In this document: positions 1 through 64,000 of the stretch, piece by piece
Layout: every line of letters starts with the position of its first letter
Position numbering within the stretch: the stretch's first letter is position 1
Source of the DNA: an uncultured Alphaproteobacteria bacterium
GTDB lineage: Bacteria; Pseudomonadota; Alphaproteobacteria; HIMB59; GCA-002718135
Length of the DNA stretch: 64,000 nt
Assembly: GCA_902590695.1 (NCBI GenBank)
Contig: CACIXR010000006.1
Location: forward strand, 21,289 to 85,288
Direction: 5' to 3'
Program-made: the position numbers and the translations under genes
The notes under the pieces: model-generated
The model's database searches: none
The model's input: only the letters and a program-made list of their open reading frames with translations
Told to the model about the DNA's origin: nothing

Positions 1-99
1 GATGCAAAAAGTGATGTTGCTGATGAGGTAATAGGACATCTATTTTTATTTATATCAATATATCTTATATATAATATGTCAGATATAATTTATATGTAA
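1..99 (+). CDS. 3' end of a truncated CDS (hydrophobic C-terminus)
   Basis: Frame 1 is open from base 1 to TAA at 97-99 (DAKSDVADEVIGHLFLFISIYLIYNMSDIIYM*) and is followed by a hairpin. Confidence 0.5.
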   Translation, partial: DAKSDVADEVIGHLFLFISIYLIYNMSDIIYM

Positions 100-102
100 C
101 AT

Positions 103-129
103 AAAGCTGGGGTTCAATTCCCAGCTTTT
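103..129. terminator. Hairpin terminator between convergent genes
   Basis: AAAGCTGGG (103-111) / CCCAGCTTT (120-128) inverted repeat. Confidence 0.7.
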
Positions 130-130
130 A

Positions 131-670
131 TCAACTTAAAGAAAATTCTTTTACTTTATGAAATGCAAAATGATCGGCAGCATGTTTTTTTGCATATAAA
201 ACTTCTTCTACGATACCTTCTTCATTAATCATTATATCTGTTACTACAGTGTTAAAATATCCTCCAAGAGGAATAGGCATGAATCCTCTTATTAAGGCCG
301 GAAAGATAGCGAATGTTTTATAAATTCCTGCTAAAAATAACTTAAACCAACTTCGCTCTATTGAATATTTTTGAAAATATTTAAATTCTTCATCAGCTAA
401 AACTGTAAATGGAATGGGGCCGTGCTTCTTCATATTTGATTTCAAAAGATTAACATTTGAATGAAAAATTCCTACGTGAGTGAAATTTGGACCAAATTCA
501 TTAAATCTTTTATTAAACTCAAGTAGTCTTAAGTTACAAAAAGTGCATCCAGCAACTCTATAAAAAGTTAATAAAACTTTTTTTCCTTTAGTATCTGATA
601 AATTAAATTGATTACCATCATGTCGAGGTAGGGTAATTTCTTCTAATTTATCTCCTTTTTTTATTTTCAT
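131..670 (-). CDS. Peroxiredoxin-like AhpC/TSA (redoxin) family protein
   Basis: Thioredoxin-fold N-terminus (GDKLEEITLP...LSDTKGKKVLLTFYR) with CxxC (GCTFC) and FTVLAD. Confidence 0.75.
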   Translation of the reverse strand: MKIKKGDKLEEITLPRHDGNQFNLSDTKGKKVLLTFYRVAGCTFCNLRLLEFNKRFNEFGPNFTHVGIFHSNVNLLKSNMKKHGPIPFTVLADEEFKYFQKYSIERSWFKLFLAGIYKTFAIFPALIRGFMPIPLGGYFNTVVTDIMINEEGIVEEVLYAKKHAADHFAFHKVKEFSLS

Positions 671-716
671 ACATAATCATAATACTATAAAAATAATAAT
701 TTAATATTAAATTCTA

Positions 717-1142
717 ATGACAATAATAATTATATTAAAGTTCATACATTACCTTGCAATAGTTTTTTCAGGCGGTGTTTTGGTTGGTGGTGGAGTAATA
801 CAGTCTGTTTATGCTAAGGCAAATCAAATTCCTGATTTAAATACAGCAAAGATATTAAAATTACTTGGTTACATAGGTTTGATATCTCTTATTATCTTAT
901 GGATATCAGGAATTATTCTTTCAATTAATTTATATGGAGGCTTTATTATTAATAGTGCATTTACAATCAAATTAATTGCTGCAGGTTTTCTTTTAGGCCT
1001 ATCTGCTTATGTAAATTTTCACGTTTTTAATTGCTCTAAAAATAATTTACCACCTAACAAATCTATAATGAAAATAGCTACAATGAGTGGAAGAGGGCTG
1101 TTAGTAATAGTTTTAATTGCAGCAGCAATTGCATTTTATTAA
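717..1142 (+). CDS. Hypothetical 4-TM membrane protein
   Basis: Four hydrophobic segments; His in TM1 (FIHYLA). Confidence 0.6.
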   Translation: MTIIIILKFIHYLAIVFSGGVLVGGGVIQSVYAKANQIPDLNTAKILKLLGYIGLISLIILWISGIILSINLYGGFIINSAFTIKLIAAGFLLGLSAYVNFHVFNCSKNNLPPNKSIMKIATMSGRGLLVIVLIAAAIAFY

Positions 1143-1152
1143 ATTCAAATAA

Positions 1153-2232
1153 TTAAATTTTCTTTCCAACACTTATTGATTTGATGTCAGTAATTTTAGT
1201 GTATCTATTGATCATCTGTTCTGTCTTGTGCCCACTCATTTTCATAATTTCGTGAGTTAATGCACCATTCATTCTTGCTTGTGTAATTGCACCTATTCTC
1301 AGACTGTGACCTGATATTTTATCACAATCATTTAGTCCGGCTAGACGGGCTCTTTTTTTTAAAATTAAAACAAAACTTGTATCTGTTAAACTAATTTTTT
1401 TATTATTGTCATTTAATTCATATTTTATAATAGAATTTGCTTTGTCAATTCTGTAAAAGAGGGGGCCAGAGTTTATCATAGATACCTCTAACCATTTGTT
1501 AAGAGCTCTAATTGGACAATATAATTCACTATCATCTCTTTTTTGCAAATATATTATTCTACCTTCACCTTTTTGGTCAGTTTTTGAAAATGGTATTAAA
1601 ATTTGAATTCCACCATTATCATAAGTTAAATGTTCATATCTCATTCCCAGTAATTCTGATCTTCTACAAAAACTAAAATACCCAACTAATATAAGAGCTT
1701 TATCTCTAATATTTTTATAATCATCAGTATCATCTGGAATTGAATTGATAATTTGCTCAATATCTTTTCTTAATAACTCTTTAGCTTGACCCGATTTATT
1801 ATTTTTTTCGTTTCTAACTATTGCTCCAATAGTTTCAGAAATATTATTGTTTTTTCTGTCAAATTGAAAACCGTTTATCCTATATTTATATGTTATTGAT
1901 GCTAAAATTCTTTGAATTGTAGATGCTTTATAAGCAGATGACGAGTAGGGGTTATTATTAATTTTTTCTCTACCTGGAATGTTGCTTGTTCCCTTCAATA
2001 TTTTCGCTTCTGGATCTTCATGGAGCCAATCTAAGTAATTACAAGTTAATGCATAAGCGCTTTCTAAATCATCAACCTCTAAAGGACTACAATTATGCTT
2101 ATTTTTACAATAATCGATAAATTTAAGCCAATCTCCCTGATATTTATCTTGTGTATTTTTGGCTTTAGATTTTTCTTTTAATTTCTTTACATTTTCATTT
2201 AATAATATCTTTACCATAACAAAATAATACAT
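1153..2232 (-). CDS. Cre-like tyrosine recombinase/integrase (true start possibly ATG at 2217)
   Basis: Catalytic residues R (CRRSEL), K (SKTDQKGEG), HxxR (GHSLR), H (SGHK) and Y (MINRY); N-terminal SAM-like domain. Confidence 0.9.
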   Translation of the reverse strand: MYYFVMVKILLNENVKKLKEKSKAKNTQDKYQGDWLKFIDYCKNKHNCSPLEVDDLESAYALTCNYLDWLHEDPEAKILKGTSNIPGREKINNNPYSSSAYKASTIQRILASITYKYRINGFQFDRKNNNISETIGAIVRNEKNNKSGQAKELLRKDIEQIINSIPDDTDDYKNIRDKALILVGYFSFCRRSELLGMRYEHLTYDNGGIQILIPFSKTDQKGEGRIIYLQKRDDSELYCPIRALNKWLEVSMINSGPLFYRIDKANSIIKYELNDNNKKISLTDTSFVLILKKRARLAGLNDCDKISGHSLRIGAITQARMNGALTHEIMKMSGHKTEQMINRYTKITDIKSISVGKKI

Positions 2233-2257
2233 TACGATAATTACAGTTATCGTAAAT
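2230..2257. other. Putative tyrosine-recombinase target site (dif/lox-like, 9-6-9)
   Basis: TTACGATAA (2232-2240), TTACAG spacer, TTATCGTAA (2247-2255): a perfect inverted repeat with a 6-bp asymmetric spacer abutting the recombinase start. Confidence 0.7.
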
Positions 2258-2375
2258 AATAGTCAAGTAATAAATATTATAATTATAAATCAGTATTTTA
2301 AATATATTATTTAAATCTATTTCTAATATTACAAACTAGATATAGATTTTCACGTGTAATAAAATACTGTATATA

Positions 2376-3110
2376 GTGTATCAAATGGAACAATTACCGC
2401 AGATTTCAGCTGATTCCCAGATCTTTGTATTAACGGGTGCTGGTATAAGTAAAGAGTCTGGGATTGAAACATTTAGAGACTCTGATGGACTATGGAATAA
2501 TCATAGAATTGAGGATGTTGCGAGTCAGGAAGGATTCCATAGAAACCCTACTCTTGTCTATGATTTTTATAATAAACGTCGAAAAGAACTAAATTCAGGA
2601 ATTAAGCCAAATAGGGCTCATATACTTCTTCATGAATTAGAAAAAACATATAAAATTCATATAGTTACACAAAATATCGATAATTTGCATGAGATCGGAG
2701 GATCATCATCAATAATTCACATGCATGGTGAGCTAAATAAAGCTAGATGTATTATGAATGATAATCATGTATTTGAGTGGCTAGAAGACCTAAATGAGAC
2801 CCATAAATGCCCTAAATGCGGCTCTCAAATGAGACCTCACATTGTATGGTTTGGTGAAATGCCTATACAAATGGATGAAATTCATGATTTAGCTGAACGA
2901 TCAAGTCTATTTGTTTCTATAGGCACTTCAGGACAAGTCTACCCTGCTGCCGGTTTCGTTTCGATGTTTAAAGATATGCGCAAACCAACAATTGAATTAA
3001 ATCTGGAGCCATCAAGTAATCAAGATCAATTTGATTTTGCTATTCATAAACCTGCTACAGTTGCTGTTGAAGAATTTAAGAACTTACTTTTAAAGAATTT
3101 AAAAAACTAA
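2376..3110 (+). CDS. cobB: NAD-dependent protein deacylase (sirtuin class III)
   Basis: TGAGISKESGIETFR, FYNKRR, TQNIDNLHE, HMHGEL, CPKCG, RPHIVWFGE, GTSGQVYPAA. Confidence 0.92.
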   Translation: MYQMEQLPQISADSQIFVLTGAGISKESGIETFRDSDGLWNNHRIEDVASQEGFHRNPTLVYDFYNKRRKELNSGIKPNRAHILLHELEKTYKIHIVTQNIDNLHEIGGSSSIIHMHGELNKARCIMNDNHVFEWLEDLNETHKCPKCGSQMRPHIVWFGEMPIQMDEIHDLAERSSLFVSIGTSGQVYPAAGFVSMFKDMRKPTIELNLEPSSNQDQFDFAIHKPATVAVEEFKNLLLKNLKN

Positions 3111-3193
3111 TTTATTCACATTCTTAAATTTTTTTTAACAAAAAAATTTTTCTAGAACTTTCTTTATAAAGAATCATTCGCATTAATGTTTTT

Positions 3194-3649
3194 ATGACAA
3201 GAAAACGCCCTGATTACACTGAAGCGCGTAATTATTACATAAAAGGAGAGAGAAATGAGTATCCTACTCTTCAAGATATCGCTACAGAATTCAATTATTC
3301 TTTATCAACACTAAGAAAACAAGCAGCAAACGAAGGGTGGCTGACAAAAAGAAAAGAAAGAATTGATCTAAAAGAAACAATAAAGATGAGAAAGGAATTT
3401 ATGGGAAAAGCATCTAAGCTCACTAATGTTTCCTTCAATGCAATCAGTGCTGCAGAATATATAATCAATAAAATTCAAGAAGATCAAAAGCAAATTGATT
3501 TAGGAAATAAAATTTTTGATGTACACATAGCTACAAAGCAAATTTGGGCCTTAAATAATGCTATGAAACTTGTGGAAAGAAGTCAACAAACACTTGATGA
3601 GATTGAAAATGGACATATGTCCCCTCTTGATGATTTTTCGTTTTTATAA
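3194..3649 (+). CDS. HTH plus coiled-coil protein, terminase-small-subunit-like N-terminus
   Basis: YPTLQDIATEFNYSLSTLRKQAANEGW HTH followed by a helical region. Confidence 0.5.
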   Translation: MTRKRPDYTEARNYYIKGERNEYPTLQDIATEFNYSLSTLRKQAANEGWLTKRKERIDLKETIKMRKEFMGKASKLTNVSFNAISAAEYIINKIQEDQKQIDLGNKIFDVHIATKQIWALNNAMKLVERSQQTLDEIENGHMSPLDDFSFL

Positions 3650-3702
3650 TTTTTAACGATTTAAAAAAATTCTTCTACGAAACACAATTAATTTGAGTGA
3701 AC

Positions 3703-4257
3703 CTATTTTTTTAAAATATGTAAGATGGCATATTTTCCAGATAAGACTGAAGAACTGAGTATTGCATCATTATATTTTTTTTCAAATTCAATTTGTGGCA
3801 ATGCTCCAAAGCTTTCTTTTATTTCTATATTTAGAGCATAAGCTTTAATATTATATACATGCATTCCGTGCGGTGGACATGGTCCATCATAATTTTCTTT
3901 ATAATTACTGTTTTGGCCACTCTTGCCAATACCAATTTTACCATCTTTCATTGCTGGCAATTCGTTCACGTCAGTTGGGATATCAAATAATACCCAATGA
4001 ACCCAAATTTTACCTGCCAGGCTCATTGCATCTGGATCATCCATTATTAATACAATTGATTTAGCATTTTCAGGGACATCAGAGATATTTATTGGAATAG
4101 ATATATTCTCACCCCCTCTTTTCTCACATGCATACTTTTTTGGTATACTTTCTCCATTATTAAATGCTGGAGATGTTATTTCTATAGCATTACAACTAAA
4201 AGATAATAATAAAAGTGTTGATAAAAAATATTTAATCATATTTTTATAATAAAACAT
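3703..4257 (-). CDS. YbhB/YbcL (PEBP/RKIP) family exported protein
   Basis: Signal peptide; ITSPAF, DDPDA, WVHWV, YDGPCPP, HxY. Confidence 0.9.
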   Translation of the reverse strand: MFYYKNMIKYFLSTLLLLSFSCNAIEITSPAFNNGESIPKKYACEKRGGENISIPINISDVPENAKSIVLIMDDPDAMSLAGKIWVHWVLFDIPTDVNELPAMKDGKIGIGKSGQNSNYKENYDGPCPPHGMHVYNIKAYALNIEIKESFGALPQIEFEKKYNDAILSSSVLSGKYAILHILKK

Positions 4258-4435
4258 TTTAATAAATTAATATTAAACAAATATTAATAATAATTTTTAA
4301 CAAAAAAATTAAACATCCTAAATGTTTCCTGTAAAATAGAATTTCTTGGACTTTAAAAAAAGTCTTATTATATTAATCATTGAAGATAGAAAGCATATTT
4401 AGCAATTAAAATATCGTTAATAAAAAACATATTCT

Positions 4436-5044
4436 ATGAAAGAAACTTACTATAAGCCTTTTGGACCTACAATAGGTAAATATAATTTATCACATACAAT
4501 GATTGGTAAAGTTAATTCATTTGCAAACAAAATAATTGAAAATAAACACAAAAGTAAAGTATTGGATCACTCACATAGATTAGTGGGAAATGTTCAGCAA
4601 CAATTTCGCTTAACAAAAGATTTTCTTTTTACTAGCGGTTTAGAAAAACAACTTAACCGTATTATTGAATCTTATTACAAAAACGTTATTCAAGTTAAAC
4701 CCTCTTCCATAAAAATTGATCGCGCATGGATCGTTAGACAATTTGCTGGTGATTTTAATCCTCCGCATATTCATAGAGGTAACGTTAGTGGAGTGTGTTA
4801 TCTTGAGGTTCCAAATTCTATTAAATATAACAAAGAGATTGCTTTTGCTGGAAGACTCTCTTTTTTTGATGGTCGTGTCTCCATGCCACGTAATAGCCCT
4901 CCTTTGGTAAAGCATAGGATTACCTTCAAACCTCGTGTCGGAGATATTTATATATTTCCTGCTTTTTTAATGCATGATGTTCATCCTTTTCGTAAAGATG
5001 GCGAACGAAGATGTTTTTCTTTTAATGCATTTGTAAAAACTTAA
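4436..5044 (+). CDS. 2OG-Fe(II) oxygenase superfamily protein (TIGR02466-like)
   Basis: FNPPHIH, SGVCYL, IFPAFLMHDVHPF, RRCFSFN. Confidence 0.8.
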   Translation: MKETYYKPFGPTIGKYNLSHTMIGKVNSFANKIIENKHKSKVLDHSHRLVGNVQQQFRLTKDFLFTSGLEKQLNRIIESYYKNVIQVKPSSIKIDRAWIVRQFAGDFNPPHIHRGNVSGVCYLEVPNSIKYNKEIAFAGRLSFFDGRVSMPRNSPPLVKHRITFKPRVGDIYIFPAFLMHDVHPFRKDGERRCFSFNAFVKT

Positions 5045-5160
5045 AATTTATTTTGTATTAGTCTACGTTATTGATCTTTTTCTATCAATCCTTCTACTTT
5101 ATTTTGTTCATAAGAGGAGATTGTTAAGGATTATCCTCTATAATTAAAGTATATGTCAGC

Positions 5161-5195
5161 TGGGTGAGTGGTAAGGCCTATCACTTACCCATTTT
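5161..5195 (+). terminator. Rho-independent terminator
   Basis: 13-bp stem TGGGTGAGTGGTA/TATCACTTACCCA (two G-U pairs on the + strand) followed by TTTT. Confidence 0.7.
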
Positions 5196-5612
5196 CTAAT
5201 TAGTTTGAGGCTCAACTGTTATTAATTTTTTATTAATCCATGAGTTGATACCACTTTGTGCATTGTAAATAATAATATCAAATTCTTTATCCATCATTTT
5301 AGCGATTATTTTTGATCTTTTTCCCGATCTACAGATTAAGATTATTGGGTTAGATACATTTATTTCTAGTTGTAATTTTTCGTACCATTCATCAAAATTA
5401 TAATTTCCCTCTTCATCGAAAAAAGTTAGTAAAATACTATTTGGAATAACGCCGGTTTGATCCCACTCTGAACTTCTTCTTACATCTACAATTGGAATAT
5501 TATCGTTTGATAATTTTATCATTTCTTGATCATCGACATCTATAACTTCTGCAAATGCAAATTTAACAATCGATAAACCAACTATAATGTTTATATAAAA
5601 TCTAATATTCAT
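5196..5612 (-). CDS. Exported rhodanese-like domain protein
   Basis: Signal peptide; IVDVRRSSEW, GVIPNS, active-site LICRSGKRS. Confidence 0.85.
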   Translation of the reverse strand: MNIRFYINIIVGLSIVKFAFAEVIDVDDQEMIKLSNDNIPIVDVRRSSEWDQTGVIPNSILLTFFDEEGNYNFDEWYEKLQLEINVSNPIILICRSGKRSKIIAKMMDKEFDIIIYNAQSGINSWINKKLITVEPQTN

Positions 5613-5652
5613 TAACTTTCTTCACAATAAGTTTGGTAGTTATTTAAAAGAA

Positions 5653-6021
5653 TTAGTCGTGTTCTCCACCTGGATCATTTTTTGGCAAAGCAACTTTATA
5701 AGGATTGCCATATTTATCTCTATAAATAACGCTACCTCGTGCTCTATTCGCTGAATGGTAACCTTCTCTAAATTTATAGACATTCTCAGATATTTTAAAA
5801 GTAGCAATAGTGATAGCAATGGCTGCGATTAAAAGAAAATGTGTAGCAAAAGTTACTCCCATTACATACCACGATCCTACATAAAGACTGAATGCGATAC
5901 ACCACATCCATGCTAATATTTGTAATACCATGTGTCTGACTTGTAGGTCGGGAATGTGCTTTAGTGGGTTAAAATCGTGACTCATAACACTATCCCAGCA
6001 TTCGACTATAAATTGTCTCAT
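5653..6021 (-). CDS. Hypothetical 2-TM membrane protein
   Basis: Clean ORF; WDSVM...NPLKHIPD...WMWC motif followed by two hydrophobic helices. Confidence 0.65.
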   Translation of the reverse strand: MRQFIVECWDSVMSHDFNPLKHIPDLQVRHMVLQILAWMWCIAFSLYVGSWYVMGVTFATHFLLIAAIAITIATFKISENVYKFREGYHSANRARGSVIYRDKYGNPYKVALPKNDPGGEHD

Positions 6022-6069
6022 AGTAAATAAATAGGTCTTTATTTTAAATAATAAATACCTTGTTAAATA

Positions 6070-6372
6070 TTAGTAATTTTCAACTATACTATACGTGTTT
6101 TCTTGAACTATTTCTCCTAGCTTACTTCCATCATTAATCATAAGTTTTAAATCTGAATGACTTCTAACTAAGTCTCTCGTTTTGCCTAAATGTTCAAAAT
6201 TATCAAAATTACAATTAAAAGAAATATGACCCCACATATTTCCAGACATAATTGCTATTGTGCATTTGTTAGCACCTTGATCTTTCCATAACTTTGCAAA
6301 TTTTTTAACATTTTCCATTGCCTGATCGTTTTGACCAGGAAAAGGTTTCATAATCCACTGTATTCTAACCAT
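6070..6372 (-). CDS. Small dimeric alpha+beta barrel (NIPSNAP-like) protein
   Basis: Strong RBS AAGGAG; beta-alpha-beta pattern (KPFPGQ...FDNFEHLG). Confidence 0.55.
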   Translation of the reverse strand: MVRIQWIMKPFPGQNDQAMENVKKFAKLWKDQGANKCTIAIMSGNMWGHISFNCNFDNFEHLGKTRDLVRSHSDLKLMINDGSKLGEIVQENTYSIVENY

Positions 6373-6392
6373 ATTTCTCCTTTCTAAATAAT

Positions 6393-6875
6393 TTAGTTTG
6401 GCATTTCTATTGACGTAACAAAGTTTAAGGTATCGCCACCCATAAATTGAACACCATTTAAATAGCTACCTCCACCAGTCACTCCTTCAAACTTACCTGT
6501 TCCCGAAATAAATGTCCAATCTCCTCCACCTTTAGCGGGTTCCCAATTTCCACTTGTCAGAAAAAGATCACCATCAGTGTCATGTACTGTACACATAAAA
6601 AATCCTGCTAGAGGTATGCCATCTTTATTTGCAATACCTTTACCCTTACAGTCTGCCATAACTTCTTTAGGCCACCCTTCTGGAGCATCATCATAAATCC
6701 AAAAAGAATCATTGCTCCAGTTCCAAATTTGAGCTTCACTAGCTGTTACTATCGGTGCTTCAAAGCCACTTGTATTATATGCGGTTCCAGTAAATTCATA
6801 TTTTTCACCAGCAAATGCAGAGCCAAACATTAAAAAAATGGAAGACATCAAGATTAGTAATAATTTATTTTTCAT
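6393..6875 (-). CDS. Exported beta-barrel protein (allene oxide cyclase/dirigent-like)
   Basis: Signal peptide ending AFA; DTDGD and ISGTGKFEGVTGGGSY motifs. Confidence 0.55.
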   Translation of the reverse strand: MKNKLLLILMSSIFLMFGSAFAGEKYEFTGTAYNTSGFEAPIVTASEAQIWNWSNDSFWIYDDAPEGWPKEVMADCKGKGIANKDGIPLAGFFMCTVHDTDGDLFLTSGNWEPAKGGGDWTFISGTGKFEGVTGGGSYLNGVQFMGGDTLNFVTSIEMPN

Positions 6876-6952
6876 ATTATTCCTCTTTTGTTTGTATATT
6901 TTGATATATTTTTATTTAGGTATTAAAATTTCACAGTTCAATAATAATTTCA

Positions 6953-7231
6953 TTACAGAACTTTTAATAAATCCTCATCATCAATCATTGCTTCAACTTG
7001 AGGAAAAGTACACATAGGCGCCCAACTCATCATGAAACTGTGAAGTTTTTCATGACTTTCTGCATCTACGATTACATAACCATAGCCACTTGCTGAATTA
7101 TGAACTCTAGCAATTTTAGTTACTCCTTCAGGAAATTCAGCATCTCTTTCTTCTTGAGTCATATTTTTAAATAACTCTTGCGCAGCTGATTTCTTATCAT
7201 CATATACAACATACTTTAAGTGATATAACAT
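6953..7231 (-). CDS. DUF3303-like small protein
   Basis: PEGVTKIARVH...GYGYVIVDAES...WAP pattern; RBS AAGGA. Confidence 0.7.
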   Translation of the reverse strand: MLYHLKYVVYDDKKSAAQELFKNMTQEERDAEFPEGVTKIARVHNSASGYGYVIVDAESHEKLHSFMMSWAPMCTFPQVEAMIDDEDLLKVL

Positions 7232-7452
7232 TTTTTATCCTTTCAATTTAATTAATTTCTAAAAATTATAATTTAATTGAAAATTATTAAAAAATTATGA
7301 ATTGAAAAAATAGATCAAACATCTTTAAGAAGATTGTTAAGAACTCTGCTATATAAATATTTCATGTCTATAATGCATCCAAAGCATTTATCTAAGATTA
7401 AAAAATATGTAACAAAAAGGTGTTAAAGTTATTGCAAAAGAAAGGAAAAATT

Positions 7453-7821
7453 ATGGACTCAAAAGCATTAGTAGAACAATGTTACGATCTCTTTGGAAAA
7501 GGTGACATGGAAGGTTTTATGAATATAGTACACGATGATTTTATTTGGGTATATCCAGGTGATAAGCATCCATTTTCTGGAACTCATAATAAAGAGGGTT
7601 TTCAAAAACAATTAATGAAAACTCCTGAGCTTTGGACCAATTTTAAAGTTACGATAGAATCAATGATCAGCGAAGGTGATAAAGTTTTTGTAAATGCAAA
7701 AGCAACTGCTGAAGGCATGGATACAATTTTTGGACACTATATGGAAGTAAAAGATGATAAGTTGTCAAAGTTTATCGCTTATGATGATACTTTAAGTATG
7801 TTTAATGCAATGAAAAAATAG
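7453..7821 (+). CDS. SnoaL/NTF2-like protein
   Basis: YDLFGKGDMEG, HDDFIW, SEGDKV; RBS AAAGGA before ATG 7453. Confidence 0.8.
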   Translation: MDSKALVEQCYDLFGKGDMEGFMNIVHDDFIWVYPGDKHPFSGTHNKEGFQKQLMKTPELWTNFKVTIESMISEGDKVFVNAKATAEGMDTIFGHYMEVKDDKLSKFIAYDDTLSMFNAMKK

Positions 7822-7836
7822 ATTTTATAAAAATTT

Positions 7837-7870
7837 CATTAGAGGGGATTAACTCCCCTCAAATGTTTTT
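7837..7870 (+). terminator. Rho-independent terminator
   Basis: GAGGGGA/TCCCCTC stem followed by a T-run. Confidence 0.65.
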
Positions 7871-7910
7871 AAAAGAATACAAATTTCAATTGTAAGAAAG
7901 GAGTTTAATT

Positions 7911-8186
7911 ATGAAAATTATATCACACGCAAAATTAACTAAAGGTTATGAACATTGGAAACAAGCATTTGATGAAAACGAAAGTTTAAGACAAGAATAT
8001 GGGGTTACTGTATTAGCTTACGGACATCCCAAAGATAAAAAAGATGAAATTTATACTGTTCTTCAGGTTGAGTCTATGGAGCAAATGCAAGAAATGCTGA
8101 ATTTGCCTTCAATGGTAAAATTAAGAACAGAAGCAGGAGTAGATCTTGAAACTCAAACATTCATTATGTTAGAAGGTGGAAATTAA
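7911..8186 (+). CDS. Small alpha+beta barrel protein (DUF3764-like), paralog of 31074..31343
   Basis: GYEHWKQAFD...VLAYGHPKD...KLRTEAGVDL; RBS AAGGAG. Confidence 0.65.
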   Translation: MKIISHAKLTKGYEHWKQAFDENESLRQEYGVTVLAYGHPKDKKDEIYTVLQVESMEQMQEMLNLPSMVKLRTEAGVDLETQTFIMLEGGN

Positions 8187-8195
8187 TATTATAAT

Positions 8196-8585
8196 ATGTC
8201 TAATCCTTTTATTTTAATAGCTAGAATACGCGTAAAAGAAGGTAAGGTTGATGAGTATCTTAAGATAGCAAAAGAAGCTGATGACGCCGTTAATGATTCA
8301 GAACCAGATATGCTAATCCATACTTTTGATCAAGATCCAACAGATCCATTAGAATTTACCTGGAGTGAAGTCTACCGCACCAGTGAAGCGATGGTTCATC
8401 ACATTAATAACCCTCCTGTTGTATCTTATGTAGAAAAACATCAAGAAATAGCCGATAAATTTGAAATAGAAGTTTACGGAAATATTACTGATGAGACTAT
8501 TAAAGCCATTGAAGCTCTCAATGTACCCTTCAAGCACTTTAAAACAACAGAAGTTGGTTACATAAGAAAAGAAAAATTTATTTAA
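8196..8585 (+). CDS. Antibiotic biosynthesis monooxygenase (ABM) family protein
   Basis: RVKEGKVDEY, SEPDML, WSEVY, HINNP. Confidence 0.75.
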   Translation: MSNPFILIARIRVKEGKVDEYLKIAKEADDAVNDSEPDMLIHTFDQDPTDPLEFTWSEVYRTSEAMVHHINNPPVVSYVEKHQEIADKFEIEVYGNITDETIKAIEALNVPFKHFKTTEVGYIRKEKFI

Positions 8586-8592
8586 TTTAATG

Positions 8593-8622
8593 AAAAAAAG
8601 CACTCTAGTTTGAGTGCTTCTT
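8593..8622. terminator. Bidirectional terminator
   Basis: AAGCACTC/GAGTGCTT stem with a flanking A-run between convergent genes. Confidence 0.7.
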
Positions 8623-8625
8623 AAA

Positions 8626-8943
8626 TTAAGAAGTAGGAGGAGAAAAATCTACTTTATTTCCCATTTCTCTTACTTTGTTTAAATCAACTGACTCTAAAGT
8701 TACTGCTTCTGTAAGAGTTCCTGCTGCTTTTGCTTTTAATGCACATGCAGCCATACTTTCAAATGAGTCTGCTTCAGTAATCATGACAAAATCATACTGC
8801 CCTCTTGTTATATGATAATCAATTAATTTGCCCCCAACACTGCTAACCATTTTTTCCATAGCTGCTTTTCTGTCTGAGTCTCCATTAATGATACCATCTG
8901 CACCTTTTTGGGAATAAATACCTAATGATATAAAAATTGACAT
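8626..8943 (-). CDS. GYD domain protein
   Basis: SVGGKLIDYHITRGQYDFV; RBS AAGGAG. Confidence 0.85.
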   Translation of the reverse strand: MSIFISLGIYSQKGADGIINGDSDRKAAMEKMVSSVGGKLIDYHITRGQYDFVMITEADSFESMAACALKAKAAGTLTEAVTLESVDLNKVREMGNKVDFSPPTS

Positions 8944-8977
8944 TTAATAATCTCCTTTCAATTTAATAATTATAAAT

Positions 8978-9886
8978 TTAAGCACTAATTTTATTAATTA
9001 ATTCTTTTGCTATTTTAATATTTTCTTCAAAATAAGGGTAATGTTTAGGTAATAATTCAAAATTAAAATTAGTATTTTTAGGAAATTGCAATTCATCAAA
9101 TATTTCATCAAAGGGGATATTACCCCATCCTAATGGCAAATGAATATCACCCAAACCATAACTAACTGCTTCAGATTTATAAAAAGTTGGCATTTTTTGC
9201 AATAATCCAAAAGAGTCGTGCATGTGGAGATGCTCACTTAATGGAGCCATTGTTTTTATTTCACTTATATAATCAGCATTATTATAATTACAGTTAATAT
9301 AAGCGTGGGAAAAATCTAAACATGCTTTAATTCTTTTATGATTGATTTGATTTAAATTATGCGCAATTTCACTTGGTAAAGGAGCGTAAGCCTCCATATT
9401 AAATGGAAATAAGCACTCAATAGCTAGAGTAACGTTACAAGAATCAGCTAAACTCGATAATTCTTCATAACACTCGTTTTGTTTTTCTAATAATTCACTG
9501 TAATGATTTTTATCTTCAAATATTTTTTTAGTTGTATATCCAAAATGGGTCACTAAATGCGAAGCACCTAATTCACCTGATACTTCAATATTTTTTTTTA
9601 AAACCTCTTTGTGATCAGTAAAAAACTCTTCATCCATTAAGTTTACTGAAAGTTCTCCGTGAACAGTATAATTAAAGTCAAAAGTAGAAATAATTTTTTT
9701 TAGTTTATCTATTTCGGGTTTAAAAATTTTTTTTCCCACAATTATATCTAAAGCATAAATTGGTAATTCTATTGAATCTACTTCTAATAATTTAAATTGA
9801 GTAAGTTCTCCTTCTAGAATTTCTAAATTACTACTACTATTATTGTTTACAGATGTTCCAGTAATTGAAAATCCAACTTTATTCAT
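8978..9886 (-). CDS. Sugar phosphate isomerase/epimerase (xylose isomerase-like TIM barrel)
   Basis: TVHG, LAIECL, CLDFSH, HLHMHDSFG, DIHLPLGWG, FEL metal ligands. Confidence 0.85.
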   Translation of the reverse strand: MNKVGFSITGTSVNNNSSSNLEILEGELTQFKLLEVDSIELPIYALDIIVGKKIFKPEIDKLKKIISTFDFNYTVHGELSVNLMDEEFFTDHKEVLKKNIEVSGELGASHLVTHFGYTTKKIFEDKNHYSELLEKQNECYEELSSLADSCNVTLAIECLFPFNMEAYAPLPSEIAHNLNQINHKRIKACLDFSHAYINCNYNNADYISEIKTMAPLSEHLHMHDSFGLLQKMPTFYKSEAVSYGLGDIHLPLGWGNIPFDEIFDELQFPKNTNFNFELLPKHYPYFEENIKIAKELINKISA

Positions 9887-9971
9887 AAATTTTCAAGTAG
9901 GTTATATTTATTAAAATAATGTTAAGAAAAAAAAACTTTTTTAATTTTATATTCTTAGTAAAGTAGTCATA

Positions 9972-11189
9972 ATGTTACATAAAGTTCCTGTTCATAAACT
10001 TGGTATAGGCTCGATTTTTTCTTATGGTTTTCTTTTTTATTTATTTGCACCAGTAAAACCTTATTTGTCTAATTTTTTAGAAACTTCAGAAACTTCCATC
10101 CTTTTAATTTTAACTATCAATTTACTAATTCAAGCAGCAATAATGCCTATCATTGGCAAATATATTGACAAATTTGGTGGATTAAAGGTGATGAGGATAG
10201 GTTTTATTATTGGCAGCATAGGTATTTGTTGTTTGGGTTTAATTGAATTGAATTATATATATTTTCAAAATTTTTTTTGGTTATCGTTATGTCTTATTTT
10301 AATATCAACAAGTCTTTCTATGTGTGGTTATGAATGTTCATTTAGTACAGTCATACAATTAGATGAAAAAAATTCTAGGAAAAATATTTCCATAATTACT
10401 TTTTATGGAGGAATTGCAAGTACTATAACCTGGTTATGTATTTTCCCACTAATAGATATTTATAATCTATTAATTTCTTGTCTCATAATAAGTAGTTTAT
10501 TATTAATTTATTCATTGATTATTAATTATGAAATTAAAAATCATACGCATTTAAATATACAAAAAAATAAATTTAAAAAATTCAATTTCCTTAAATTGGA
10601 TATAAAACAAAGATTAATTTTTCTAATATTAAGTATATCAAATTTCTTAAATGTCTTGGTATTTGCATCACTAACACTTTTTTGGATAAATTGGTTTTCA
10701 GAAATTTATGAAAACCCAAGCTTAGCAATAATATTAGCAAGCATTTATGGCCCCTTCCAAACTATTGGAAGATTAATCGAGATGTTTTTTGGATCAAAAT
10801 TTGACGCAAGAATAACGGGAACGATTGGATGCATTATTACTGCAATTAGTCTTATTTTAGTTCAATTTGATAATATATACTTTTCAATTTTATCAATGAT
10901 CTTATTTGGGATGGGTCACGGTGTCATAACTGTTACATTTGGATTTGTTACTAATCTTTACTTTGATGCAAAGATTTATGGTCAGGCAAAAAGTTTAATT
11001 GCATCTACAAGCAATATAGCAATGGCTATTGGCCCAAGTCTTGGTTCATTTTTATATTTTTATAGTGGGTATTTGATGTTTACATCTATGCTTGTAATTA
11101 AAATAATAATGACTTTGATGTTTGCTTTATTAATAATTTTCGAACCAACGAATGCTGTTCATAAAAACATAAAATTTCACAGAAAATAA
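9972..11189 (+). CDS. MFS transporter
   Basis: About 12 TM segments; motif A-like GKYIDKFGG. Confidence 0.8.
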   Translation: MLHKVPVHKLGIGSIFSYGFLFYLFAPVKPYLSNFLETSETSILLILTINLLIQAAIMPIIGKYIDKFGGLKVMRIGFIIGSIGICCLGLIELNYIYFQNFFWLSLCLILISTSLSMCGYECSFSTVIQLDEKNSRKNISIITFYGGIASTITWLCIFPLIDIYNLLISCLIISSLLLIYSLIINYEIKNHTHLNIQKNKFKKFNFLKLDIKQRLIFLILSISNFLNVLVFASLTLFWINWFSEIYENPSLAIILASIYGPFQTIGRLIEMFFGSKFDARITGTIGCIITAISLILVQFDNIYFSILSMILFGMGHGVITVTFGFVTNLYFDAKIYGQAKSLIASTSNIAMAIGPSLGSFLYFYSGYLMFTSMLVIKIIMTLMFALLIIFEPTNAVHKNIKFHRK

Positions 11190-11245
11190 TAATTAAAAGA
11201 AAATTTTAATAAAAAATTCATCAAAAAAGTATATTTTTCGAAATT

Positions 11246-11680
11246 ATGAATAAATCAGTTTTTATAGGTTTATTAGCAATATCTTTTTACGTTCAAGCTG
11301 ATAATCATAAAGTCTATATTCCCATTGAAAGTGGTGCAGGTAAAATTGAGGATCCAGAATCGTATTTTAAAGAATACTTTTATAATTGTAATGATCCTGA
11401 AATTTTAAATCTCAATGCTAGATTAGAAAATGCTCTAGGAAGAATAGCTGAAGAAAAGAAAAAAGAAATAAATGATATCAGAAATGAAGGTGTCAACCTA
11501 TGTAATGAAGGTAAAACTTTTTTTGCAAAAAATAAACTCACTGAAGGCTTTACCAAAGCAGAAGCTGCCGGTGAAGAGTATCTAAAGGACAGTGATAGTT
11601 TTTTTACCGGATCAGAACTTCAAGATTCAAAAAAAGATGAGACTAATCAGGATAAAAAACCTTGGTGGAAGTTCTGGTAA
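11246..11680 (+). CDS. Exported hypothetical protein with C-terminal KKPWWKFW tail
   Basis: Signal peptide (VQA|DNH); helical body with two Cys. Confidence 0.6.
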   Translation: MNKSVFIGLLAISFYVQADNHKVYIPIESGAGKIEDPESYFKEYFYNCNDPEILNLNARLENALGRIAEEKKKEINDIRNEGVNLCNEGKTFFAKNKLTEGFTKAEAAGEEYLKDSDSFFTGSELQDSKKDETNQDKKPWWKFW

Positions 11681-11708
11681 ATTTTTAATTATCTCTTAAA
11701 AAAAAATT

Positions 11709-13088
11709 TTACTTCACTATAGCAACAAATACGTTACCAATTAATTTCCTTCTCAACCATTGTGAAAATGTATCCATCAAAAAAACAACAATTAAAATTA
11801 AAATTGACATATAAGCAACGTTTTCAAAATTAGCACCTGTCATTATAGAGTCAAGAAATAACAAACCAATACCTCCCGCACCCATTGCACCTAAAATGAC
11901 AGCACTTCTTGTGTTGGACTCAAAATAGTAAAGTGATTGAGAAACAAAAACTGGAAGAATTTGCGGTATTATTCCAAACCTGTGTTGTTGATTTCTTGTT
12001 GCGCCTGTTGATTCAACTCCTTCATTTTGATTTTTTTCAATATTCTCAATTGCTTCAGACATTATTTTTCCTAAGGTACCTGTATCTGTGAATGCAATTG
12101 CTAGAATACCCGTATAAAGACCAGGTCCAAAAGCTCTTAAAAAAATCAAACTCCAAATTAAAAAATCAATTCCTCTTAAGGAGTCAAAAAATCTTCTTAT
12201 AAAAAACCTAACAAAATTAAAAGGAGTTATGTTTATTGCTGCTAAAAATGCTAAGAGAAGACCAAATATAGTAGCAAATAATGTTCCTATCACAGCCATA
12301 AAAATGGTATCCCTTAATGAAGAAAAAACCAATCCATGAAACCACTGCTCATTAGATAGAAATTCATTAAACATAAAGCGAGCATTTGATATTTCTGGAT
12401 CTAATCTATTTGACGAAAAAAATAATAAAAATAATTCTGATGATGAATACTTATTAAAAGGGCTTGCAAAATCAAAAAAGAAATATTTCCAACCAAATTG
12501 GAATCTATGTATTTCAATTTTTTCCGAATAAACTTGCAATCTTTCAAATAAACTTGGCCTAACCTCAACTTTGTTTTCAGTAACCCTAATCCATTTAGGT
12601 AATTTTGGATCATCAAATGTATACCCTTCAACTGTAGGTTTTCCATTTAAAAGTTTAAAAGTTAGCAGGAGATTTTTTTCTTCCTCATCGCCAAATCCTT
12701 TCATTTCAATTCTGTCTTTAAAAATATCGATTATTCCTTGATTATTAAATATTACTGAATGTTTATTAGTATCTGAAAGGAACCATTCTGGAAAATCTTT
12801 AGGATCATATTTAGTAAATGCCCCTCCTTCATAGCTTATAGTAACATCGCTTGTATCACTCCATTTTGTATTGATATGATCTTTGTAAGAGTATGAATCT
12901 TGAATCAATTTAGCTGCAAAATCAGGCTTAAATTGATCTGTTAGCTTGTTAAAACCAAGAGAGTAAAATGCAAAAATAGAGTATGAAATAATTAAGAATA
13001 AATAAAAAAAGCTTCTTAAGTATTTAGAAAATTTAATATTTATGACATCACTGTGTTTTTCTAAAAATTCTTTACTAACCTTATCCAT
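11709..13088 (-). CDS. phnE: Phosphonate ABC permease (long form with large extramembrane insert)
   Basis: C-terminal PhnE core (DTGTLGK, EAIEN, FESNTRSA, GAGGIG). Confidence 0.9.
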   Translation of the reverse strand: MDKVSKEFLEKHSDVINIKFSKYLRSFFYLFLIISYSIFAFYSLGFNKLTDQFKPDFAAKLIQDSYSYKDHINTKWSDTSDVTISYEGGAFTKYDPKDFPEWFLSDTNKHSVIFNNQGIIDIFKDRIEMKGFGDEEEKNLLLTFKLLNGKPTVEGYTFDDPKLPKWIRVTENKVEVRPSLFERLQVYSEKIEIHRFQFGWKYFFFDFASPFNKYSSSELFLLFFSSNRLDPEISNARFMFNEFLSNEQWFHGLVFSSLRDTIFMAVIGTLFATIFGLLLAFLAAINITPFNFVRFFIRRFFDSLRGIDFLIWSLIFLRAFGPGLYTGILAIAFTDTGTLGKIMSEAIENIEKNQNEGVESTGATRNQQHRFGIIPQILPVFVSQSLYYFESNTRSAVILGAMGAGGIGLLFLDSIMTGANFENVAYMSILILIVVFLMDTFSQWLRRKLIGNVFVAIVK

Positions 13089-13963
13089 TATTTATCTTTC
13101 GGAATAATAAAGCTTCCACCAATTAATTTCTGCCGGGTAAAAGTTGAAAAATAATCAAGTAACGTAATAGTCAAAATTAGTAAAAACATTACAGCAGTGA
13201 TTTTGGCTCCAAAATTCCATTGAATTAAAGTGTTAAGCTGTTCACCAATTCCTCCGGCTCCAACAAACCCGAGTATTGTTGATGCTCGAACATTTATTTC
13301 TGCTCTTAATAAACCATAACTTAGTAAAATAGGCATTACTTGTGGCAAAACACCAAATCTTATTCTAGACAACCAGGATGACCCAACAGACTCTAATCCT
13401 TCAATCTGTTTATTATCTGCATTTTCAATAGCTTCAGAAAATAACTTTCCCAAAGCACCCGCTGTATGAATAATTATTGCTATAACGGCTGGTATCGGAG
13501 ATCGACCTAGTAAATAAAGTAAGGTTATAGCAAGAACCAATTCAGGAAAAGCACGACAAATATCCATAATCCTTCTTGCAGTCCAAACAATAGTTTTATT
13601 TTTAATTAAATTTCCACTTGCAAATACACTAAGAATTAAGGCTAATATTGCACCAACAATTGTAGAAAATAAAGCCATATTAAAAGTATAAAGAAGATCA
13701 GGAACGTAATCTAAGACGTATCCAAACCAACTAAAACCAGCATCAAAAGTTTTAGCAAATAAAGCAATGGGATAATCAAAAAAATTATCTATTCCTCTTA
13801 CAAAACTTCCAGCATTAGATTCTTCTGCAACATATGTTCCCGTTGCTAAAATTAAAATAATAGCTGCTATAGAGATTATAGAATAAAGCATTCTCGTTCT
13901 AGCCATCTTGTTAAGATTATCTTCAAGATATTTTAAGTGATTAGGTAGCTCTTTATTATTCAT
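13088..13963 (-). CDS. phnE: Phosphonate ABC permease
   Basis: HTAGALGKLFSEAIE, EINVRAST, GAGGIG. Confidence 0.92.
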   Translation of the reverse strand: MNNKELPNHLKYLEDNLNKMARTRMLYSIISIAAIILILATGTYVAEESNAGSFVRGIDNFFDYPIALFAKTFDAGFSWFGYVLDYVPDLLYTFNMALFSTIVGAILALILSVFASGNLIKNKTIVWTARRIMDICRAFPELVLAITLLYLLGRSPIPAVIAIIIHTAGALGKLFSEAIENADNKQIEGLESVGSSWLSRIRFGVLPQVMPILLSYGLLRAEINVRASTILGFVGAGGIGEQLNTLIQWNFGAKITAVMFLLILTITLLDYFSTFTRQKLIGGSFIIPKDK

Positions 13964-13982
13964 AATATAAAATAAAAGGAAA

Positions 13983-14008
13983 TCAAAGCGAGCTTATACT
14001 CGCTTTGA
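13983..14008 (-). terminator. Stem-loop after phnD (mRNA-stabilising or partial terminator)
   Basis: TCAAAGCGAG/CTCGCTTTGA perfect 10-bp stem. Confidence 0.7.
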
Positions 14009-14020
14009 CACTTTAGAAGA

Positions 14021-14950
14021 TTAACCTCCAATTTTAGCTAATCTTGCAGCAACGATACCTTCGTAGAATGAATGATCAACGTCAACATATTGCTTAATCT
14101 CACCATAAGCTATATTTTTAGAACATTCTTTATCATTTGCATGAATCCATTCTAATAAATTTCTCATATGTTCAATCATAGCGATTGGCAAATCAGTGCT
14201 TAATGATTGAGGGCCCTCAGGAATAAGTGAAGAAGACCATAATTGAACTAGATCATCCATATTAAGAATACCTTTATCAACCATTCTTCTTAAATTTCCA
14301 TTTGAGTAACCTTCTTCCCATTTACCTACACCAGATACCCAAGTAAAAGATGCATCAACATCGCCATTTAAAACGCCTAAGACTCCTGGCTCATGTCCAC
14401 CCATAAAGTTAACTGATTCAAAGAAATCTTCATTAATACCCATACTTGCAAGTTCAGTAGATGGTATTAGAAAGCCAGATGTTGAATTCGGATCCGCATA
14501 ACCTAATTTCTTTCCAGCCATATCTTCTAGGGATTTTAATCCAGAATCTTTTCTAGCTACTAAGACAGAATAATAACCAGTAGCTCCGGCGGGATTCATC
14601 CAAGTTGATATTGGTACGATTGCAGTAGGATCTTCAATATATACACCAGCGTAAGAAGAAGCTCCAAATCCTGCCATATCTAAGTTTCTACCAATTATTG
14701 ATTGCATGGTACCAGCGTAATCTTTGAATGTAAAAATTTTTGCAGGTACATTTAAAGATTCGGTTGCATAATCTGCAAAGCATTGTTGTAATCTAATTTG
14801 ATCAGAGGCATTTTCACCTCCAAGTATTCCAATTCTAAAGTCTGGTCTAAATTTACTTAGGTCAAACTTCGGCATTTCATGACCTCCGGCAAAAGAATTT
14901 GAAGAGATAAATAAGCCAAGCAAGACTGTAAATATAAATTTTCTAATCAT
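14021..14950 (-). CDS. phnD: Phosphonate ABC substrate-binding protein
   Basis: Signal peptide; GILGGEN, DY, DPNSTSGFLIP, GGHE; strong RBS. Confidence 0.92.
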   Translation of the reverse strand: MIRKFIFTVLLGLFISSNSFAGGHEMPKFDLSKFRPDFRIGILGGENASDQIRLQQCFADYATESLNVPAKIFTFKDYAGTMQSIIGRNLDMAGFGASSYAGVYIEDPTAIVPISTWMNPAGATGYYSVLVARKDSGLKSLEDMAGKKLGYADPNSTSGFLIPSTELASMGINEDFFESVNFMGGHEPGVLGVLNGDVDASFTWVSGVGKWEEGYSNGNLRRMVDKGILNMDDLVQLWSSSLIPEGPQSLSTDLPIAMIEHMRNLLEWIHANDKECSKNIAYGEIKQYVDVDHSFYEGIVAARLAKIGG

Positions 14951-14991
14951 ACGTTCTCCTTTAAATATTAGTAAAATTTAAGTTTAATTTA

Positions 14992-15816
14992 TCAATCAAG
15001 ACCTTCCCCCTTTTTGTTACCAATTAGCCTTTCTTGATTATCACCCAAAGACGTAGAGGTAATAGCGGCTTCAAAAGCTTCTTCAGCTTCGGCGCCGTAA
15101 ATATCTCTTGCAGTTTCATCTTTAAGTAATTCAGGTTGGTCATCGAAAACTATGTTTCCTGTTTTCATACCAATTATTCTGTCGCAATATTTTTTTGCTG
15201 TATCCAATGTATGTAAATTACATATAACCGTAATATTCTTTTCTTTATGTATTTTTTGCAATGACTCCATTACTAATCTTGCATTATAGGGATCTAATGA
15301 TGCTATGGGCTCATCAGCCAGAATCATGGAAGGGTTTTGCATTAAGGCTCTGCAAATAGCTACTCTTTGTTGTTGACCGCCTGAAAGTGTTTCCGCTCTT
15401 TGTAAAGCAGTTTCTGCCATTCCTAATTTATCAAGATTAATAAGAGCCTCTATTCTCTCTTCTTTAGTAAAAAGTTTTAAAGAACTTTTAAAAAAACTTT
15501 GTTCATTTAACGTGCCTAGAATTACATTTGTCAAAACATCAAGTCTTGGAATAAGATTAAATTGCTGAAAAATCATTGCACAATTTTTTTGCCATGCTCT
15601 TTTTTTATTTTTTTTAAAATCTAAAATATTTTCATCTTTAACTATAATTTTTCCACTAGTTGCATCCGTTAATCTATTAATGATTCTTAACATTGTAGAT
15701 TTACCAGCCCCTGATCTTCCAATAATACCTATCATTTGAGGTTTATTGATATTTAAGGAAATGTTATTTACCGCTTTGTTGTCACCAAAATGTTTCGAAA
15801 GATTTATTATTTGCAT
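14992..15816 (-). CDS. phnC: Phosphonate ABC ATPase
   Basis: GRSGAGKST, LSGGQQQR, DEPIASLDP. Confidence 0.93.
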   Translation of the reverse strand: MQIINLSKHFGDNKAVNNISLNINKPQMIGIIGRSGAGKSTMLRIINRLTDATSGKIIVKDENILDFKKNKKRAWQKNCAMIFQQFNLIPRLDVLTNVILGTLNEQSFFKSSLKLFTKEERIEALINLDKLGMAETALQRAETLSGGQQQRVAICRALMQNPSMILADEPIASLDPYNARLVMESLQKIHKEKNITVICNLHTLDTAKKYCDRIIGMKTGNIVFDDQPELLKDETARDIYGAEAEEAFEAAITSTSLGDNQERLIGNKKGEGLD

Positions 15817-15839
15817 AAAAAATAATTGGTAAATTATTT

Positions 15840-15870
15840 TTATTACAAAAAGGTTAATGTTATTTTACGA
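15840..15870 (-). promoter_or_regulatory. Candidate Pho box upstream of phnCDEE
   Basis: Minus strand tcGTAAaataa-caTTAAccttt-ttGTAAtaaaa: three units at exact 11-bp spacing (+ strand 15843, 15854, 15865). Confidence 0.4.
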
Positions 15871-17007
15871 TTAGTTTACTCTTTTGCCTTTAATATAAAC
15901 TTCTTTGATTAACGGTGTATTTTCTACAAAGGCAACTCTAAGAAAATCCGATCTTTTATTAATTTCAATGTGACCCCTGTCATCTAAACCAACTGAATTT
16001 GCTGGATTATAAGAAACTAATTTAGTAGATTCACTTAAATTCACACCTTTATGTAATAATTTAAATACAGATTGTATTAGACTCAAAGGAACATAATCAG
16101 ATGAAAATATATCAACTAAATCAAAGTTGTTATCCACTAAATCATTTACCGAAACATTATCCGAGTGTGATTTATTTCTTATAAAATTTGGAGCACCTAA
16201 AACTGTTTTCATTTTGAGTTTTTTTGCTTGTTTAACAGCTTCTAAGGTAGTTGGAAATTCACTAATATAAATTCCATTTTTGCTTGCTTCATTTACATGT
16301 TCTTCTGTCGTATCATCGTGAGAGGCCATAATAATTTTTTTCTCTCTCCATATTGTCGATACTTTTGGTCTATTCTTTTTTTCTGCTTCTTTTGCCGTTT
16401 CCTCTAGTCTTAACATTTTTTCATCAAAATCATATGCACCATGGGATGTAAAATTACTTCCTTTACCGTAAAATTCTAGCATTTTTTCTTTATTTCTCCA
16501 TTGTCTCTGTCCAGGAGTATGATCCATTAAAGAAGCTAATGCTATATATTTATTATCATAGTATTTTTCTAATGTTTCTAAGAGCTCAGGATCAGATAAT
16601 TCACATCTATAGTGAAGATGGTGATCAGCTTTGAATAAACCTAAATCCTTACCTCTGGTAATCGAAGTTATTATATCATCCAAAATACTTGTTCTAATTT
16701 TTGTATAGTTTCCAACTAATATTGCATCAAAAACCGTTGTTATACCAGAAGAAATAATTTCATTATCATTAGCTATTGCAGCTGCAATTTTATTAGGCCA
16801 AATTGCATTTGGTCTAGGAATAAAATGTTTTTCTAAGTTATCTGTATGAAGCTCTATAAATCCTGGTAATAAATAATCACCTTCAAAATCAATTGCATTA
16901 GAGTTATTTAAATTACCCTTATCAATGTTTAAAATTGTTTCATTAAAATTTATTGAGCCAATAAAAGTATCATTTAAAGTAACTATATTTGCATTTTTAA
17001 TTATCAT
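15871..17007 (-). CDS. phnM: Alpha-D-ribose 1-methylphosphonate 5-triphosphate diphosphatase
   Basis: ELHTDNLE, HYRCE, MDHTPGQRQ, ASHDD, SEFPTT, SSDYVP. Confidence 0.95.
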   Translation of the reverse strand: MIIKNANIVTLNDTFIGSINFNETILNIDKGNLNNSNAIDFEGDYLLPGFIELHTDNLEKHFIPRPNAIWPNKIAAAIANDNEIISSGITTVFDAILVGNYTKIRTSILDDIITSITRGKDLGLFKADHHLHYRCELSDPELLETLEKYYDNKYIALASLMDHTPGQRQWRNKEKMLEFYGKGSNFTSHGAYDFDEKMLRLEETAKEAEKKNRPKVSTIWREKKIIMASHDDTTEEHVNEASKNGIYISEFPTTLEAVKQAKKLKMKTVLGAPNFIRNKSHSDNVSVNDLVDNNFDLVDIFSSDYVPLSLIQSVFKLLHKGVNLSESTKLVSYNPANSVGLDDRGHIEINKRSDFLRVAFVENTPLIKEVYIKGKRVN

Positions 17008-17692
17008 TTGGAATGTATTTTTCTAAATTAATTTCTCTTGTACATATTTCATTTCTAATTTTTTTATCATGAACTATAACTATTATTGTTACATCTTTTT
17101 TAAGTTTTGATTTAATCATATCAATGACGATGGATTTATTAATATCATCGAGAGATGCTGTTGGCTCATCTAATAAAAGAATAGAATAATTCCCAATTAA
17201 TGTTTTAGCTAAATTTACTCGTTGTTGTTCACCTCCAGAAAAAGTTAATGGTGATAAATTCCACATAGATTCTTGTATATTTAATTCAGATAAAAGTTTT
17301 TTTATTTTTATTAATGAGTGTTCATCAAATAAAGACTGTTGTTTTAGAGTATCAGATACTATTTCAATTGTTGGAACCCTAGGCAAAACTCTTAAAAACT
17401 GACTTACATATCCAATAAAATATTTTCGAAGATTTATTATTTGATGTTCTAATGAATTAGCAATATTGATTTTATTATTATTATAAATATTAATTTCACC
17501 TGAAGATGGTAAATAATTTCCATATAACATTTTTAAAAATGTAGATTTACCAATTCCAGATTTTCCAACTAGCGCAATACATTCTCCTGTCTTTATTTCT
17601 AAATTAATATTTTTTAAAACATTTAATACGGTGCCCTTCTGGTTATGCAGAATAAATTTTTTATTAACATTTTTTAATTCGATAATTTTCAT
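16997..17692 (-). CDS. phnL: C-P lyase subunit PhnL (ATPase)
   Basis: FILHNQ, GKSGIGKST, SQFLRVLPRV, TFSGGEQQR. Confidence 0.95.
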   Translation of the reverse strand: MKIIELKNVNKKFILHNQKGTVLNVLKNINLEIKTGECIALVGKSGIGKSTFLKMLYGNYLPSSGEINIYNNNKINIANSLEHQIINLRKYFIGYVSQFLRVLPRVPTIEIVSDTLKQQSLFDEHSLIKIKKLLSELNIQESMWNLSPLTFSGGEQQRVNLAKTLIGNYSILLLDEPTASLDDINKSIVIDMIKSKLKKDVTIIVIVHDKKIRNEICTREINLEKYIPNDN

Positions 17693-17694
17693 TA

Positions 17695-18471
17695 TTAAAC
17701 TTGTAAAATAGATGAAGTTAAAAGCTGTGTGTAGGAATGTTGAGGATCATCCAAAACTCTATCCGTTAATCCTGTTTCTACAACTATGCCGTCTTTCATA
17801 ACCAATAATTTATCAGTTAAAAATCGCACAACTGCTAAATCGTGTGTTACTATAATCATAGTAACATTAATATCTCTTACAATACTCTTAATAGTATCTA
17901 GTATTTTAGCTTGTACAGACACATCCAACCCCCCTGTTGGCTCATCCATAAACACTATCTGCGGGTTTGATGATAATATTTTTGATATTTGAAGTCTTTG
18001 CTGCATTCCGCCTGAAAAACTTAAAGGAAATTCATCAATTCTATCTGGGTCCATCTCAGTTTTTTCCATCCAATATTTTCCAGTATTTCTTAAAAATGAA
18101 TAGTTTTTTTCAGATACATTGAGAAGTCTCTCTGCAATGTTACCTCCAGCACTAATTCTTAAATTTAAACCATCTCTTGGATTTTGATGAACTATTCCCC
18201 ACATGGATCTCATCAATTGTCTTTTTTCTTGTTCAGGTAGAGAAAGAAAGTCTTTTACACCACCTTGATCTAGCGATATGTTAATTTTTCCTGCAGATGG
18301 AGAAATTTCTCCTGACAAGCACTTCAACAGTGTACTTTTACCTGAACCAGATTCACCAACAATGCCTAAAATTTCACCTTTATACAAATCAAAATTTATA
18401 CCTTTGCAACCAATTTGGTTTCCATAAAAATGTGTAAGGTTTTCCACATGCATTATTTTTTTAATATTCAT
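17695..18471 (-). CDS. phnK: C-P lyase subunit PhnK
   Basis: HQNPRDGL, FSGGMQQRLQI, DEPTGGLDVSVQA. Confidence 0.95.
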   Translation of the reverse strand: MNIKKIMHVENLTHFYGNQIGCKGINFDLYKGEILGIVGESGSGKSTLLKCLSGEISPSAGKINISLDQGGVKDFLSLPEQEKRQLMRSMWGIVHQNPRDGLNLRISAGGNIAERLLNVSEKNYSFLRNTGKYWMEKTEMDPDRIDEFPLSFSGGMQQRLQISKILSSNPQIVFMDEPTGGLDVSVQAKILDTIKSIVRDINVTMIIVTHDLAVVRFLTDKLLVMKDGIVVETGLTDRVLDDPQHSYTQLLTSSILQV

Positions 18472-19304
18472 TTATTTTTCTCAAGATTGCTTTTACAAAA
18501 ATCTGTATCTGAACATATAAAATTTTTCTTTCCCTCATTATTGATAATTATTTCATCTAAGTAACTCTTCGTTGAACCACATATTGAACAACATTCATCC
18601 CATGTTTGTATTTCAAAGGGATGATCATCAAAATCAAGACTTTTAACTTTAGTGTAAGGTGGAATTGCGTAAATTCTTTTTTCTCTTCCTGCGCCAAATA
18701 ATTGCAACGCTTCCATATTATTCATTTTGGGATTATCAAATTTAGGTATTGGTGTTGGATCAGTAATATATCTGTTATTTGTTTCTACTGGATAAGCCCA
18801 AGTTTTTATTACTGAGCCAAATTGAGAAATTTCTTCGTATAATTTTACATGCATTAATGCATATTCTTTATACGCATGGAGTTTTCTAGTTTCTTTTTCT
18901 TTAGGCTCTAATTTCCTTAGTGGTTCTGGTTGAGGAACTTGATAAACAATGATTTGATCTTTATTTAATGTTGTTTCAGGAATTCGATGTCTAGTTTGTA
19001 TCAAGGATGCTTCTGCAGTTCTATCTGTAGTCATGATATTGCATACACGTTTAAAAAAATTTTTAATAGAAACAGCATTAGTAGTATCATCAGCACCCTG
19101 ATCAATTACTTTTAGAATATCTTGCTTACCAATTATAGAAGCTGTAACCTGAATACCTCCTGTTCCCCATCCATATGCTAATGGCATTTCTCTTCCTCCA
19201 AATGGACATTGATAGCCTGGAATGCAAACAGCTTTTAGAATTTTTCTCCTTATCATTCTTTTAGTTGCTTCATCCAAATACGCAAAATTAAAACCAGTTT
19301 TCAT
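18468..19304 (-). CDS. phnJ: Radical-SAM C-P lyase catalytic subunit
   Basis: YGWGTGG glycyl-radical site, IQTRHRIPE, C-terminal CSICG...ICSDTDFC cysteines. Confidence 0.97.
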   Translation of the reverse strand: MKTGFNFAYLDEATKRMIRRKILKAVCIPGYQCPFGGREMPLAYGWGTGGIQVTASIIGKQDILKVIDQGADDTTNAVSIKNFFKRVCNIMTTDRTAEASLIQTRHRIPETTLNKDQIIVYQVPQPEPLRKLEPKEKETRKLHAYKEYALMHVKLYEEISQFGSVIKTWAYPVETNNRYITDPTPIPKFDNPKMNNMEALQLFGAGREKRIYAIPPYTKVKSLDFDDHPFEIQTWDECCSICGSTKSYLDEIIINNEGKKNFICSDTDFCKSNLEKNK

Positions 19305-20389
19305 AATTTTTTTCCCTGCAGAATTTCATTTCTAAGTTTTCGAATAAGGTTTAGTTCTCCTTGAAAGTCAACATAATGAGGAAGTTTTAGGTGTGTTACA
19401 AATCCTTGTGCCTCAACATTGTCAGCATGATAGAGAACAAATTCTTGATCTTGAATTGGGAATTTGATTTCTTCACCGTACCCTTCACTCTTTAATGCTC
19501 TATCCACAATAGAAATAGCCATGGATTTTCTTTCATTATAGCCAAATGTTAAACCATAACCTCTTGTAAATTGGGGCGGGGTATTTTTATTTCCTGCAAA
19601 TTGATCTATCATTTGACATTCAGAGATTTCAATTTCGCCAATACAAATTTCAAAACCTAATTCATCTGGTGAAATAAAAATATCAACAATACCGTATTTA
19701 ATTTCTCCAACAAAAGGATGAGTTCCTTTACTTCCAAATCCCCTAATAGCAGAATAAGATAAACCTAGAAGAAAACCCTCATCACCCCTAGCAAGTATTT
19801 GCATCCATTGATCTCTGGATGCAGGAAATTTCATAGGATCTCTCGTAACATCAAATGGATTATCATTTAAATTGTTAATTTCCTGCTCTAATAAATTCTC
19901 ATTATTAAGATAATCAATAACACTAGGAAATTCTTTATTTTTAGGTTCTTGGTTATTGATGTTTTCATATGAATTTATCTCATCTTCTTTCATTAGAGAA
20001 AAATCTAATAATCTGTGAGAATAATCAAATGTTGGGCCAAGTATTTGTCCGCCCGGTATATCTTTAAAACTTGCAGATATTCTTCTTTTTATAATAATTT
20101 TGCTTGTATCTATAGCAGTTGAGTAAGCATATCTTTCTAAAGTGGTTCTATAAGCTCTCAATAAAAAAATTGCCTCGACCAAATCTCCTTGAGATTGTTT
20201 TATTGCTAAAGCAGATAAATCTTTATCATATAATGAACCTTCATTAATTACTCTATCAACTGCAAAACTTAGTTGTTCTTTAATTTGATTTATCTCAATA
20301 CTTTTAGTGCCAGTTTCTTTTCTTTTTTTCTCTAAAAGTTTCAATGAGCTTTTGATTGCTTTTTCCCCTCCTTTTACTGCTACATACAT
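19301..20389 (-). CDS. phnI: C-P lyase subunit PhnI
   Basis: MYVAVKGGEKAI, RRISASFKDIPGGQ, HLKLPHYVDFQ. Confidence 0.97.
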   Translation of the reverse strand: MYVAVKGGEKAIKSSLKLLEKKRKETGTKSIEINQIKEQLSFAVDRVINEGSLYDKDLSALAIKQSQGDLVEAIFLLRAYRTTLERYAYSTAIDTSKIIIKRRISASFKDIPGGQILGPTFDYSHRLLDFSLMKEDEINSYENINNQEPKNKEFPSVIDYLNNENLLEQEINNLNDNPFDVTRDPMKFPASRDQWMQILARGDEGFLLGLSYSAIRGFGSKGTHPFVGEIKYGIVDIFISPDELGFEICIGEIEISECQMIDQFAGNKNTPPQFTRGYGLTFGYNERKSMAISIVDRALKSEGYGEEIKFPIQDQEFVLYHADNVEAQGFVTHLKLPHYVDFQGELNLIRKLRNEILQGKKL

Positions 20390-20961
20390 TATTTTAACAC
20401 CTTTGATGTTCGTGGCAGACAGAAAAAATCATCTTTACACGTAAGAATTAAGTCGACACCTCTTGGAAAAATAAAATTATTATTTTGCCATTGAGATTGA
20501 AAATTTTTAGGTAAATTAGTTGGGGATATTGATTTTGTTTTTTCAATACCAGGACCTTCAATTATTAATTCTTCACCGTTAATCAGATCTTCAACTTCAA
20601 TAATTATCGTGGATGAGTTGTCAGGATATTCATCTGAGCCAAGATTAAAATTTTCAATATTAAATTCCTTATTTTGAATAATTGCAAAGTCACAATGATT
20701 AGATTTTTCTATACAATTTGCATTTGTGTTGAATGTTATAAAGTTTTGTATTTTTGATATCTTTTCAGAATCTATAAAAATTTTAGTATCAATATCAAAT
20801 AACGTAAAAATAATATTAGCTGTTGAAGAATAAAGAACATTATCTGTTTCAAGATTTTCTGGAACTGTGAATATAGATCCAGGAAAAGAGGTTGCTTTTA
20901 AAATTGTTCTAAACATATTTTGTGATGAATGTGTTTGATCTTGATATCCAATATATTCCAT
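20389..20961 (-). CDS. phnH: C-P lyase subunit PhnH
   Basis: QNMFR...PG, GSDEYPD, GPGI, FPRGVD, LPRT. Confidence 0.93.
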   Translation of the reverse strand: MEYIGYQDQTHSSQNMFRTILKATSFPGSIFTVPENLETDNVLYSSTANIIFTLFDIDTKIFIDSEKISKIQNFITFNTNANCIEKSNHCDFAIIQNKEFNIENFNLGSDEYPDNSSTIIIEVEDLINGEELIIEGPGIEKTKSISPTNLPKNFQSQWQNNNFIFPRGVDLILTCKDDFFCLPRTSKVLK

Positions 20962-21401
20962 TATCCATCACCTCTCACTAGTGTAAAGAAATCAACTTTT
21001 GATGAGTTACTTTCATTAATAATGTGATTTTCTTTTTTATTAATTTTATCTTTTAAATCTAAAATCATACTTTGAAGTTTAGAATAATAATTATTATCTT
21101 GCATTAAAGCATCTAAAACTGCTGCATACTCAGCTCTAATTTTATCTCTACCTAGATGATACGAATAACCAGTTGTTCCTTCTTCTAATTTTATGACACA
21201 TTTAGTTAATGTTGCTTCGCCTAGATTATAAGGATCTCCATTACCTCCTAATCTTGCCCTTATCATGATCGACCCAACATTTGGTCCGTAAATTATTTTA
21301 TAATCTTTAGTATAATTTATATTTTCTATACAATTTTTTAAATCTATTGTTTCTGTTTTTGACAAAATAGAAATCCAATCTTTTCTTTGTATTTCAGACA
21401 T
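20961..21401 (-). CDS. phnG: C-P lyase subunit PhnG
   Basis: RARLGGNG.PYNLGEATLTKC, KVDFFTLVRG. Confidence 0.95.
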   Translation of the reverse strand: MSEIQRKDWISILSKTETIDLKNCIENINYTKDYKIIYGPNVGSIMIRARLGGNGDPYNLGEATLTKCVIKLEEGTTGYSYHLGRDKIRAEYAAVLDALMQDNNYYSKLQSMILDLKDKINKKENHIINESNSSKVDFFTLVRGDG

Positions 21402-21402
21402 T

Positions 21403-22257
21403 TTATTTTGCTCTTAAATCTTGATTTGAACTTGAAAATGAACCAAGAGGAGTAATAATATTTCTTTTCTTAATATCTAAAGATATTTCTATTGGTTCAT
21501 CGCCATAAACTTTCCATGAAAATTTATTATCAAGGGAAATTTGTCCCCAAGATTTTGCTGGTTTTCCATAATTAGAAAAACTTTCAGTGAGGGATTGCTG
21601 AGTAAGATATGTAATTCCATCTTCTTGTGCAAAAGAATTCCAGTGCACGTGACCAGACAGAAAAAAAACAGGCATTGATGCTTTACATAAACTATTTCTT
21701 AAACGAGAAGAATTAGGATAAGACCCAAAAGAAGGATTGTTTTGAAAGTAATAGTTCCCGATCAGAGATGCAGGTGAAATTGGTACATGAGAAAAAATAA
21801 TAACTGGAACCTTGGAATTTATTACTTCGGTATTTAACCATATAAAATCCATTTCATTAATTTTAAAACCTCTAAAGTTATCTGTGTGATATATTTTTGT
21901 ATCTGCTCTCCATAATATTATTTTATAATTATTTAAAAGAATAACTTCATTTTCTAGAGACTGATTAAATATCTCTTCATTTTCACTAATAGAAAGATTC
22001 ACTACATCGTGGTTTCCACAAATATGATAAGTTTTAATTTTATTTTCATTTAATTTCTTAAATATTTTTTTTTGCAAATTAATATCATTTTTTTTATCAA
22101 CATCATTTATACGGTCACCCAAATCAACAATAAAATCTGGTTTTTCATTATCAACAAAAAGATTAAATTCATCTAGTAAGCTAAGTGCTGTATCACCTCT
22201 TTTAGTTAAAGTGTTCTTTCCATAATGAATATCAGCAATTGTAATTATTTTTATCAT
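21403..22257 (-). CDS. Calcineurin-like metallophosphoesterase (CpdA/Icc-like)
   Basis: DIH, DLGDRI, GNHD, SHVP, SGHVH. Confidence 0.88.
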   Translation of the reverse strand: MIKIITIADIHYGKNTLTKRGDTALSLLDEFNLFVDNEKPDFIVDLGDRINDVDKKNDINLQKKIFKKLNENKIKTYHICGNHDVVNLSISENEEIFNQSLENEVILLNNYKIILWRADTKIYHTDNFRGFKINEMDFIWLNTEVINSKVPVIIFSHVPISPASLIGNYYFQNNPSFGSYPNSSRLRNSLCKASMPVFFLSGHVHWNSFAQEDGITYLTQQSLTESFSNYGKPAKSWGQISLDNKFSWKVYGDEPIEISLDIKKRNIITPLGSFSSSNQDLRAK

Positions 22258-23174
22258 TAGTTTCTTGCCTCTATTGAATAACTATCTTCAGATTTTATAT
22301 AAAGTAATGAATAATATGTTGAGCCAATTATTAAAATTATACCAACTATAATATTAATTGTTAATAATTCATTGAAAAATATAAATCCAAAAATTATTGC
22401 AGCAACTAATCTAGAATATTCCCATGGAGCTATATACGACACATCAACTAATTTATAAGCAGTAAGAAAACACCATTGAGAAATAGAACCAAAAGTGATC
22501 ATAATTAGAATTGGTAAAAAAATTGAAGTTGGAATTTCATTCCAACTATAAATAGCGGGTAATAAAAACAATAATGTTATAGCAATATTTGGAATTAGCA
22601 TTATCCTTAAAACAGGTTCTTTTATGGAGAGCTTTTTAATAACTATAGTCAATCCAGCAGCAAAAACAGCCCCAATTATTCCAACAATACCAGAAATTAA
22701 AATCGATGAATTTGAAAATTCTAAGCATAATAATACGCCTAAAAATCCTATAAAGGTGACTAGTATTTTTTGAAAAGTAATATTTTCTGATAAAAATAAA
22801 TAAGCTAACCAAAGTACAAAAAAGCTTTTAGAAAATGATATAGCAGTTGCGGTTCCCATAGGTAAGTTAACAATTGAATAAATCCAGCAAACTATAGCCC
22901 CAATTATTAGAAATATTCTTAAAAAATATAATTGATAACCATTTTCTGGTAAAAATTTTATACCTGAAAAAATAAATATTGGAAATAGCAGTAGAGTGCT
23001 GCCAATAGATTTAATAAATATAATTTGATAGAATGATAGATATTGACTCGAAATTTTAAATGCTGACATCATACTTGCAATTGTAAGAGCACTTAATAAA
23101 ACTAAAAAACTTGCAAGGTATTTTTTATTGATAAAATTTTCTAATTTTTTTCTATAAGTTTTTTCGGTGTACAC
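22257..23174 (-). CDS. DMT/EamA transporter
   Basis: 10 TM segments in two EamA repeats (LFLSE, APWEY, FFNE). Confidence 0.85.
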   Translation of the reverse strand: MYTEKTYRKKLENFINKKYLASFLVLLSALTIASMMSAFKISSQYLSFYQIIFIKSIGSTLLLFPIFIFSGIKFLPENGYQLYFLRIFLIIGAIVCWIYSIVNLPMGTATAISFSKSFFVLWLAYLFLSENITFQKILVTFIGFLGVLLCLEFSNSSILISGIVGIIGAVFAAGLTIVIKKLSIKEPVLRIMLIPNIAITLLFLLPAIYSWNEIPTSIFLPILIMITFGSISQWCFLTAYKLVDVSYIAPWEYSRLVAAIIFGFIFFNELLTINIIVGIILIIGSTYYSLLYIKSEDSYSIEARN

Positions 23175-23178
23175 AATT

Positions 23179-24927
23179 TTAACTAGAAAGAAGCATTCTA
23201 TGATTTTCTAAATTATCATCATATTGTAAGTCTTCCTCAAATTGATATCCTTTCTTTAATAATAAATCACTTTTTATTTCAGAAAACATTTTTGGTTGAG
23301 TCATCTTTATATTTGGATCAGGTGTAGGAACTGATTTAATTAAGTTTTTTGTATAATCATGTTTAGTTTTTCTTAACACATCTTTAACTTTACCACTTTC
23401 TACAATTCTTCCAAAATACATAACTGCAACCCAGTCACTTATTTTTTCAATTACTGATAGATCATGTGAAATAAAAATATACGTTAATTTTAATTCTTTT
23501 TGTAAATCTTCAAAAAGACCAAGTACAGTTTCTTGAACAGAAACATCCAAAGCTGAAACAGGTTCATCAGCAATAACTAGTTTTGGCTCAAGAGCTAACG
23601 CTCTAGCTATACTTAACCTTTGCCTTTGTCCTCCTGAAAATTCATGAGGATATCTATACAAATGTGAATTATCTAGACCAACTTTATTTATTAACCATTC
23701 AACTCTTTCTTGTATAAATTTCCTGGAACCAGCATTATGAATTTCTAATGGTTCTGAAATTTGTTGAGCAGCTGTTCTTCTTGGGCTCAAAGATGCGAAT
23801 GGATCTTGAAATATCATACCTATATTTTTTTTAAAGTTTTGAAGATCTCTTCCTTTTAAGTCTAATGCGTTGGTTCCATCTAAAATTATTTCTCCAGATT
23901 CTGGTTTAACTAATCCTGCAACTGTTTTAGCAATTGTGGATTTTCCACAACCTGACTCTCCAACAATTCCTAATGTTTGACCTTCTTTAATTTTGAAGTT
24001 TGCTCTATCTACAGCACATAACTCAGTTGTAACATTATTTAAGATACCCCTTCTTACAGGATATTTTACAGTAACATTATTAAATTCTAAAATAAATTTG
24101 TTTTCCTCTCTGTATAATTTTTGATGTTCATTCCCAAGTTTTGGCACTGACTCTATTAAATTTTTGGTATACGGATCTCCTGGATTATTATAAATTTGAT
24201 TAACGGTACCTGTTTCAATAATAGAGCCTCTTTTCATAACAACTACTCTATCTGAAATTTGAGCAACAACACCTAAATCGTGTGTAATAAACATTACTGC
24301 TGTACCATGATTTTCTTTTAATTGTTTTATCAACCATAAAATTTGTGCTTGAATTGTTACATCTAGAGCCGTTGTAGGTTCATCGGCAATTAATAATTTT
24401 GGTTCACAAACAAGTGCCATCGCAATCATTATTCTCTGTCGCATACCTCCTGATAATTCGTGAGGGTATTGGGAAAATCTTTTTTCAGCTTGAGCAATTT
24501 TAACTTCTTTCATTGCCTCTATTACCATTTGCCTCCCTTTTTCTTTTGAGACATTTTTATGAGTAATTAGGGCTTCTAAAATTTGCTCACCTACTGTAAA
24601 AACTGGATTTAAAGAAGTCATAGGTTCTTGAAAAATCATCGAAATCATGTTTCCTCGAATGCTTCTTGCCTTCTCTTCTTCGATATTCACCATATTATAT
24701 TTTTCATCAAATATGATTGATCCATTTTCAATATTTCCACCTGCCTTTTGAATTAATGACATTACGCCCATTGCAGTAACAGATTTACCTGATCCTGATT
24801 CACCTACTATAGACACAGTTTCATTTGGATAAATATCAAAACTAATATTTTTTAGAGCTTTAAAATAACTATCATTATTACCGAATGATAATTCTAAATT
24901 TTTAACTTCTAATAATTTTTTTTTCAT
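23179..24927 (-). CDS. Dpp/Opp-type ABC transporter, fused double ATPase
   Basis: Two Walker A motifs (GESGSGKS, GESGCGKS); YPHELSGG and YPHEFSGG. Confidence 0.92.
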   Translation of the reverse strand: MKKKLLEVKNLELSFGNNDSYFKALKNISFDIYPNETVSIVGESGSGKSVTAMGVMSLIQKAGGNIENGSIIFDEKYNMVNIEEEKARSIRGNMISMIFQEPMTSLNPVFTVGEQILEALITHKNVSKEKGRQMVIEAMKEVKIAQAEKRFSQYPHELSGGMRQRIMIAMALVCEPKLLIADEPTTALDVTIQAQILWLIKQLKENHGTAVMFITHDLGVVAQISDRVVVMKRGSIIETGTVNQIYNNPGDPYTKNLIESVPKLGNEHQKLYREENKFILEFNNVTVKYPVRRGILNNVTTELCAVDRANFKIKEGQTLGIVGESGCGKSTIAKTVAGLVKPESGEIILDGTNALDLKGRDLQNFKKNIGMIFQDPFASLSPRRTAAQQISEPLEIHNAGSRKFIQERVEWLINKVGLDNSHLYRYPHEFSGGQRQRLSIARALALEPKLVIADEPVSALDVSVQETVLGLFEDLQKELKLTYIFISHDLSVIEKISDWVAVMYFGRIVESGKVKDVLRKTKHDYTKNLIKSVPTPDPNIKMTQPKMFSEIKSDLLLKKGYQFEEDLQYDDNLENHRMLLSS

Positions 24928-24941
24928 AAAATATTAATCAT

Positions 24942-24965
24942 GGAGGGCAGATTATTCTGCCCTCC
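24942..24965 (-). terminator. Stem-loop after the family-5 substrate-binding protein gene
   Basis: GGAGGGCAGA/TCTGCCCTCC perfect 10-bp stem. Confidence 0.7.
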
Positions 24966-24973
24966 TTTATAAT

Positions 24974-26626
24974 TTAATTTAATCTATCATCCTCAAACAT
25001 GCCTGCTCTAAAATCAAGAACGTATGGTATATGTCCAGGGAAAGGATCCCAATGAAGATCTTCTCTCATTCCATAACTTTCAAATGGTTGATATAGAACT
25101 AACATGAAAGCATCTTCTTTGACGAGATCCATTATTTCACCATATTTTGCATTTCGTTTTTCAGGGTCTAATTCCCATCTAAACTCATTATACAATTCAG
25201 TATATGCTTCCATACCGATCGATGGATTCCAAAGTTCTCTTGTCATTCCTGCACCACCTGGAGCCCACATTTTTCCAAATGAGCCATGAGGATCTGCATA
25301 ATACATTGGATTTGACCAATTCTGCATTTGACCATTGTACCCCCAAGAACCAGGCTCACCTTTAGAAGCCCAAGTTTCCGTTGTTCGAATAGTTACATCA
25401 ATACCAATTTCTTTCCACATCTCGGCCATTGCCTGAGCAGCTAGAAGACCATTTGTATAATAATATGGATCAGTCCAAAATTCTAATTTTGTTCCTTCTA
25501 AATTATTATCTTTGATAAGTTTTTTAGCTTTTTCAATATCGTAACTAAAAGTATCAAAATCAGGAGTATAAAATTTCCCGTAGTTAGGATATGAATGCGT
25601 ACTAGGAACTACAGACTTTCCAAACCATAAAGCATCATTTAAAAGATCTCTATCTACAGCTGATACCATTGCTTGACGAAGTTCTTTAGTGAAAGTTTTT
25701 GATCCACCAGAGAGAGCATCACTTTCCCTATCATAGCCAGCACCAGCAAAATAGATTACATGAAATAAAGGAGTTACTGCACCTGTGGTTTTATAACCTG
25801 GGGCATTATCAATTGTTGCCAACTGATCTGGCGCTATGTTTGTAGCTAAATCAATTTCTCCATTGATAAGAGCAGTTACTCTTGCCGCAGCTTCTGGAAT
25901 TCTTACCATAGTTATTTTATCGTATGGTGCTTTTTCACCCCAATAATCATCATGTCTTTCATAAACAATTTCGACTCTTGGATTAAATGATGTAACCTTA
26001 TAAGGACCAGTACCAACAGGTGCTAATCCGAAAGCACGATAATCAGATATTTCATCAATATCAGGATCACCTGTCAAACCCATAAGATATTTCTTAGGAT
26101 AAATCATTGATTGTTGTGAAGATAGAAATAATTCCGTTAGAAAATCTGGTTTTTTAGTAATAACTCGAACAGTGTTTTCATCGAGTGCTTCAGCTCTAGC
26201 TATATTTCCAAAAAATTCTTTAGATCTTTCTGTTCTTATAGGATCGGTAACATTAATCATTGATTGTAAAGAAAAAAGAACATCTTCAATGGTCATGTCA
26301 TCACCATTATGAAATTTTACACCTTTTCTAATTTTAAAATCAATAATTTGTTTACTTGGATGAATTTCATACGACTCAGCCAATCCACCAAACATCGGAC
26401 CAAATTCATTATCCATATTTTTTGCATTTTTACCTATCAAAGGTTCCATCATGTTTACAAAAAATTGTGAATCAACGTTTGAGTGACTTTGTGCTGGTGC
26501 AAACGTGGCTGATAGATTTAACACACCAACTTTTATTTCAACTGCATTCGCAAAAGAAGTTAAAGATAATGATGAAATAGATGTTAGAATTATAAATAAA
26601 TTTCTAACAAATTTTTTTATTTTCAT
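24974..26626 (-). CDS. Family 5 (Dpp/Opp/Nik) ABC substrate-binding protein
   Basis: Signal peptide; GLAES, RKGVKFHNG, PVGTGPYK, DYWGEK. Confidence 0.9.
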   Translation of the reverse strand: MKIKKFVRNLFIILTSISSLSLTSFANAVEIKVGVLNLSATFAPAQSHSNVDSQFFVNMMEPLIGKNAKNMDNEFGPMFGGLAESYEIHPSKQIIDFKIRKGVKFHNGDDMTIEDVLFSLQSMINVTDPIRTERSKEFFGNIARAEALDENTVRVITKKPDFLTELFLSSQQSMIYPKKYLMGLTGDPDIDEISDYRAFGLAPVGTGPYKVTSFNPRVEIVYERHDDYWGEKAPYDKITMVRIPEAAARVTALINGEIDLATNIAPDQLATIDNAPGYKTTGAVTPLFHVIYFAGAGYDRESDALSGGSKTFTKELRQAMVSAVDRDLLNDALWFGKSVVPSTHSYPNYGKFYTPDFDTFSYDIEKAKKLIKDNNLEGTKLEFWTDPYYYTNGLLAAQAMAEMWKEIGIDVTIRTTETWASKGEPGSWGYNGQMQNWSNPMYYADPHGSFGKMWAPGGAGMTRELWNPSIGMEAYTELYNEFRWELDPEKRNAKYGEIMDLVKEDAFMLVLYQPFESYGMREDLHWDPFPGHIPYVLDFRAGMFEDDRLN

Positions 26627-26701
26627 AGTTTACTCCATTAACTAAAAAGTTAAATTTAGTTTTATTTTTAACCATTAAAAATAAAACACCATCTCTTGAA
26701 A

Positions 26702-27574
26702 TCATTTTCTTTGTAAACGAACATCAAGAGAATCTCGTAACCAATCACCCAGTAACAAAAATACTAAAGCAATTAATAAAATCACTATCGCTGGCAAAAC
26801 ACAAATATGAGGATAGGAAGATAAAAAATCTCTTCCTAAGCCTGTCATTGATCCTAAAGTAGCTGTTGGAGGCTGAATACCTAAGCCCAAGAACGATAAA
26901 GAACTTTCTAATAAAATTATATTAGAAATACCAAAAGTGTATAAGACGATAATTGGGGAAGCAATATTTGGAAGCATATGAAGAAGAATAATTCTTCTTG
27001 GTTTCGCCCCTGCTACTTGCGCAGCAGATACATAGGGTTCATTTTTTATTTGTATTACTTGACCTCTTACAACTCTAGCATAATTTTCCCAACCACTAAT
27101 ACCTACTACAAAAATTAGGATTGTAATACTCGAGCCAAAAACAGATATTAATAATAAAGCCATTAAAGTACCTGGAAATGCAATCTGTATATCTACCAAC
27201 ATCATAAAAATGTTGTCTATGATACCTCCAACATATCCAGATATGACACCTATTAAGGTTCCAATCGTCATGGAGATTAATGATCCTACTAAAGCAATAA
27301 ATAAAGTAAACCTTAAACCATATATCAATCTTGAAAGCATATCTCTTCCAAGTTCATCGGTGCCTAGCAAAAAGCCAACTTTAAATTTTTCAAAACCCAA
27401 AGGAGGTCTTAATCTAGCTAACAAGCTCGTCGAATTTGGATCATAAGGTGCAAGAATAGGTGCAAAGATAGCAACAAGTATTAAAAAGAATAAAAGAAAT
27501 AAACCTCCCTTAATGATTAAATCACTTTTTTTGAATTTTTTAACTAATTCACTATTATTAAGAATTGAAAACAT
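26702..27574 (-). CDS. Dpp/Opp ABC permease (DppC-like)
   Basis: LGTDELGRD, ESSLSFLGLG. Confidence 0.92.
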   Translation of the reverse strand: MFSILNNSELVKKFKKSDLIIKGGLFLLFFLILVAIFAPILAPYDPNSTSLLARLRPPLGFEKFKVGFLLGTDELGRDMLSRLIYGLRFTLFIALVGSLISMTIGTLIGVISGYVGGIIDNIFMMLVDIQIAFPGTLMALLLISVFGSSITILIFVVGISGWENYARVVRGQVIQIKNEPYVSAAQVAGAKPRRIILLHMLPNIASPIIVLYTFGISNIILLESSLSFLGLGIQPPTATLGSMTGLGRDFLSSYPHICVLPAIVILLIALVFLLLGDWLRDSLDVRLQRK

Positions 27575-28488
27575 CAGTTTACTCTAATTCTAGGATCTAA
27601 TAATGCATATGTCAGATCAACTAAGAGAGTAGCCAATACAACTATTGAACCCCATAGCATCACACCATATTGGAGTATTGGATAATTGCTAAAGATCGCA
27701 GCTTTAACAATTAAGTTCCCTATTCCATCAATGGCAAAAACTGCTTCAACTAAAACAACAGCAGCAATAAAACCTGCAATTTGTAATCCAAGAATTGAAA
27801 CGATAGGCATTGATGCATTTCTAAATGCATGCTTAAAAATAACTATACGTTCTGATAAGCCTTTTGATCTTGCAGTACGAATATAATCTTCATTGAGAAC
27901 ATCAAGCATTGCTGAGCGTGAATAACGGATTTTACCGGCCAACATAGACATAGCTAAACAGCCTACTGGCATAATATAATGATAGGGAGTTTCTAAACCT
28001 ACAGTTGGTAATAAATGAAGCGTAAAAGAAAAAAGAAGGATGGCAAATATAGCTAATATGTAATTAGGAATAGCATATCCAGTAAATGCTAAAGCCATTA
28101 TGAATGTGGTTAAAATTGAATTTCGGTAAATAGCAGCGTAAATTCCAAGAGGAATGCCAATTATTAATGAAACTAAAAATGCATATCCAAATAAAGCTAA
28201 AGTATTAGGTAATTTACTAAAAAAAACTTCTGTTACAGGTTGAAAAGAAAAATAAGAAAAACCAAAATTACCTTCTATTATTCCTTTAAAATAACTAATA
28301 TATTGGACAAAGTATGACTCATTGAGTCCAAAATACTCCATTAAATAGTTATACTCTTCATTACTTAAACCTTCGGGTGCAAAATTATCAATCGGATTTC
28401 CTGCTATTCTTGTAGCAATGAAAGTAAGAGTAATGACTCCCCAAATTGTTAAAAAAGCTCTTAGAGTTCTTATAATTACGAACCGCAT
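27574..28488 (-). CDS. Dpp/Opp ABC permease (DppB-like)
   Basis: DYIRTARSKGL, KHAFRNA, LDPRIR. Confidence 0.92.
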   Translation of the reverse strand: MRFVIIRTLRAFLTIWGVITLTFIATRIAGNPIDNFAPEGLSNEEYNYLMEYFGLNESYFVQYISYFKGIIEGNFGFSYFSFQPVTEVFFSKLPNTLALFGYAFLVSLIIGIPLGIYAAIYRNSILTTFIMALAFTGYAIPNYILAIFAILLFSFTLHLLPTVGLETPYHYIMPVGCLAMSMLAGKIRYSRSAMLDVLNEDYIRTARSKGLSERIVIFKHAFRNASMPIVSILGLQIAGFIAAVVLVEAVFAIDGIGNLIVKAAIFSNYPILQYGVMLWGSIVVLATLLVDLTYALLDPRIRVN

Positions 28489-28491
28489 TTT

Positions 28492-29379
28492 TTATAAATA
28501 AATCTTAAACGGATGACCCCAGGCCTGTTTACCGTCATTTGTTCTTAAAATTAATCTTGCCCAACTATTATGGAACTTTGCTAATGGAAGTTTTGCTTCT
28601 TTAAGGTTTTCACCTGAAATTTTTTCAAATCTTGCTCCTCGACCAACTAAACCGATATAATCTACATTAGAAGTTTCTACATGAAAATATTCACTGACTA
28701 TTTCACTTCTAATTATCTCTGGCCCTGTTGATCCATAATAATTTCCAGATTTAAGCGCATCCAATATATCTTTATGCGAGTTAGATGCTGCTTGAACCAT
28801 AACCCAACCTGCATTGGCATCTTTTTCGTAATAATGAGCATCATCAGTTGCAATAGCTCCAATCATTCTACCCGAAGCCATAACTTGATCAATTAAATAT
28901 GAGCCATTTTCTCTTCCAAAAGTTTTGCAAACACCATTAAATGCTTCAATTGCATGAATGCCTAAGGGCATAGATAATGCATCATTTAGATTTAAACCTG
29001 ACCATTCAGGATGGGCGATAGCAACAAAAGCTCCAGCTTTTAGAGCTCTTGTAGCTATTTCAGGCCCAGATTCATCTTCAGTCGGAGAAGTGAAATCTTT
29101 AGGAATACCAACAGATAAGATATGCCATTCGTCTCCATTACTATTTTTACCAGCGTGAAGTTCTGCACCAGTTATTGTTGTAAATTTATCATCGGAGAAA
29201 TTTGATGTATCACTAATGGTAAAATTGTATTCACTTTTAAAATGGTCAGTTAAAGAAATAAAATCATAATTTAGGTTTTTATAAAATTCACAAACCTTTT
29301 CAGGTGACAATTGACCATCACTATTAGTTGAGTGGCAGTGAATGTTACCTTTATAAATTAAGTCAGAATTAACTATCAC
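28492..29379 (-). CDS. PHP-domain metallohydrolase (CehA/McbA or PhnPP-like)
   Basis: GNIHCHSTNSDG, LTDH, GAELH, AHP, TDDAH. Confidence 0.85.
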   Translation of the reverse strand: MIVNSDLIYKGNIHCHSTNSDGQLSPEKVCEFYKNLNYDFISLTDHFKSEYNFTISDTSNFSDDKFTTITGAELHAGKNSNGDEWHILSVGIPKDFTSPTEDESGPEIATRALKAGAFVAIAHPEWSGLNLNDALSMPLGIHAIEAFNGVCKTFGRENGSYLIDQVMASGRMIGAIATDDAHYYEKDANAGWVMVQAASNSHKDILDALKSGNYYGSTGPEIIRSEIVSEYFHVETSNVDYIGLVGRGARFEKISGENLKEAKLPLAKFHNSWARLILRTNDGKQAWGHPFKIYL

Positions 29380-29400
29380 AAAAAAAGTATTAGAAAAATT

Positions 29401-29476
29401 ATTTGTAAAAAAAATTACAAATATATTGAATTTTATTTAAATTATCTTCCAACTTTAATATTGTGTTGTAACCAAC
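29401..29476. promoter_or_regulatory. Divergent promoter region with candidate PhnF operator(s)
   Basis: Perfect IR ATTTGTAA-N6-TTACAAAT (29401-29422) and quasi-palindrome GTTGTAACCAAC (29465-29476) resembling HutC/GntR-family sites. Confidence 0.4.
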
Positions 29477-29543
29477 TTTATTACTGTGCGAAATAAGAAA
29501 GTAAATGTAGTAAAATTGAAACAAAAAAATGTAAAAAATAAAT

Positions 29544-30263
29544 ATGAAACTTTTAAAAGATGATAAAAATCAATGGGAAATATTATATTTTAAAATTAAA
29601 GAAAAAATTTTAAATAAAGAATTACTAAGTGGACAAAAACTAGAATCTCAAAACATATTGTCAAAAAAAAATAATATTTCACGATACTCAGTAAGAAAAG
29701 CAATTAAAAAATTAGAAAATGAAAACGTTATAATTTCGCATCAAGGAAAAGGTAGTTTTATCACTAAAAATATTTACAGAGTCCATCTTTCCAAAAATAG
29801 TAAATTTCATTTAAATGCTTTGTTAGAAAAAAGAGATTCCTCTGCTATTTTTTTAAGGTCAAAAATAATGAAACCTCCAATATTTGTTCAAAATTTATTA
29901 GAAGCAAAAGATTTTAAAAAAATTATTATGTGTGAACTATTGAGAAAAATTGATGGTAGCGTTGTATCCATATCAAGGCATTATTTTATTAGAGAAAAAT
30001 TTCCTGATATTGAAAAAAGAATAAAAAAATTCCTAAGCATAACTCTGGCTTTGAAAAGTTTGGGTGTCTATGAATTTCATCGCAGTAAAACGTATTTAAG
30101 TACAAGATTGCCAGATGCATATGAAAGAAGAATTATTAAAATTTCTAAATTAATGCCACTCTTAATATCTACAGGTTTAGATATTGATAAAGAAGGAAAT
30201 AAAATTCAAATATCCGTTTCTACAATGCGTGGAGATTTATCTGAATTTTCAATTATTCATTAA
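29544..30263 (+). CDS. phnF: GntR/HutC-family regulator with UTRA domain
   Basis: wHTH (ISRYSVRKAI...QGKGSF) plus UTRA; divergent from the phn operon. Confidence 0.8.
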   Translation: MKLLKDDKNQWEILYFKIKEKILNKELLSGQKLESQNILSKKNNISRYSVRKAIKKLENENVIISHQGKGSFITKNIYRVHLSKNSKFHLNALLEKRDSSAIFLRSKIMKPPIFVQNLLEAKDFKKIIMCELLRKIDGSVVSISRHYFIREKFPDIEKRIKKFLSITLALKSLGVYEFHRSKTYLSTRLPDAYERRIIKISKLMPLLISTGLDIDKEGNKIQISVSTMRGDLSEFSIIH

Positions 30264-30380
30264 TATTTATTAGTTTTAATTAATAACATTATTTTTCTTA
30301 ACTTAATTATTATTCAATAATTGAATATTCACAAAATTGTAAAATTATAATTTTAGGTTTTAATAAACAAAAGGAGATTT

Positions 30381-30701
30381 ATGTTATTTGAAAAATTACA
30401 AAAAGCATTTGAAGAAAAAGATGCCAAAGCTCACAGAGCTCTATTCCATGAAGACCATGAATTTATTAGCCATAAGCAAAATAAAGTTTTTAAAAAAAGT
30501 GAAGGAAGCGAGGAGCAAACTTTAGAAATGTTTAATAATATTACTCAAGATAAAGTTCGTTGTATTTATGAAAATGATGAAATTTTAGTTACACATCGCT
30601 TTAATACTTATGCATCTGGAGACAAAGAAGCTTTAATGATGGTTTCATTAAAAAAAGATGGATTAATTTGGAGAACAGAGACTGGCGCTACAGAAATGTA
30701 A
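30381..30701 (+). CDS. SnoaL/NTF2-like protein
   Basis: LFHEDHEF, RCIYENDEILVTH, KDGLIWRTETGAT; RBS AAGGAG. Confidence 0.75.
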   Translation: MLFEKLQKAFEEKDAKAHRALFHEDHEFISHKQNKVFKKSEGSEEQTLEMFNNITQDKVRCIYENDEILVTHRFNTYASGDKEALMMVSLKKDGLIWRTETGATEM

Positions 30702-30726
30702 ATAAACTTATTTTTAAGGAGGATTT

Positions 30727-31050
30727 ATGAAAAAAGGATATTGGGTAGGACAAGTAAAAGAAATTTAAAATGAAGAAAAATGGGGTCATTATTTAGAAAA
30801 ATTTATGAATATTGTTGCTGAGGAAGCAGAAAAGAAATCAGGAAATTTTGTTCCTACTGCTAGCAGTGAACCAAAGTTCTATATTCAAAAGAATTTTGAT
30901 TTATTATATTCAGCAGTTGTTGAATTTAATAGCGTACAAGATGCAATAGATGGGTACAATGATCCTCGTTATCAAGAAGCTTTGGCACATTTAGGCGAAA
31001 ATAAAGAGGATGTTGTTGTGAGAAATTTGGTAATTATAGAAGCAAATTAA
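30727..31050 (+). pseudogene. DUF1330-like protein interrupted by an in-frame TAA at 30766-30768
   Basis: RBS AAGGAGG, then ATG 30727: MKKGYWVGQVKEI*NEEKWGHYLEKF, in frame with ORF 30805; VVEFNS...YNDPRYQEA. Confidence 0.75.
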
Positions 31051-31073
31051 ATAAATAGAAAAAAGGAAGTATT

Positions 31074-31343
31074 ATGAAAATTATTATGAATGTTAGATTA
31101 AAAGAAGGTTATGAAAAATGGAAAAATCTTTTTCTCAGTGTTGATACTCATAGAGAAAAATATGGAATAAAAGTTTTAGCATATGGCCACCCTAAAGATG
31201 ATGAAACTAAAATTTATCAAGTTTTAGAGATTGAATCGATGGAAAAAATGCAAGCAGCAATGCAAGATCCAGAATTAGCAAAACTTAGAACTGATGCGGG
31301 TGTTGATTTAGATAGCCAAGAATTAGTTTTCTTGGTCGAGTAG
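31074..31343 (+). CDS. Small alpha+beta barrel protein (DUF3764-like), paralog of 7911..8186
   Basis: About half identical by manual alignment; shares VLAYGHPKD, ESME, KLRT.AGVDL. Confidence 0.65.
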   Translation: MKIIMNVRLKEGYEKWKNLFLSVDTHREKYGIKVLAYGHPKDDETKIYQVLEIESMEKMQAAMQDPELAKLRTDAGVDLDSQELVFLVE

Positions 31344-31373
31344 ATAAATAAAAAATAACACACTATATATTTT

Positions 31374-31418
31374 ATGGGGTATAAAGCCCTCTCCACTGAG
31401 GGAGTTTTGCCCCATTTT
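31374..31418 (+). terminator. Hairpin terminator between convergent genes
   Basis: ATGGGGTA...TGCCCCAT with inner CCTC/GAGG stem, then TTT. Confidence 0.55.
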
Positions 31419-31419
31419 C

Positions 31420-32628
31420 CTACTTAAAAGTTTTTTTACCCTTTTTGGTTAACTGATCACGTATTTTTTTTCTATCCTTACTTTTATCTAAGTCTTTATC
31501 CCAATCTAGTTTGTTTACTTCAGTGGCAACCCATGTTTTGATGTCATCTTTATTACTATTAGATTTTTTACTAATGTCTTTAGTAATTTTATTTATAAGA
31601 GTATTAATAATTCTATCTCGTTTACCTTGATCATCATTTGTTTCATACTGACCAACTATTTGATTACCATCATCTGGGTCAGCAGGATTTGTTTTAACAA
31701 CATCAATTTCTTGTTTTTGAATATAGTTACAATCAAATAATTGAAGTTTATTACATGATTTTTCTGCTTTCATTCCTTCATAGTGCATAACTTGATCACC
31801 ATTTTCACCCTGACTATACAAGCCAAATCTAAATTTTGGTCCCATTTGATATTCATTTTTGTTCTTTACAATTTTTGATATAGTTTTTCCTTCAAAGCGA
31901 TAAATAAGCTGATTATTTAACCAAAGTTTTATTTTTCCATCTTCTTGATCAGTCCAATTAATATTTAATAAGACAGTGTGCCATTTACCCTTCACATTAT
32001 TAAGGGTAATGATTCTTTTATAATCACTACCATCACATAGAGAAACTCCTGATCGGCCCACATAAATTCCATCATAACGCCAAGAAAAAAAGAAACTCAT
32101 TTCAGGGCAAGCAACATTAAATTCATCTATTGTTTGCGTAGTAAGCAAACTCCTTGTTAGTTTTTCATGTTCAAGATCCATTTTAAATTGGCCTATATGA
32201 ACAAAATCTCGCATATTTTTTGGTCCATCGGATGCAGGATCGATATAGAAAGACCAAGTATACCAATATTCACCTAAATGACCTCTTATTTTTTCACCAG
32301 TTATAGGATCAAAGAAACCAAGTTCAGAACGACCAATAAAAGTTTTTTCTTTTCTATTACAATCTTCAGCACCACAATCATCTAGTCTTTTTTCAAAACG
32401 CAAAGAATATTCATTTGTTTTTGTAATTTTATTATCATATCGAAGAGCCCAAGCGTTTTGATGTATTCTAGTATGTGTTTCTATTGGGCCCCAAAATCCA
32501 GTATCATACGGATATTTAATATTTTCCTCAAATTTAAAAATATATTCATCATCAAGAAATTGCTTAGGTGGATCTTTAGCGTAAACAATTGATGAAATTA
32601 AAAAAAGAAAAAATATAATTCTATACAT
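31420..32628 (-). CDS. Exported polysaccharide lyase-like protein (beta-jelly-roll, heparin lyase I/PF14099-like)
   Basis: Signal peptide; SLRFE, RSEL, EYWYTWSFYI, GQFK, GKWHTV, DGKIKLWLN, FRFGLY. Confidence 0.65.
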   Translation of the reverse strand: MYRIIFFLFLISSIVYAKDPPKQFLDDEYIFKFEENIKYPYDTGFWGPIETHTRIHQNAWALRYDNKITKTNEYSLRFEKRLDDCGAEDCNRKEKTFIGRSELGFFDPITGEKIRGHLGEYWYTWSFYIDPASDGPKNMRDFVHIGQFKMDLEHEKLTRSLLTTQTIDEFNVACPEMSFFFSWRYDGIYVGRSGVSLCDGSDYKRIITLNNVKGKWHTVLLNINWTDQEDGKIKLWLNNQLIYRFEGKTISKIVKNKNEYQMGPKFRFGLYSQGENGDQVMHYEGMKAEKSCNKLQLFDCNYIQKQEIDVVKTNPADPDDGNQIVGQYETNDDQGKRDRIINTLINKITKDISKKSNSNKDDIKTWVATEVNKLDWDKDLDKSKDRKKIRDQLTKKGKKTFK

Positions 32629-32750
32629 AAATAGCTTTTTATATAATTTTCTAAAAAATATATAAGAAATTTTTTTTCTAAATTTAAAAAAAAATTAGTC
32701 TCTATTAATTTTACTATTTAGTTTTCTTAAAATTTATTAGATTAAACAAA

Positions 32751-34355
32751 CTATCGTAACTGTAATAATATATCTGTAGCTTTATCTGCTATAGCCATAG
32801 CTGGTGCATTTGTATTAGCACCAACAATTGTTGGCATCATCGACACATCAAATACCCGTAAATTTTTTATGCCTTTTACTTCCAATTTTGTATTCAGAAC
32901 TGCCATTTCATCATTATCCTTGCCCATTTTACATGTACCAACTGGATGCCAATTTGTTTTAATCATTTTTTTTGAATAATTAATGAGATCTTCATCTGAA
33001 TTAATGGATTGACTAGGAACTGTTTCTTCCAAAACAATATCGGATAAAGGTTTTGTTTGAATTACCTTTCTTGCAAGCTTAACAGCATTTAACATAACAT
33101 TCATATCATCTTCATGACTTAAAAAATTTGGATCAATAAGAGGTAAATCTAATGGGTTGGAAGATTGAATTCTAACCTCACCTCGTGATTTTGGATTCAT
33201 TAGACAAGATGTAAGAGTTAAACCGTGATCAGGTTTTATGCCTTTTGTATCTCTATCGGTATACATTATGGGCACGCAATACAGTTTAATTTTAGGATCT
33301 TTTTTATCTTCTAAATTTTCTGGATTAAAAAAAGAGCAACTATCGACACCTTGTGATCGTACAGGCCCTGAATTAAATAATAAATACTGAATTCCATTTT
33401 TTATCATTCGCCACCCTTCATCTTGTTTATAATAACTATAACCAGCTTTTACTCTCGAGATAACAGGAACTTCATGATGATCTTGCAAATTTTTACCTAC
33501 ACCTTTTAAATTTTCAATTACTGGAATATTAAATTGTTGTAATTGCTCTTCTTCCCCTATTCCAGAATGCATTAAAATTTTAGGTGTTACGTATGCTCCT
33601 GATGTTAAAATAATATCATTTGCAAAATATTTAGTTGATTCACCATTTGATACACACTCAACACCAATTGCTTTTTTTTGATCAAGGATAATTTTTGTAA
33701 CAACAGAACTCGTTTTAATATCTAAATTCTTGTTATTGGTTTTTGAATTTAAAAAAGCACTATAAACATCACATCTTTTGCCATTACCAATGGTGTATTG
33801 CATAGTTCCTACTCCATATTGATCACCATCATTAAAATCATCATTATAAGGCAAACCCATAGCTTGCATTGTTTTGATATATAAGTTTGATCCTTCTACG
33901 ATATAACCAGGATCTGAAACTTTTAAGTTACCTTTATTTCCATGATATTCATTTTGAATACGTTGATTATTTTCAAGTTTAACAAAATGCTTGAGCAACG
34001 AGTTCCAATTCCAATTACTGTCTTCAGTCTCCTCTTCCCATTTATTATAATCTGAAGGTTTCCCTCGCATATAAACCATACCGTTCACTTTTGATCCCCC
34101 ACCAAGAGTTTTAGCTTGTGCTATAAAATGCTGACGGTTATTTAATTGTTTTTGCGGAATAGACTCATAAAATTTTAAGAATGGACTATTTTCTAATCCC
34201 TTAATCCAACCAGCTGGCATCGATAAAAGTAAATTATTTGTTTTAATACCTTCTTCTAAAATTAAAATAGAAGCACCATGATCAATTAATTTTGTTGCTG
34301 TTATAATTCCTGACGTTCCACCACCAGCTATTATGAAATCATATATTTTTGTCAT
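32751..34355 (-). CDS. GMC family oxidoreductase (choline dehydrogenase-like)
   Basis: DFIIAGGGTSG, LGGGSKVNGM, GKNLQDH, WHPVGTCKMG, NTNAP. Confidence 0.92.
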   Translation of the reverse strand: MTKIYDFIIAGGGTSGIITATKLIDHGASILILEEGIKTNNLLLSMPAGWIKGLENSPFLKFYESIPQKQLNNRQHFIAQAKTLGGGSKVNGMVYMRGKPSDYNKWEEETEDSNWNWNSLLKHFVKLENNQRIQNEYHGNKGNLKVSDPGYIVEGSNLYIKTMQAMGLPYNDDFNDGDQYGVGTMQYTIGNGKRCDVYSAFLNSKTNNKNLDIKTSSVVTKIILDQKKAIGVECVSNGESTKYFANDIILTSGAYVTPKILMHSGIGEEEQLQQFNIPVIENLKGVGKNLQDHHEVPVISRVKAGYSYYKQDEGWRMIKNGIQYLLFNSGPVRSQGVDSCSFFNPENLEDKKDPKIKLYCVPIMYTDRDTKGIKPDHGLTLTSCLMNPKSRGEVRIQSSNPLDLPLIDPNFLSHEDDMNVMLNAVKLARKVIQTKPLSDIVLEETVPSQSINSDEDLINYSKKMIKTNWHPVGTCKMGKDNDEMAVLNTKLEVKGIKNLRVFDVSMMPTIVGANTNAPAMAIADKATDILLQLR

Positions 34356-34399
34356 TAATAAATTTCTATAGAAATAGTAAATTCTTACAATAAAATAAA

Positions 34400-35539
34400 T
34401 TATTTTCTTAATTGATTAATAAAGTAAATAAACAATAATCCATTAAATGCCCAAATAAAACAAAGAGCGATAACATTAAAAGTTAAACCGAATGTTTCCG
34501 CTGAAAATCCAATTATAGCTGGTCCTATTAGAAAGCCAGAGAATGCAATTGTTGTAATATTTGCTGCAGTGATTGATATACTTTCATTAGTATATTTCAA
34601 TCCTTGCATTAGAACAACGGGATAAAAATTTGATGTCGAGAGAGCAAACAAAAATACTGATAAAATAATAATATAAATATTTGCAGTTAAAATAGAAATA
34701 AAGAAAATCAAACAACCAACTAAACCAAAATAACCTGCTGCAAATTTTACACCGTAAGCATTAACAATTTTTTCACCATATATTCTGCCTATAAATTCTC
34801 CACCTCCCCAACAAAGAATTGATAATGATGCAACATACAAGGATGCATTAAGATCTCTTTTTAACCATAATGGTGTCCATTCTAGCATAATTCCAACTGT
34901 ACCCATAAATATTGCTAAATTTAATCCAAAGAATAAAACTTTTCTTTCAGGTATTTTAAATTTAGCTAATTTTTCATAGTAATCATTTTCAGAAGATAAA
35001 CCAAATATGAATGTAAGAATGATAATTAAAGTTAAAAAGAATATTAAACCTATAAAAATATGAGGTGGATATAAATTTAAATAAAAAAATAAACTTGCAA
35101 AAATACCACTAATAATAAAACCAAAACTAAATGAAGCTTGCTGGTATGTTTGATAAATTCTTTTGGTTTTATTTTCAATAAAGTTAGTACTACTAGCGAT
35201 AGTCGGGAAAATTAAACCTGCAGCTATTGATAATGGAATACTTGAAAGAAAAAAAATTTGTATATTACTTGCCGTAATGAAAATGTAAGGAAAAATAGCA
35301 AAACTTAATTGACCCAACATTAAAGTTTTAGTGGTCCCAATAAGTGGAACAATTACTCTTCCTGACAATTGACTAAATATAAGTTGCAGAACTGCAAAAA
35401 TTGTAAACCAAATTCCTAAATCAGTTTCTTTTATTCCAACTCTGTCAAATAACCATGGAATATTTGTAACAGTAATTCCCCAGGTAAAAGCCAAAGCAAA
35501 ACCATTCAAGCATATTGCAAAAAATGCTTTTCTATACAT
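34400..35539 (-). CDS. MFS transporter
   Basis: About 12 TM segments; EW.PLW, GRIYG, GPAIIG. Confidence 0.8.
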   Translation of the reverse strand: MYRKAFFAICLNGFALAFTWGITVTNIPWLFDRVGIKETDLGIWFTIFAVLQLIFSQLSGRVIVPLIGTTKTLMLGQLSFAIFPYIFITASNIQIFFLSSIPLSIAAGLIFPTIASSTNFIENKTKRIYQTYQQASFSFGFIISGIFASLFFYLNLYPPHIFIGLIFFLTLIIILTFIFGLSSENDYYEKLAKFKIPERKVLFFGLNLAIFMGTVGIMLEWTPLWLKRDLNASLYVASLSILCWGGGEFIGRIYGEKIVNAYGVKFAAGYFGLVGCLIFFISILTANIYIIILSVFLFALSTSNFYPVVLMQGLKYTNESISITAANITTIAFSGFLIGPAIIGFSAETFGLTFNVIALCFIWAFNGLLFIYFINQLRK

Positions 35540-35564
35540 TCTTACCTAATACAATTTATTAAAT

Positions 35565-35852
35565 TTAAGAAATAGTTGAAGTATTGTGTTTAATAATACC
35601 TGATATTTCAATTATTTCAGAAGCAACTCCACCAGATCTTTCAGCATGCTCTTTAATGAGATCTTCAGAAGCAGCATTATAAATACAATAAATTGCATCA
35701 TTTAGAACATAACTTTGTTCTTGTTGTATTTCTTTTCCTTCCTCTCTCATTTCAATGAGTGCTTTTTCAGACTCCTTAGCCCCTTTATCAAGATCATTAG
35801 AAGGAGTTTTGGAAACTCCAGGTATCTCTCTTTTAATTAAAAATTTTTTCAT
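35565..35852 (-). CDS. DUF4242 family protein
   Basis: IKREIPG, SYV...YCIYNAASEDLIKEHAERSG. Confidence 0.8.
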   Translation of the reverse strand: MKKFLIKREIPGVSKTPSNDLDKGAKESEKALIEMREEGKEIQQEQSYVLNDAIYCIYNAASEDLIKEHAERSGGVASEIIEISGIIKHNTSTIS

Positions 35853-35900
35853 ATATTTTTCTTAATATTATTTTGTAATTGTTACAATATTATAAAACTA

Positions 35901-36836
35901 TTAAGTTCTAAGAGTAGTTTTGGATACAACTAATTCCTCACGCTTATTTTCTCTGAATACAACAAAGATACCACTTACCATAATAAGAAAAATACCAATA
36001 AATGAGTTTATATCTGGTACTTCAGAAAAAATAATAATTCCAATTATTATAGCAAAAATTAAATGGACGTACTCAGTTATACTATTAACTAAAGGTGATC
36101 CTACTCTGTATGCTGCAATCAAACAAAATATCCCAAGACTTCCAGTTGTAGAAATGAAAAGTATTAATCCAATAAATTGAAGATCATTAAGTATCCAGGG
36201 ATTACTAAGAATAGAAAAAATTGATAAATTAAAGTCTGAATTATGTAATAAAATACTTATTGCACTTCCTCCAAGAAATGCACCTATATAAATATGAAAA
36301 GTTTGTTGGAACAAGCTATCATGTTTTGAAGTTTTTTTAGCTAATGTCATTGATAAAGCATAGGTGGCAGCAGCAATAATTGGAAACAACATATAAATAT
36401 TTATTTCATTAAATTCTGGTTTGATAATTAAAAGTGTACCACTAAAACCAACAAAGATTGAAAATATTCTACTTAAGCCAATTTTTATATTCAAAATAAA
36501 GTAGGAATAAATAGTAATAAAAAATGGACTCACAAAAAACAAACTAGTTGCTTCCGCTAGAGTAATTTCGCTTAACGAAATAAAAAATAAGGTAAAGCCA
36601 AAGAAGAAGGTGGAACCTCTAAAAATAGCAATATAAGGGTGTGCTGTTCCAAAGAATATTGGTTGTTTTGTATAAGTTAAATAAAGGCATAACAAAGAAA
36701 ATCCTACTCCTCCTCTAAATACGAGTATTTGCATTAAAGAGGCATCATGAATGGTGTATTTAATTAAAACATCCTGGGTAATGATGAATAACATCCCCAC
36801 AATAATTAAAATAAGACCCTTTATGTTATTATTCAT
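35901..36836 (-). CDS. DMT/EamA transporter
   Basis: 10 TM segments; FVSPFF, IIKPEF, FSEVPD. Confidence 0.85.
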   Translation of the reverse strand: MNNNIKGLILIIVGMLFIITQDVLIKYTIHDASLMQILVFRGGVGFSLLCLYLTYTKQPIFFGTAHPYIAIFRGSTFFFGFTLFFISLSEITLAEATSLFFVSPFFITIYSYFILNIKIGLSRIFSIFVGFSGTLLIIKPEFNEINIYMLFPIIAAATYALSMTLAKKTSKHDSLFQQTFHIYIGAFLGGSAISILLHNSDFNLSIFSILSNPWILNDLQFIGLILFISTTGSLGIFCLIAAYRVGSPLVNSITEYVHLIFAIIIGIIIFSEVPDINSFIGIFLIMVSGIFVVFRENKREELVVSKTTLRT

Positions 36837-36896
36837 ATAAATTTTCTTAGAGTAATTTAGGTATTAGTTTAGAAAAAAAAATAATATATAATTATT

Positions 36897-37919
36897 TTGA
36901 TGATTTTTTATCTTGTAACACCACTAATATTGATTTTTGCTAGTTCTTTAGGATTAATCATTAATCCATCTTGGTCAATTTCACCTTTTATTTGGGTTTT
37001 CATATTAGTGCCAATTATTGACCTTGTATTACCTTACTTAAGTAAAGATGATGTTGAGCTAAATGAAAGTGTATTTCACAATTTTTCTATTTTAATCGTA
37101 CTCCCCTGCATTTTATTTTTAATTATATTTGGTTTAATTATTGTTTCTGACTCCACTATCACTTTATTAACCGCTGCAGCTTTAGGAGCAGCTGTAGGTA
37201 TGTCTGGCGGTTCTATCGGCATTACAACTGCACATGAACTTATTCATCGGAAAAATAAATTTATGCGCGGTATAGGAGTATTCTTACTAGTTTTATGTTG
37301 TTATGGCCATTTTCGAATTGAGCATATTTATGGTCATCATTTAAATGTAGCTACTAAAGAAGATCCTGCTACAGCTAGAAGAGGAGAAAATTTTTATTTT
37401 TATTTTATTCGCTGTGTAATCAATAGTGTGATTTCATCATGGAATATTGAAAAAAATATTCTTGATAGAAAAAATCTAAATACATTTAGTTTCCAAAACA
37501 GAATGATTCATTATTTTGTATTAGAATTTTTATTTTTAGAATTTGCTTATTTAATTGCCGGTATGAATGGTTTAATTTTTGTTATCTTTCATTCTTTTGT
37601 TTCCATAATCTTATTGGAGTTAGTAAATTATATTCAGCATTATGGTTTAGAAAGAAAAAAAGAAAATGGAAGGTATGAAAGATTTACAGATTTACATTCT
37701 TGGAATAGTCGTCACATCTCTGCTAATTGGTCGACATTTAATTTGGGTCTTCATGCTGAACATCACCAGAGCGCATCAAAGCCCTACCCTCTTTTATCTC
37801 AAGAAGAAAAAGCAATAGAGATGCCTGCTAATTACTCAATCATGTTAATAATGGCTTTAATCCCTCCTTTGTGGTTTTTTGTGATGGATAGGAAAATAGA
37901 TAACCTAAAAACTATTTAA
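36897..37919 (+). CDS. alkB: Alkane 1-monooxygenase (membrane di-iron hydroxylase)
   Basis: HELIH, EHIYGHH, EDPATARRGE, NYIQHYG, HAEHH, PPLW. Confidence 0.88.
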   Translation: MMIFYLVTPLILIFASSLGLIINPSWSISPFIWVFILVPIIDLVLPYLSKDDVELNESVFHNFSILIVLPCILFLIIFGLIIVSDSTITLLTAAALGAAVGMSGGSIGITTAHELIHRKNKFMRGIGVFLLVLCCYGHFRIEHIYGHHLNVATKEDPATARRGENFYFYFIRCVINSVISSWNIEKNILDRKNLNTFSFQNRMIHYFVLEFLFLEFAYLIAGMNGLIFVIFHSFVSIILLELVNYIQHYGLERKKENGRYERFTDLHSWNSRHISANWSTFNLGLHAEHHQSASKPYPLLSQEEKAIEMPANYSIMLIMALIPPLWFFVMDRKIDNLKTI

Positions 37920-37925
37920 TTTAAT

Positions 37926-38621
37926 ATGATAGATTTTTTTTCTAAGTTGAAAGATAATCGTATTTTTCAATTTTCTGTTGTTGTTATAATTATATTAAAT
38001 GCCATTCTTATTGGTGCCACAACATATCAATTAGATCCTATATTTTTAAATACTATTCACTTACTTGATTATGCGATAACGGTTTTCTTTGTTATTGAAA
38101 TACTTATTCGTTTTATTGGAGAAAAAGAAAAGAAAAAGTTTTTAAAAGATGGTTGGAATGTATTTGATACTATAATTGTTGCAATATCGCTTATTCCAAT
38201 TCCAAATAATTCTAGTTTCCTAGTTTTACGTCTTCTTCGTATATTTAGAGTTTTACGATTAATATCTGTTATTCCTGAATTAAAAAAAATTATAGAAGCA
38301 ATTCTTGCTTCTATTAAAAGAGTATTTTTTGTTAGTCTCCTACTTTTTATTATACTCTATATTTATGCTACAATGGGTTCCATCCTTTTTGGAGATGATG
38401 ATCCAGAGAGATGGGCTGATTTAGGCATATCCCTAATAACATTATTTCAGGTCTTAACATTATCTAGTTGGGAGAATGTTATGCTGCCTATGCAGGCAAT
38501 ATACTGGTGGTCTTGGATTTATTTTTTTTCTTTTATCTCTATTTGTTCAATAACAATTTTAAACCTTGTTATAGCAATTCTTGTTGATGTTGTTAATCAT
38601 CAGCATGATAATGAGAAATAA
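37926..38621 (+). CDS. BacNav-type voltage-gated cation channel
   Basis: DGWNVFD, S4 LRLLRIFRVLRL, pore LFQVLTLSSWE, S6 LNLVIA. Confidence 0.88.
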   Translation: MIDFFSKLKDNRIFQFSVVVIIILNAILIGATTYQLDPIFLNTIHLLDYAITVFFVIEILIRFIGEKEKKKFLKDGWNVFDTIIVAISLIPIPNNSSFLVLRLLRIFRVLRLISVIPELKKIIEAILASIKRVFFVSLLLFIILYIYATMGSILFGDDDPERWADLGISLITLFQVLTLSSWENVMLPMQAIYWWSWIYFFSFISICSITILNLVIAILVDVVNHQHDNEK

Positions 38622-38660
38622 AATTATTAGAGAATCGCTAAAAAAGTATTAAAAAAAAGT

Positions 38661-39065
38661 ATGAAAGAAACATTATTTAAACCATTACATTGGATTATGT
38701 TAATTTTAATTTCACTTGATTTTATTGATACTACCTATCGTATATCTTATGGATACTTTTCAGGTCAGGGTGTGCAACCACCAGTAGGAGATTTTAATGT
38801 TCAACTTTCCACTTTAGATTTTATTGTAAGTATCATCTTTCAGTTAGCAATCGCTTACACAATTTATATGTTGTACAGTATGAAAAGAAGTGGTGGATAT
38901 TATTTAGTTGGTTTAAATATTCTCTTCGTAATTTATGGATTTGTTATTGGTCCATTTAGCACAGTACCTGCTGGTGAAGTTATTCCACTAATAGCTGGTT
39001 TTATGGTTTTCTATATTATTTTTGTCATTGGGATACCTTATTTGTATTCTGATAAATACGAATAA
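38661..39065 (+). CDS. Hypothetical membrane protein
   Basis: Four hydrophobic segments. Confidence 0.6.
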   Translation: MKETLFKPLHWIMLILISLDFIDTTYRISYGYFSGQGVQPPVGDFNVQLSTLDFIVSIIFQLAIAYTIYMLYSMKRSGGYYLVGLNILFVIYGFVIGPFSTVPAGEVIPLIAGFMVFYIIFVIGIPYLYSDKYE

Positions 39066-39069
39066 GATT

Positions 39070-41103
39070 TTATAAATTATTTTCTAAGTAATTTCGAACT
39101 GTTGTTGCAGATTTAGATATTATTTTATATAGTAATTGTATTTCCTCACCTTCTTGTAAATAATTTTTCCTATTACATTTTTGTTGGTTTATAATCTTTT
39201 TATTATTAACATTAGTTTTAGTTAATATAACTAACCATTTATTTGATTTTATTAATCTTCCACATTTTTCAACTATTTTTTTATTTATATCCAATAAATA
39301 TTTATCAAATGGTGGATCACTTATAAAGAACCCAACTGCTTCAGTATTACCATCTTTTATGACAGCTGTTTTAAATTCCAGTTTATCAAAATGATATAAA
39401 ATATTTGATTTATCAGGGTTAAAATATTTTAAATTTTGATTGAAGTATACTAATTTGCCTCTTATTCTTGCAGATTTAAGTTCAAATTCTTTATTATCAT
39501 TAATAATTGGATTTTGTGTAGCAATAAAATTCAGTTGATTATTATCAATAATTAAAAATTGATCTTCTTTTATATATTTTGAAAGAGAAATTAATTCATT
39601 AAATTTTTCCATTTGATCTTCAAGTTGAAGCTGTTTTTCCATTTTTAATTTTTTTGCATTTTCCTTTAATCTTTTTTGATTAAGCGCAACAAGTTGTTTT
39701 TCATCTTCAATATTTTTATAATACCCTTCATATCTTTCATTTGCTCTTATAACCGCATGTAAATTTAATGCATGATTTGCTCCAAAAAGATTTTGCTCTC
39801 TATATCCAAGAGATTTTCGATAAAGTTGATCATCAAAATTTAGAAAAAGATCATTTCGATATGTTTGAACATATCTAATTGATTGTCTAATCATGGTTTC
39901 TTTCCAGCCAGGTAAATAAACACCCAAACCATCAGTTTTTCTTTCCTTTTTTGGTTTTAAGAGCTCAGTCCAATCATGTTTTTTATTCCCAAAATTTAAT
40001 TTTGCATATTTGATAATTTCATTTGGGACGATATCATCCCAAATTGTGTAATGGAAATCAAAAGCATCTTTTATTTTAATTCCAGATGGAACAGTAATTT
40101 CGTAAAAATTAATATCTAATGTATGAAAAATTTCTGCAAAAACACTAAAATAAAACAAAAATTCTCTTGAATAAGAAATAGCTAAACCTCCTCTGTAAGC
40201 ATAAGGGACATAAACACCATCTTTATCAATGAAGGTCATTAAATATTTTAAGTCAATAATACCTTTATCAAATAATTCTTGATTATTAGTTATTAAACCT
40301 ATTAATAATCTTGTAACAGTATGTGCATTAGATATAGTTCCACAATCGTCTGTGCCTCGGTATTTAGTTTTTCCTTGAAAAATAGGCTCTGCGTTTTTTG
40401 TGGCATAAATCTTAGCAGTACGTAAAACATCCTCTTCATCATACTCTTTTGGTATCTTACATCTTCCTCTTTTGGCTTGTAATTTAATATCCATTAAATC
40501 TACAGTTGCCCTAGAGATAAACCATTCATTGATCATCTTTATTTCTTTATCTGATAATCCTAAATGATCTTTTTCAATTGAATACATTTGTGCAAGCATA
40601 GATAAAGTTTTCCAGTAGCTATAATGATTATCTCCTTGTTGCAGTTTAAAGGAGTCTGTTGAAGAGTAATAAAGAAGATAATTTTTTAATAAATCAGTAT
40701 TACGATCAGGGATTTTTTTAAGAGTATTTCCAAAAAATTGTCTAAATTTTGCATACATAATGCAACTATCCCAATCTAGAGAGGTTCCCATCTTAAAAGC
40801 TTCTCTACTAGTTTTATAGATGATCGAATCAAATTTTTTGAGATGATCAAAACATAACTGGTCACCATTATTTGCTTGAAATTCTCGAACAATCTTTGGA
40901 GTGCCCATATCTTTATAATGATCTTGAATTACTTCGTCATAGTATTTAATGTCTTTAACAAGTGACCAATTTTTTGGAATTTTAATATTTTCAATTTCTT
41001 CAATTGAAAAATGTTGTACTAATTCATTTCTATCAATTAATTTTTCGTATGAAAATGCAGAGATATTAAAAAATATAATAAATATTAGTATTAGAAATTT
41101 CAT
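39070..41103 (-). CDS. Exported alginate-lyase-like (alpha/alpha barrel) protein
   Basis: Signal peptide; SNAH...GLITNNQELF...IDKDG...RGGLAISY pattern. Confidence 0.55.
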   Translation of the reverse strand: MKFLILIFIIFFNISAFSYEKLIDRNELVQHFSIEEIENIKIPKNWSLVKDIKYYDEVIQDHYKDMGTPKIVREFQANNGDQLCFDHLKKFDSIIYKTSREAFKMGTSLDWDSCIMYAKFRQFFGNTLKKIPDRNTDLLKNYLLYYSSTDSFKLQQGDNHYSYWKTLSMLAQMYSIEKDHLGLSDKEIKMINEWFISRATVDLMDIKLQAKRGRCKIPKEYDEEDVLRTAKIYATKNAEPIFQGKTKYRGTDDCGTISNAHTVTRLLIGLITNNQELFDKGIIDLKYLMTFIDKDGVYVPYAYRGGLAISYSREFLFYFSVFAEIFHTLDINFYEITVPSGIKIKDAFDFHYTIWDDIVPNEIIKYAKLNFGNKKHDWTELLKPKKERKTDGLGVYLPGWKETMIRQSIRYVQTYRNDLFLNFDDQLYRKSLGYREQNLFGANHALNLHAVIRANERYEGYYKNIEDEKQLVALNQKRLKENAKKLKMEKQLQLEDQMEKFNELISLSKYIKEDQFLIIDNNQLNFIATQNPIINDNKEFELKSARIRGKLVYFNQNLKYFNPDKSNILYHFDKLEFKTAVIKDGNTEAVGFFISDPPFDKYLLDINKKIVEKCGRLIKSNKWLVILTKTNVNNKKIINQQKCNRKNYLQEGEEIQLLYKIISKSATTVRNYLENNL

Positions 41104-41256
41104 ATGTTTATGTAATTCGTATTATATCTAGTTGAAATAAATTCATTAAATGATATTTTTTTAAAATAGACTAATTTTTTTAATAATAACTAATTAATTT
41201 TAATAAAATTATTAAATTTAATAGAAATGTAACAAATATATATTACTTCAATAAAA

Positions 41257-41300
41257 GAACGATTTGACTCTATTGCGGTTCAAAAGCAGCTAAAATGAGA
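41257..41300 (+). ncRNA. SAM-II (SAM-alpha)-like riboswitch aptamer
   Basis: GAAC-GATTTG-ACTCTA-TTGC-G-GTTC-AAAA-GCAGCTAAAAT-GAG: P1 GAAC/GTTC, pseudoknot TTGC/GCAG and CTC/GAG, conserved GATTT and GCTAAA. Confidence 0.7.
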
Positions 41301-41312
41301 TAAGTATAAATT

Positions 41313-41351
41313 TATCCTCCCATTAAGAAAAATGGTGAGGATATTTTTTTT
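41313..41351 (+). terminator. Leader terminator (riboswitch expression platform)
   Basis: TATCCTCCCATT-AAGAAA-AATGG(T)GAGGATA followed by T8, directly before the AGGAG RBS. Confidence 0.75.
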
Positions 41352-41362
41352 AGGAGATAATT

Positions 41363-41620
41363 ATGAATTTATGTGTTGTATCCAAAGGATCTTTTACCAA
41401 ATAAGATTACATGGAATTATTTAATTTTTTTAAAGATGATATTGAAAAATATACAGATGCGTTTGACATGGCATTTGTGAAAGATGGCCACGTGATGACT
41501 ATGTGTAATGTAACTGATGAAGAGAAATTTTACGCTTTATTTGATGACCCAAAATCAAAAGAATTTGATTCAAAATTTAATAGTACAGATACAGTGTATT
41601 CTTTTCAAAAGGTAGAATAG
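41363..41620 (+). pseudogene. Small alpha+beta protein (85 codons) interrupted by an in-frame TAA at 41402-41404
   Basis: RBS AGGAG, then ATG 41363: MNLCVVSKGSFTK*DY, in frame with ORF 41411. Confidence 0.7.
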
Positions 41621-42232
41621 TTATAATCCACCATTTGAAGTTAAGAAGTCAGAAATTTTTTCTATACCGTTATTATTTTTCATTTCACCAAAAATATAAG
41701 GTAAACCATTTCTGGCTTCATTGACATCTTGTTTCATTTGTTCTAAATCAACATTAACATATGGAGCTAGGTCAACTTTATTAATTACGAGTAAATCAGA
41801 TTTTCTTATAGCTGGTGCTTTTTTTCTCGGTATGTCTGCACCTTGCGCCACATCAATCATATAAATTGTTAAATCAACTAATTCTGGACTAAAAGTTGCC
41901 GCTAAATTATCACCACCTGATTCAATAAGTATTAATTCTAGATCTGGAAATTTTTTTTTCATTTCATCTACTGCAAGTAAATTTATGGAGCAATCTTCTC
42001 TTATAGCGGTATGTGGACAGCCACCAGTTTCTACACCTTTAATTCTTTCTATAGGTAGAACCTGTGCTTTCATTAAATATTCCGCATCTTCAGTTGTATA
42101 AATATCATTTGAAATAACTGCCATAGAAACTTTTTTAGATAAATGACGACATAATGCTTCTGTTAAACTAGTTTTACCAGTCCCTATTCCACCACCTATT
42201 CCAACTTTTAAAGGTCCATTTATATTATTCAC
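41621..42232 (-). CDS. ureG: Urease accessory GTPase
   Basis: [29 protein letters not shown]. Confidence 0.96.
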
Positions 42233-42864
42233 GTTAAATAAATCCTTGAGTCTAAATTTTCATGCTTAATGGCATAAATATCACCAATAAAAAAACTTGT
42301 ACCTATATCTTTAAGATTTAGTTTATCTGATTGATTTAAAAAATCTTGAATTTGATTAATAAAAATAACATTTAGACTCTGTCCATCTTTTTGAGACATT
42401 GGTATATGTTTTACACATACATTTATTAAATTAGAAATGAATGATTGTAGATAAAACTTAATTAAATCATCAAACTTAATGTCAAAATGCAATCCAGCTT
42501 TCGCCAAACAATATATAAATGATGTATTTTCAGGCAGAGATAATTCCCAACTATCTTTCATGATTTTACGAAAAGAATTTCCCATATCTATCATTTCTAT
42601 TTGTCTTTCTTTAGAGGAAGCACTTGCTAAGATTAATTGATTAATTTCCTTACCTTTGTAAATTGACTTCATAAAAATATAGTCATTTCTTAATGTGCCA
42701 TAAAATAAAAGTGCATCTAAAAATTCTTTAACATCATTATTATTTTTAATTTTTTTATCATCAATCAGCGCTTCTAAACCATGAGAGTATGCATAAGAGC
42801 CAATAGGAAAAGAAGATGAAAACCATACTTGTAGTATTTGATGAGGATCTTTAAATTTTTTCAT
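42229..42864 (-). CDS. ureF: Urease accessory protein F
   Basis: [28 protein letters not shown]; likely start ATG 42864. Confidence 0.92.
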
Positions 42865-42865
42865 T

Positions 42866-43312
42866 TTAATGTTTGTGGCTATGTGTTCTGCCCATACCAT
42901 AAGCGCCACCTTCAGGTTTAAATTTTTCAAAAACTTTTTTTACATTTCCGTGTAATTTTAGAACCATATCAAGAATTACAGCATCATCTTGAATAAGAAT
43001 TCTGTTTTCTTCAATTTGACATGGCAGATGTCTATTTCCTATGTGCCATATAATTTGCTTTAAATTATTACCTGTTATTTCAATTAAATTTTCTTCTTTA
43101 GATAGAACTTTAATTAAATTTCCATTTTCTAATTCAAAATAATTATTTTCATCAACACTGACTGTTTCTTCAAGATTAACTAAAAATTCAGTTCCATTAT
43201 TTGCTGTAAGTTTTTTTCTACGTATAAATCTTTCTTCATAAGATAATGAGATTTCATCTAATAATTCTTTGTTTTCATGATTGTGAAGAATTATTTTTAA
43301 AGAAGTATCCAT
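42866..43312 (-). CDS. ureE: Urease accessory Ni-chaperone E
   Basis: WHIGNRHLP, PEGGAYG, His tail; likely start ATG 43312. Confidence 0.92.
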   Translation of the reverse strand: MDTSLKIILHNHENKELLDEISLSYEERFIRRKKLTANNGTEFLVNLEETVSVDENNYFELENGNLIKVLSKEENLIEITGNNLKQIIWHIGNRHLPCQIEENRILIQDDAVILDMVLKLHGNVKKVFEKFKPEGGAYGMGRTHSHKH

Positions 43313-43313
43313 T

Positions 43314-45020
43314 TTAGTACATAAAATAACGTTGAGCCAACGGTAATGTTTCAGCCGGTTCACAAGTAATTAACTCGCCATCTGCTAAAACTTCATAGGT
43401 TTCTGGGTTAACTTCTATTTTTGGATAATAATCATTTAATATCATATCTTTTTTAGAAATTTTTCTGATATTTTTAACAGGTAATAGAGATTTATTTACT
43501 CCAGAATTTTTGAATGAATTTTTATCTAAAGAGGCTTTACTTACAAAAGTTGCAGTAGATTGTTCTAATGATTTCCCAAAAGAGGAAAACATTGGTCGTG
43601 AATATACTGGTTGAGGTGTTGGAATAGAGGCATTCGGATCACCCATTTGTGAACAAGCAATACTTCCACCTTGTAAAACCATTTCAGGTTTAACACCAAA
43701 AAAGGCAGTATCCCAAATAACAATATCAGCACGTTTATTTTTTTCAATACTTCCAATATGTTCGGAAATACCATGGGCAATTGCAGGATTAATTGTATAT
43801 TTAGCAATGTATCTTTTAACTCTTACATTGTCGTTATTACCCTTCTCATCTTTTAATTGTCCCCGTTGAACTTTCATTTTATGTGCTGTTTGCCATGTTC
43901 TAATAATAACCTCGCCTACACGACCCATTGCTTGACTATCAGAAGCAATAATTGAAAATGCACCCATATCATGAAGTATATCTTCAGCTGCAATTGTTTC
44001 TTTTCGAATACGACTTTCGGCAAATGCTACATCTTCTGGTATAGATTTATCTAAGTGATGGCATACCATTAACATATCCAAATGCTCTTCAACTGTATTA
44101 ACTGTATAGGGTCTCGTTGGGTTAGTAGAAGAAGGAATAACATATTGTTCACCGCAAACTTTTATAATATCGGGTGCATGACCACCACCAGCTCCTTCAG
44201 TGTGAAAAGCGTGAATGGTTCTTCCATTAATTGCTTTTATCGTGCTCTCTACAAATCCACTTTCATTTAATGTATCAGTGTGAATCATAACTTGAATGTC
44301 ATGTTCATCAGCAACATTTAAACAATTATCGATAGCTGCTGGAGTTGTACCCCAATCTTCGTGAAGTTTTAACGAACTTGCTCCAGCAATTACTTGTTCT
44401 TCGAGAGCTTTAGGTAAAGAACTATTTCCTTTACCTGCAAATGCTAAGTTCATAGGAAAAGCATCAGCAGATTGTATCATTCTCTCTATGTGCCATGGCC
44501 CAGGTGTAACTGTAGTTGCCAAGGTGCCATGTGCAGGACCAGTTCCACCTCCCAGCATAGTTGTAATACCTGAATGAAGTGCATCATCTATTTGCTGAGG
44601 ACAAATAAAATGGATATGACTATCAAAACCACCAGCTGTTATTATCTTACCTTCACCTGCAATTATTTCTGTTCCTGGTCCAATAATAATATTTACGTTT
44701 GGTTGTGTGTCTGGATTACCAGCCTTACCAATTTCATTAATTAAGCCATCTTTAAGACCAATATCTGCTTTGTAAATTCCATTTACATCTACTATTAAAG
44801 CGTTTGTTATAACTGTATCAACAGCTCCATCTTTACGAGATACTTGAGATTGCCCCATTCCATCTCGAATGACTTTTCCGCCACCAAATTTTACTTCTTC
44901 TCCGTATGTTGTTAAATCTTTTTCAACTTCAATAAATAGTTCAGTGTCAGCAAGTCTAACCTTATCACCAGTTGTTGGTCCATACATATCGGCATAAGCT
45001 TCTCTTTTTATTTTTTTCAT
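43314..45020 (-). CDS. ureC: Urease alpha subunit
   Basis: [43 protein letters not shown]. Confidence 0.98.
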
Positions 45021-45328
45021 TACAATTTACCCATAACTTTCTTATTAAAACCAAATATCTTTCTATTTCCTGTAATTGGAATTAATTCTACATCTTTTGA
45101 TTGACCAGGTTCAAACCGAACAGCTGTTCCAGATGGTATATCTAAACGCATACCGTTTGATTTTTCTCTATCAAATTTCAAATATTCATTTGTTTCAGCA
45201 AAGTGATAATGACTACCAACTTGAATTGGACGATCACCACTATTTGAAACTTTTAAAGTTATTGATTGTCTTTCATCATTCAAATTAATATCACTATTTT
45301 GTTTTGTTATTATTTCACCAGGTTTCAT
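45020..45328 (-). CDS. ureB: Urease beta subunit
   Basis: [22 protein letters not shown]. Confidence 0.97.
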
Positions 45329-45630
45329 TATCTTATTGGTTTATGTACTGTTACTAATTTTGTTCCATCTGGAAATGTTGCTTCAACTTGTACTTCTGGA
45401 ATCATATCTGGAATACCATCCATACAATCCTCTTTTTTTACTACATGCGCTCCTGTTTCCATTAATTCTGATACCATTTTTCCATCTCTTGCACCTTCTA
45501 TGACAAAATCTGTTATCAACGCTATCGCTTCTGGATAATTAAGTTTAACACCTCTTTCAAGACGTTTTCTAGCAACATTAGCTGCCATACTGACCATCAA
45601 CTTATCTTTTTCTCTTGGTGTTAATTTCAT
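45328..45630 (-). CDS. ureA: Urease gamma subunit
   Basis: [31 protein letters not shown]. Confidence 0.97.
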
Positions 45631-46428
45631 TTATAGATCCCAACTTTTTGATAGTTTATCATTTATTATATTTTTCATAATAAAATTTAGTGTTTTTTTT
45701 AAATCATAATTATCATCAGCTAAGCACCTAATTACAATCTTATCATCAAATTTTGTCATTTCACAATAATGATTTTCTAAGTTATTTATAACTTTACTTA
45801 ACTCAGACTCAAGTTGATGAATAATATCACCAAAAATTAAAATTGTTGATAAAGATGATTGGTTATAAAATGTATAATTGTTATTAAAATTATCAATCGT
45901 TGATCCTTTTATATTAATTGCTTCAAAATGCTTTATTGTAGAATTCGTAAAAATTTTCCATTGATCAGAAAAAGAAATATTTTTAATTTTTTCAGACATT
46001 GCTTTTCTTCCAAAAATTGTAGTTTCACAAAAAATTAAATTAGAATTATTTGATAAATTAATATTTATACTTCTTCTTAATTTTGAATTATCAAATAAAA
46101 TTAACTCTTTGGGCAACCAATACAAATTTGAATTATTTAAATTGATATTTATGTCTACTTTTGCAGGATCACCTATTCCTGAATAAATTTTATCAGCGGC
46201 TTGCGTACAAATACTTAATTCAGAATTATGAATTGTAGCATTAATTTCAATATTATCATTACAAGTAATTCCTCCTGCAGTGTTAATTAAAACTAATTCT
46301 TTATTATTATTATTATAATTATTTGGATTTAAAATTTTACAACAACCACTTTGAAAAAATTTTTTAAAATTATTATCAAATAATTCAATATTAATTTTGC
46401 CATTTGATCTTTGAAGTAATTTATCCAT
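45631..46428 (-). CDS. ureD: Urease accessory protein D
   Basis: INTAGGI, TQAADKIY, WLPKE, FGR; first gene of the ure operon. Confidence 0.9.
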   Translation of the reverse strand: MDKLLQRSNGKINIELFDNNFKKFFQSGCCKILNPNNYNNNNKELVLINTAGGITCNDNIEINATIHNSELSICTQAADKIYSGIGDPAKVDININLNNSNLYWLPKELILFDNSKLRRSININLSNNSNLIFCETTIFGRKAMSEKIKNISFSDQWKIFTNSTIKHFEAINIKGSTIDNFNNNYTFYNQSSLSTILIFGDIIHQLESELSKVINNLENHYCEMTKFDDKIVIRCLADDNYDLKKTLNFIMKNIINDKLSKSWDL

Positions 46429-46477
46429 AATTATTCAATTAAGTATAATCTAAACAAAATATATGAAAATAAATATT

Positions 46478-46554
46478 TGGCGTGCCCGGCATGATTCGAA
46501 CATGCGGCCCCCAGATTAGGAATCTGGTGCTCTATCCTACTGAGCTACGGGCAC
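46478..46554 (-). tRNA. tRNA-Arg(CCT)
   Basis: GTGCCCG acceptor stem, TAGCTCAGTAGGATAGAGC D-arm, CCAGA-TTCCTAA-TCTGG anticodon arm, GTTCGAAT T-loop, encoded CCA end. Confidence 0.95.
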
Positions 46555-46561
46555 TCCTAAT

Positions 46562-46846
46562 TTAATTTTTATGATTTAATGTTACTTTACCAGTCTTCGT
46601 ATCAACAACATCAAATGTTTTTTCATTATTACTCATTCTTTTTGATCTAGCGGCTGAAGCTCGCTCCATAGCATCATTATCAGCATATAATGAAATAGCC
46701 ATAACAGTTGTTTCGCTTGCACGAATTTGTAATAATTGTTCTGCTTCAGGAAATTCACCTGGTGCTTTTGTTGAATAATCCTTAATTGATTCATCAGCAT
46801 CTTCTTTAGACTTAAAATTAATAGTTGTTATCCTTGCAACTGACAT
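46562..46846 (-). CDS. Small alpha+beta barrel hypothetical protein
   Basis: RBS AAGGAG; ARITTINF...FPEAE...ISLY pattern. Confidence 0.6.
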   Translation of the reverse strand: MSVARITTINFKSKEDADESIKDYSTKAPGEFPEAEQLLQIRASETTVMAISLYADNDAMERASAARSKRMSNNEKTFDVVDTKTGKVTLNHKN

Positions 46847-46870
46847 ATTTAGCTCCTTTAAATATAATTT

Positions 46871-47050
46871 TTATAACCATGAATAACCGACACAGGCCAA
46901 TGCTATAATTAAAAAAAAATTCATAACTCTTTTTCTATTTTTAACTTGCTGATCGTTTAAATTTTCATTTCTTGATAGATAATATAGATAACATCCAATT
47001 GCGAATGCTACAAATCCTCCAAGATAAGCATACCATTGTAATTCGGTCAT
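46871..47050 (-). CDS. 59-aa two-TM small membrane protein (absent from the ORF track)
   Basis: MTELQWYAYLGGFVAFAIGCYLYYLSRNENLNDQQVKNRKRVMNFFLIIALACVGYSWL*; fills an apparent intergenic gap. Confidence 0.65.
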   Translation of the reverse strand: MTELQWYAYLGGFVAFAIGCYLYYLSRNENLNDQQVKNRKRVMNFFLIIALACVGYSWL

Positions 47051-47099
47051 TTATTTAATTTATATATTATTATATAAAAAATTATAATTTTTTTTAATT

Positions 47100-48128
47100 A
47101 TGTCTTACAAAGCTAAAACAAATAGATATCAAAAATTAATTTATAGAAGATGTGGAAATAGTGGTTTACTTTTACCACCTATTACACTGGGTCTTTGGCA
47201 TAATTTTGGTGGTAAAAAATCTATGTCAAAAGAAGCAAAGAAAATGCTTTTTAGAGCATTTGATAGAGGTGTAACTCATTTTGATTTAGCAAATAATTAT
47301 GGTCCGCCAGCAGGATCTGCAGAAGAAAATTTTGGTAAAGTTATGAACTCTGATTTTAAGAAATATAGAGACGAAATGATAATATCAAGCAAGGCAGGCT
47401 ATCATATGTGGGATGGCCCATATGGTGAATGGGGTTCCAAAAAATACTTAACTGCAAGCCTTGATCAAAGCTTAAAAAGAATGAAGCTAGAATATGTAGA
47501 TATATTTTATTCTCATCGTTTTGATCCACTAACACCATTAGAAGAGACAGCAGATGCATTAGCTCAATCAATTACAAGTGGTAAGGCTTTATATGTAGGA
47601 ATTTCATCATATAGTTCAAAACAAACAATTAAAATGAACAAGTTATTAAAAGACAGAGGAGTTAGTTGTTTAATTCATCAACCTTCTTATTCAATGATTA
47701 ATAGATGGGTGGAAAAAGATTTATTATCTACATTAAAAAAATTAGGTATAGGATGTATTGCATTCTCTCCTCTCGCTCAAGGAATGTTATCAGGTAAATA
47801 TTTAAAAAAAATACCTAAAGTTTCAAGGATTTCAGATAATTCGTCTCTTGATAAAAAAATGATTACAAAAAGTTATTTAATTAAAATTAAAGAGTTAACT
47901 AAAATTGCAAATAGAAGAGAGCAATCTTTACCTCAAATGGCTCTTTCTTGGATACTTCGTCACCCGACTATGACATCAGCTCTAATTGGTGCAAGAACAG
48001 TAAAGCAATTAGACGAGTGTTTGGATAGTCAAAATAATCTAACTTTTAGTAATTTTGAGTTAAAAGAAATAGATAAATATGCAAAAGAAGAAAAAATTAA
48101 TCTGTGGGCTAAATCAAGTACAGATTAA
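47100..48128 (+). CDS. Aldo/keto reductase (YghZ/L-glyceraldehyde-3-phosphate reductase-like)
   Basis: LGLWHNFG, HFDLANNYGPP, SSKAGY, YSHRFD, FSPLAQG. Confidence 0.9.
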   Translation: MSYKAKTNRYQKLIYRRCGNSGLLLPPITLGLWHNFGGKKSMSKEAKKMLFRAFDRGVTHFDLANNYGPPAGSAEENFGKVMNSDFKKYRDEMIISSKAGYHMWDGPYGEWGSKKYLTASLDQSLKRMKLEYVDIFYSHRFDPLTPLEETADALAQSITSGKALYVGISSYSSKQTIKMNKLLKDRGVSCLIHQPSYSMINRWVEKDLLSTLKKLGIGCIAFSPLAQGMLSGKYLKKIPKVSRISDNSSLDKKMITKSYLIKIKELTKIANRREQSLPQMALSWILRHPTMTSALIGARTVKQLDECLDSQNNLTFSNFELKEIDKYAKEEKINLWAKSSTD

Positions 48129-48134
48129 TATGTA

Positions 48135-49058
48135 ATGAAATACAATATTTTAATCACTGATATTTTAATAAAAGATTTTGTTCATGTTTATAAAAAAGAT
48201 TTCAGTGTTGATTGTTTATGGAAATTAGAGAGTAAAATTGATTTTAATAAATACCAAGGAATAGTTGTCACCGGTGGTTTTAAAACTAATAAAAAATTTC
48301 TTAAAAAATTTAATAATCTAAAAATAGTTTCAGTATTCGGTGTTGGTTATGATGGTGTTGATCTGAATTATTGTAAAAATAATAAAATAGTTATAACAAA
48401 TACACCTAAAGTTCTTACTGACGATGTTGCTGATTTAGCACTTGGCCTCATGATGTCTTTATTAAGAAGAATAAATGAAGCCCATAATTTTATTTTGAAA
48501 AAAAAATGGAGTAAAAAATCTTTTGAATTGACAACCAGCCTTACTAACAAAACAGTAGGAATTGTTGGTATGGGTGAAATAGGTAAAGCATTTTCTAAAC
48601 GAGTAAAATCTCTTTCTATGAAAATTGTTTATTATGGCCCAAATAAAAAAAATTTGAAGTATAAATATTTCAAAAATTTAAAAGATATGGCCACTGTAAT
48701 TGATGTAATGGTAATTACATGTATTGGTGGAAGAAAAACAAAAGACTTAATAAACAAAACTATTTTAAAACTCATGAAACCATCTTCTATAATAGTAAAT
48801 GTTTCAAGAGGATCTGTAATTAATGAAGTTCATTTATTAGAAGTTTTGAATAAAAATTTAATTGGTGGTGCAGCATTAGATGTCTTTAAATTGGAGCCAA
48901 AAATTAACAATAAATTTTTAAAATTAAAAAATGTTTTGTTATCTCCTCATAATGGAAGCGCTACTTTTGAGACAAGAGAAAAAATGGCTAAGCTTAGTTC
49001 ACGAAATATATCAAATTATCTTTATAAAAAAAAATTAAAAAACAAAGTTAGATACTAA
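48135..49058 (+). CDS. D-2-hydroxyacid dehydrogenase
   Basis: GVGYDG, GMGEIG, NVSRG, LDVF..EP, PHNGSAT. Confidence 0.9.
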   Translation: MKYNILITDILIKDFVHVYKKDFSVDCLWKLESKIDFNKYQGIVVTGGFKTNKKFLKKFNNLKIVSVFGVGYDGVDLNYCKNNKIVITNTPKVLTDDVADLALGLMMSLLRRINEAHNFILKKKWSKKSFELTTSLTNKTVGIVGMGEIGKAFSKRVKSLSMKIVYYGPNKKNLKYKYFKNLKDMATVIDVMVITCIGGRKTKDLINKTILKLMKPSSIIVNVSRGSVINEVHLLEVLNKNLIGGAALDVFKLEPKINNKFLKLKNVLLSPHNGSATFETREKMAKLSSRNISNYLYKKKLKNKVRY

Positions 49059-49099
49059 AACATATTGTAATTAGTTTTGTTTTTTGATAAATTTTTTGA

Positions 49100-50647
49100 G
49101 TGAAATCTTTAAGAAATTTTTTTATACTTTTAATATTTGTCTTTCTCTCTTTTAATTTTTTATTCGATTTCACATATATAAACAAGCATATTAGTAATAA
49201 TCTAAATCAGTTTGTTTATAAGTATATGTTATTTCATAAAAATACGACAAATTTAACAACTCAAATAAAAGATCTCAAAAAAGAACGTAATCAATTTAGA
49301 GCACAAAAAGAATTATTTGAAGATGCATTTAAAGATTTATATGATGATAGTTTTGAAGCTCAATATAATTCTCAAATATTAACAAAAATTCTTGAACAAT
49401 TTGATCCTTTTGAATTTGATTTAAAAATAAAAAAAAATAATAAAAATTTAGAATATGCAATTAACACTGAACACAGTTTTTCAAATAACAAAATCAAGGC
49501 AAAAGTGTATAGTCCTCAAAAAAACATTTTATTATATGGTATAGCTAATCAATTTCCAGCAAGTGGATATTTAGAAATATATAATAATAATTTAATTTTA
49601 ATTTCAGCAAGTGGCGTATTAGCGTATTCTAATCAGATTAATAACAATACTAATGATTTAGATTTTAAACAAATCAAAACAAATATTAGTAAATTCATAG
49701 GTGAAGAACAGTTTAGAAAATCAAGAATACATGATTTTGATTGGTTAGAAGGTGGTTGGTTCTCAATAAAAGATGTAAATATTTACAAAGATCAAATTTA
49801 CGTATCTTATACAAGAGAAGTGGAAGAAAATTGTTGGAATACAAGTTTATTACATGGGAAAATGAATTTAAAACTTATTATATTTCAAAATCTTTTTACG
49901 TCAGATGAATGCGTTCATTTTTATAATAATATTGATGGTGAGTTTAATGCACATCAATCTGGAGGACGAATAATTAATGTAGATGATCAAAATCTATTTT
50001 TTTCTACTGGTGACTTTAGAAGTAGATTTAGAGCGCAGAAAGAAGATAGTATATTTAGTAAAATAATCGAAATTAATAAAAACACAAAAGATTACAAAGT
50101 TGTAAGTATGGGTCATAGAAACCCTCAAGGATTATATTACAATAAAAAAAATAATTTTTTATTAGAGGCAGAGCATGGACCTGAAGGTGGTGATGAAATT
50201 AATTTAATAGAGTTAAACCCAAATAAAATACCCAATTATGGTTGGGCTATTTCATCTTATGGAGAACATTATGGAGGAAAAAACGCACCTTATAATAAAA
50301 AGAAGTATGTAAAATATCCACTACATAAATCCCACTCTGAATATAATTTTATTGAACCTCTAATTTACTTTAATCCATCTATTGGGATTTCTCAAATAGT
50401 TGGATTAGATAAAAAGGATAGTTATATAGTAGCATCAATGAAGGATGAATCTCTTTATTTTTTTGAATATGACTACAATGATGAAAAATTCAAAAAGCCA
50501 AATAAAGTTAGCAATGGTAATAGTGATAATATAAAAATTGAAAGAGTTTATATTGGTGAAAGAATAAGAGATATGATTTATTATAATAATAAATTATATT
50601 TATATTTGGAGGATACTGCTTCTTTAGCAGAAATCTCTTTTAAATAA
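49100..50647 (+). CDS. Membrane-anchored PQQ-dependent sugar dehydrogenase-like (GSDH) protein
   Basis: HQSGGRI, STGD, GHRNPQG, EHGPEGGDEIN, NYGW, ERIRD. Confidence 0.8.
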   Translation: MKSLRNFFILLIFVFLSFNFLFDFTYINKHISNNLNQFVYKYMLFHKNTTNLTTQIKDLKKERNQFRAQKELFEDAFKDLYDDSFEAQYNSQILTKILEQFDPFEFDLKIKKNNKNLEYAINTEHSFSNNKIKAKVYSPQKNILLYGIANQFPASGYLEIYNNNLILISASGVLAYSNQINNNTNDLDFKQIKTNISKFIGEEQFRKSRIHDFDWLEGGWFSIKDVNIYKDQIYVSYTREVEENCWNTSLLHGKMNLKLIIFQNLFTSDECVHFYNNIDGEFNAHQSGGRIINVDDQNLFFSTGDFRSRFRAQKEDSIFSKIIEINKNTKDYKVVSMGHRNPQGLYYNKKNNFLLEAEHGPEGGDEINLIELNPNKIPNYGWAISSYGEHYGGKNAPYNKKKYVKYPLHKSHSEYNFIEPLIYFNPSIGISQIVGLDKKDSYIVASMKDESLYFFEYDYNDEKFKKPNKVSNGNSDNIKIERVYIGERIRDMIYYNNKLYLYLEDTASLAEISFK

Positions 50648-50648
50648 A

Positions 50649-51611
50649 TTGATAAAACTTAAAGAAAAGTGGCTTTGGGATTTTTGGATAAGTAATGATA
50701 ATGACATTTGGTATTGTTATTTTCTTCAAGCTGATAAATCTCTAAAAAATCCTGATCTAAGACATAATAATGTCACTCATGGATTAGCTATCTCAAAAGA
50801 TTTAATGAATTGGGAATATAAAGGAACAGTTTTTACTCCTTCTAAAAGAGAAAATTTTGATGATTATACAACTTGGACAGGGTCAATAATTAAAAATAAA
50901 AATAAATGGCATTACTTTTATACAGGAAGAAATAAAAGGGGAAATGGTAGTAAACAAAGAATTGGTCATGCAATAGGTGAAACGCCCTATTCTTTTAATA
51001 GATATGGAAATGGATTAGCTCTCGATTTAGATAAAAATTTTTACCAAGAGTTAGAGAGTGATAATTATTGGCAAGATCGTGCTATGCGTGATCCATGGGT
51101 AATGAAACATCCTTATGAAAATAAATTTATAATGGCTTACACAGCTAGAGCATCAATCCACAATGATCCTTATTAATGCGGAGTCATTGGAATGGCTGAG
51201 TCAAATGATCTTTACGAATGGAAATCTATTAAACCTTTATTTGGTGGGTTATTTAGTCAGTTGGAAGTTCCTCAAATATTTAAAGTTAAAGATAAATGGT
51301 ATTGTTTATTTTGTAACCATCCGGAAGACTGGTCTAATGTATTCAAAAAAAATTATAATGGGCCAGATAAGCGAGGCACACATTATTTAATTGCAGATAA
51401 ATTTGAAGGTCCATGGGATCTAGCACCTGGCCCCTACTTAACAACAAGTTCTGAAACAGAACTTTATGCAGGTAGAGTTATTGTGAAAGATAATAAATTT
51501 TTCTTTATGGCTTTTTTACATGATGATCAAAATGGTAATTTTATTGGAGAAATATCAAATCCAATAGAAATTAATTTTGATAAAGAAGGTATAATGAGCT
51601 TAAAAATTTAA
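50649..51611 (+). pseudogene. GH32/GH68-clan beta-fructosidase-like gene interrupted by an in-frame TAA at 51174-51176
   Basis: WLWDFW, WTGS and RDP in the 5' part; QLEVP and LYAGR in the 3' part; HNDPY*CGVIGMAES is continuous in frame. Confidence 0.8.
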
Positions 51612-52462
51612 TTCATATTTCTCCAAGAATATTCTGGTTTAAATCCTAAAATTTTTTTAGCTTTTTCATTACTTAGTAATGTTTTATTCTTTCCAACCTC
51701 ACCTTTAATATTTATGTTAGGAAATACTTTATCTAAAAGTGATTTGTTGTCTTCATTCATAACTGTATCATCAGCTGCAATTATAAAATTATCAGCACCT
51801 TTTAAATTACTTTCCATAGCTAAAAGACAAGCTTGAGCTACATCTCTTGCATCAATATATCCCCAAAAATTCCATTTTCGTAAAAATGGATCATGTTGAA
51901 ATGATTGGAATTGTTTGTAATCGTTTTCTTCCATTATATTTGAGTAACGAAGTCCAAATATTTTCATTTCTGGATTCCTCCTACAATATTGCCTAGCCAT
52001 TTCTTCACCCATAACTTTAGAAAGTGAATAGCTTGATTCTGGACGAGGATTATAATCTTCATCAACAGGGACATACGGAGGGTATGTATCAAAAGGTAAG
52101 CCTAGAACAGTTTCGCTTGATGCCCATACAATATTATTAATTTTTAAAACTTTAGCTGCTTGAAAAATGTTGTAAGTGCTTAGAGTATTCATTCTAAAAG
52201 TTTTATGATTGGTTTCTAGACCTGGTGCAGGAATAGCTGCTTGATGAATAATAGCATCAATTCCATTAATACGGTCATCTATTTCGGATACAGACTCCAT
52301 AGCATCACCAAAATTTTCTAAATCAACTTTAGAAAAAGGGACATCTAATTCTGAATTATTTGCTAAATCTACATTAAAGACATTATAATTTTTTTTTAAT
52401 AGTAAATTTATTGTTGCCCTTCCCGCTTTACCCGATCCACCTGTTACTAAAATATTTTTCAT
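51608..52462 (-). CDS. NAD-dependent epimerase/dehydratase
   Basis: TGGSGKAG, ASSET, YSLSK, DARDVA. Confidence 0.88.
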   Translation of the reverse strand: MKNILVTGGSGKAGRATINLLLKKNYNVFNVDLANNSELDVPFSKVDLENFGDAMESVSEIDDRINGIDAIIHQAAIPAPGLETNHKTFRMNTLSTYNIFQAAKVLKINNIVWASSETVLGLPFDTYPPYVPVDEDYNPRPESSYSLSKVMGEEMARQYCRRNPEMKIFGLRYSNIMEENDYKQFQSFQHDPFLRKWNFWGYIDARDVAQACLLAMESNLKGADNFIIAADDTVMNEDNKSLLDKVFPNINIKGEVGKNKTLLSNEKAKKILGFKPEYSWRNMN

Positions 52463-52536
52463 TAAAGATTACTTTAATAATTTTTTTATAAAGAATCATT
52501 AATATTTTGATAATTATAATAAAAATAGGAGATTTT

Positions 52537-52968
52537 ATGGCTGAATATATTTTAGAAGCTGGAGGAACAATGGCATTTACATTCCATGTTTTATTTATGC
52601 TTTTTAATTTATTTATTATTTATCAATTTTATTTCAATGATAAATTTTTTAATGAATTAGGCTTTTCAAATGAGGAGCCTAAATTAGTTTTTAGAGGTCC
52701 TCTGGGCGCGGTTTTTTTAACAATGTTGTTAATGTCAATATTGCTAACTTTTGATGTTACTGGAAATACTTATGATGAAAATGTTGTACAATATAAATTT
52801 TGGTATTCATTTTTATTTATGCTTATGGCCATAGCTTTAATTAGTTCAGTAGTTAGATACTTTAACCTTGTAAATAACTACGGAATTACTCCAAATATTA
52901 GAGGAGTTATGTTCCCCTTAGTTGGACTCATATTAATTATTCTTAGAACAATTTTTGAAGGTTATTAA
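52537..52968 (+). CDS. Hypothetical 4-TM membrane protein
   Basis: RBS AGGAG before ATG 52537; hydrophobic helices. Confidence 0.6.
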   Translation: MAEYILEAGGTMAFTFHVLFMLFNLFIIYQFYFNDKFFNELGFSNEEPKLVFRGPLGAVFLTMLLMSILLTFDVTGNTYDENVVQYKFWYSFLFMLMAIALISSVVRYFNLVNNYGITPNIRGVMFPLVGLILIILRTIFEGY

Positions 52969-52976
52969 TATAAATT

Positions 52977-53000
52977 ACAAGCGGTTTAATAACCGCTTGT
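52977..53000. terminator. Bidirectional terminator
   Basis: ACAAGCGGTT/AACCGCTTGT perfect stem between convergent genes. Confidence 0.75.
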
Positions 53001-53001
53001 T

Positions 53002-53394
53002 TTAATTAAAATAACTTCTTATTTTATTTCTTGATGCAAAATGTAATATCAAAGAAACTATAAATAAGAATAAAACAAAGTAATATTCTCTAAATTCAAC
53101 TTGACTAGTATAAAAAACAAATAAACAACAAATTGTAAACGATTTAATATAAATTTCTAAAAACTGAATAGGATACAATTTTTCAGTTTGAAGAAAAAGA
53201 TATCTAAACCCAAAGTAAGCAAAAGTTAGAAAAACAGCTAATCTGACTGAGGTAATTCTATGATATGGTATTTCTTGTTTCTCAACGATAGTGAATGGAA
53301 AATAGATAGTTACACCTATAATCTCTGCAATTATAAATACTAATGACCATAAACTTAATATGCCTATTATTATTTTAGCTAATGTTCCTGCCAT
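53002..53394 (-). CDS. Hypothetical membrane protein
   Basis: Four TM segments; IPYHR motif; likely start ATG 53394. Confidence 0.55.
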   Translation of the reverse strand: MAGTLAKIIIGILSLWSLVFIIAEIIGVTIYFPFTIVEKQEIPYHRITSVRLAVFLTFAYFGFRYLFLQTEKLYPIQFLEIYIKSFTICCLFVFYTSQVEFREYYFVLFLFIVSLILHFASRNKIRSYFN

Positions 53395-53508
53395 ATTTAA
53401 ACATGGCCTTTTTTTTAATAGGGTTGAGACCAACCTATAATATTATTTTATCTAAAGATTCAAAAAAAATATATAAATTTCATATTATTAGCGGAAATTA
53501 ATGTTTTT

Positions 53509-53904
53509 TTATCTGAAATTATCTTTAATTGGTGAGAAATATAAAAGAATTAAAATTGCACCACTAATCAACCCTCCAATTTGATCAAGCATACCACTAA
53601 AAGCAGTATAGATTACAGATCCACTAAAATAATTTAGAACTATGCCAGCTACTACTAAAAATAAATAGAGTCGTTTGCCATAAGAAATAAATTTATAAAG
53701 TAAATTTAAAGTAAATAGATATAAAAAGAATAAACTAATCGATATAATTCGTGAAAAATTTTCAAAATTTGATAAAAATCCATCATTTAAATTTTCATAA
53801 ATATTGGAAATTTCAGATGGTTGATACATAGATGATATAACCATTAAAATTATAACAATAAAGTCTGCTAGAATTAAATTTTTAAAAATTTTTTGAATTT
53901 CCAT
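53509..53904 (-). CDS. Hypothetical membrane protein
   Basis: Four TM segments; C-terminal YFSPIK.F. Confidence 0.6.
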   Translation of the reverse strand: MEIQKIFKNLILADFIVIILMVISSMYQPSEISNIYENLNDGFLSNFENFSRIISISLFFLYLFTLNLLYKFISYGKRLYLFLVVAGIVLNYFSGSVIYTAFSGMLDQIGGLISGAILILLYFSPIKDNFR

Positions 53905-54015
53905 AATAGCTATAAATTCAATTAAATATTGTATCTAACTTAGATATGTAGCTTGAATATTACAATAAGATTATTTAAATCTATTTAAAAATAAATTAGA
54001 TATTAAAAATTATGT

Positions 54016-54378
54016 TTACCACATTGAATGAATAATATCCGAACTATTAATTTTTACTGAATTCTCACATTTACTTTCAAAATCACTGAAATCATCTCTA
54101 AAAGTTGCACCATTGTTTTGTGCTTGCTCAAAATGATCATCTATTCCTGCTTGATTTTCATAAACCTCTGTTAAGATTAGAGACATATTGCCTGTTTTAT
54201 TTCCATCTTTAAATTCAGGGCCTATAGACCAATTTAACATTAGGAGTGCTTTATTACCCTCCTTTGTATGTGTTTCCTTCATCCATTTTGTATGATCTTC
54301 TGCAATTCTTTTTGCAATATCATTAAGTTCAGGTTTAAAAATCCATAAATACTGAAGTTGTTTTTTATTTTGAAACAT
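54016..54378 (-). CDS. Small alpha+beta barrel (ABM-like) protein
   Basis: RBS AAGGAGG; LTEVYENQAGIDDH. Confidence 0.6.
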   Translation of the reverse strand: MFQNKKQLQYLWIFKPELNDIAKRIAEDHTKWMKETHTKEGNKALLMLNWSIGPEFKDGNKTGNMSLILTEVYENQAGIDDHFEQAQNNGATFRDDFSDFESKCENSVKINSSDIIHSMW

Positions 54379-54433
54379 ATTTCCTCCTTTTTTTAAAATA
54401 ATACTAGTAAGTTAAGAAAATATTTCAAACAAA

Positions 54434-55273
54434 TTATTGTTGAGAATTATTTTCCAATGTTTGTACATGAATATCTAAATTTTCTATCATAGCATTATTA
54501 TTTATATTTCCATAAAAAACACCTTTAATAGGTGATGCATAACTTGCATCAAGTCCACAAGAAACACGTACGTATCTTTCATCTGGACTGCACTTATTTG
54601 TAGGATCAAATCCCACCCAACCTAAATCATTTATATAAAATTCTGCCCAAGCATGTGTAGATTGAAATTCTGAAGAATGGGAATTATTATGCATATAACC
54701 ATTTACGTATCTAGCAGGTATTCCTAAAGTTTTTGCTGCTGCGATCATAATATGTGCTTGATCCTGACAGACTCCCTTTTTCTGATTAAATGCTTCAATG
54801 GCTGTTGTTTGATTATTTGTCGTTAAAGGTTTGTATTCAATTTTTTCAGCTACTAGATTCATCAGATTATGAGATGTTTCTAGATTTTCATTTCCATTAA
54901 AACCATTTTTAGCTTCAATAGCTAAATTTTTTATATTCGCATTTGCTTTTGTTAAATTTGATTCTCTTAAGTAAACTAAAGGATCTATTTTATCAGAAGC
55001 ACTATGGTAAATACCTTTTGTATCAAATGTTTCAACTTTTCCAAGAACTGTAAATTGTATTTTTTTCACCTTGTTTGTATTTGTAAAACTTTGAATATTA
55101 TTAGCCTCACCATCCTGATAAATTTTTGATTTCTTAGCTGAGTCGTTATGGACATTCCACTCTAAAATTTTAAGACCATTATATTCTGAAGGATGCAGTT
55201 TAGTGGTTTGAATTAATCCCGTAACTGGATTTTTATATTCATACTTAGTTGTGTGTTCGATTATTAGTTCCAT
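54434..55273 (-). CDS. Transglutaminase-like protein
   Basis: IEHTTKYEY N-terminal domain; catalytic triad GVCQD, THAWAE, GFDPTN. Confidence 0.9.
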   Translation of the reverse strand: MELIIEHTTKYEYKNPVTGLIQTTKLHPSEYNGLKILEWNVHNDSAKKSKIYQDGEANNIQSFTNTNKVKKIQFTVLGKVETFDTKGIYHSASDKIDPLVYLRESNLTKANANIKNLAIEAKNGFNGNENLETSHNLMNLVAEKIEYKPLTTNNQTTAIEAFNQKKGVCQDQAHIMIAAAKTLGIPARYVNGYMHNNSHSSEFQSTHAWAEFYINDLGWVGFDPTNKCSPDERYVRVSCGLDASYASPIKGVFYGNINNNAMIENLDIHVQTLENNSQQ

Positions 55274-55274
55274 A

Positions 55275-56210
55275 TTAATTAAAAAACTCCTTATGTATTT
55301 CGTTATCAACACTAGATATTTTTCTAATAAATTGTGTTACAAATTGATGAAGTCCATATTCAACAATAGTTTCTATTTTTTCTTCTTGAATTTTAGTATT
55401 TAGATCTTTTAAATTATTATAAATTCTTCCAACTTTTTCTGGACTGCATGTTAGGTTAGTTAAATGTTTAACAATATTCTGAATACAAAAACTTAAAGAT
55501 CTAGGACAATTATTATTTAAAACTAAAAAGTCAGCAATTTTAGTTGCGGTAATATTACCATCGTATGCCCATCTAAAAGCTCTAAAAGAAGATAAAGAGC
55601 GAAGTAATATACTCCATTGCATATTATCGATATTACCGCCTACATATTGAGGCTTAGGTAATAAAACAAAATACTTTACATCTAATAATCTTGCAGAATT
55701 ATCAGCCCTCTCAATAAATAAACCAAGAAAAAGAAAATTATAACCATCATTTCTAAGCAAAGAACTTAATGATCCTCTAAATAAGTTTACTTGTTCTATA
55801 GTCCACTCTGTCAGATCAGGGATATCAGATATTGAAAATTGTTGTTGTTTTAAGTTTAGTATCTCTTGATAAGTTTTATTAATTGCTAACCAAGACTCAG
55901 GGGTAAAGGAAGTTCTAACTACTAATGCGTTATTGCGTGCATTAAGAATACAATTGTAAACGGATGAAGGATTACTTTCATCAAAAAATAAATAATCTTC
56001 CACATTTTTCTGTTCAATTGTTTTATATTTATTTTTATATCCCTCAATCGCTCCAGCAGCAGATAAAACTGATTCCCATTCATTATTATAACCACTTGGA
56101 TTTGGAAAAAGAGACATTCTATAACCAACATCCAAAAGCCTGGCTGTAGTTTCAGCTCTTTCCATATAACGACTAATCCAATATAGATATTCAGCTGTTC
56201 TACTTAACAT
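55275..56210 (-). CDS. Alpha-E domain protein (DUF403)
   Basis: MLSRTA..LYW.SRYMERAE and second ER repeat IERADNSARLLDVKY; PRSL. Confidence 0.92.
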   Translation of the reverse strand: MLSRTAEYLYWISRYMERAETTARLLDVGYRMSLFPNPSGYNNEWESVLSAAGAIEGYKNKYKTIEQKNVEDYLFFDESNPSSVYNCILNARNNALVVRTSFTPESWLAINKTYQEILNLKQQQFSISDIPDLTEWTIEQVNLFRGSLSSLLRNDGYNFLFLGLFIERADNSARLLDVKYFVLLPKPQYVGGNIDNMQWSILLRSLSSFRAFRWAYDGNITATKIADFLVLNNNCPRSLSFCIQNIVKHLTNLTCSPEKVGRIYNNLKDLNTKIQEEKIETIVEYGLHQFVTQFIRKISSVDNEIHKEFFN

Positions 56211-56219
56211 TTTTATTCC

Positions 56220-57626
56220 TCATTCAGCCAAAACCCATGTGTCTTTCACACCGCCTCCTTGGCTAGAATTTACAACAAACGAACCTTCATTCATTGCAAC
56301 TCTAGTTAAACCACCAGAACTTAATTGAGCTTGTTCTCCAATTAAACAAAATGGACGTAAATCTACTCTTCTTCCCTCAACTTGATTTTTGATTAGTGTT
56401 GGTGAAAATGAAAGATCAAGTAAAGGTTGAGCTATATATCCTTTTGGATTTGTTGAGAGTTTAGTTTTAAATTTATCAATAGAGGATTTAGAAGATTTTG
56501 GACCTATTAACATCCCATAACCTCCAGATCCATCAACCTCTTTTACAACAAGTTCATTTATATTATCTAAAACATATTTTAATTCTTGTTCCTTTTCGCA
56601 ATTCCATGTTTCAACATTATCTAAGATTGGTTGTTCGCCTAAATAAAATTTGATCATCTCAGGTACATAAATATAAATTGCTTTGTCATCTGCTATGCCT
56701 GCTCCAGGCGCTGAACATATATTGACACCACCTGTTCTATAAACATCCATAATTCCTGGAATACCAATTACAGATTGAGGATTAAAACATAGAGGATCTA
56801 AAAAATCGTCATCTATTCTTCTGTAAACAACATCTACTCTTTTTGGACCATCAACTGTTTTCATATAAAGATATTTTCCTTCAACAAATAAATCTGTTGA
56901 TTCAACCATTTCAATACCCATTTGATCTGATAAAAAACTATGTTCGTAATAAGCGCTATTTAAAGGACCAGGTGTAAGTAACACACATACTGGTTCTGGA
57001 TTTTCACATTTAATAGGAGCTAAACTCATCAAGGTTTGCAAAAGTCTTGTTGGGTAGTCATCTATTGGTGTTACTCTGTTGTTATGAAATAAATCAGGAA
57101 ACATTCGCATCATTATTTCTCTATTTTCTAGCATGTAAGAAACACCACTTGGTGTTCGACAATTATCTTCTAAAACAAAATAATCATTGGGACCTGTTCT
57201 TACTAAATCAATACCAATTATAGGACTATAGATATCTCTAGGAGGAGAAAAACCAAACATTGAAGGTTCAAAAGATTTTTTTTTGTAAATAATTTCTTTA
57301 GGAATTATATTAGCTTTTATTATTTCACCTTGATTATAAATATCAGCAAGAAACGCATTAAGTGCTTTAGCTCTTTGGATTACTCCTCTTTCTAATCTTA
57401 ACCATTCAGTGTAGGTAAATATCCTTGGAATTAAATCAAACGGAATAATTCTTTCTCTTGCAGTTTCGTTATTTGTAGAAAATGTAATTCCAATATTTCT
57501 AAAATGAGTTTCAGCTTCAGCATTCTTTTCAAGAATAACTTTTGAAGTCATTTGATCTAACCAATCATTAATATTGTTATAATGATTTCTTATAACTGAT
57601 TCAGATTGATACATTTCATTAAACAT
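56220..57626 (-). CDS. Circularly permuted type 2 ATP-grasp protein
   Basis: PFDLIPR, LEDNCRTPSGVSY, YRRIDDDFLDP, GSGGYG, VVNSSQGGGVKDTWV; RBS AAGAGG before ATG 57626. Confidence 0.93.
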   Translation of the reverse strand: MFNEMYQSESVIRNHYNNINDWLDQMTSKVILEKNAEAETHFRNIGITFSTNNETARERIIPFDLIPRIFTYTEWLRLERGVIQRAKALNAFLADIYNQGEIIKANIIPKEIIYKKKSFEPSMFGFSPPRDIYSPIIGIDLVRTGPNDYFVLEDNCRTPSGVSYMLENREIMMRMFPDLFHNNRVTPIDDYPTRLLQTLMSLAPIKCENPEPVCVLLTPGPLNSAYYEHSFLSDQMGIEMVESTDLFVEGKYLYMKTVDGPKRVDVVYRRIDDDFLDPLCFNPQSVIGIPGIMDVYRTGGVNICSAPGAGIADDKAIYIYVPEMIKFYLGEQPILDNVETWNCEKEQELKYVLDNINELVVKEVDGSGGYGMLIGPKSSKSSIDKFKTKLSTNPKGYIAQPLLDLSFSPTLIKNQVEGRRVDLRPFCLIGEQAQLSSGGLTRVAMNEGSFVVNSSQGGGVKDTWVLAE

Positions 57627-57754
57627 CAAAAAGTAAACCTCTTGATATTTGAATAGAATATCTTTTTATTATCTAACTTTTTAAACATAGTTATAACAAA
57701 CCTTTCTTATCCGTTATAATTCATGCTTAGCTATGGAAATTAATAATAAGATCC

Positions 57755-57806
57755 GCGTTCCTTCAGCTTTAGCCTACTTCCGATCTGTTAATACAGATTG
57801 AACGAT
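57755..57806 (-). ncRNA. Glutamine riboswitch (glnA motif), downstream aptamer
   Basis: Minus strand ATCGTTCA-ATCTGTATTAACAGAT-CGGAAGTAG-GCTAAAGC-TGAAGGAACGC: P1 CGTTC/GAACG, P2 hairpin, E-loop P3. Confidence 0.85.
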
Positions 57807-57820
57807 TTAATAACTTGCAT

Positions 57821-57873
57821 GCGTTCCTTCAACTTTCGTTTACTTCCGTTTTGAATTATTCAAAATGAACGAT
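57821..57873 (-). ncRNA. Glutamine riboswitch (glnA motif), upstream aptamer
   Basis: Minus strand ATCGTTCA-TTTTGAATAATTCAAAA-CGGAAGTA-AACGAAAGTT-GAAGGAACGC; stems covary with the other copy. Confidence 0.88.
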
Positions 57874-57975
57874 GAAATTTTAATAATAAAATTTATTTAT
57901 TTTTAAAAATGAATTTCATACTTATTTGATATGCATTTTTTGCATATACAAAATAATATTGAATTACTTACGGTT

Positions 57976-58683
57976 TTAATAGTCTTTTATCGATCTAAGA
58001 AAACAAATATAAATAAAATAGCCCGTACAAATTAACCATATTAAAAGAACAATTGTATCATTTATAATTAAGTTTATTTCTGATTTTGTTACTAATCGCA
58101 GTGTTGTTGCTGACCAAACAACAGTAAAAAAAATCGTTAAATTTCTAAATGATTTTACTCTTAGTGGATGAACAAACTTCCATGGAACGAATGTCAATAC
58201 TGATAAAACAATTATCACAATTAGGTTTACCCACTCATTCGTATTTAATATAAAGAAATATAAAACAACAACATTCCAGACTGCAGGAAAACCTTGAAAA
58301 TAATAATCATCCGTTTTCATATTAACGTTTATAAAAGTATACAAAGAAACTCCAAATATAAGAGCAGGCATAATCATTTCAAAACCTGATGGCACCATCT
58401 GAAACCAGTAAATCATTAAAGCTGGATTAATAACGTAATTTAGATAATCAATAATGGAATCTAAAATAATCCCATCTAGATTTGGTGCTTTTTCTTCAAC
58501 TCCAACCTTCCTAGCTAACGTTCCATCAACTCCATCTACAAGTAAGGCCATACCAAGCCATAAAAAACTACCAACTTGATCATTATTTAATATTGATACT
58601 AAAGCAAGAAACCCAAGTATAGCCCCAGAACCAGTAAAGGCATGCACACCCCATGCGGATATTTGATCTTTATCAACTTTCAT
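57976..58683 (-). CDS. pcs: Phosphatidylcholine synthase-like CDP-alcohol phosphotransferase
   Basis: VHAFTGSGA, DGVDGTLAR, LDSIIDYLNYV, FQGFPAVWN, FVHPLRV. Confidence 0.82.
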   Translation of the reverse strand: MKVDKDQISAWGVHAFTGSGAILGFLALVSILNNDQVGSFLWLGMALLVDGVDGTLARKVGVEEKAPNLDGIILDSIIDYLNYVINPALMIYWFQMVPSGFEMIMPALIFGVSLYTFINVNMKTDDYYFQGFPAVWNVVVLYFFILNTNEWVNLIVIIVLSVLTFVPWKFVHPLRVKSFRNLTIFFTVVWSATTLRLVTKSEINLIINDTIVLLIWLICTGYFIYICFLRSIKDY

Positions 58684-58779
58684 AAATGATGTTGGTCTTT
58701 ATCATTAAAATAAAAGAAAATAAAATTTTTGAAAAAAAAAGTAGAAAAATTAAGGTTTTAAACGATTTTAAAATTTGAC

Positions 58780-59157
58780 TTATAATAAGTTTATAATATC
58801 ACTATCTCCTTCAGCAAAATTATAATTTTTAAATTCATTTTTTGTAACCCAAGCAGAATTCTCGTGTTCACTCAAAATAATTTCACCATTAGCATGAGAG
58901 CATATAAAATAATGTAATTTCACATTTATTTTGTCATCTTGATAATTTTCTTCACCTAATTTATTTTTAATATTTATTTCTATATTAAGTTCTTCTTCTA
59001 TTTCTCTTTTAAGTGCAATTTCAAAAGATTCCCCTTCTTCCACTTTTCCACCTGGAAATTCCCAACTTAATCCCATATGTTTATTTCTATTTCTTTGCGC
59101 AATAAAATATTTATCATCTTTTATTATTATTGCTGCAACAACATCGAATTTATCCAT
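58780..59157 (-). CDS. MutT/NudG-like Nudix (d)NTP pyrophosphohydrolase
   Basis: WEFPGGKVEEGE...LKREIEEEL Nudix box. Confidence 0.88.
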   Translation of the reverse strand: MDKFDVVAAIIIKDDKYFIAQRNRNKHMGLSWEFPGGKVEEGESFEIALKREIEEELNIEINIKNKLGEENYQDDKINVKLHYFICSHANGEIILSEHENSAWVTKNEFKNYNFAEGDSDIINLL

Positions 59158-60635
59158 TAATTGGTATTATCACTAATAAACTGATTTGCTTTCTTTATTA
59201 TATGATTTTTCCTCTCAGTATTCATTTTATCATAGATATTAACCATCATATTTAAACGAGGATTAGATTGAAAAAATTTTCTATTTTTATTAATAAAACG
59301 CCAATACAATCCGTCCATAATATCATTCCAATTACCTTTTTTAAAATTCATCATTTTCATAAAATAACTTGAACCACAAATATAAGGTTTGGTACTAAAT
59401 ATACCTCCATCACTAAACAATCCCATACCATAAACATTAGGTGACATTACCCAATCAGAGCTATCTACAAACATTTCCATAAACCAATTATAAACTTCAT
59501 TAGGTTTAATTTCACATAAGTTCATAATGTTACATAAAACCATTAATCTCTCAATATGATGAGTGTATCCAAATTCTTGAGCATTTTTAATTGAATGATC
59601 TAAAGGATCTAATCCGGTTGTACCGTCATACCATTTTTTAGTAAGAGAATTTTTATGTTGAAAGAAATTATTTTCTTCTAATTGTTCATCATAATTTTGG
59701 TAAATTCCTCTAATGAATTCTCTCCATCCAATAATTTGCCTAATATAACCTTCGTAAGAATTAATTTTAATTTTATTTTCAACTTTTCTTACCCTCTCAA
59801 TTATTAGATCAGGGGTTAATAAACCTAAATTAATCATGGGGCTTAGAACACTATGAAATAAAAAGTTATTATTAGTATCAACTGCATCTTCGTAATCACC
59901 AAATAAATTAAATTTTTTAATTATAAAATAATCTAACCATTTAACTGCATCATCATAAGTTGTAGGTAGCCAAAAATTATCAACTTGGCCTGGGTGATTT
60001 TTAAAAATTGTGTTTATTTGTTGTTTTAAAGCTTTTGTATGCTTTGTTTCTTTTGCAGTAATCATTTCTGGTATTTTAATATCTTTAGGGAGTTTTTTTC
60101 TGTTATCTTCATCAAAGCTCCATTTTCCACCTTTGGGCTTATTATTTTCCATCAAAATATTTATTTTTGTACGGGCAATTTTATAAAAATTTGCCATAAA
60201 AGGTTTTTTTGTTTTACTTAAATAATTTTTAAATTCATCTCTTGAATTTAAAAACATGGGTGATTGTATAAAAGTTAATTTAATCTTATTTTTTTTACAT
60301 AAGGTGCTTATTTTTTTTTCAAAAAATTTATCTTCAATTTCAAAAGAAATTAATTCTTCGAATTTATTTTTTTTTATAAAATTTTTTAATTTTTTTTCGT
60401 ATGATATTTTAAAATCCTTTTTTAAATCAATATAATTTACTTTAAATTTATTATTTTTTAGTTCATCAGCATATGATCTCATTGAGGATAGATAAAGAAT
60501 GAGTTTTAATTTATGATGTTTTTGAAAAGTACAAAGATCAAAACTTTCACACATGAAAATAGTTGTGTCTTTATATTTGCTTAGGTGTTTATGTGGGAAT
60601 AATTGATTTCCAAGAACTAAAAATAAACTTTTCAT
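59157..60635 (-). CDS. PhrB/CryB-type (6-4) photolyase family protein lacking Fe-S cysteines
   Basis: LGNQLF, HHKLK, GGKWSFDEDNR, FGDYEDA, RQIIGWREF, HHIERLM, WVMSPNV, TKPY. Confidence 0.88.
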   Translation of the reverse strand: MKSLFLVLGNQLFPHKHLSKYKDTTIFMCESFDLCTFQKHHKLKLILYLSSMRSYADELKNNKFKVNYIDLKKDFKISYEKKLKNFIKKNKFEELISFEIEDKFFEKKISTLCKKNKIKLTFIQSPMFLNSRDEFKNYLSKTKKPFMANFYKIARTKINILMENNKPKGGKWSFDEDNRKKLPKDIKIPEMITAKETKHTKALKQQINTIFKNHPGQVDNFWLPTTYDDAVKWLDYFIIKKFNLFGDYEDAVDTNNNFLFHSVLSPMINLGLLTPDLIIERVRKVENKIKINSYEGYIRQIIGWREFIRGIYQNYDEQLEENNFFQHKNSLTKKWYDGTTGLDPLDHSIKNAQEFGYTHHIERLMVLCNIMNLCEIKPNEVYNWFMEMFVDSSDWVMSPNVYGMGLFSDGGIFSTKPYICGSSYFMKMMNFKKGNWNDIMDGLYWRFINKNRKFFQSNPRLNMMVNIYDKMNTERKNHIIKKANQFISDNTN

Positions 60636-60731
60636 TAATATTTAAATAGTAAGTTATTAAAAAATTTATATGATTTATTAAAATTAATTGCTTATTTTAG
60701 ACAATTTTTAACTATAATAGGTTATAAATTA

Positions 60732-61241
60732 ATGAATAAATTAGTAAAATTATTGGTAATTCCTTCTATAATTTGTTTTGCACTAATTTCCTGCAATACC
60801 ACATCTCCAAATAAGGTAAAAAAATCTGATGCACAAAAAGTAACTAATATTGAATATGGAACAATTAAAACCTCTCTTCCAGTGAAAATTGAAGGTGAAA
60901 GTGATTGGATTGGAGCAACTGCTGGAGCAATGATAGGAGGTCTTTTAGCTTCTCAAATATGTGGAGAAGAAGAAATATTAGGAACTAAGTGTCAAGATAT
61001 TGCTATAGTATATGGAACTATTGGAGGAGCCGCTATGGGCTCAGTAATTCAAGCTAAAATTGGCAATCATGATGGTTTCCAATATATAGTGAATATTGAT
61101 GAATGCGGTAATGACATTTCTAATTGCCAAAATAATCAAGAAAAAGCTTTTGTGCAAGGAGATGATAATGCCCTTCCAAATGGTCAAAGAGTTGTAATTA
61201 TATATGGAGATGTAATAAGAGTTATGCCCTATGAAGAATAG
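60732..61241 (+). CDS. SlyB-like glycine-zipper lipoprotein
   Basis: Lipobox LISC; GATAGAMIGG and GTIGGAAMG zippers; FVQG...GQRV. Confidence 0.7.
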   Translation: MNKLVKLLVIPSIICFALISCNTTSPNKVKKSDAQKVTNIEYGTIKTSLPVKIEGESDWIGATAGAMIGGLLASQICGEEEILGTKCQDIAIVYGTIGGAAMGSVIQAKIGNHDGFQYIVNIDECGNDISNCQNNQEKAFVQGDDNALPNGQRVVIIYGDVIRVMPYEE

Positions 61242-62088
61242 TTTAGCAAAATTAATTTTTGGAATTTTTTTATTATTACCATTTAATCTTAATGCAGAAT
61301 TAGTTTTTGAAGATAATTTTCCAAAAGCCATGCAGGGCATTTGGAGTGACGATTGTGATGCAGAATATCAAATATTCATAATATCAAATAACACAAGTAT
61401 GTGGATTGATGAAACATATGTTGGCTTTAATGTGTCAAAAACCTCAAAAGTACAAGATTGGTCAGCTTATAAATGGGGGGAATTAGATGGAAGTTATTAT
61501 TATTTTTTAAAAAAAGATGGTGATAATTTACTAGAAGTTACTGCTCCTGATGGTTGGGATGGTATAGATTATTCTTTTTTAAATTCATCAGAGTATTCTG
61601 TTTATGAAAAATGTGAATCAATACCTAGTGTCTTTCAAATTATTTATGGAGAAATTATTAACTTAATGAATTCTCAATTAATTGAAACATGTAATAATGA
61701 TAGCAATCCCGCAAATTGTATTAATGAAACTTTTTCATTTTTAGATGTATCACAAGATAATGAATTATCTGTGGCAGAATTAACACGTGCAGCAAGAATA
61801 GCTATTTATTTTACCTTTATTGACAAAAGACAAGATGAAGACAGAGAAATAGGTTTTGCAACTTATACAACTACATCACTAATATTTCCTGCATTATCAA
61901 AAATATTAATTGGGAATTATGATTATGATAATTCAAATACAATTTCTTTAAAAGAAATTTATACGGATCGTATTGATACATTAGACTATCAAAATTTATT
62001 TAAAGAAAATTTAAAAGGACTAGATCCAGAAGAATTAAGACGATTAATTGAAAACTTAGATTTCCTAAAATCATTAATGTTAAATTAA
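61231..62088 (+). CDS. Exported protein with two EF-hand-like loops
   Basis: Signal peptide; DVSQDNELSVAE and DYDNSNTISLKE. Confidence 0.6.
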   Translation: MKNSLAKLIFGIFLLLPFNLNAELVFEDNFPKAMQGIWSDDCDAEYQIFIISNNTSMWIDETYVGFNVSKTSKVQDWSAYKWGELDGSYYYFLKKDGDNLLEVTAPDGWDGIDYSFLNSSEYSVYEKCESIPSVFQIIYGEIINLMNSQLIETCNNDSNPANCINETFSFLDVSQDNELSVAELTRAARIAIYFTFIDKRQDEDREIGFATYTTTSLIFPALSKILIGNYDYDNSNTISLKEIYTDRIDTLDYQNLFKENLKGLDPEELRRLIENLDFLKSLMLN

Positions 62089-62132
62089 TTTAGTATCTTG
62101 ACTTTTCAGTATAATTTTAATTATAAATAGAT

Positions 62133-62216
62133 ATGAACAAAAGAAATTTATACGCGGCTATTGCGATAATATTTATATTTGCTGCTTTAAATTTAACTAT
62201 ATATTTTTTCTATTAA
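62133..62216 (+). CDS. Possible 27-aa single-TM peptide
   Basis: MNKRNLYAAIAIIFIFAALNLTIYFFY*; in frame with ORF 62220. Confidence 0.35.
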   Translation: MNKRNLYAAIAIIFIFAALNLTIYFFY

Positions 62217-62219
62217 ATT

Positions 62220-62423
62220 ATGGTGATCAGAAGAAAATCTAGTATTTATAAAAAATTATATGAAATAAATGGTCAGAAAATGATGTTTGGTCACGATAAT
62301 ATACATTTTAAAACGATTAACTTACCTGCAAAACAGAGATACAAAAATCTATGCAGTAAATTTGGTTTAAAAAAAATTAAATCTTCAGGTAAAAAAAAAT
62401 TTCAAATAATTAACATTAGTTAA
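62220..62423 (+). CDS. Small basic hypothetical protein
   Basis: 67-aa ORF abutting the next gene. Confidence 0.35.
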   Translation: MVIRRKSSIYKKLYEINGQKMMFGHDNIHFKTINLPAKQRYKNLCSKFGLKKIKSSGKKKFQIINIS

Positions 62424-63401
62424 GTGAAAAATATTGCAATAATTGGAGCTGGGATGACTGGCTTGTCTCTTGCTTATAATCTTCAAGATCATAATATTAC
62501 AATTTTTGATAAATCATGGAGACCAGGAGGAAGAGTCTCTACTAGAAAGCATGATAATTATCTTTTTGATCATGGTGCACATTATCTATCGACAAATCAT
62601 TCTGTAAATCAATTAAATGAAGTAATAAGTAGATTTAACTTGGGGAAAACAATAGAAATAGATTTTGCTACAGATTATTTAAAAAACAAAAAGACTAGAA
62701 AAAACATTATCATTGGTCAAAATGGAATGAATTCTATTCCTAAATCTATTTTTGATAATATAAAATTAAAAAGTTGTTTTAACTCAAAAATAATTAAAAT
62801 TTCAAAAAATAGTAATGGCATATTTTCACTTTTTTCTGAAAAAGAAGAATTTAAAAATTTTGATTATGTTTTAATTTGCATACCCTACTTACAATCCAAA
62901 GAGCTATCAAAAGAATTTATTAATTTTACTCAGATTGTTGACGAGCCATCCTATGAACCAATATATACTGTAATGTTAAGTTATAATGATATTAACAACA
63001 TAAATATTAAGGCAGGGTTAAATCTTCACAAACATATTAGCTTTTTTATGAACCAAAATATCAAATTTAATGAATTATCTGATGATTGTTGGGTATTAAA
63101 TATGAGTTCTGAATACACGAATAACAATATTAAGATTGATAAATCTGATCTAGAAAAATATGCTCAATCAATATTTGAAGAAACATTTGATATAAAGAAT
63201 AAAATAAGTTTTATTAAATCACACAGGTGGTTATATGCGCAAACAAAATTGAGTTATAATACTATCTCAAAAAAAAATTGGATTAATTCTAAGGATAATA
63301 AAATATTTTTAAGTGGAGACTGGGTTCTAGGAAAAAGTATAAGCGATGCCTGGGATGCAGGTGAAAAATTATCACATTATATTAAAATTTTATCAGTTTA
63401 A
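62424..63401 (+). CDS. Renalase-like NAD/FAD-dependent oxidoreductase
   Basis: IIGAGMTG, DKS..PGGRVSTR, FDHGAHY, HRWLYA, GDW. Confidence 0.85.
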   Translation: MKNIAIIGAGMTGLSLAYNLQDHNITIFDKSWRPGGRVSTRKHDNYLFDHGAHYLSTNHSVNQLNEVISRFNLGKTIEIDFATDYLKNKKTRKNIIIGQNGMNSIPKSIFDNIKLKSCFNSKIIKISKNSNGIFSLFSEKEEFKNFDYVLICIPYLQSKELSKEFINFTQIVDEPSYEPIYTVMLSYNDINNINIKAGLNLHKHISFFMNQNIKFNELSDDCWVLNMSSEYTNNNIKIDKSDLEKYAQSIFEETFDIKNKISFIKSHRWLYAQTKLSYNTISKKNWINSKDNKIFLSGDWVLGKSISDAWDAGEKLSHYIKILSV

Positions 63402-63403
63402 TA

Positions 63404-64000
63404 TTAAGTATTAAAATATCTTTTAATATTTTTAGCTGCTTGTCTTATTCTTTGAGTATTTTCTACTAGACCAATTCGAACAAAACCTTCCCCTCCTTTT
63501 CCAAATGCCAAACCAGGAGCTACTGCAACATTGGCGTTTATCATTAAATTTTTGGCAAACTTCATAGAACCCATTTTTTTATATTTTTTAGGTAAAGGAG
63601 CCCATACAAACATTGATGCCTCAGGCTCTGGAATCTTATCCCAACCAGCTCTTTCAAAAGATTCTATTAAAACATCTCTTCTTTTTTTATAAGTCTCTCT
63701 TATTTCTTCTACACATTTTTGAGATCCATTTAGAGCAGCAGTAGCTGCTACTTGAACAGGTGTAAAAGCACCATAGTCAACATATGATTTAATTTTTGTT
63801 AATGCTTCAATTAAAGTTTTGTTTCCAACCGCAAAACCTATTCTCCATCCAGCCATAGCATAAGTTTTGGATAAGGTTGTAAACTCAACTGCTATACTCT
63901 TTGCTCCATTTACTTCTAATATTGATGGAGGCGGATTATTATCAAAGTAAATTTCAGAATAAGCTAAATCGGATAGAATATAAACTTGATATTTTTTTGC
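63404..64000 (-). CDS. Class I/II PLP aminotransferase (AlaC/LL-DAP-like), 5' end beyond the window
   Basis: SDLAYSE, PLP-lysine motif TLSKTYAMAGWRIG, PGLAFG, GFVRIGL. Confidence 0.88.
   Translation of the reverse strand, partial: AKKYQVYILSDLAYSEIYFDNNPPPSILEVNGAKSIAVEFTTLSKTYAMAGWRIGFAVGNKTLIEALTKIKSYVDYGAFTPVQVAATAALNGSQKCVEEIRETYKKRRDVLIESFERAGWDKIPEPEASMFVWAPLPKKYKKMGSMKFAKNLMINANVAVAPGLAFGKGGEGFVRIGLVENTQRIRQAAKNIKRYFNT

What the first reader, a model, noticed from the sequence alone, without database searches (positions are those of the whole stretch)
54434..57873. Tandem glutamine riboswitch controlling a CP-ATP-grasp / alpha-E / transglutaminase operon
Seen: two ~52-nt imperfect repeats (57755-57806, 57821-57873) share ATCGTTCA...CGGAAGTA...GAAGGAACGC on the minus strand. 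Their P2 and P3 stems differ in sequence but still pair, and they sit in the 5' leader of the ATP-grasp gene. Established: this is the glnA-motif glutamine riboswitch, often tandem in marine bacteria and usually found before nitrogen genes (glutamine synthetase or its inhibitors, ammonium transport, PII). The ATP-grasp/alpha-E/transglutaminase triad is a predicted peptide-ligation/deconjugation system with no defined product, and often includes the Anbu proteasome-like gene, which is absent here. Inference: the triad is a glutamine-sensing nitrogen-status system, for example reversible gamma-glutamyl tagging or a nitrogen-storage polymer made by the ligase and hydrolysed by the Cys-His-Asp enzyme. 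The riboswitch is direct cis evidence for that link.
Basis: partly seen in the sequence, partly recalled or inferred. Interest (0 to 1): 0.85.

Follow-up and report, generated by a model that had tools for sequence, protein, structure and literature searches.

The report
Glutamine riboswitch pair controls ligase operon
Two genuine glutamine-sensing RNA switches sit in front of a three-gene ligase operon of unknown function in a small marine bacterium, tying that long-unexplained operon to the cell's nitrogen-starvation response.

Summary
Rfam RF01739 (glutamine-I / glnA motif) matches window 57873-57818 (66 bits) and 57806-57752 (64.2 bits; cut-off 35) on the minus strand, in the leader of a tightly packed CP_ATPgrasp_2 / Alpha-E / transglutaminase-like operon.

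The same 1.39-Mb genome has only three other tandem pairs, before glnA and two amt genes. The ligase, amt1 and amt2 leaders share a near-identical linker and post-aptamer platform; the ligase and amt1 leaders also share an upstream palindrome.

The riboswitch lies upstream of the ATP-grasp gene in 20 of 21 genus genomes that hold the gene. It recurs as a single aptamer in a second alphaproteobacterial lineage and in SAR86.

GlnD/GlnE and sigma-54 domains were not found in 36 genus genomes.

My reading is a glutamine-OFF, translational, dual-aptamer switch acting through a conserved 16-25-codon leader ORF coupled to the ligase start. The direction and mechanism are inferred, not shown.

A nitrogen link for this operon family was already known from Pseudomonas putida. 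I found the riboswitch link in none of the text I could search. The triad's chemistry remains unknown.

The parts
57930..57946 (.). Palindrome TATGCA-N5-TGCATA, centred about 65 nt upstream of aptamer 1. It is a candidate binding site for a transcription factor.
   Evidence: The sequence is read. There are only 3 sites in the 1.39-Mb genome and 0 for the reversed control pattern. The other two sites are 64 nt upstream of the amt1 aptamer pair and upstream of a solute-binding-protein/creatininase operon. The site is conserved in the genus leaders.
57818..57873 (-). Glutamine-I aptamer 1
   Evidence: RF01739, 66.0 bits, E 2.1e-12, full model 1-53.
57810..57821 (-). Inter-aptamer linker, CAUGC-A-AGUUAU. 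It is the proposed 5' strand of helix P0. Its first C is the nucleotide that directly follows P1 of aptamer 1.
   Evidence: The linker is invariant or nearly so in all four leaders of this genome. It pairs with the platform in the full-leader MFE fold and in RNAalifold. Helix A is pairable in 55 of 55 unique tandem leaders and helix B in 51 of 55.
57752..57806 (-). Glutamine-I aptamer 2
   Evidence: RF01739, 64.2 bits, E 6.8e-12, full model 1-53.
57722..57754 (-). Expression platform. It contains a weak hairpin H1 (GGAU 57754-57751 with UCC 57737-57735), the core UUUCCAUAG (57739-57731), and the P0 3' strand AUAGCU (57734-57729) plus GCAUG (57726-57722).
   Evidence: The platform is near-identical in the ligase, amt1 and amt2 leaders and diverged in glnA. 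H1 energies are only -0.4 to -3.4 kcal/mol. The core is complementary to translation-initiation regions.
57691..57720 (-). Hairpin H2, with the Shine-Dalgarno-like GAAAGG in its loop, directly before the leader ORF.
   Evidence: Hairpins at the same position but with different sequence occur in the amt leaders.
57626..57688 (-). Leader ORF (uORF) of 20 codons. Its stop codon UGA overlaps the ligase AUG (UGAUG).
   Evidence: In 27 of 27 unique genus leaders an ORF of 16-25 codons ends within -6 to +8 nt of the ligase ATG, while its peptide sequence is not conserved between subgroups.
56220..57626 (-). Circularly permuted ATP-grasp ligase (468 aa)
   Evidence: PF14403, E 5.1e-153. PDB 3n6x 'putative glutathionylspermidine synthase', E 1.2e-174. 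The start is set by the conserved MFNE N-terminus.
55275..56210 (-). Alpha-E domain protein (311 aa)
   Evidence: PF04168, E 2e-86. No solved relative was found; the only hit is a nanobody at E 0.005.
54434..55273 (-). Transglutaminase-like Cys-His-Asp enzyme (279 aa from the ATG at 55273, 1 nt after the Alpha-E stop).
   Evidence: PF01841 and PF08379. The start codon is read. The GVCQD, HAW and FDPT residues align with 3isr and 6g49.

Best explanation
This is a genuine dual-aptamer glutamine-I riboswitch in the 5' leader of the ATP-grasp / Alpha-E / transglutaminase-like operon. The host is a streamlined, uncultured marine alphaproteobacterium.

The operon is one of only four units in the genome under this switch, together with glnA, amt1 and amt2. 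It uses the same linker and expression platform as the amt genes, so it is switched in the same direction as they are. I infer that it is made when glutamine is low (nitrogen limitation) and shut off when glutamine is high.

Proposed mechanism, inferred from sequence and by analogy:
1. Without glutamine, the pyrimidine-rich platform core UUUCCAUAG is held by helix P0 (linker CAUGC..AGUUAU paired with platform AUAGCU..GCAUG) and by the small hairpin H1.
2. Glutamine binding to each aptamer captures the nucleotide just 3' of its P1. This is what was proposed for the Synechocystis gifB switch.
3. That capture loosens P0 (aptamer 1) and H1 (aptamer 2). The freed core pairs with the initiation region of the first downstream ORF and blocks ribosomes.
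4. In the ligase leader that ORF is a 16-25-codon leader ORF. Its stop overlaps or abuts the ligase AUG, so ligase translation follows by coupling.

The triad itself is most likely a nitrogen-starvation effector built around an ATP-dependent amide-bond ligase. It would act on peptides, proteins or amines, with the Cys-His-Asp enzyme as the hydrolase or transamidase. Its substrate is unknown.

Sub-confidences: genuine glutamine-responsive leader of this operon about 0.9; OFF direction about 0.7; the double-clamp / anti-initiation / uORF-coupling mechanism about 0.4.
For: SHOWN
- Two RF01739 hits at 66 and 64.2 bits, and the three Pfam families in a tight operon.
- Four tandem pairs in the genome, before glnA, amt1, amt2 and this operon.
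- The platform GCGGAUCUUAUUAUUAAUUUCCAUAGCUAAGCAUGAA and the linker are shared with amt1 and amt2; glnA has a diverged version.
- The same palindrome lies 64-65 nt upstream of aptamer 1 in the ligase and amt1 leaders, with only 3 sites in the genome.
- A riboswitch lies 118-190 nt upstream of the ATP-grasp gene in 20 of 21 genus genomes that hold the gene. The 21st is cut at a contig end but keeps the 3' part of aptamer 2.
Eight of these are single RF01739 hits of 56.7-66 bits in another alphaproteobacterial lineage and in SAR86. The first carries the full triad; SAR86 has ATP-grasp plus Alpha-E.
- GlnD_UR_UTase was found in 0 of 36 genus genomes, and Sigma54_DBD above cut-off in 0 of 36.
- Metatranscriptome contigs from two studies bridge the coding sequence and aptamer(s): X1 record 5 spans 57442-58051 and X2 record 14 spans 57232-57804.

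INFERRED (direction)
- In L095 the ligase ATG lies 3 nt after GGAACGC, so the only Shine-Dalgarno candidate, GAAGGA, is inside the aptamer.
- In L041, L050 and L054 a CUCUUUC element can pair either with the aptamer's purine strand or with the SD GAAAGAG.
- The platform core is complementary to the glnA start (AUGAAAU; -5.6 to -7.9 kcal/mol in 10 of 10), to the amt SD (AUGGAG; -6.4 to -7.1 in the 7 correctly anchored cases), and to the uORF initiation region (about -7 in 22 of 27 ligase leaders).
- The uORF is conserved in position but not in sequence, in 27 of 27 leaders.
- No terminator-like site lies in the leader.
- P. putida induces the homologous genes on poor nitrogen supply.
Against: - No ligand binding, reporter or structure-probing data exist for this leader. 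Every characterised glutamine riboswitch is an ON switch (passages of PMC6212724 and PMC6698751), so an OFF switch would be a first.
- P0 shows only one-sided changes (A-U to G-U, U-G to U-A) and no compensatory double changes in 55 leaders. The leaders are close kin.
- H1 is very weak and is absent in some leaders.
- RNAalifold did not reproduce the canonical fold of aptamer 2.
- Shuffle controls for the core/initiation-region pairing are only moderate (0-12 of 100 shuffles in the good cases). The window's own leader is among the weakest: -4.0 kcal/mol, with 67 of 100 shuffles as good. L028, L029 and L068 are weak too.
- The core pairs poorly with the ligase's own initiation region, -1.2 to -4.3 kcal/mol.
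- Contigs from RNA libraries may derive from DNA and cannot show strand or start. X1 record 5 runs on into the upstream gene, so no transcription start is defined.
- Genus genomes are 55-89% complete.
- The function of the triad was not tested at all.
Confidence: 0.6

Rival explanations
1. The aptamers are functional, but the switch is an ON switch as in cyanobacteria. Glutamine excess would then turn the triad on, for example to tag proteins or to build or trim a nitrogen-rich product when nitrogen is plentiful.
For: All experimentally characterised glutamine-I and glutamine-II riboswitches activate expression (passages of PMC6212724; PMC6698751). Some marine proteobacterial leaders in the scan carry the cyanobacterial-type tail that pairs with the Shine-Dalgarno sequence (GCAUCU...AGGAGAUG in L048, L065, L130, L131, L142). 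ON designs therefore exist in heterotrophs.
Against: The ligase leader does not have that design. It shares its platform with amt1 and amt2, and induction of ammonium transporters by high glutamine would be physiologically perverse (established knowledge). In L095 the Shine-Dalgarno sequence lies inside the aptamer. P0 does not touch any initiation region, so its melting alone cannot activate translation. The homologous P. putida genes go up on poor nitrogen supply.
Confidence: 0.12
2. The switch is glutamine-OFF but does not act by the anti-initiation-region/uORF mechanism. Instead it controls Rho-dependent termination or mRNA decay; the conserved AUAGCUAAGCAUGA would then be a processing or loading site.
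For: The platform lies 35-100 nt from the regulated start codons. The core/initiation-region pairings are short (6-8 bp) and statistically modest. P0 and H1 lack covariation support. The platform is far more conserved than pairing alone requires.
Against: No intrinsic terminator lies in the leader. The difference between the glnA-type core (UUUCAUAA) and the amt-type core (UUUCCAUAG) matches the difference between their targets (AUGAAAU versus AUGGAG). The uORF with its coupled stop is conserved in 27 of 27 leaders.
Confidence: 0.2
3. The aptamer pair is a copy of an amt leader that landed here by recombination and has no adaptive role for the triad.
For: The linker, the platform and even the upstream palindrome are near-identical to those of amt1 in the same genome. 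That is what a recent leader duplication would give.
Against: The arrangement is kept across genus members whose ligase is only 87-90% identical. Differently built single-aptamer leaders precede ATP-grasp/Alpha-E operons in a second alphaproteobacterial lineage and in SAR86. The ligase leader has its own conserved uORF.
Confidence: 0.03

Closest known systems
Glutamine-I (glnA motif, RF01739) riboswitch of the Synechocystis gifB leader (Klahn et al. 2018, PMC6212724; passages read)
   Same: Same aptamer family, with full-length matches far above the cut-off. Control is most likely translational. The nucleotide directly 3' of P1 is proposed to be the moving part.
   Different: The cyanobacterial switch is a single aptamer whose tail pairs with the Shine-Dalgarno sequence. 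It turns ON the glutamine-synthetase inhibitor IF17. Here there are two aptamers 11 nt apart, one shared platform with a long-range helix, a leader ORF, an inferred OFF logic, and a ligase operon as target.
Tandem glnA RNAs before nitrogen genes in marine metagenomes (Weinberg et al. 2010, PMC2864571; 157 doublets counted in Sherlock et al. 2022, PMC9481103)
   Same: Tandem arrangement; association with glnA, PII, glutamate synthase and ammonium transporters; marine origin.
   Different: The passages I read name no ATP-grasp, Alpha-E or transglutaminase gene. Klahn et al. state that neither the taxon nor the direction of the metagenomic glnA-linked switches was known. Here they are placed in named SAG/MAG lineages (uncultured Alphaproteobacteria, SAR116, SAR86 and others).
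Anbu operon (Anbu, transglutaminase, ATP-grasp, Alpha-E) of Pseudomonas and others (PMC5666114, PMC6376114, PMC8050072; passages read)
   Same: Same three protein families in one operon. Both are tied to nitrogen limitation: PP_2685 and PP_2688 rise on nitrate versus ammonium, and the PP_2688 promoter responds to N depletion.
   Different: No Anbu/proteasome-family gene is in the locus or was found in the genome. The regulatory input is an RNA that senses glutamine directly, in a genus where sigma-54 and GlnD domains were not found.
Tandem glycine riboswitch (two aptamers, one expression platform; recalled, and listed in Table 1 of PMC9481103)
   Same: Two like aptamers separated by a short linker, feeding one platform.
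   Different: Different ligand and fold. Inter-aptamer contacts are not known here. The proposed two-clamp release of an anti-initiation element is my inference.

Membership tests
Glutamine-I riboswitch aptamer (Rfam RF01739) | Covariance-model score at or above the curated gathering score (35 bits), full-length match | tested here: met
   66.0 and 64.2 bits, model positions 1-53 of 53 for both.
Glutamine-I riboswitch aptamer (Rfam RF01739) | Conserved cores CGUUCA / CGGAAGUA / GAAGGAACGC, with P1 and two hairpins formed by standard pairs | tested here: met
   The printed alignments show no pair flagged non-canonical. The hairpin sequences differ between the two copies.
Glutamine-I riboswitch aptamer (Rfam RF01739) | Lies in the 5' leader, on the strand of the regulated gene, and is co-transcribed with it | tested here: inconclusive
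   Position and strand are met. In SAR86 the aptamer sits in a divergent intergenic region. RNA-library contigs bridge aptamer and CDS in 2 studies, but contigs cannot prove RNA origin, strand or start.
Glutamine-I riboswitch aptamer (Rfam RF01739) | Selective binding of L-glutamine and ligand-dependent change of gene expression | not testable with these tools
   Needs in-line probing or ITC, and reporter assays.
Dual-aptamer riboswitch with a single expression platform | Two aptamers of one class separated by a linker too short to hold its own platform | tested here: met
   An 11-nt linker (57817-57807) between the Rfam matches. One shared platform lies after aptamer 2 in all four leaders.
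Transcription-terminating riboswitch platform | Intrinsic terminator (G+C-rich stem plus U-run) between aptamer and start codon | tested here: not met
   No terminator-like site on the minus strand between 57752 and 57626.
ATP-grasp / Alpha-E / transglutaminase peptide-ligation system (Iyer et al. 2009; recalled, paper not held) | CP_ATPgrasp, Alpha-E and transglutaminase-like genes adjacent on one strand | tested here: met
   PF14403 at 5e-153, PF04168 at 2e-86, PF01841 plus PF08379. Gaps between the genes are 9 nt and 1 nt.
ATP-grasp / Alpha-E / transglutaminase peptide-ligation system (Iyer et al. 2009; recalled, paper not held) | Catalytic Cys-His-Asp of the transglutaminase fold present | tested here: met
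   GVCQD, HAW and FDPT align with the corresponding residues of 3isr and 6g49. That these are the catalytic residues is recalled knowledge of the family.
Four-gene Anbu operon | Anbu (proteasome beta-like) gene in the operon | tested here: not met
   No such gene lies between 52900 and 58700. PF00227 gave 0 matches in the 72%-complete genome, and an Anbu-like query from a same-order genome gave 0 matches.
ATP-grasp RiPP (graspetide-type) cluster, with the leader ORF as precursor peptide | Short precursor ORF with a conserved core next to the ligase | tested here: not met
   The uORF peptides are unrelated between subgroups (MVKKLDNKK..., MIGIKFGF..., MIEWILKK...). No uORF exists in the single-aptamer lineages.

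The most novel reading that the evidence does not exclude
In streamlined marine heterotrophs that lack GlnD and sigma-54, glutamine riboswitches would be the primary nitrogen sensor. They would work as the first OFF-acting members of the class, through a two-aptamer 'double clamp' that releases an anti-initiation element. The ATP-grasp/Alpha-E/transglutaminase system would then be a core nitrogen-starvation effector alongside glutamine synthetase and ammonium transporters. It has been wired into nitrogen control independently by RNA (marine alphaproteobacteria, SAR86) and by protein regulators (Pseudomonas). That would make it a conserved machine for mobilising or capturing nitrogen by ATP-driven amide-bond chemistry.
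Probability: 0.35. Interest if true: 0.8.

Novelty: new variant of a known kind. Interest (0 to 1): 0.62.

Why it matters
The ATP-grasp / Alpha-E / transglutaminase system, with or without Anbu, is widespread and has had no defined substrate since it was described. The Anbu structure papers say its role is unconfirmed.

A small-molecule-sensing RNA in its leader names a physiological signal, glutamine, without any intermediary. That RNA recurs in three lineages and is shared with amt and glnA. The conditions under which the system acts become a testable prediction.

The finding also assigns the 'marine metagenome' glnA riboswitches to organisms, and gives sequence-based arguments for their direction. 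Klahn et al. 2018 could neither place these switches taxonomically nor say which way they act.

If the OFF logic and the double-clamp platform hold, the class gains a second regulatory mode. Streamlined bacterioplankton would also gain an RNA-based replacement for GlnD/NtrBC signalling.

Tried and rejected
Ideas tested and rejected or left weak
- Intrinsic terminator in the leader: none found.
- Sigma-70 promoter scan: 31 sites against 35.8 expected from shuffles, so uninformative in this A+T-rich DNA.
- uORF as a RiPP precursor for the ligase: rejected. The peptides are not conserved, and the uORF is absent in other lineages.
- Hairpin H1: only -0.4 to -3.4 kcal/mol, and absent in L029- and L068-type leaders, so it is a weak element of the model.
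- Helix P0: pairable in 55 of 55 (part A) and 51 of 55 (part B) leaders, but with no compensatory double change. It is not proven.
- RNAalifold on 55 leaders recovered aptamer 1 and P0 but not the canonical aptamer 2 fold.
- Whole-platform duplex scan: minima scattered, partly at H2 or in coding sequence. I narrowed it to the 11-nt core.
- Core versus the ligase's own initiation region: weak, -1.2 to -4.3 kcal/mol.
- In some searches the amt1 start was anchored on an upstream in-frame ATG, so 13 amt1 leaders were scored on the wrong stretch. Their AUAAUGGAGGAUUAAUG site is seen only in the listing.
- The three small ORFs downstream (54016-54378, 53509-53904, 53002-53433) have no Pfam family. 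They are kept in part of the genus only, so I do not count them as part of the operon.

Reads
- All four runs are contigs. No begin/end pile-ups and no joints were reported. Stretches without cover say nothing.

Tools and papers that gave nothing
- Not held: PMC3127080 (Ames & Breaker 2011), PMC3268129 (Iyer et al. 2009), PMC2223721 (Hervas et al. 2008). What I say of these three is recalled or taken from passages in other papers.
- Supplementary tables were closed. Those of Weinberg 2010 and Klahn 2018 may list genes downstream of RF01739.
- 'Not in print' rests on full-text searches: 'glutamine riboswitch' with 'ATP-grasp' gave 0 papers and with 'transglutaminase' gave 0. 'circularly permuted ATP-grasp' with 'nitrogen' gave 3 papers and with 'alpha-E' gave 2; no riboswitch appears in the listings of these or in the passages I read from two of them. 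led to one 2025 paper that notes RF01739 in SAR86 in passing.
- Not attempted: structure prediction, complex prediction, the metagenome-contig scan, and homologue searches of the big protein databases.

Full report
OBSERVATION

A covariance-model scan of the whole 64-kb window against Rfam 15 returns four matches above gathering score. Two are full-length glutamine-riboswitch aptamers (RF01739) on the minus strand. They lie at 57873-57818 (66.0 bits, E 2.1e-12) and 57806-57752 (64.2 bits, E 6.8e-12), against a cut-off of 35 bits.

The printed alignments show the invariant cores and no non-canonical pair. The two variable hairpins have different sequences in the two copies. The two aptamers are separated by 11 nt.

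GENES

Downstream on the same strand lie three genes:
- a 468-aa circularly permuted ATP-grasp protein (57626-56220; PF14403, E 5e-153);
- an Alpha-E protein (56210-55275; PF04168, E 2e-86);
- a transglutaminase-like protein (55273-54434; PF01841 plus PF08379).

The genes are 9 nt and 1 nt apart.

The ATP-grasp protein matches PDB 3n6x, deposited as 'putative glutathionylspermidine synthase', at E 1e-174. The transglutaminase-like protein keeps the GVCQD, HAW and FDPT residues that align with 3isr and 6g49. Alpha-E has no solved relative.

No proteasome-family gene is in the locus, and none was found in the 72%-complete genome. The upstream gene on the same strand is a phosphatidylcholine-synthase-like gene.

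THE REGULON IN THIS GENOME

The assembly (1.39 Mb, 30 contigs, 72% complete) holds eight RF01739 matches, forming four tandem pairs. The other three pairs precede glnA (directly after a PII gene) and two ammonium-transporter genes.

Aligning the four leaders shows three shared elements:
- The inter-aptamer linker (CGCAUGCAAAGUUAU...) is conserved in all four.
- The 37 nt after aptamer 2 (GCGGAUCUUAUUAUUAAUUUCCAUAGCUAAGCAUGAA) are almost identical in the ligase, amt1 and amt2 leaders.
- The glnA leader has a diverged version of that stretch.

A palindrome, TATGCA-N5-TGCATA, lies 64-65 nt upstream of aptamer 1 in both the ligase and amt1 leaders. It occurs only three times in the genome, against 0 for the reversed control pattern. 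The third site precedes a solute-binding-protein/creatininase operon.

The ligase operon therefore carries the same two regulatory layers as an ammonium transporter.

CONSERVATION

Among 35 further genomes of the same genus (55-89% complete), 34 have RF01739 matches. None of 24 genomes of a second family of the order has one.

The ATP-grasp gene was found in 20 of the 35 genus genomes, plus the window's own genome. In 20 of these 21 genomes a listed RF01739 match lies 118-190 nt upstream on the same strand. In the 21st the contig ends inside aptamer 2. These genomes are kin and are not independent.

The second family has an ATP-grasp gene of 46-49% identity. There it sits next to a divergent proteasome-family gene, without Alpha-E or transglutaminase neighbours and without a riboswitch.

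These hold 122 aptamer clusters. The first ORF downstream was:

| First downstream ORF | Clusters (of 122) |
|---|---|
| ATP-grasp gene | 16 |
| Glutamine-synthetase-like gene | 16 |
| Ammonium transporter | 21 |
| Something else (mostly ~56-aa cyanobacterial ORFs) | 59 |
| Lost at a contig end | 10 |

The 16 ATP-grasp cases break down as follows:
- 8 are genus-like (86-100% identity);
- 5 belong to another alphaproteobacterial lineage (42-61% identity; one is labelled Rickettsiales);
- 3 belong to SAR86, which is gammaproteobacterial (43-47% identity).

All eight distant cases are single RF01739 matches of 56.7-66 bits. The second alphaproteobacterial lineage carries the full triad. SAR86 carries ATP-grasp plus Alpha-E, followed by a convergent tRNA-synthetase gene.

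The link therefore recurs with differently built leaders in at least three lineages. That argues against an accidental juxtaposition.

REGULATORY CONTEXT

The GlnD/GlnE nucleotidyltransferase domain (PF08335) was found in 0 of 36 genus genomes. The sigma-54 DNA-binding domain was found above cut-off in 0 of 36. The positive controls rang as expected.

Each genome is incomplete, but 36 misses make a real absence likely. The riboswitch may thus be the main glutamine sensor in these cells. That last step is an inference.

EXPRESSION PLATFORM AND DIRECTION

No terminator-like site lies between aptamer 2 and the start codon. The full-leader MFE fold and RNAalifold both pair the linker (CAUGC, then AGUUAU) with the platform (AUAGCU, then GCAUG). 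This forms a helix, P0, that encloses aptamer 2.

Among 55 unique tandem leaders the 5-bp part of P0 is pairable in 55 and the 6-bp part in 51. Only one-sided changes occur. P0 is therefore plausible but not proven. A small hairpin H1 after aptamer 2 is weak.

The platform core between them is complementary to the initiation region of the first downstream ORF in each paralogous leader class:
- UUUCAUAA pairs with the glnA start AUGAAAU (-5.6 to -7.9 kcal/mol in 10 of 10 leaders).
- UUUCCAUAG pairs with the amt Shine-Dalgarno AUGGAG (-6.4 to -7.1 in the 7 correctly anchored leaders).
- In the ligase leaders the core pairs with the start region of a leader ORF (about -7.0 to -7.4 in 22 of 27 leaders).

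The window's own copy is weak (-4.0 kcal/mol, no better than shuffles) because of one G-to-U difference. Shuffle controls are moderate throughout.

The leader ORF is present in 27 of 27 unique genus leaders. It has 16-25 codons, and its stop ends within -6 to +8 nt of the ligase ATG (UGAUG in the window). The peptide sequence differs completely between subgroups. That pattern fits translational coupling rather than a functional peptide.

The single-aptamer relatives give independent hints of the direction:
- In L095 the ligase ATG lies 3 nt after GGAACGC, so the only Shine-Dalgarno candidate (GAAGGA) is part of the aptamer.
- In L041, L050 and L054 a CUCUUUC element can pair either with the aptamer's purine-rich strand (the MFE fold) or with the Shine-Dalgarno GAAAGAG.

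All of this fits a glutamine-OFF switch. Klahn et al. proposed for Synechocystis that glutamine binding captures the C after P1 and melts the helix formed by the adjoining tail (passage). By analogy, I propose that the two aptamers each loosen one clamp (P0 and H1) on the anti-initiation core. This mechanism is inferred.

Every characterised glutamine riboswitch so far is an ON switch.

TRANSCRIPTS

Thirteen listed RNA-library runs hold part of the leader/5'-CDS stretch. I laid four runs from four studies. Two contigs bridge coding sequence and aptamer(s): X1 record 5 (57442-58051) and X2 record 14 (57232-57804). X4 record 23 covers 57714-57883 without a difference.

Contigs cannot prove RNA origin, strand or 5' end. 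X1 record 5 also continues into the upstream gene. Co-transcription is therefore compatible with the data but not shown.

COMPARISON WITH WHAT IS KNOWN

Weinberg et al. [quoted passage not shown] Sherlock et al. 2022 counted 157 doublets. Klahn et al. 2018 wrote that the taxon and the regulatory direction of the metagenomic glnA-linked switches were unknown. A 2025 paper notes RF01739 in SAR86 in passing.

For the operon:
- The Anbu structure papers cite induction in nitrogen-limited Pseudomonas putida and state that its role is unconfirmed.
- PMC8050072 lists PP_2685 (Anbu) and PP_2688 (ATP-grasp) as induced 16- to 22-fold (log2 4.4 and 4.0) on nitrate versus ammonium, with an N-depletion-responsive PP_2688 promoter.
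- A metagenome correlation study linked DUF403/404/407 and Bact_transglu_N to urea-metabolism domains. The window itself holds a urease operon 8 kb away.

Full-text searches joining 'glutamine riboswitch' with 'ATP-grasp' or 'transglutaminase' found nothing. Supplementary tables, which I could not open, may still list the association.

VERDICT

The riboswitch is an ordinary member of its aptamer family.

What is new:
- its target, an operon of unknown function;
- its recurrence across lineages;
- the shared amt-type platform with a coupled leader ORF;
- the inferred OFF logic.

The nitrogen link of the operon family is corroborated rather than discovered. The triad's chemistry stays open. Expression at low glutamine favours nitrogen mobilisation or capture over storage.

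Noticed in passing
window 44582-44871 (+): Rfam 5_ureB_sRNA (RF02514) matches at 122.5 bits. The match lies antisense inside the urease alpha-subunit gene (43314-45020, minus strand). It is most likely homology of conserved urease coding sequence, not evidence of an sRNA. A 2025 paper reads the same family in a Pelagibacterales MAG as a urease regulator.
   Followed up: partly
window 41621-46428 (-): Urease gene cluster of at least six genes (UreD, gamma, beta and alpha subunits, UreF, UreG families), about 8 kb from the ligase operon. A tRNA gene lies at 46481-46554.
   Followed up: partly
window 57930-57946; G000:C1:125036-125052; G000:C4:38481-38497 (L152:2482-2498): The palindrome TATGCA-N5-TGCATA occurs only three times in the genome: before the ligase operon, before amt1, and before a solute-binding-protein/creatininase operon. 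It looks like the operator of an unidentified nitrogen-related transcription factor.
   Followed up: partly
L048, L065, L073, L101, L130, L131, L142: In SAR86, Pelagibacteraceae-labelled and other proteobacterial records, one or two glutamine aptamers are followed by a cyanobacterial-type tail that can pair with the Shine-Dalgarno region (for example GCAUCU...AGGAGAUG), and then by ORFs of 52-71 aa. The two I scanned (L048, L101) have no Pfam family. They may be counterparts of the cyanobacterial glutamine-synthetase inhibitors.
   Followed up: no
L035, L044, L061, L132, L146; L051, L064; L144; L057; L094: Other genes behind glutamine aptamers in gammaproteobacterial records: Gcw_chp outer-membrane proteins (Pfam scan of L035, L044, L061; L132 and L146 are like-sized ORFs in SAR86 records that I did not scan), glutamate-synthase small-subunit-like genes (L051, L064), a glutamate-synthase large subunit (L144, labelled Thiothrix), a TonB-dependent receptor (L057), and a glutamine-synthetase-family gene read as 327 aa (L094).
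   Followed up: partly
L030-L034 (same order, second family): In these genomes the ATP-grasp gene (46-49% identity) has no Alpha-E or transglutaminase neighbour detectable by tblastn, and the family has no riboswitch. In L030, the one locus scanned with Pfam, a divergently transcribed proteasome-family (Anbu-like) gene lies next to it.
   Followed up: partly
window 57766-57772, run X2: The summed contig depth in one metatranscriptome is about 1950 over part of aptamer 2, against 24.5 on the flanking contig. It may come from highly expressed paralogous leaders (amt or glnA) that share this sequence. This is unresolved.
   Followed up: no
window 54016-54378, 53509-53904, 53002-53433 (-): Three small ORFs lie after the operon: one soluble protein of 120 aa with a strong Shine-Dalgarno sequence, and two that look hydrophobic. 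None has a Pfam family. They are conserved in part of the genus only. A bidirectional terminator-like hairpin follows at 52977-53000.
   Followed up: partly
G000:C19:2432-2893 and equivalents in the genus: A protein of about 448 aa with a modest Sigma54_activat match (about 70 bits) is present in most genus genomes, although no sigma-54 was found. It may be an NtrX-like or degenerate activator.
   Followed up: no
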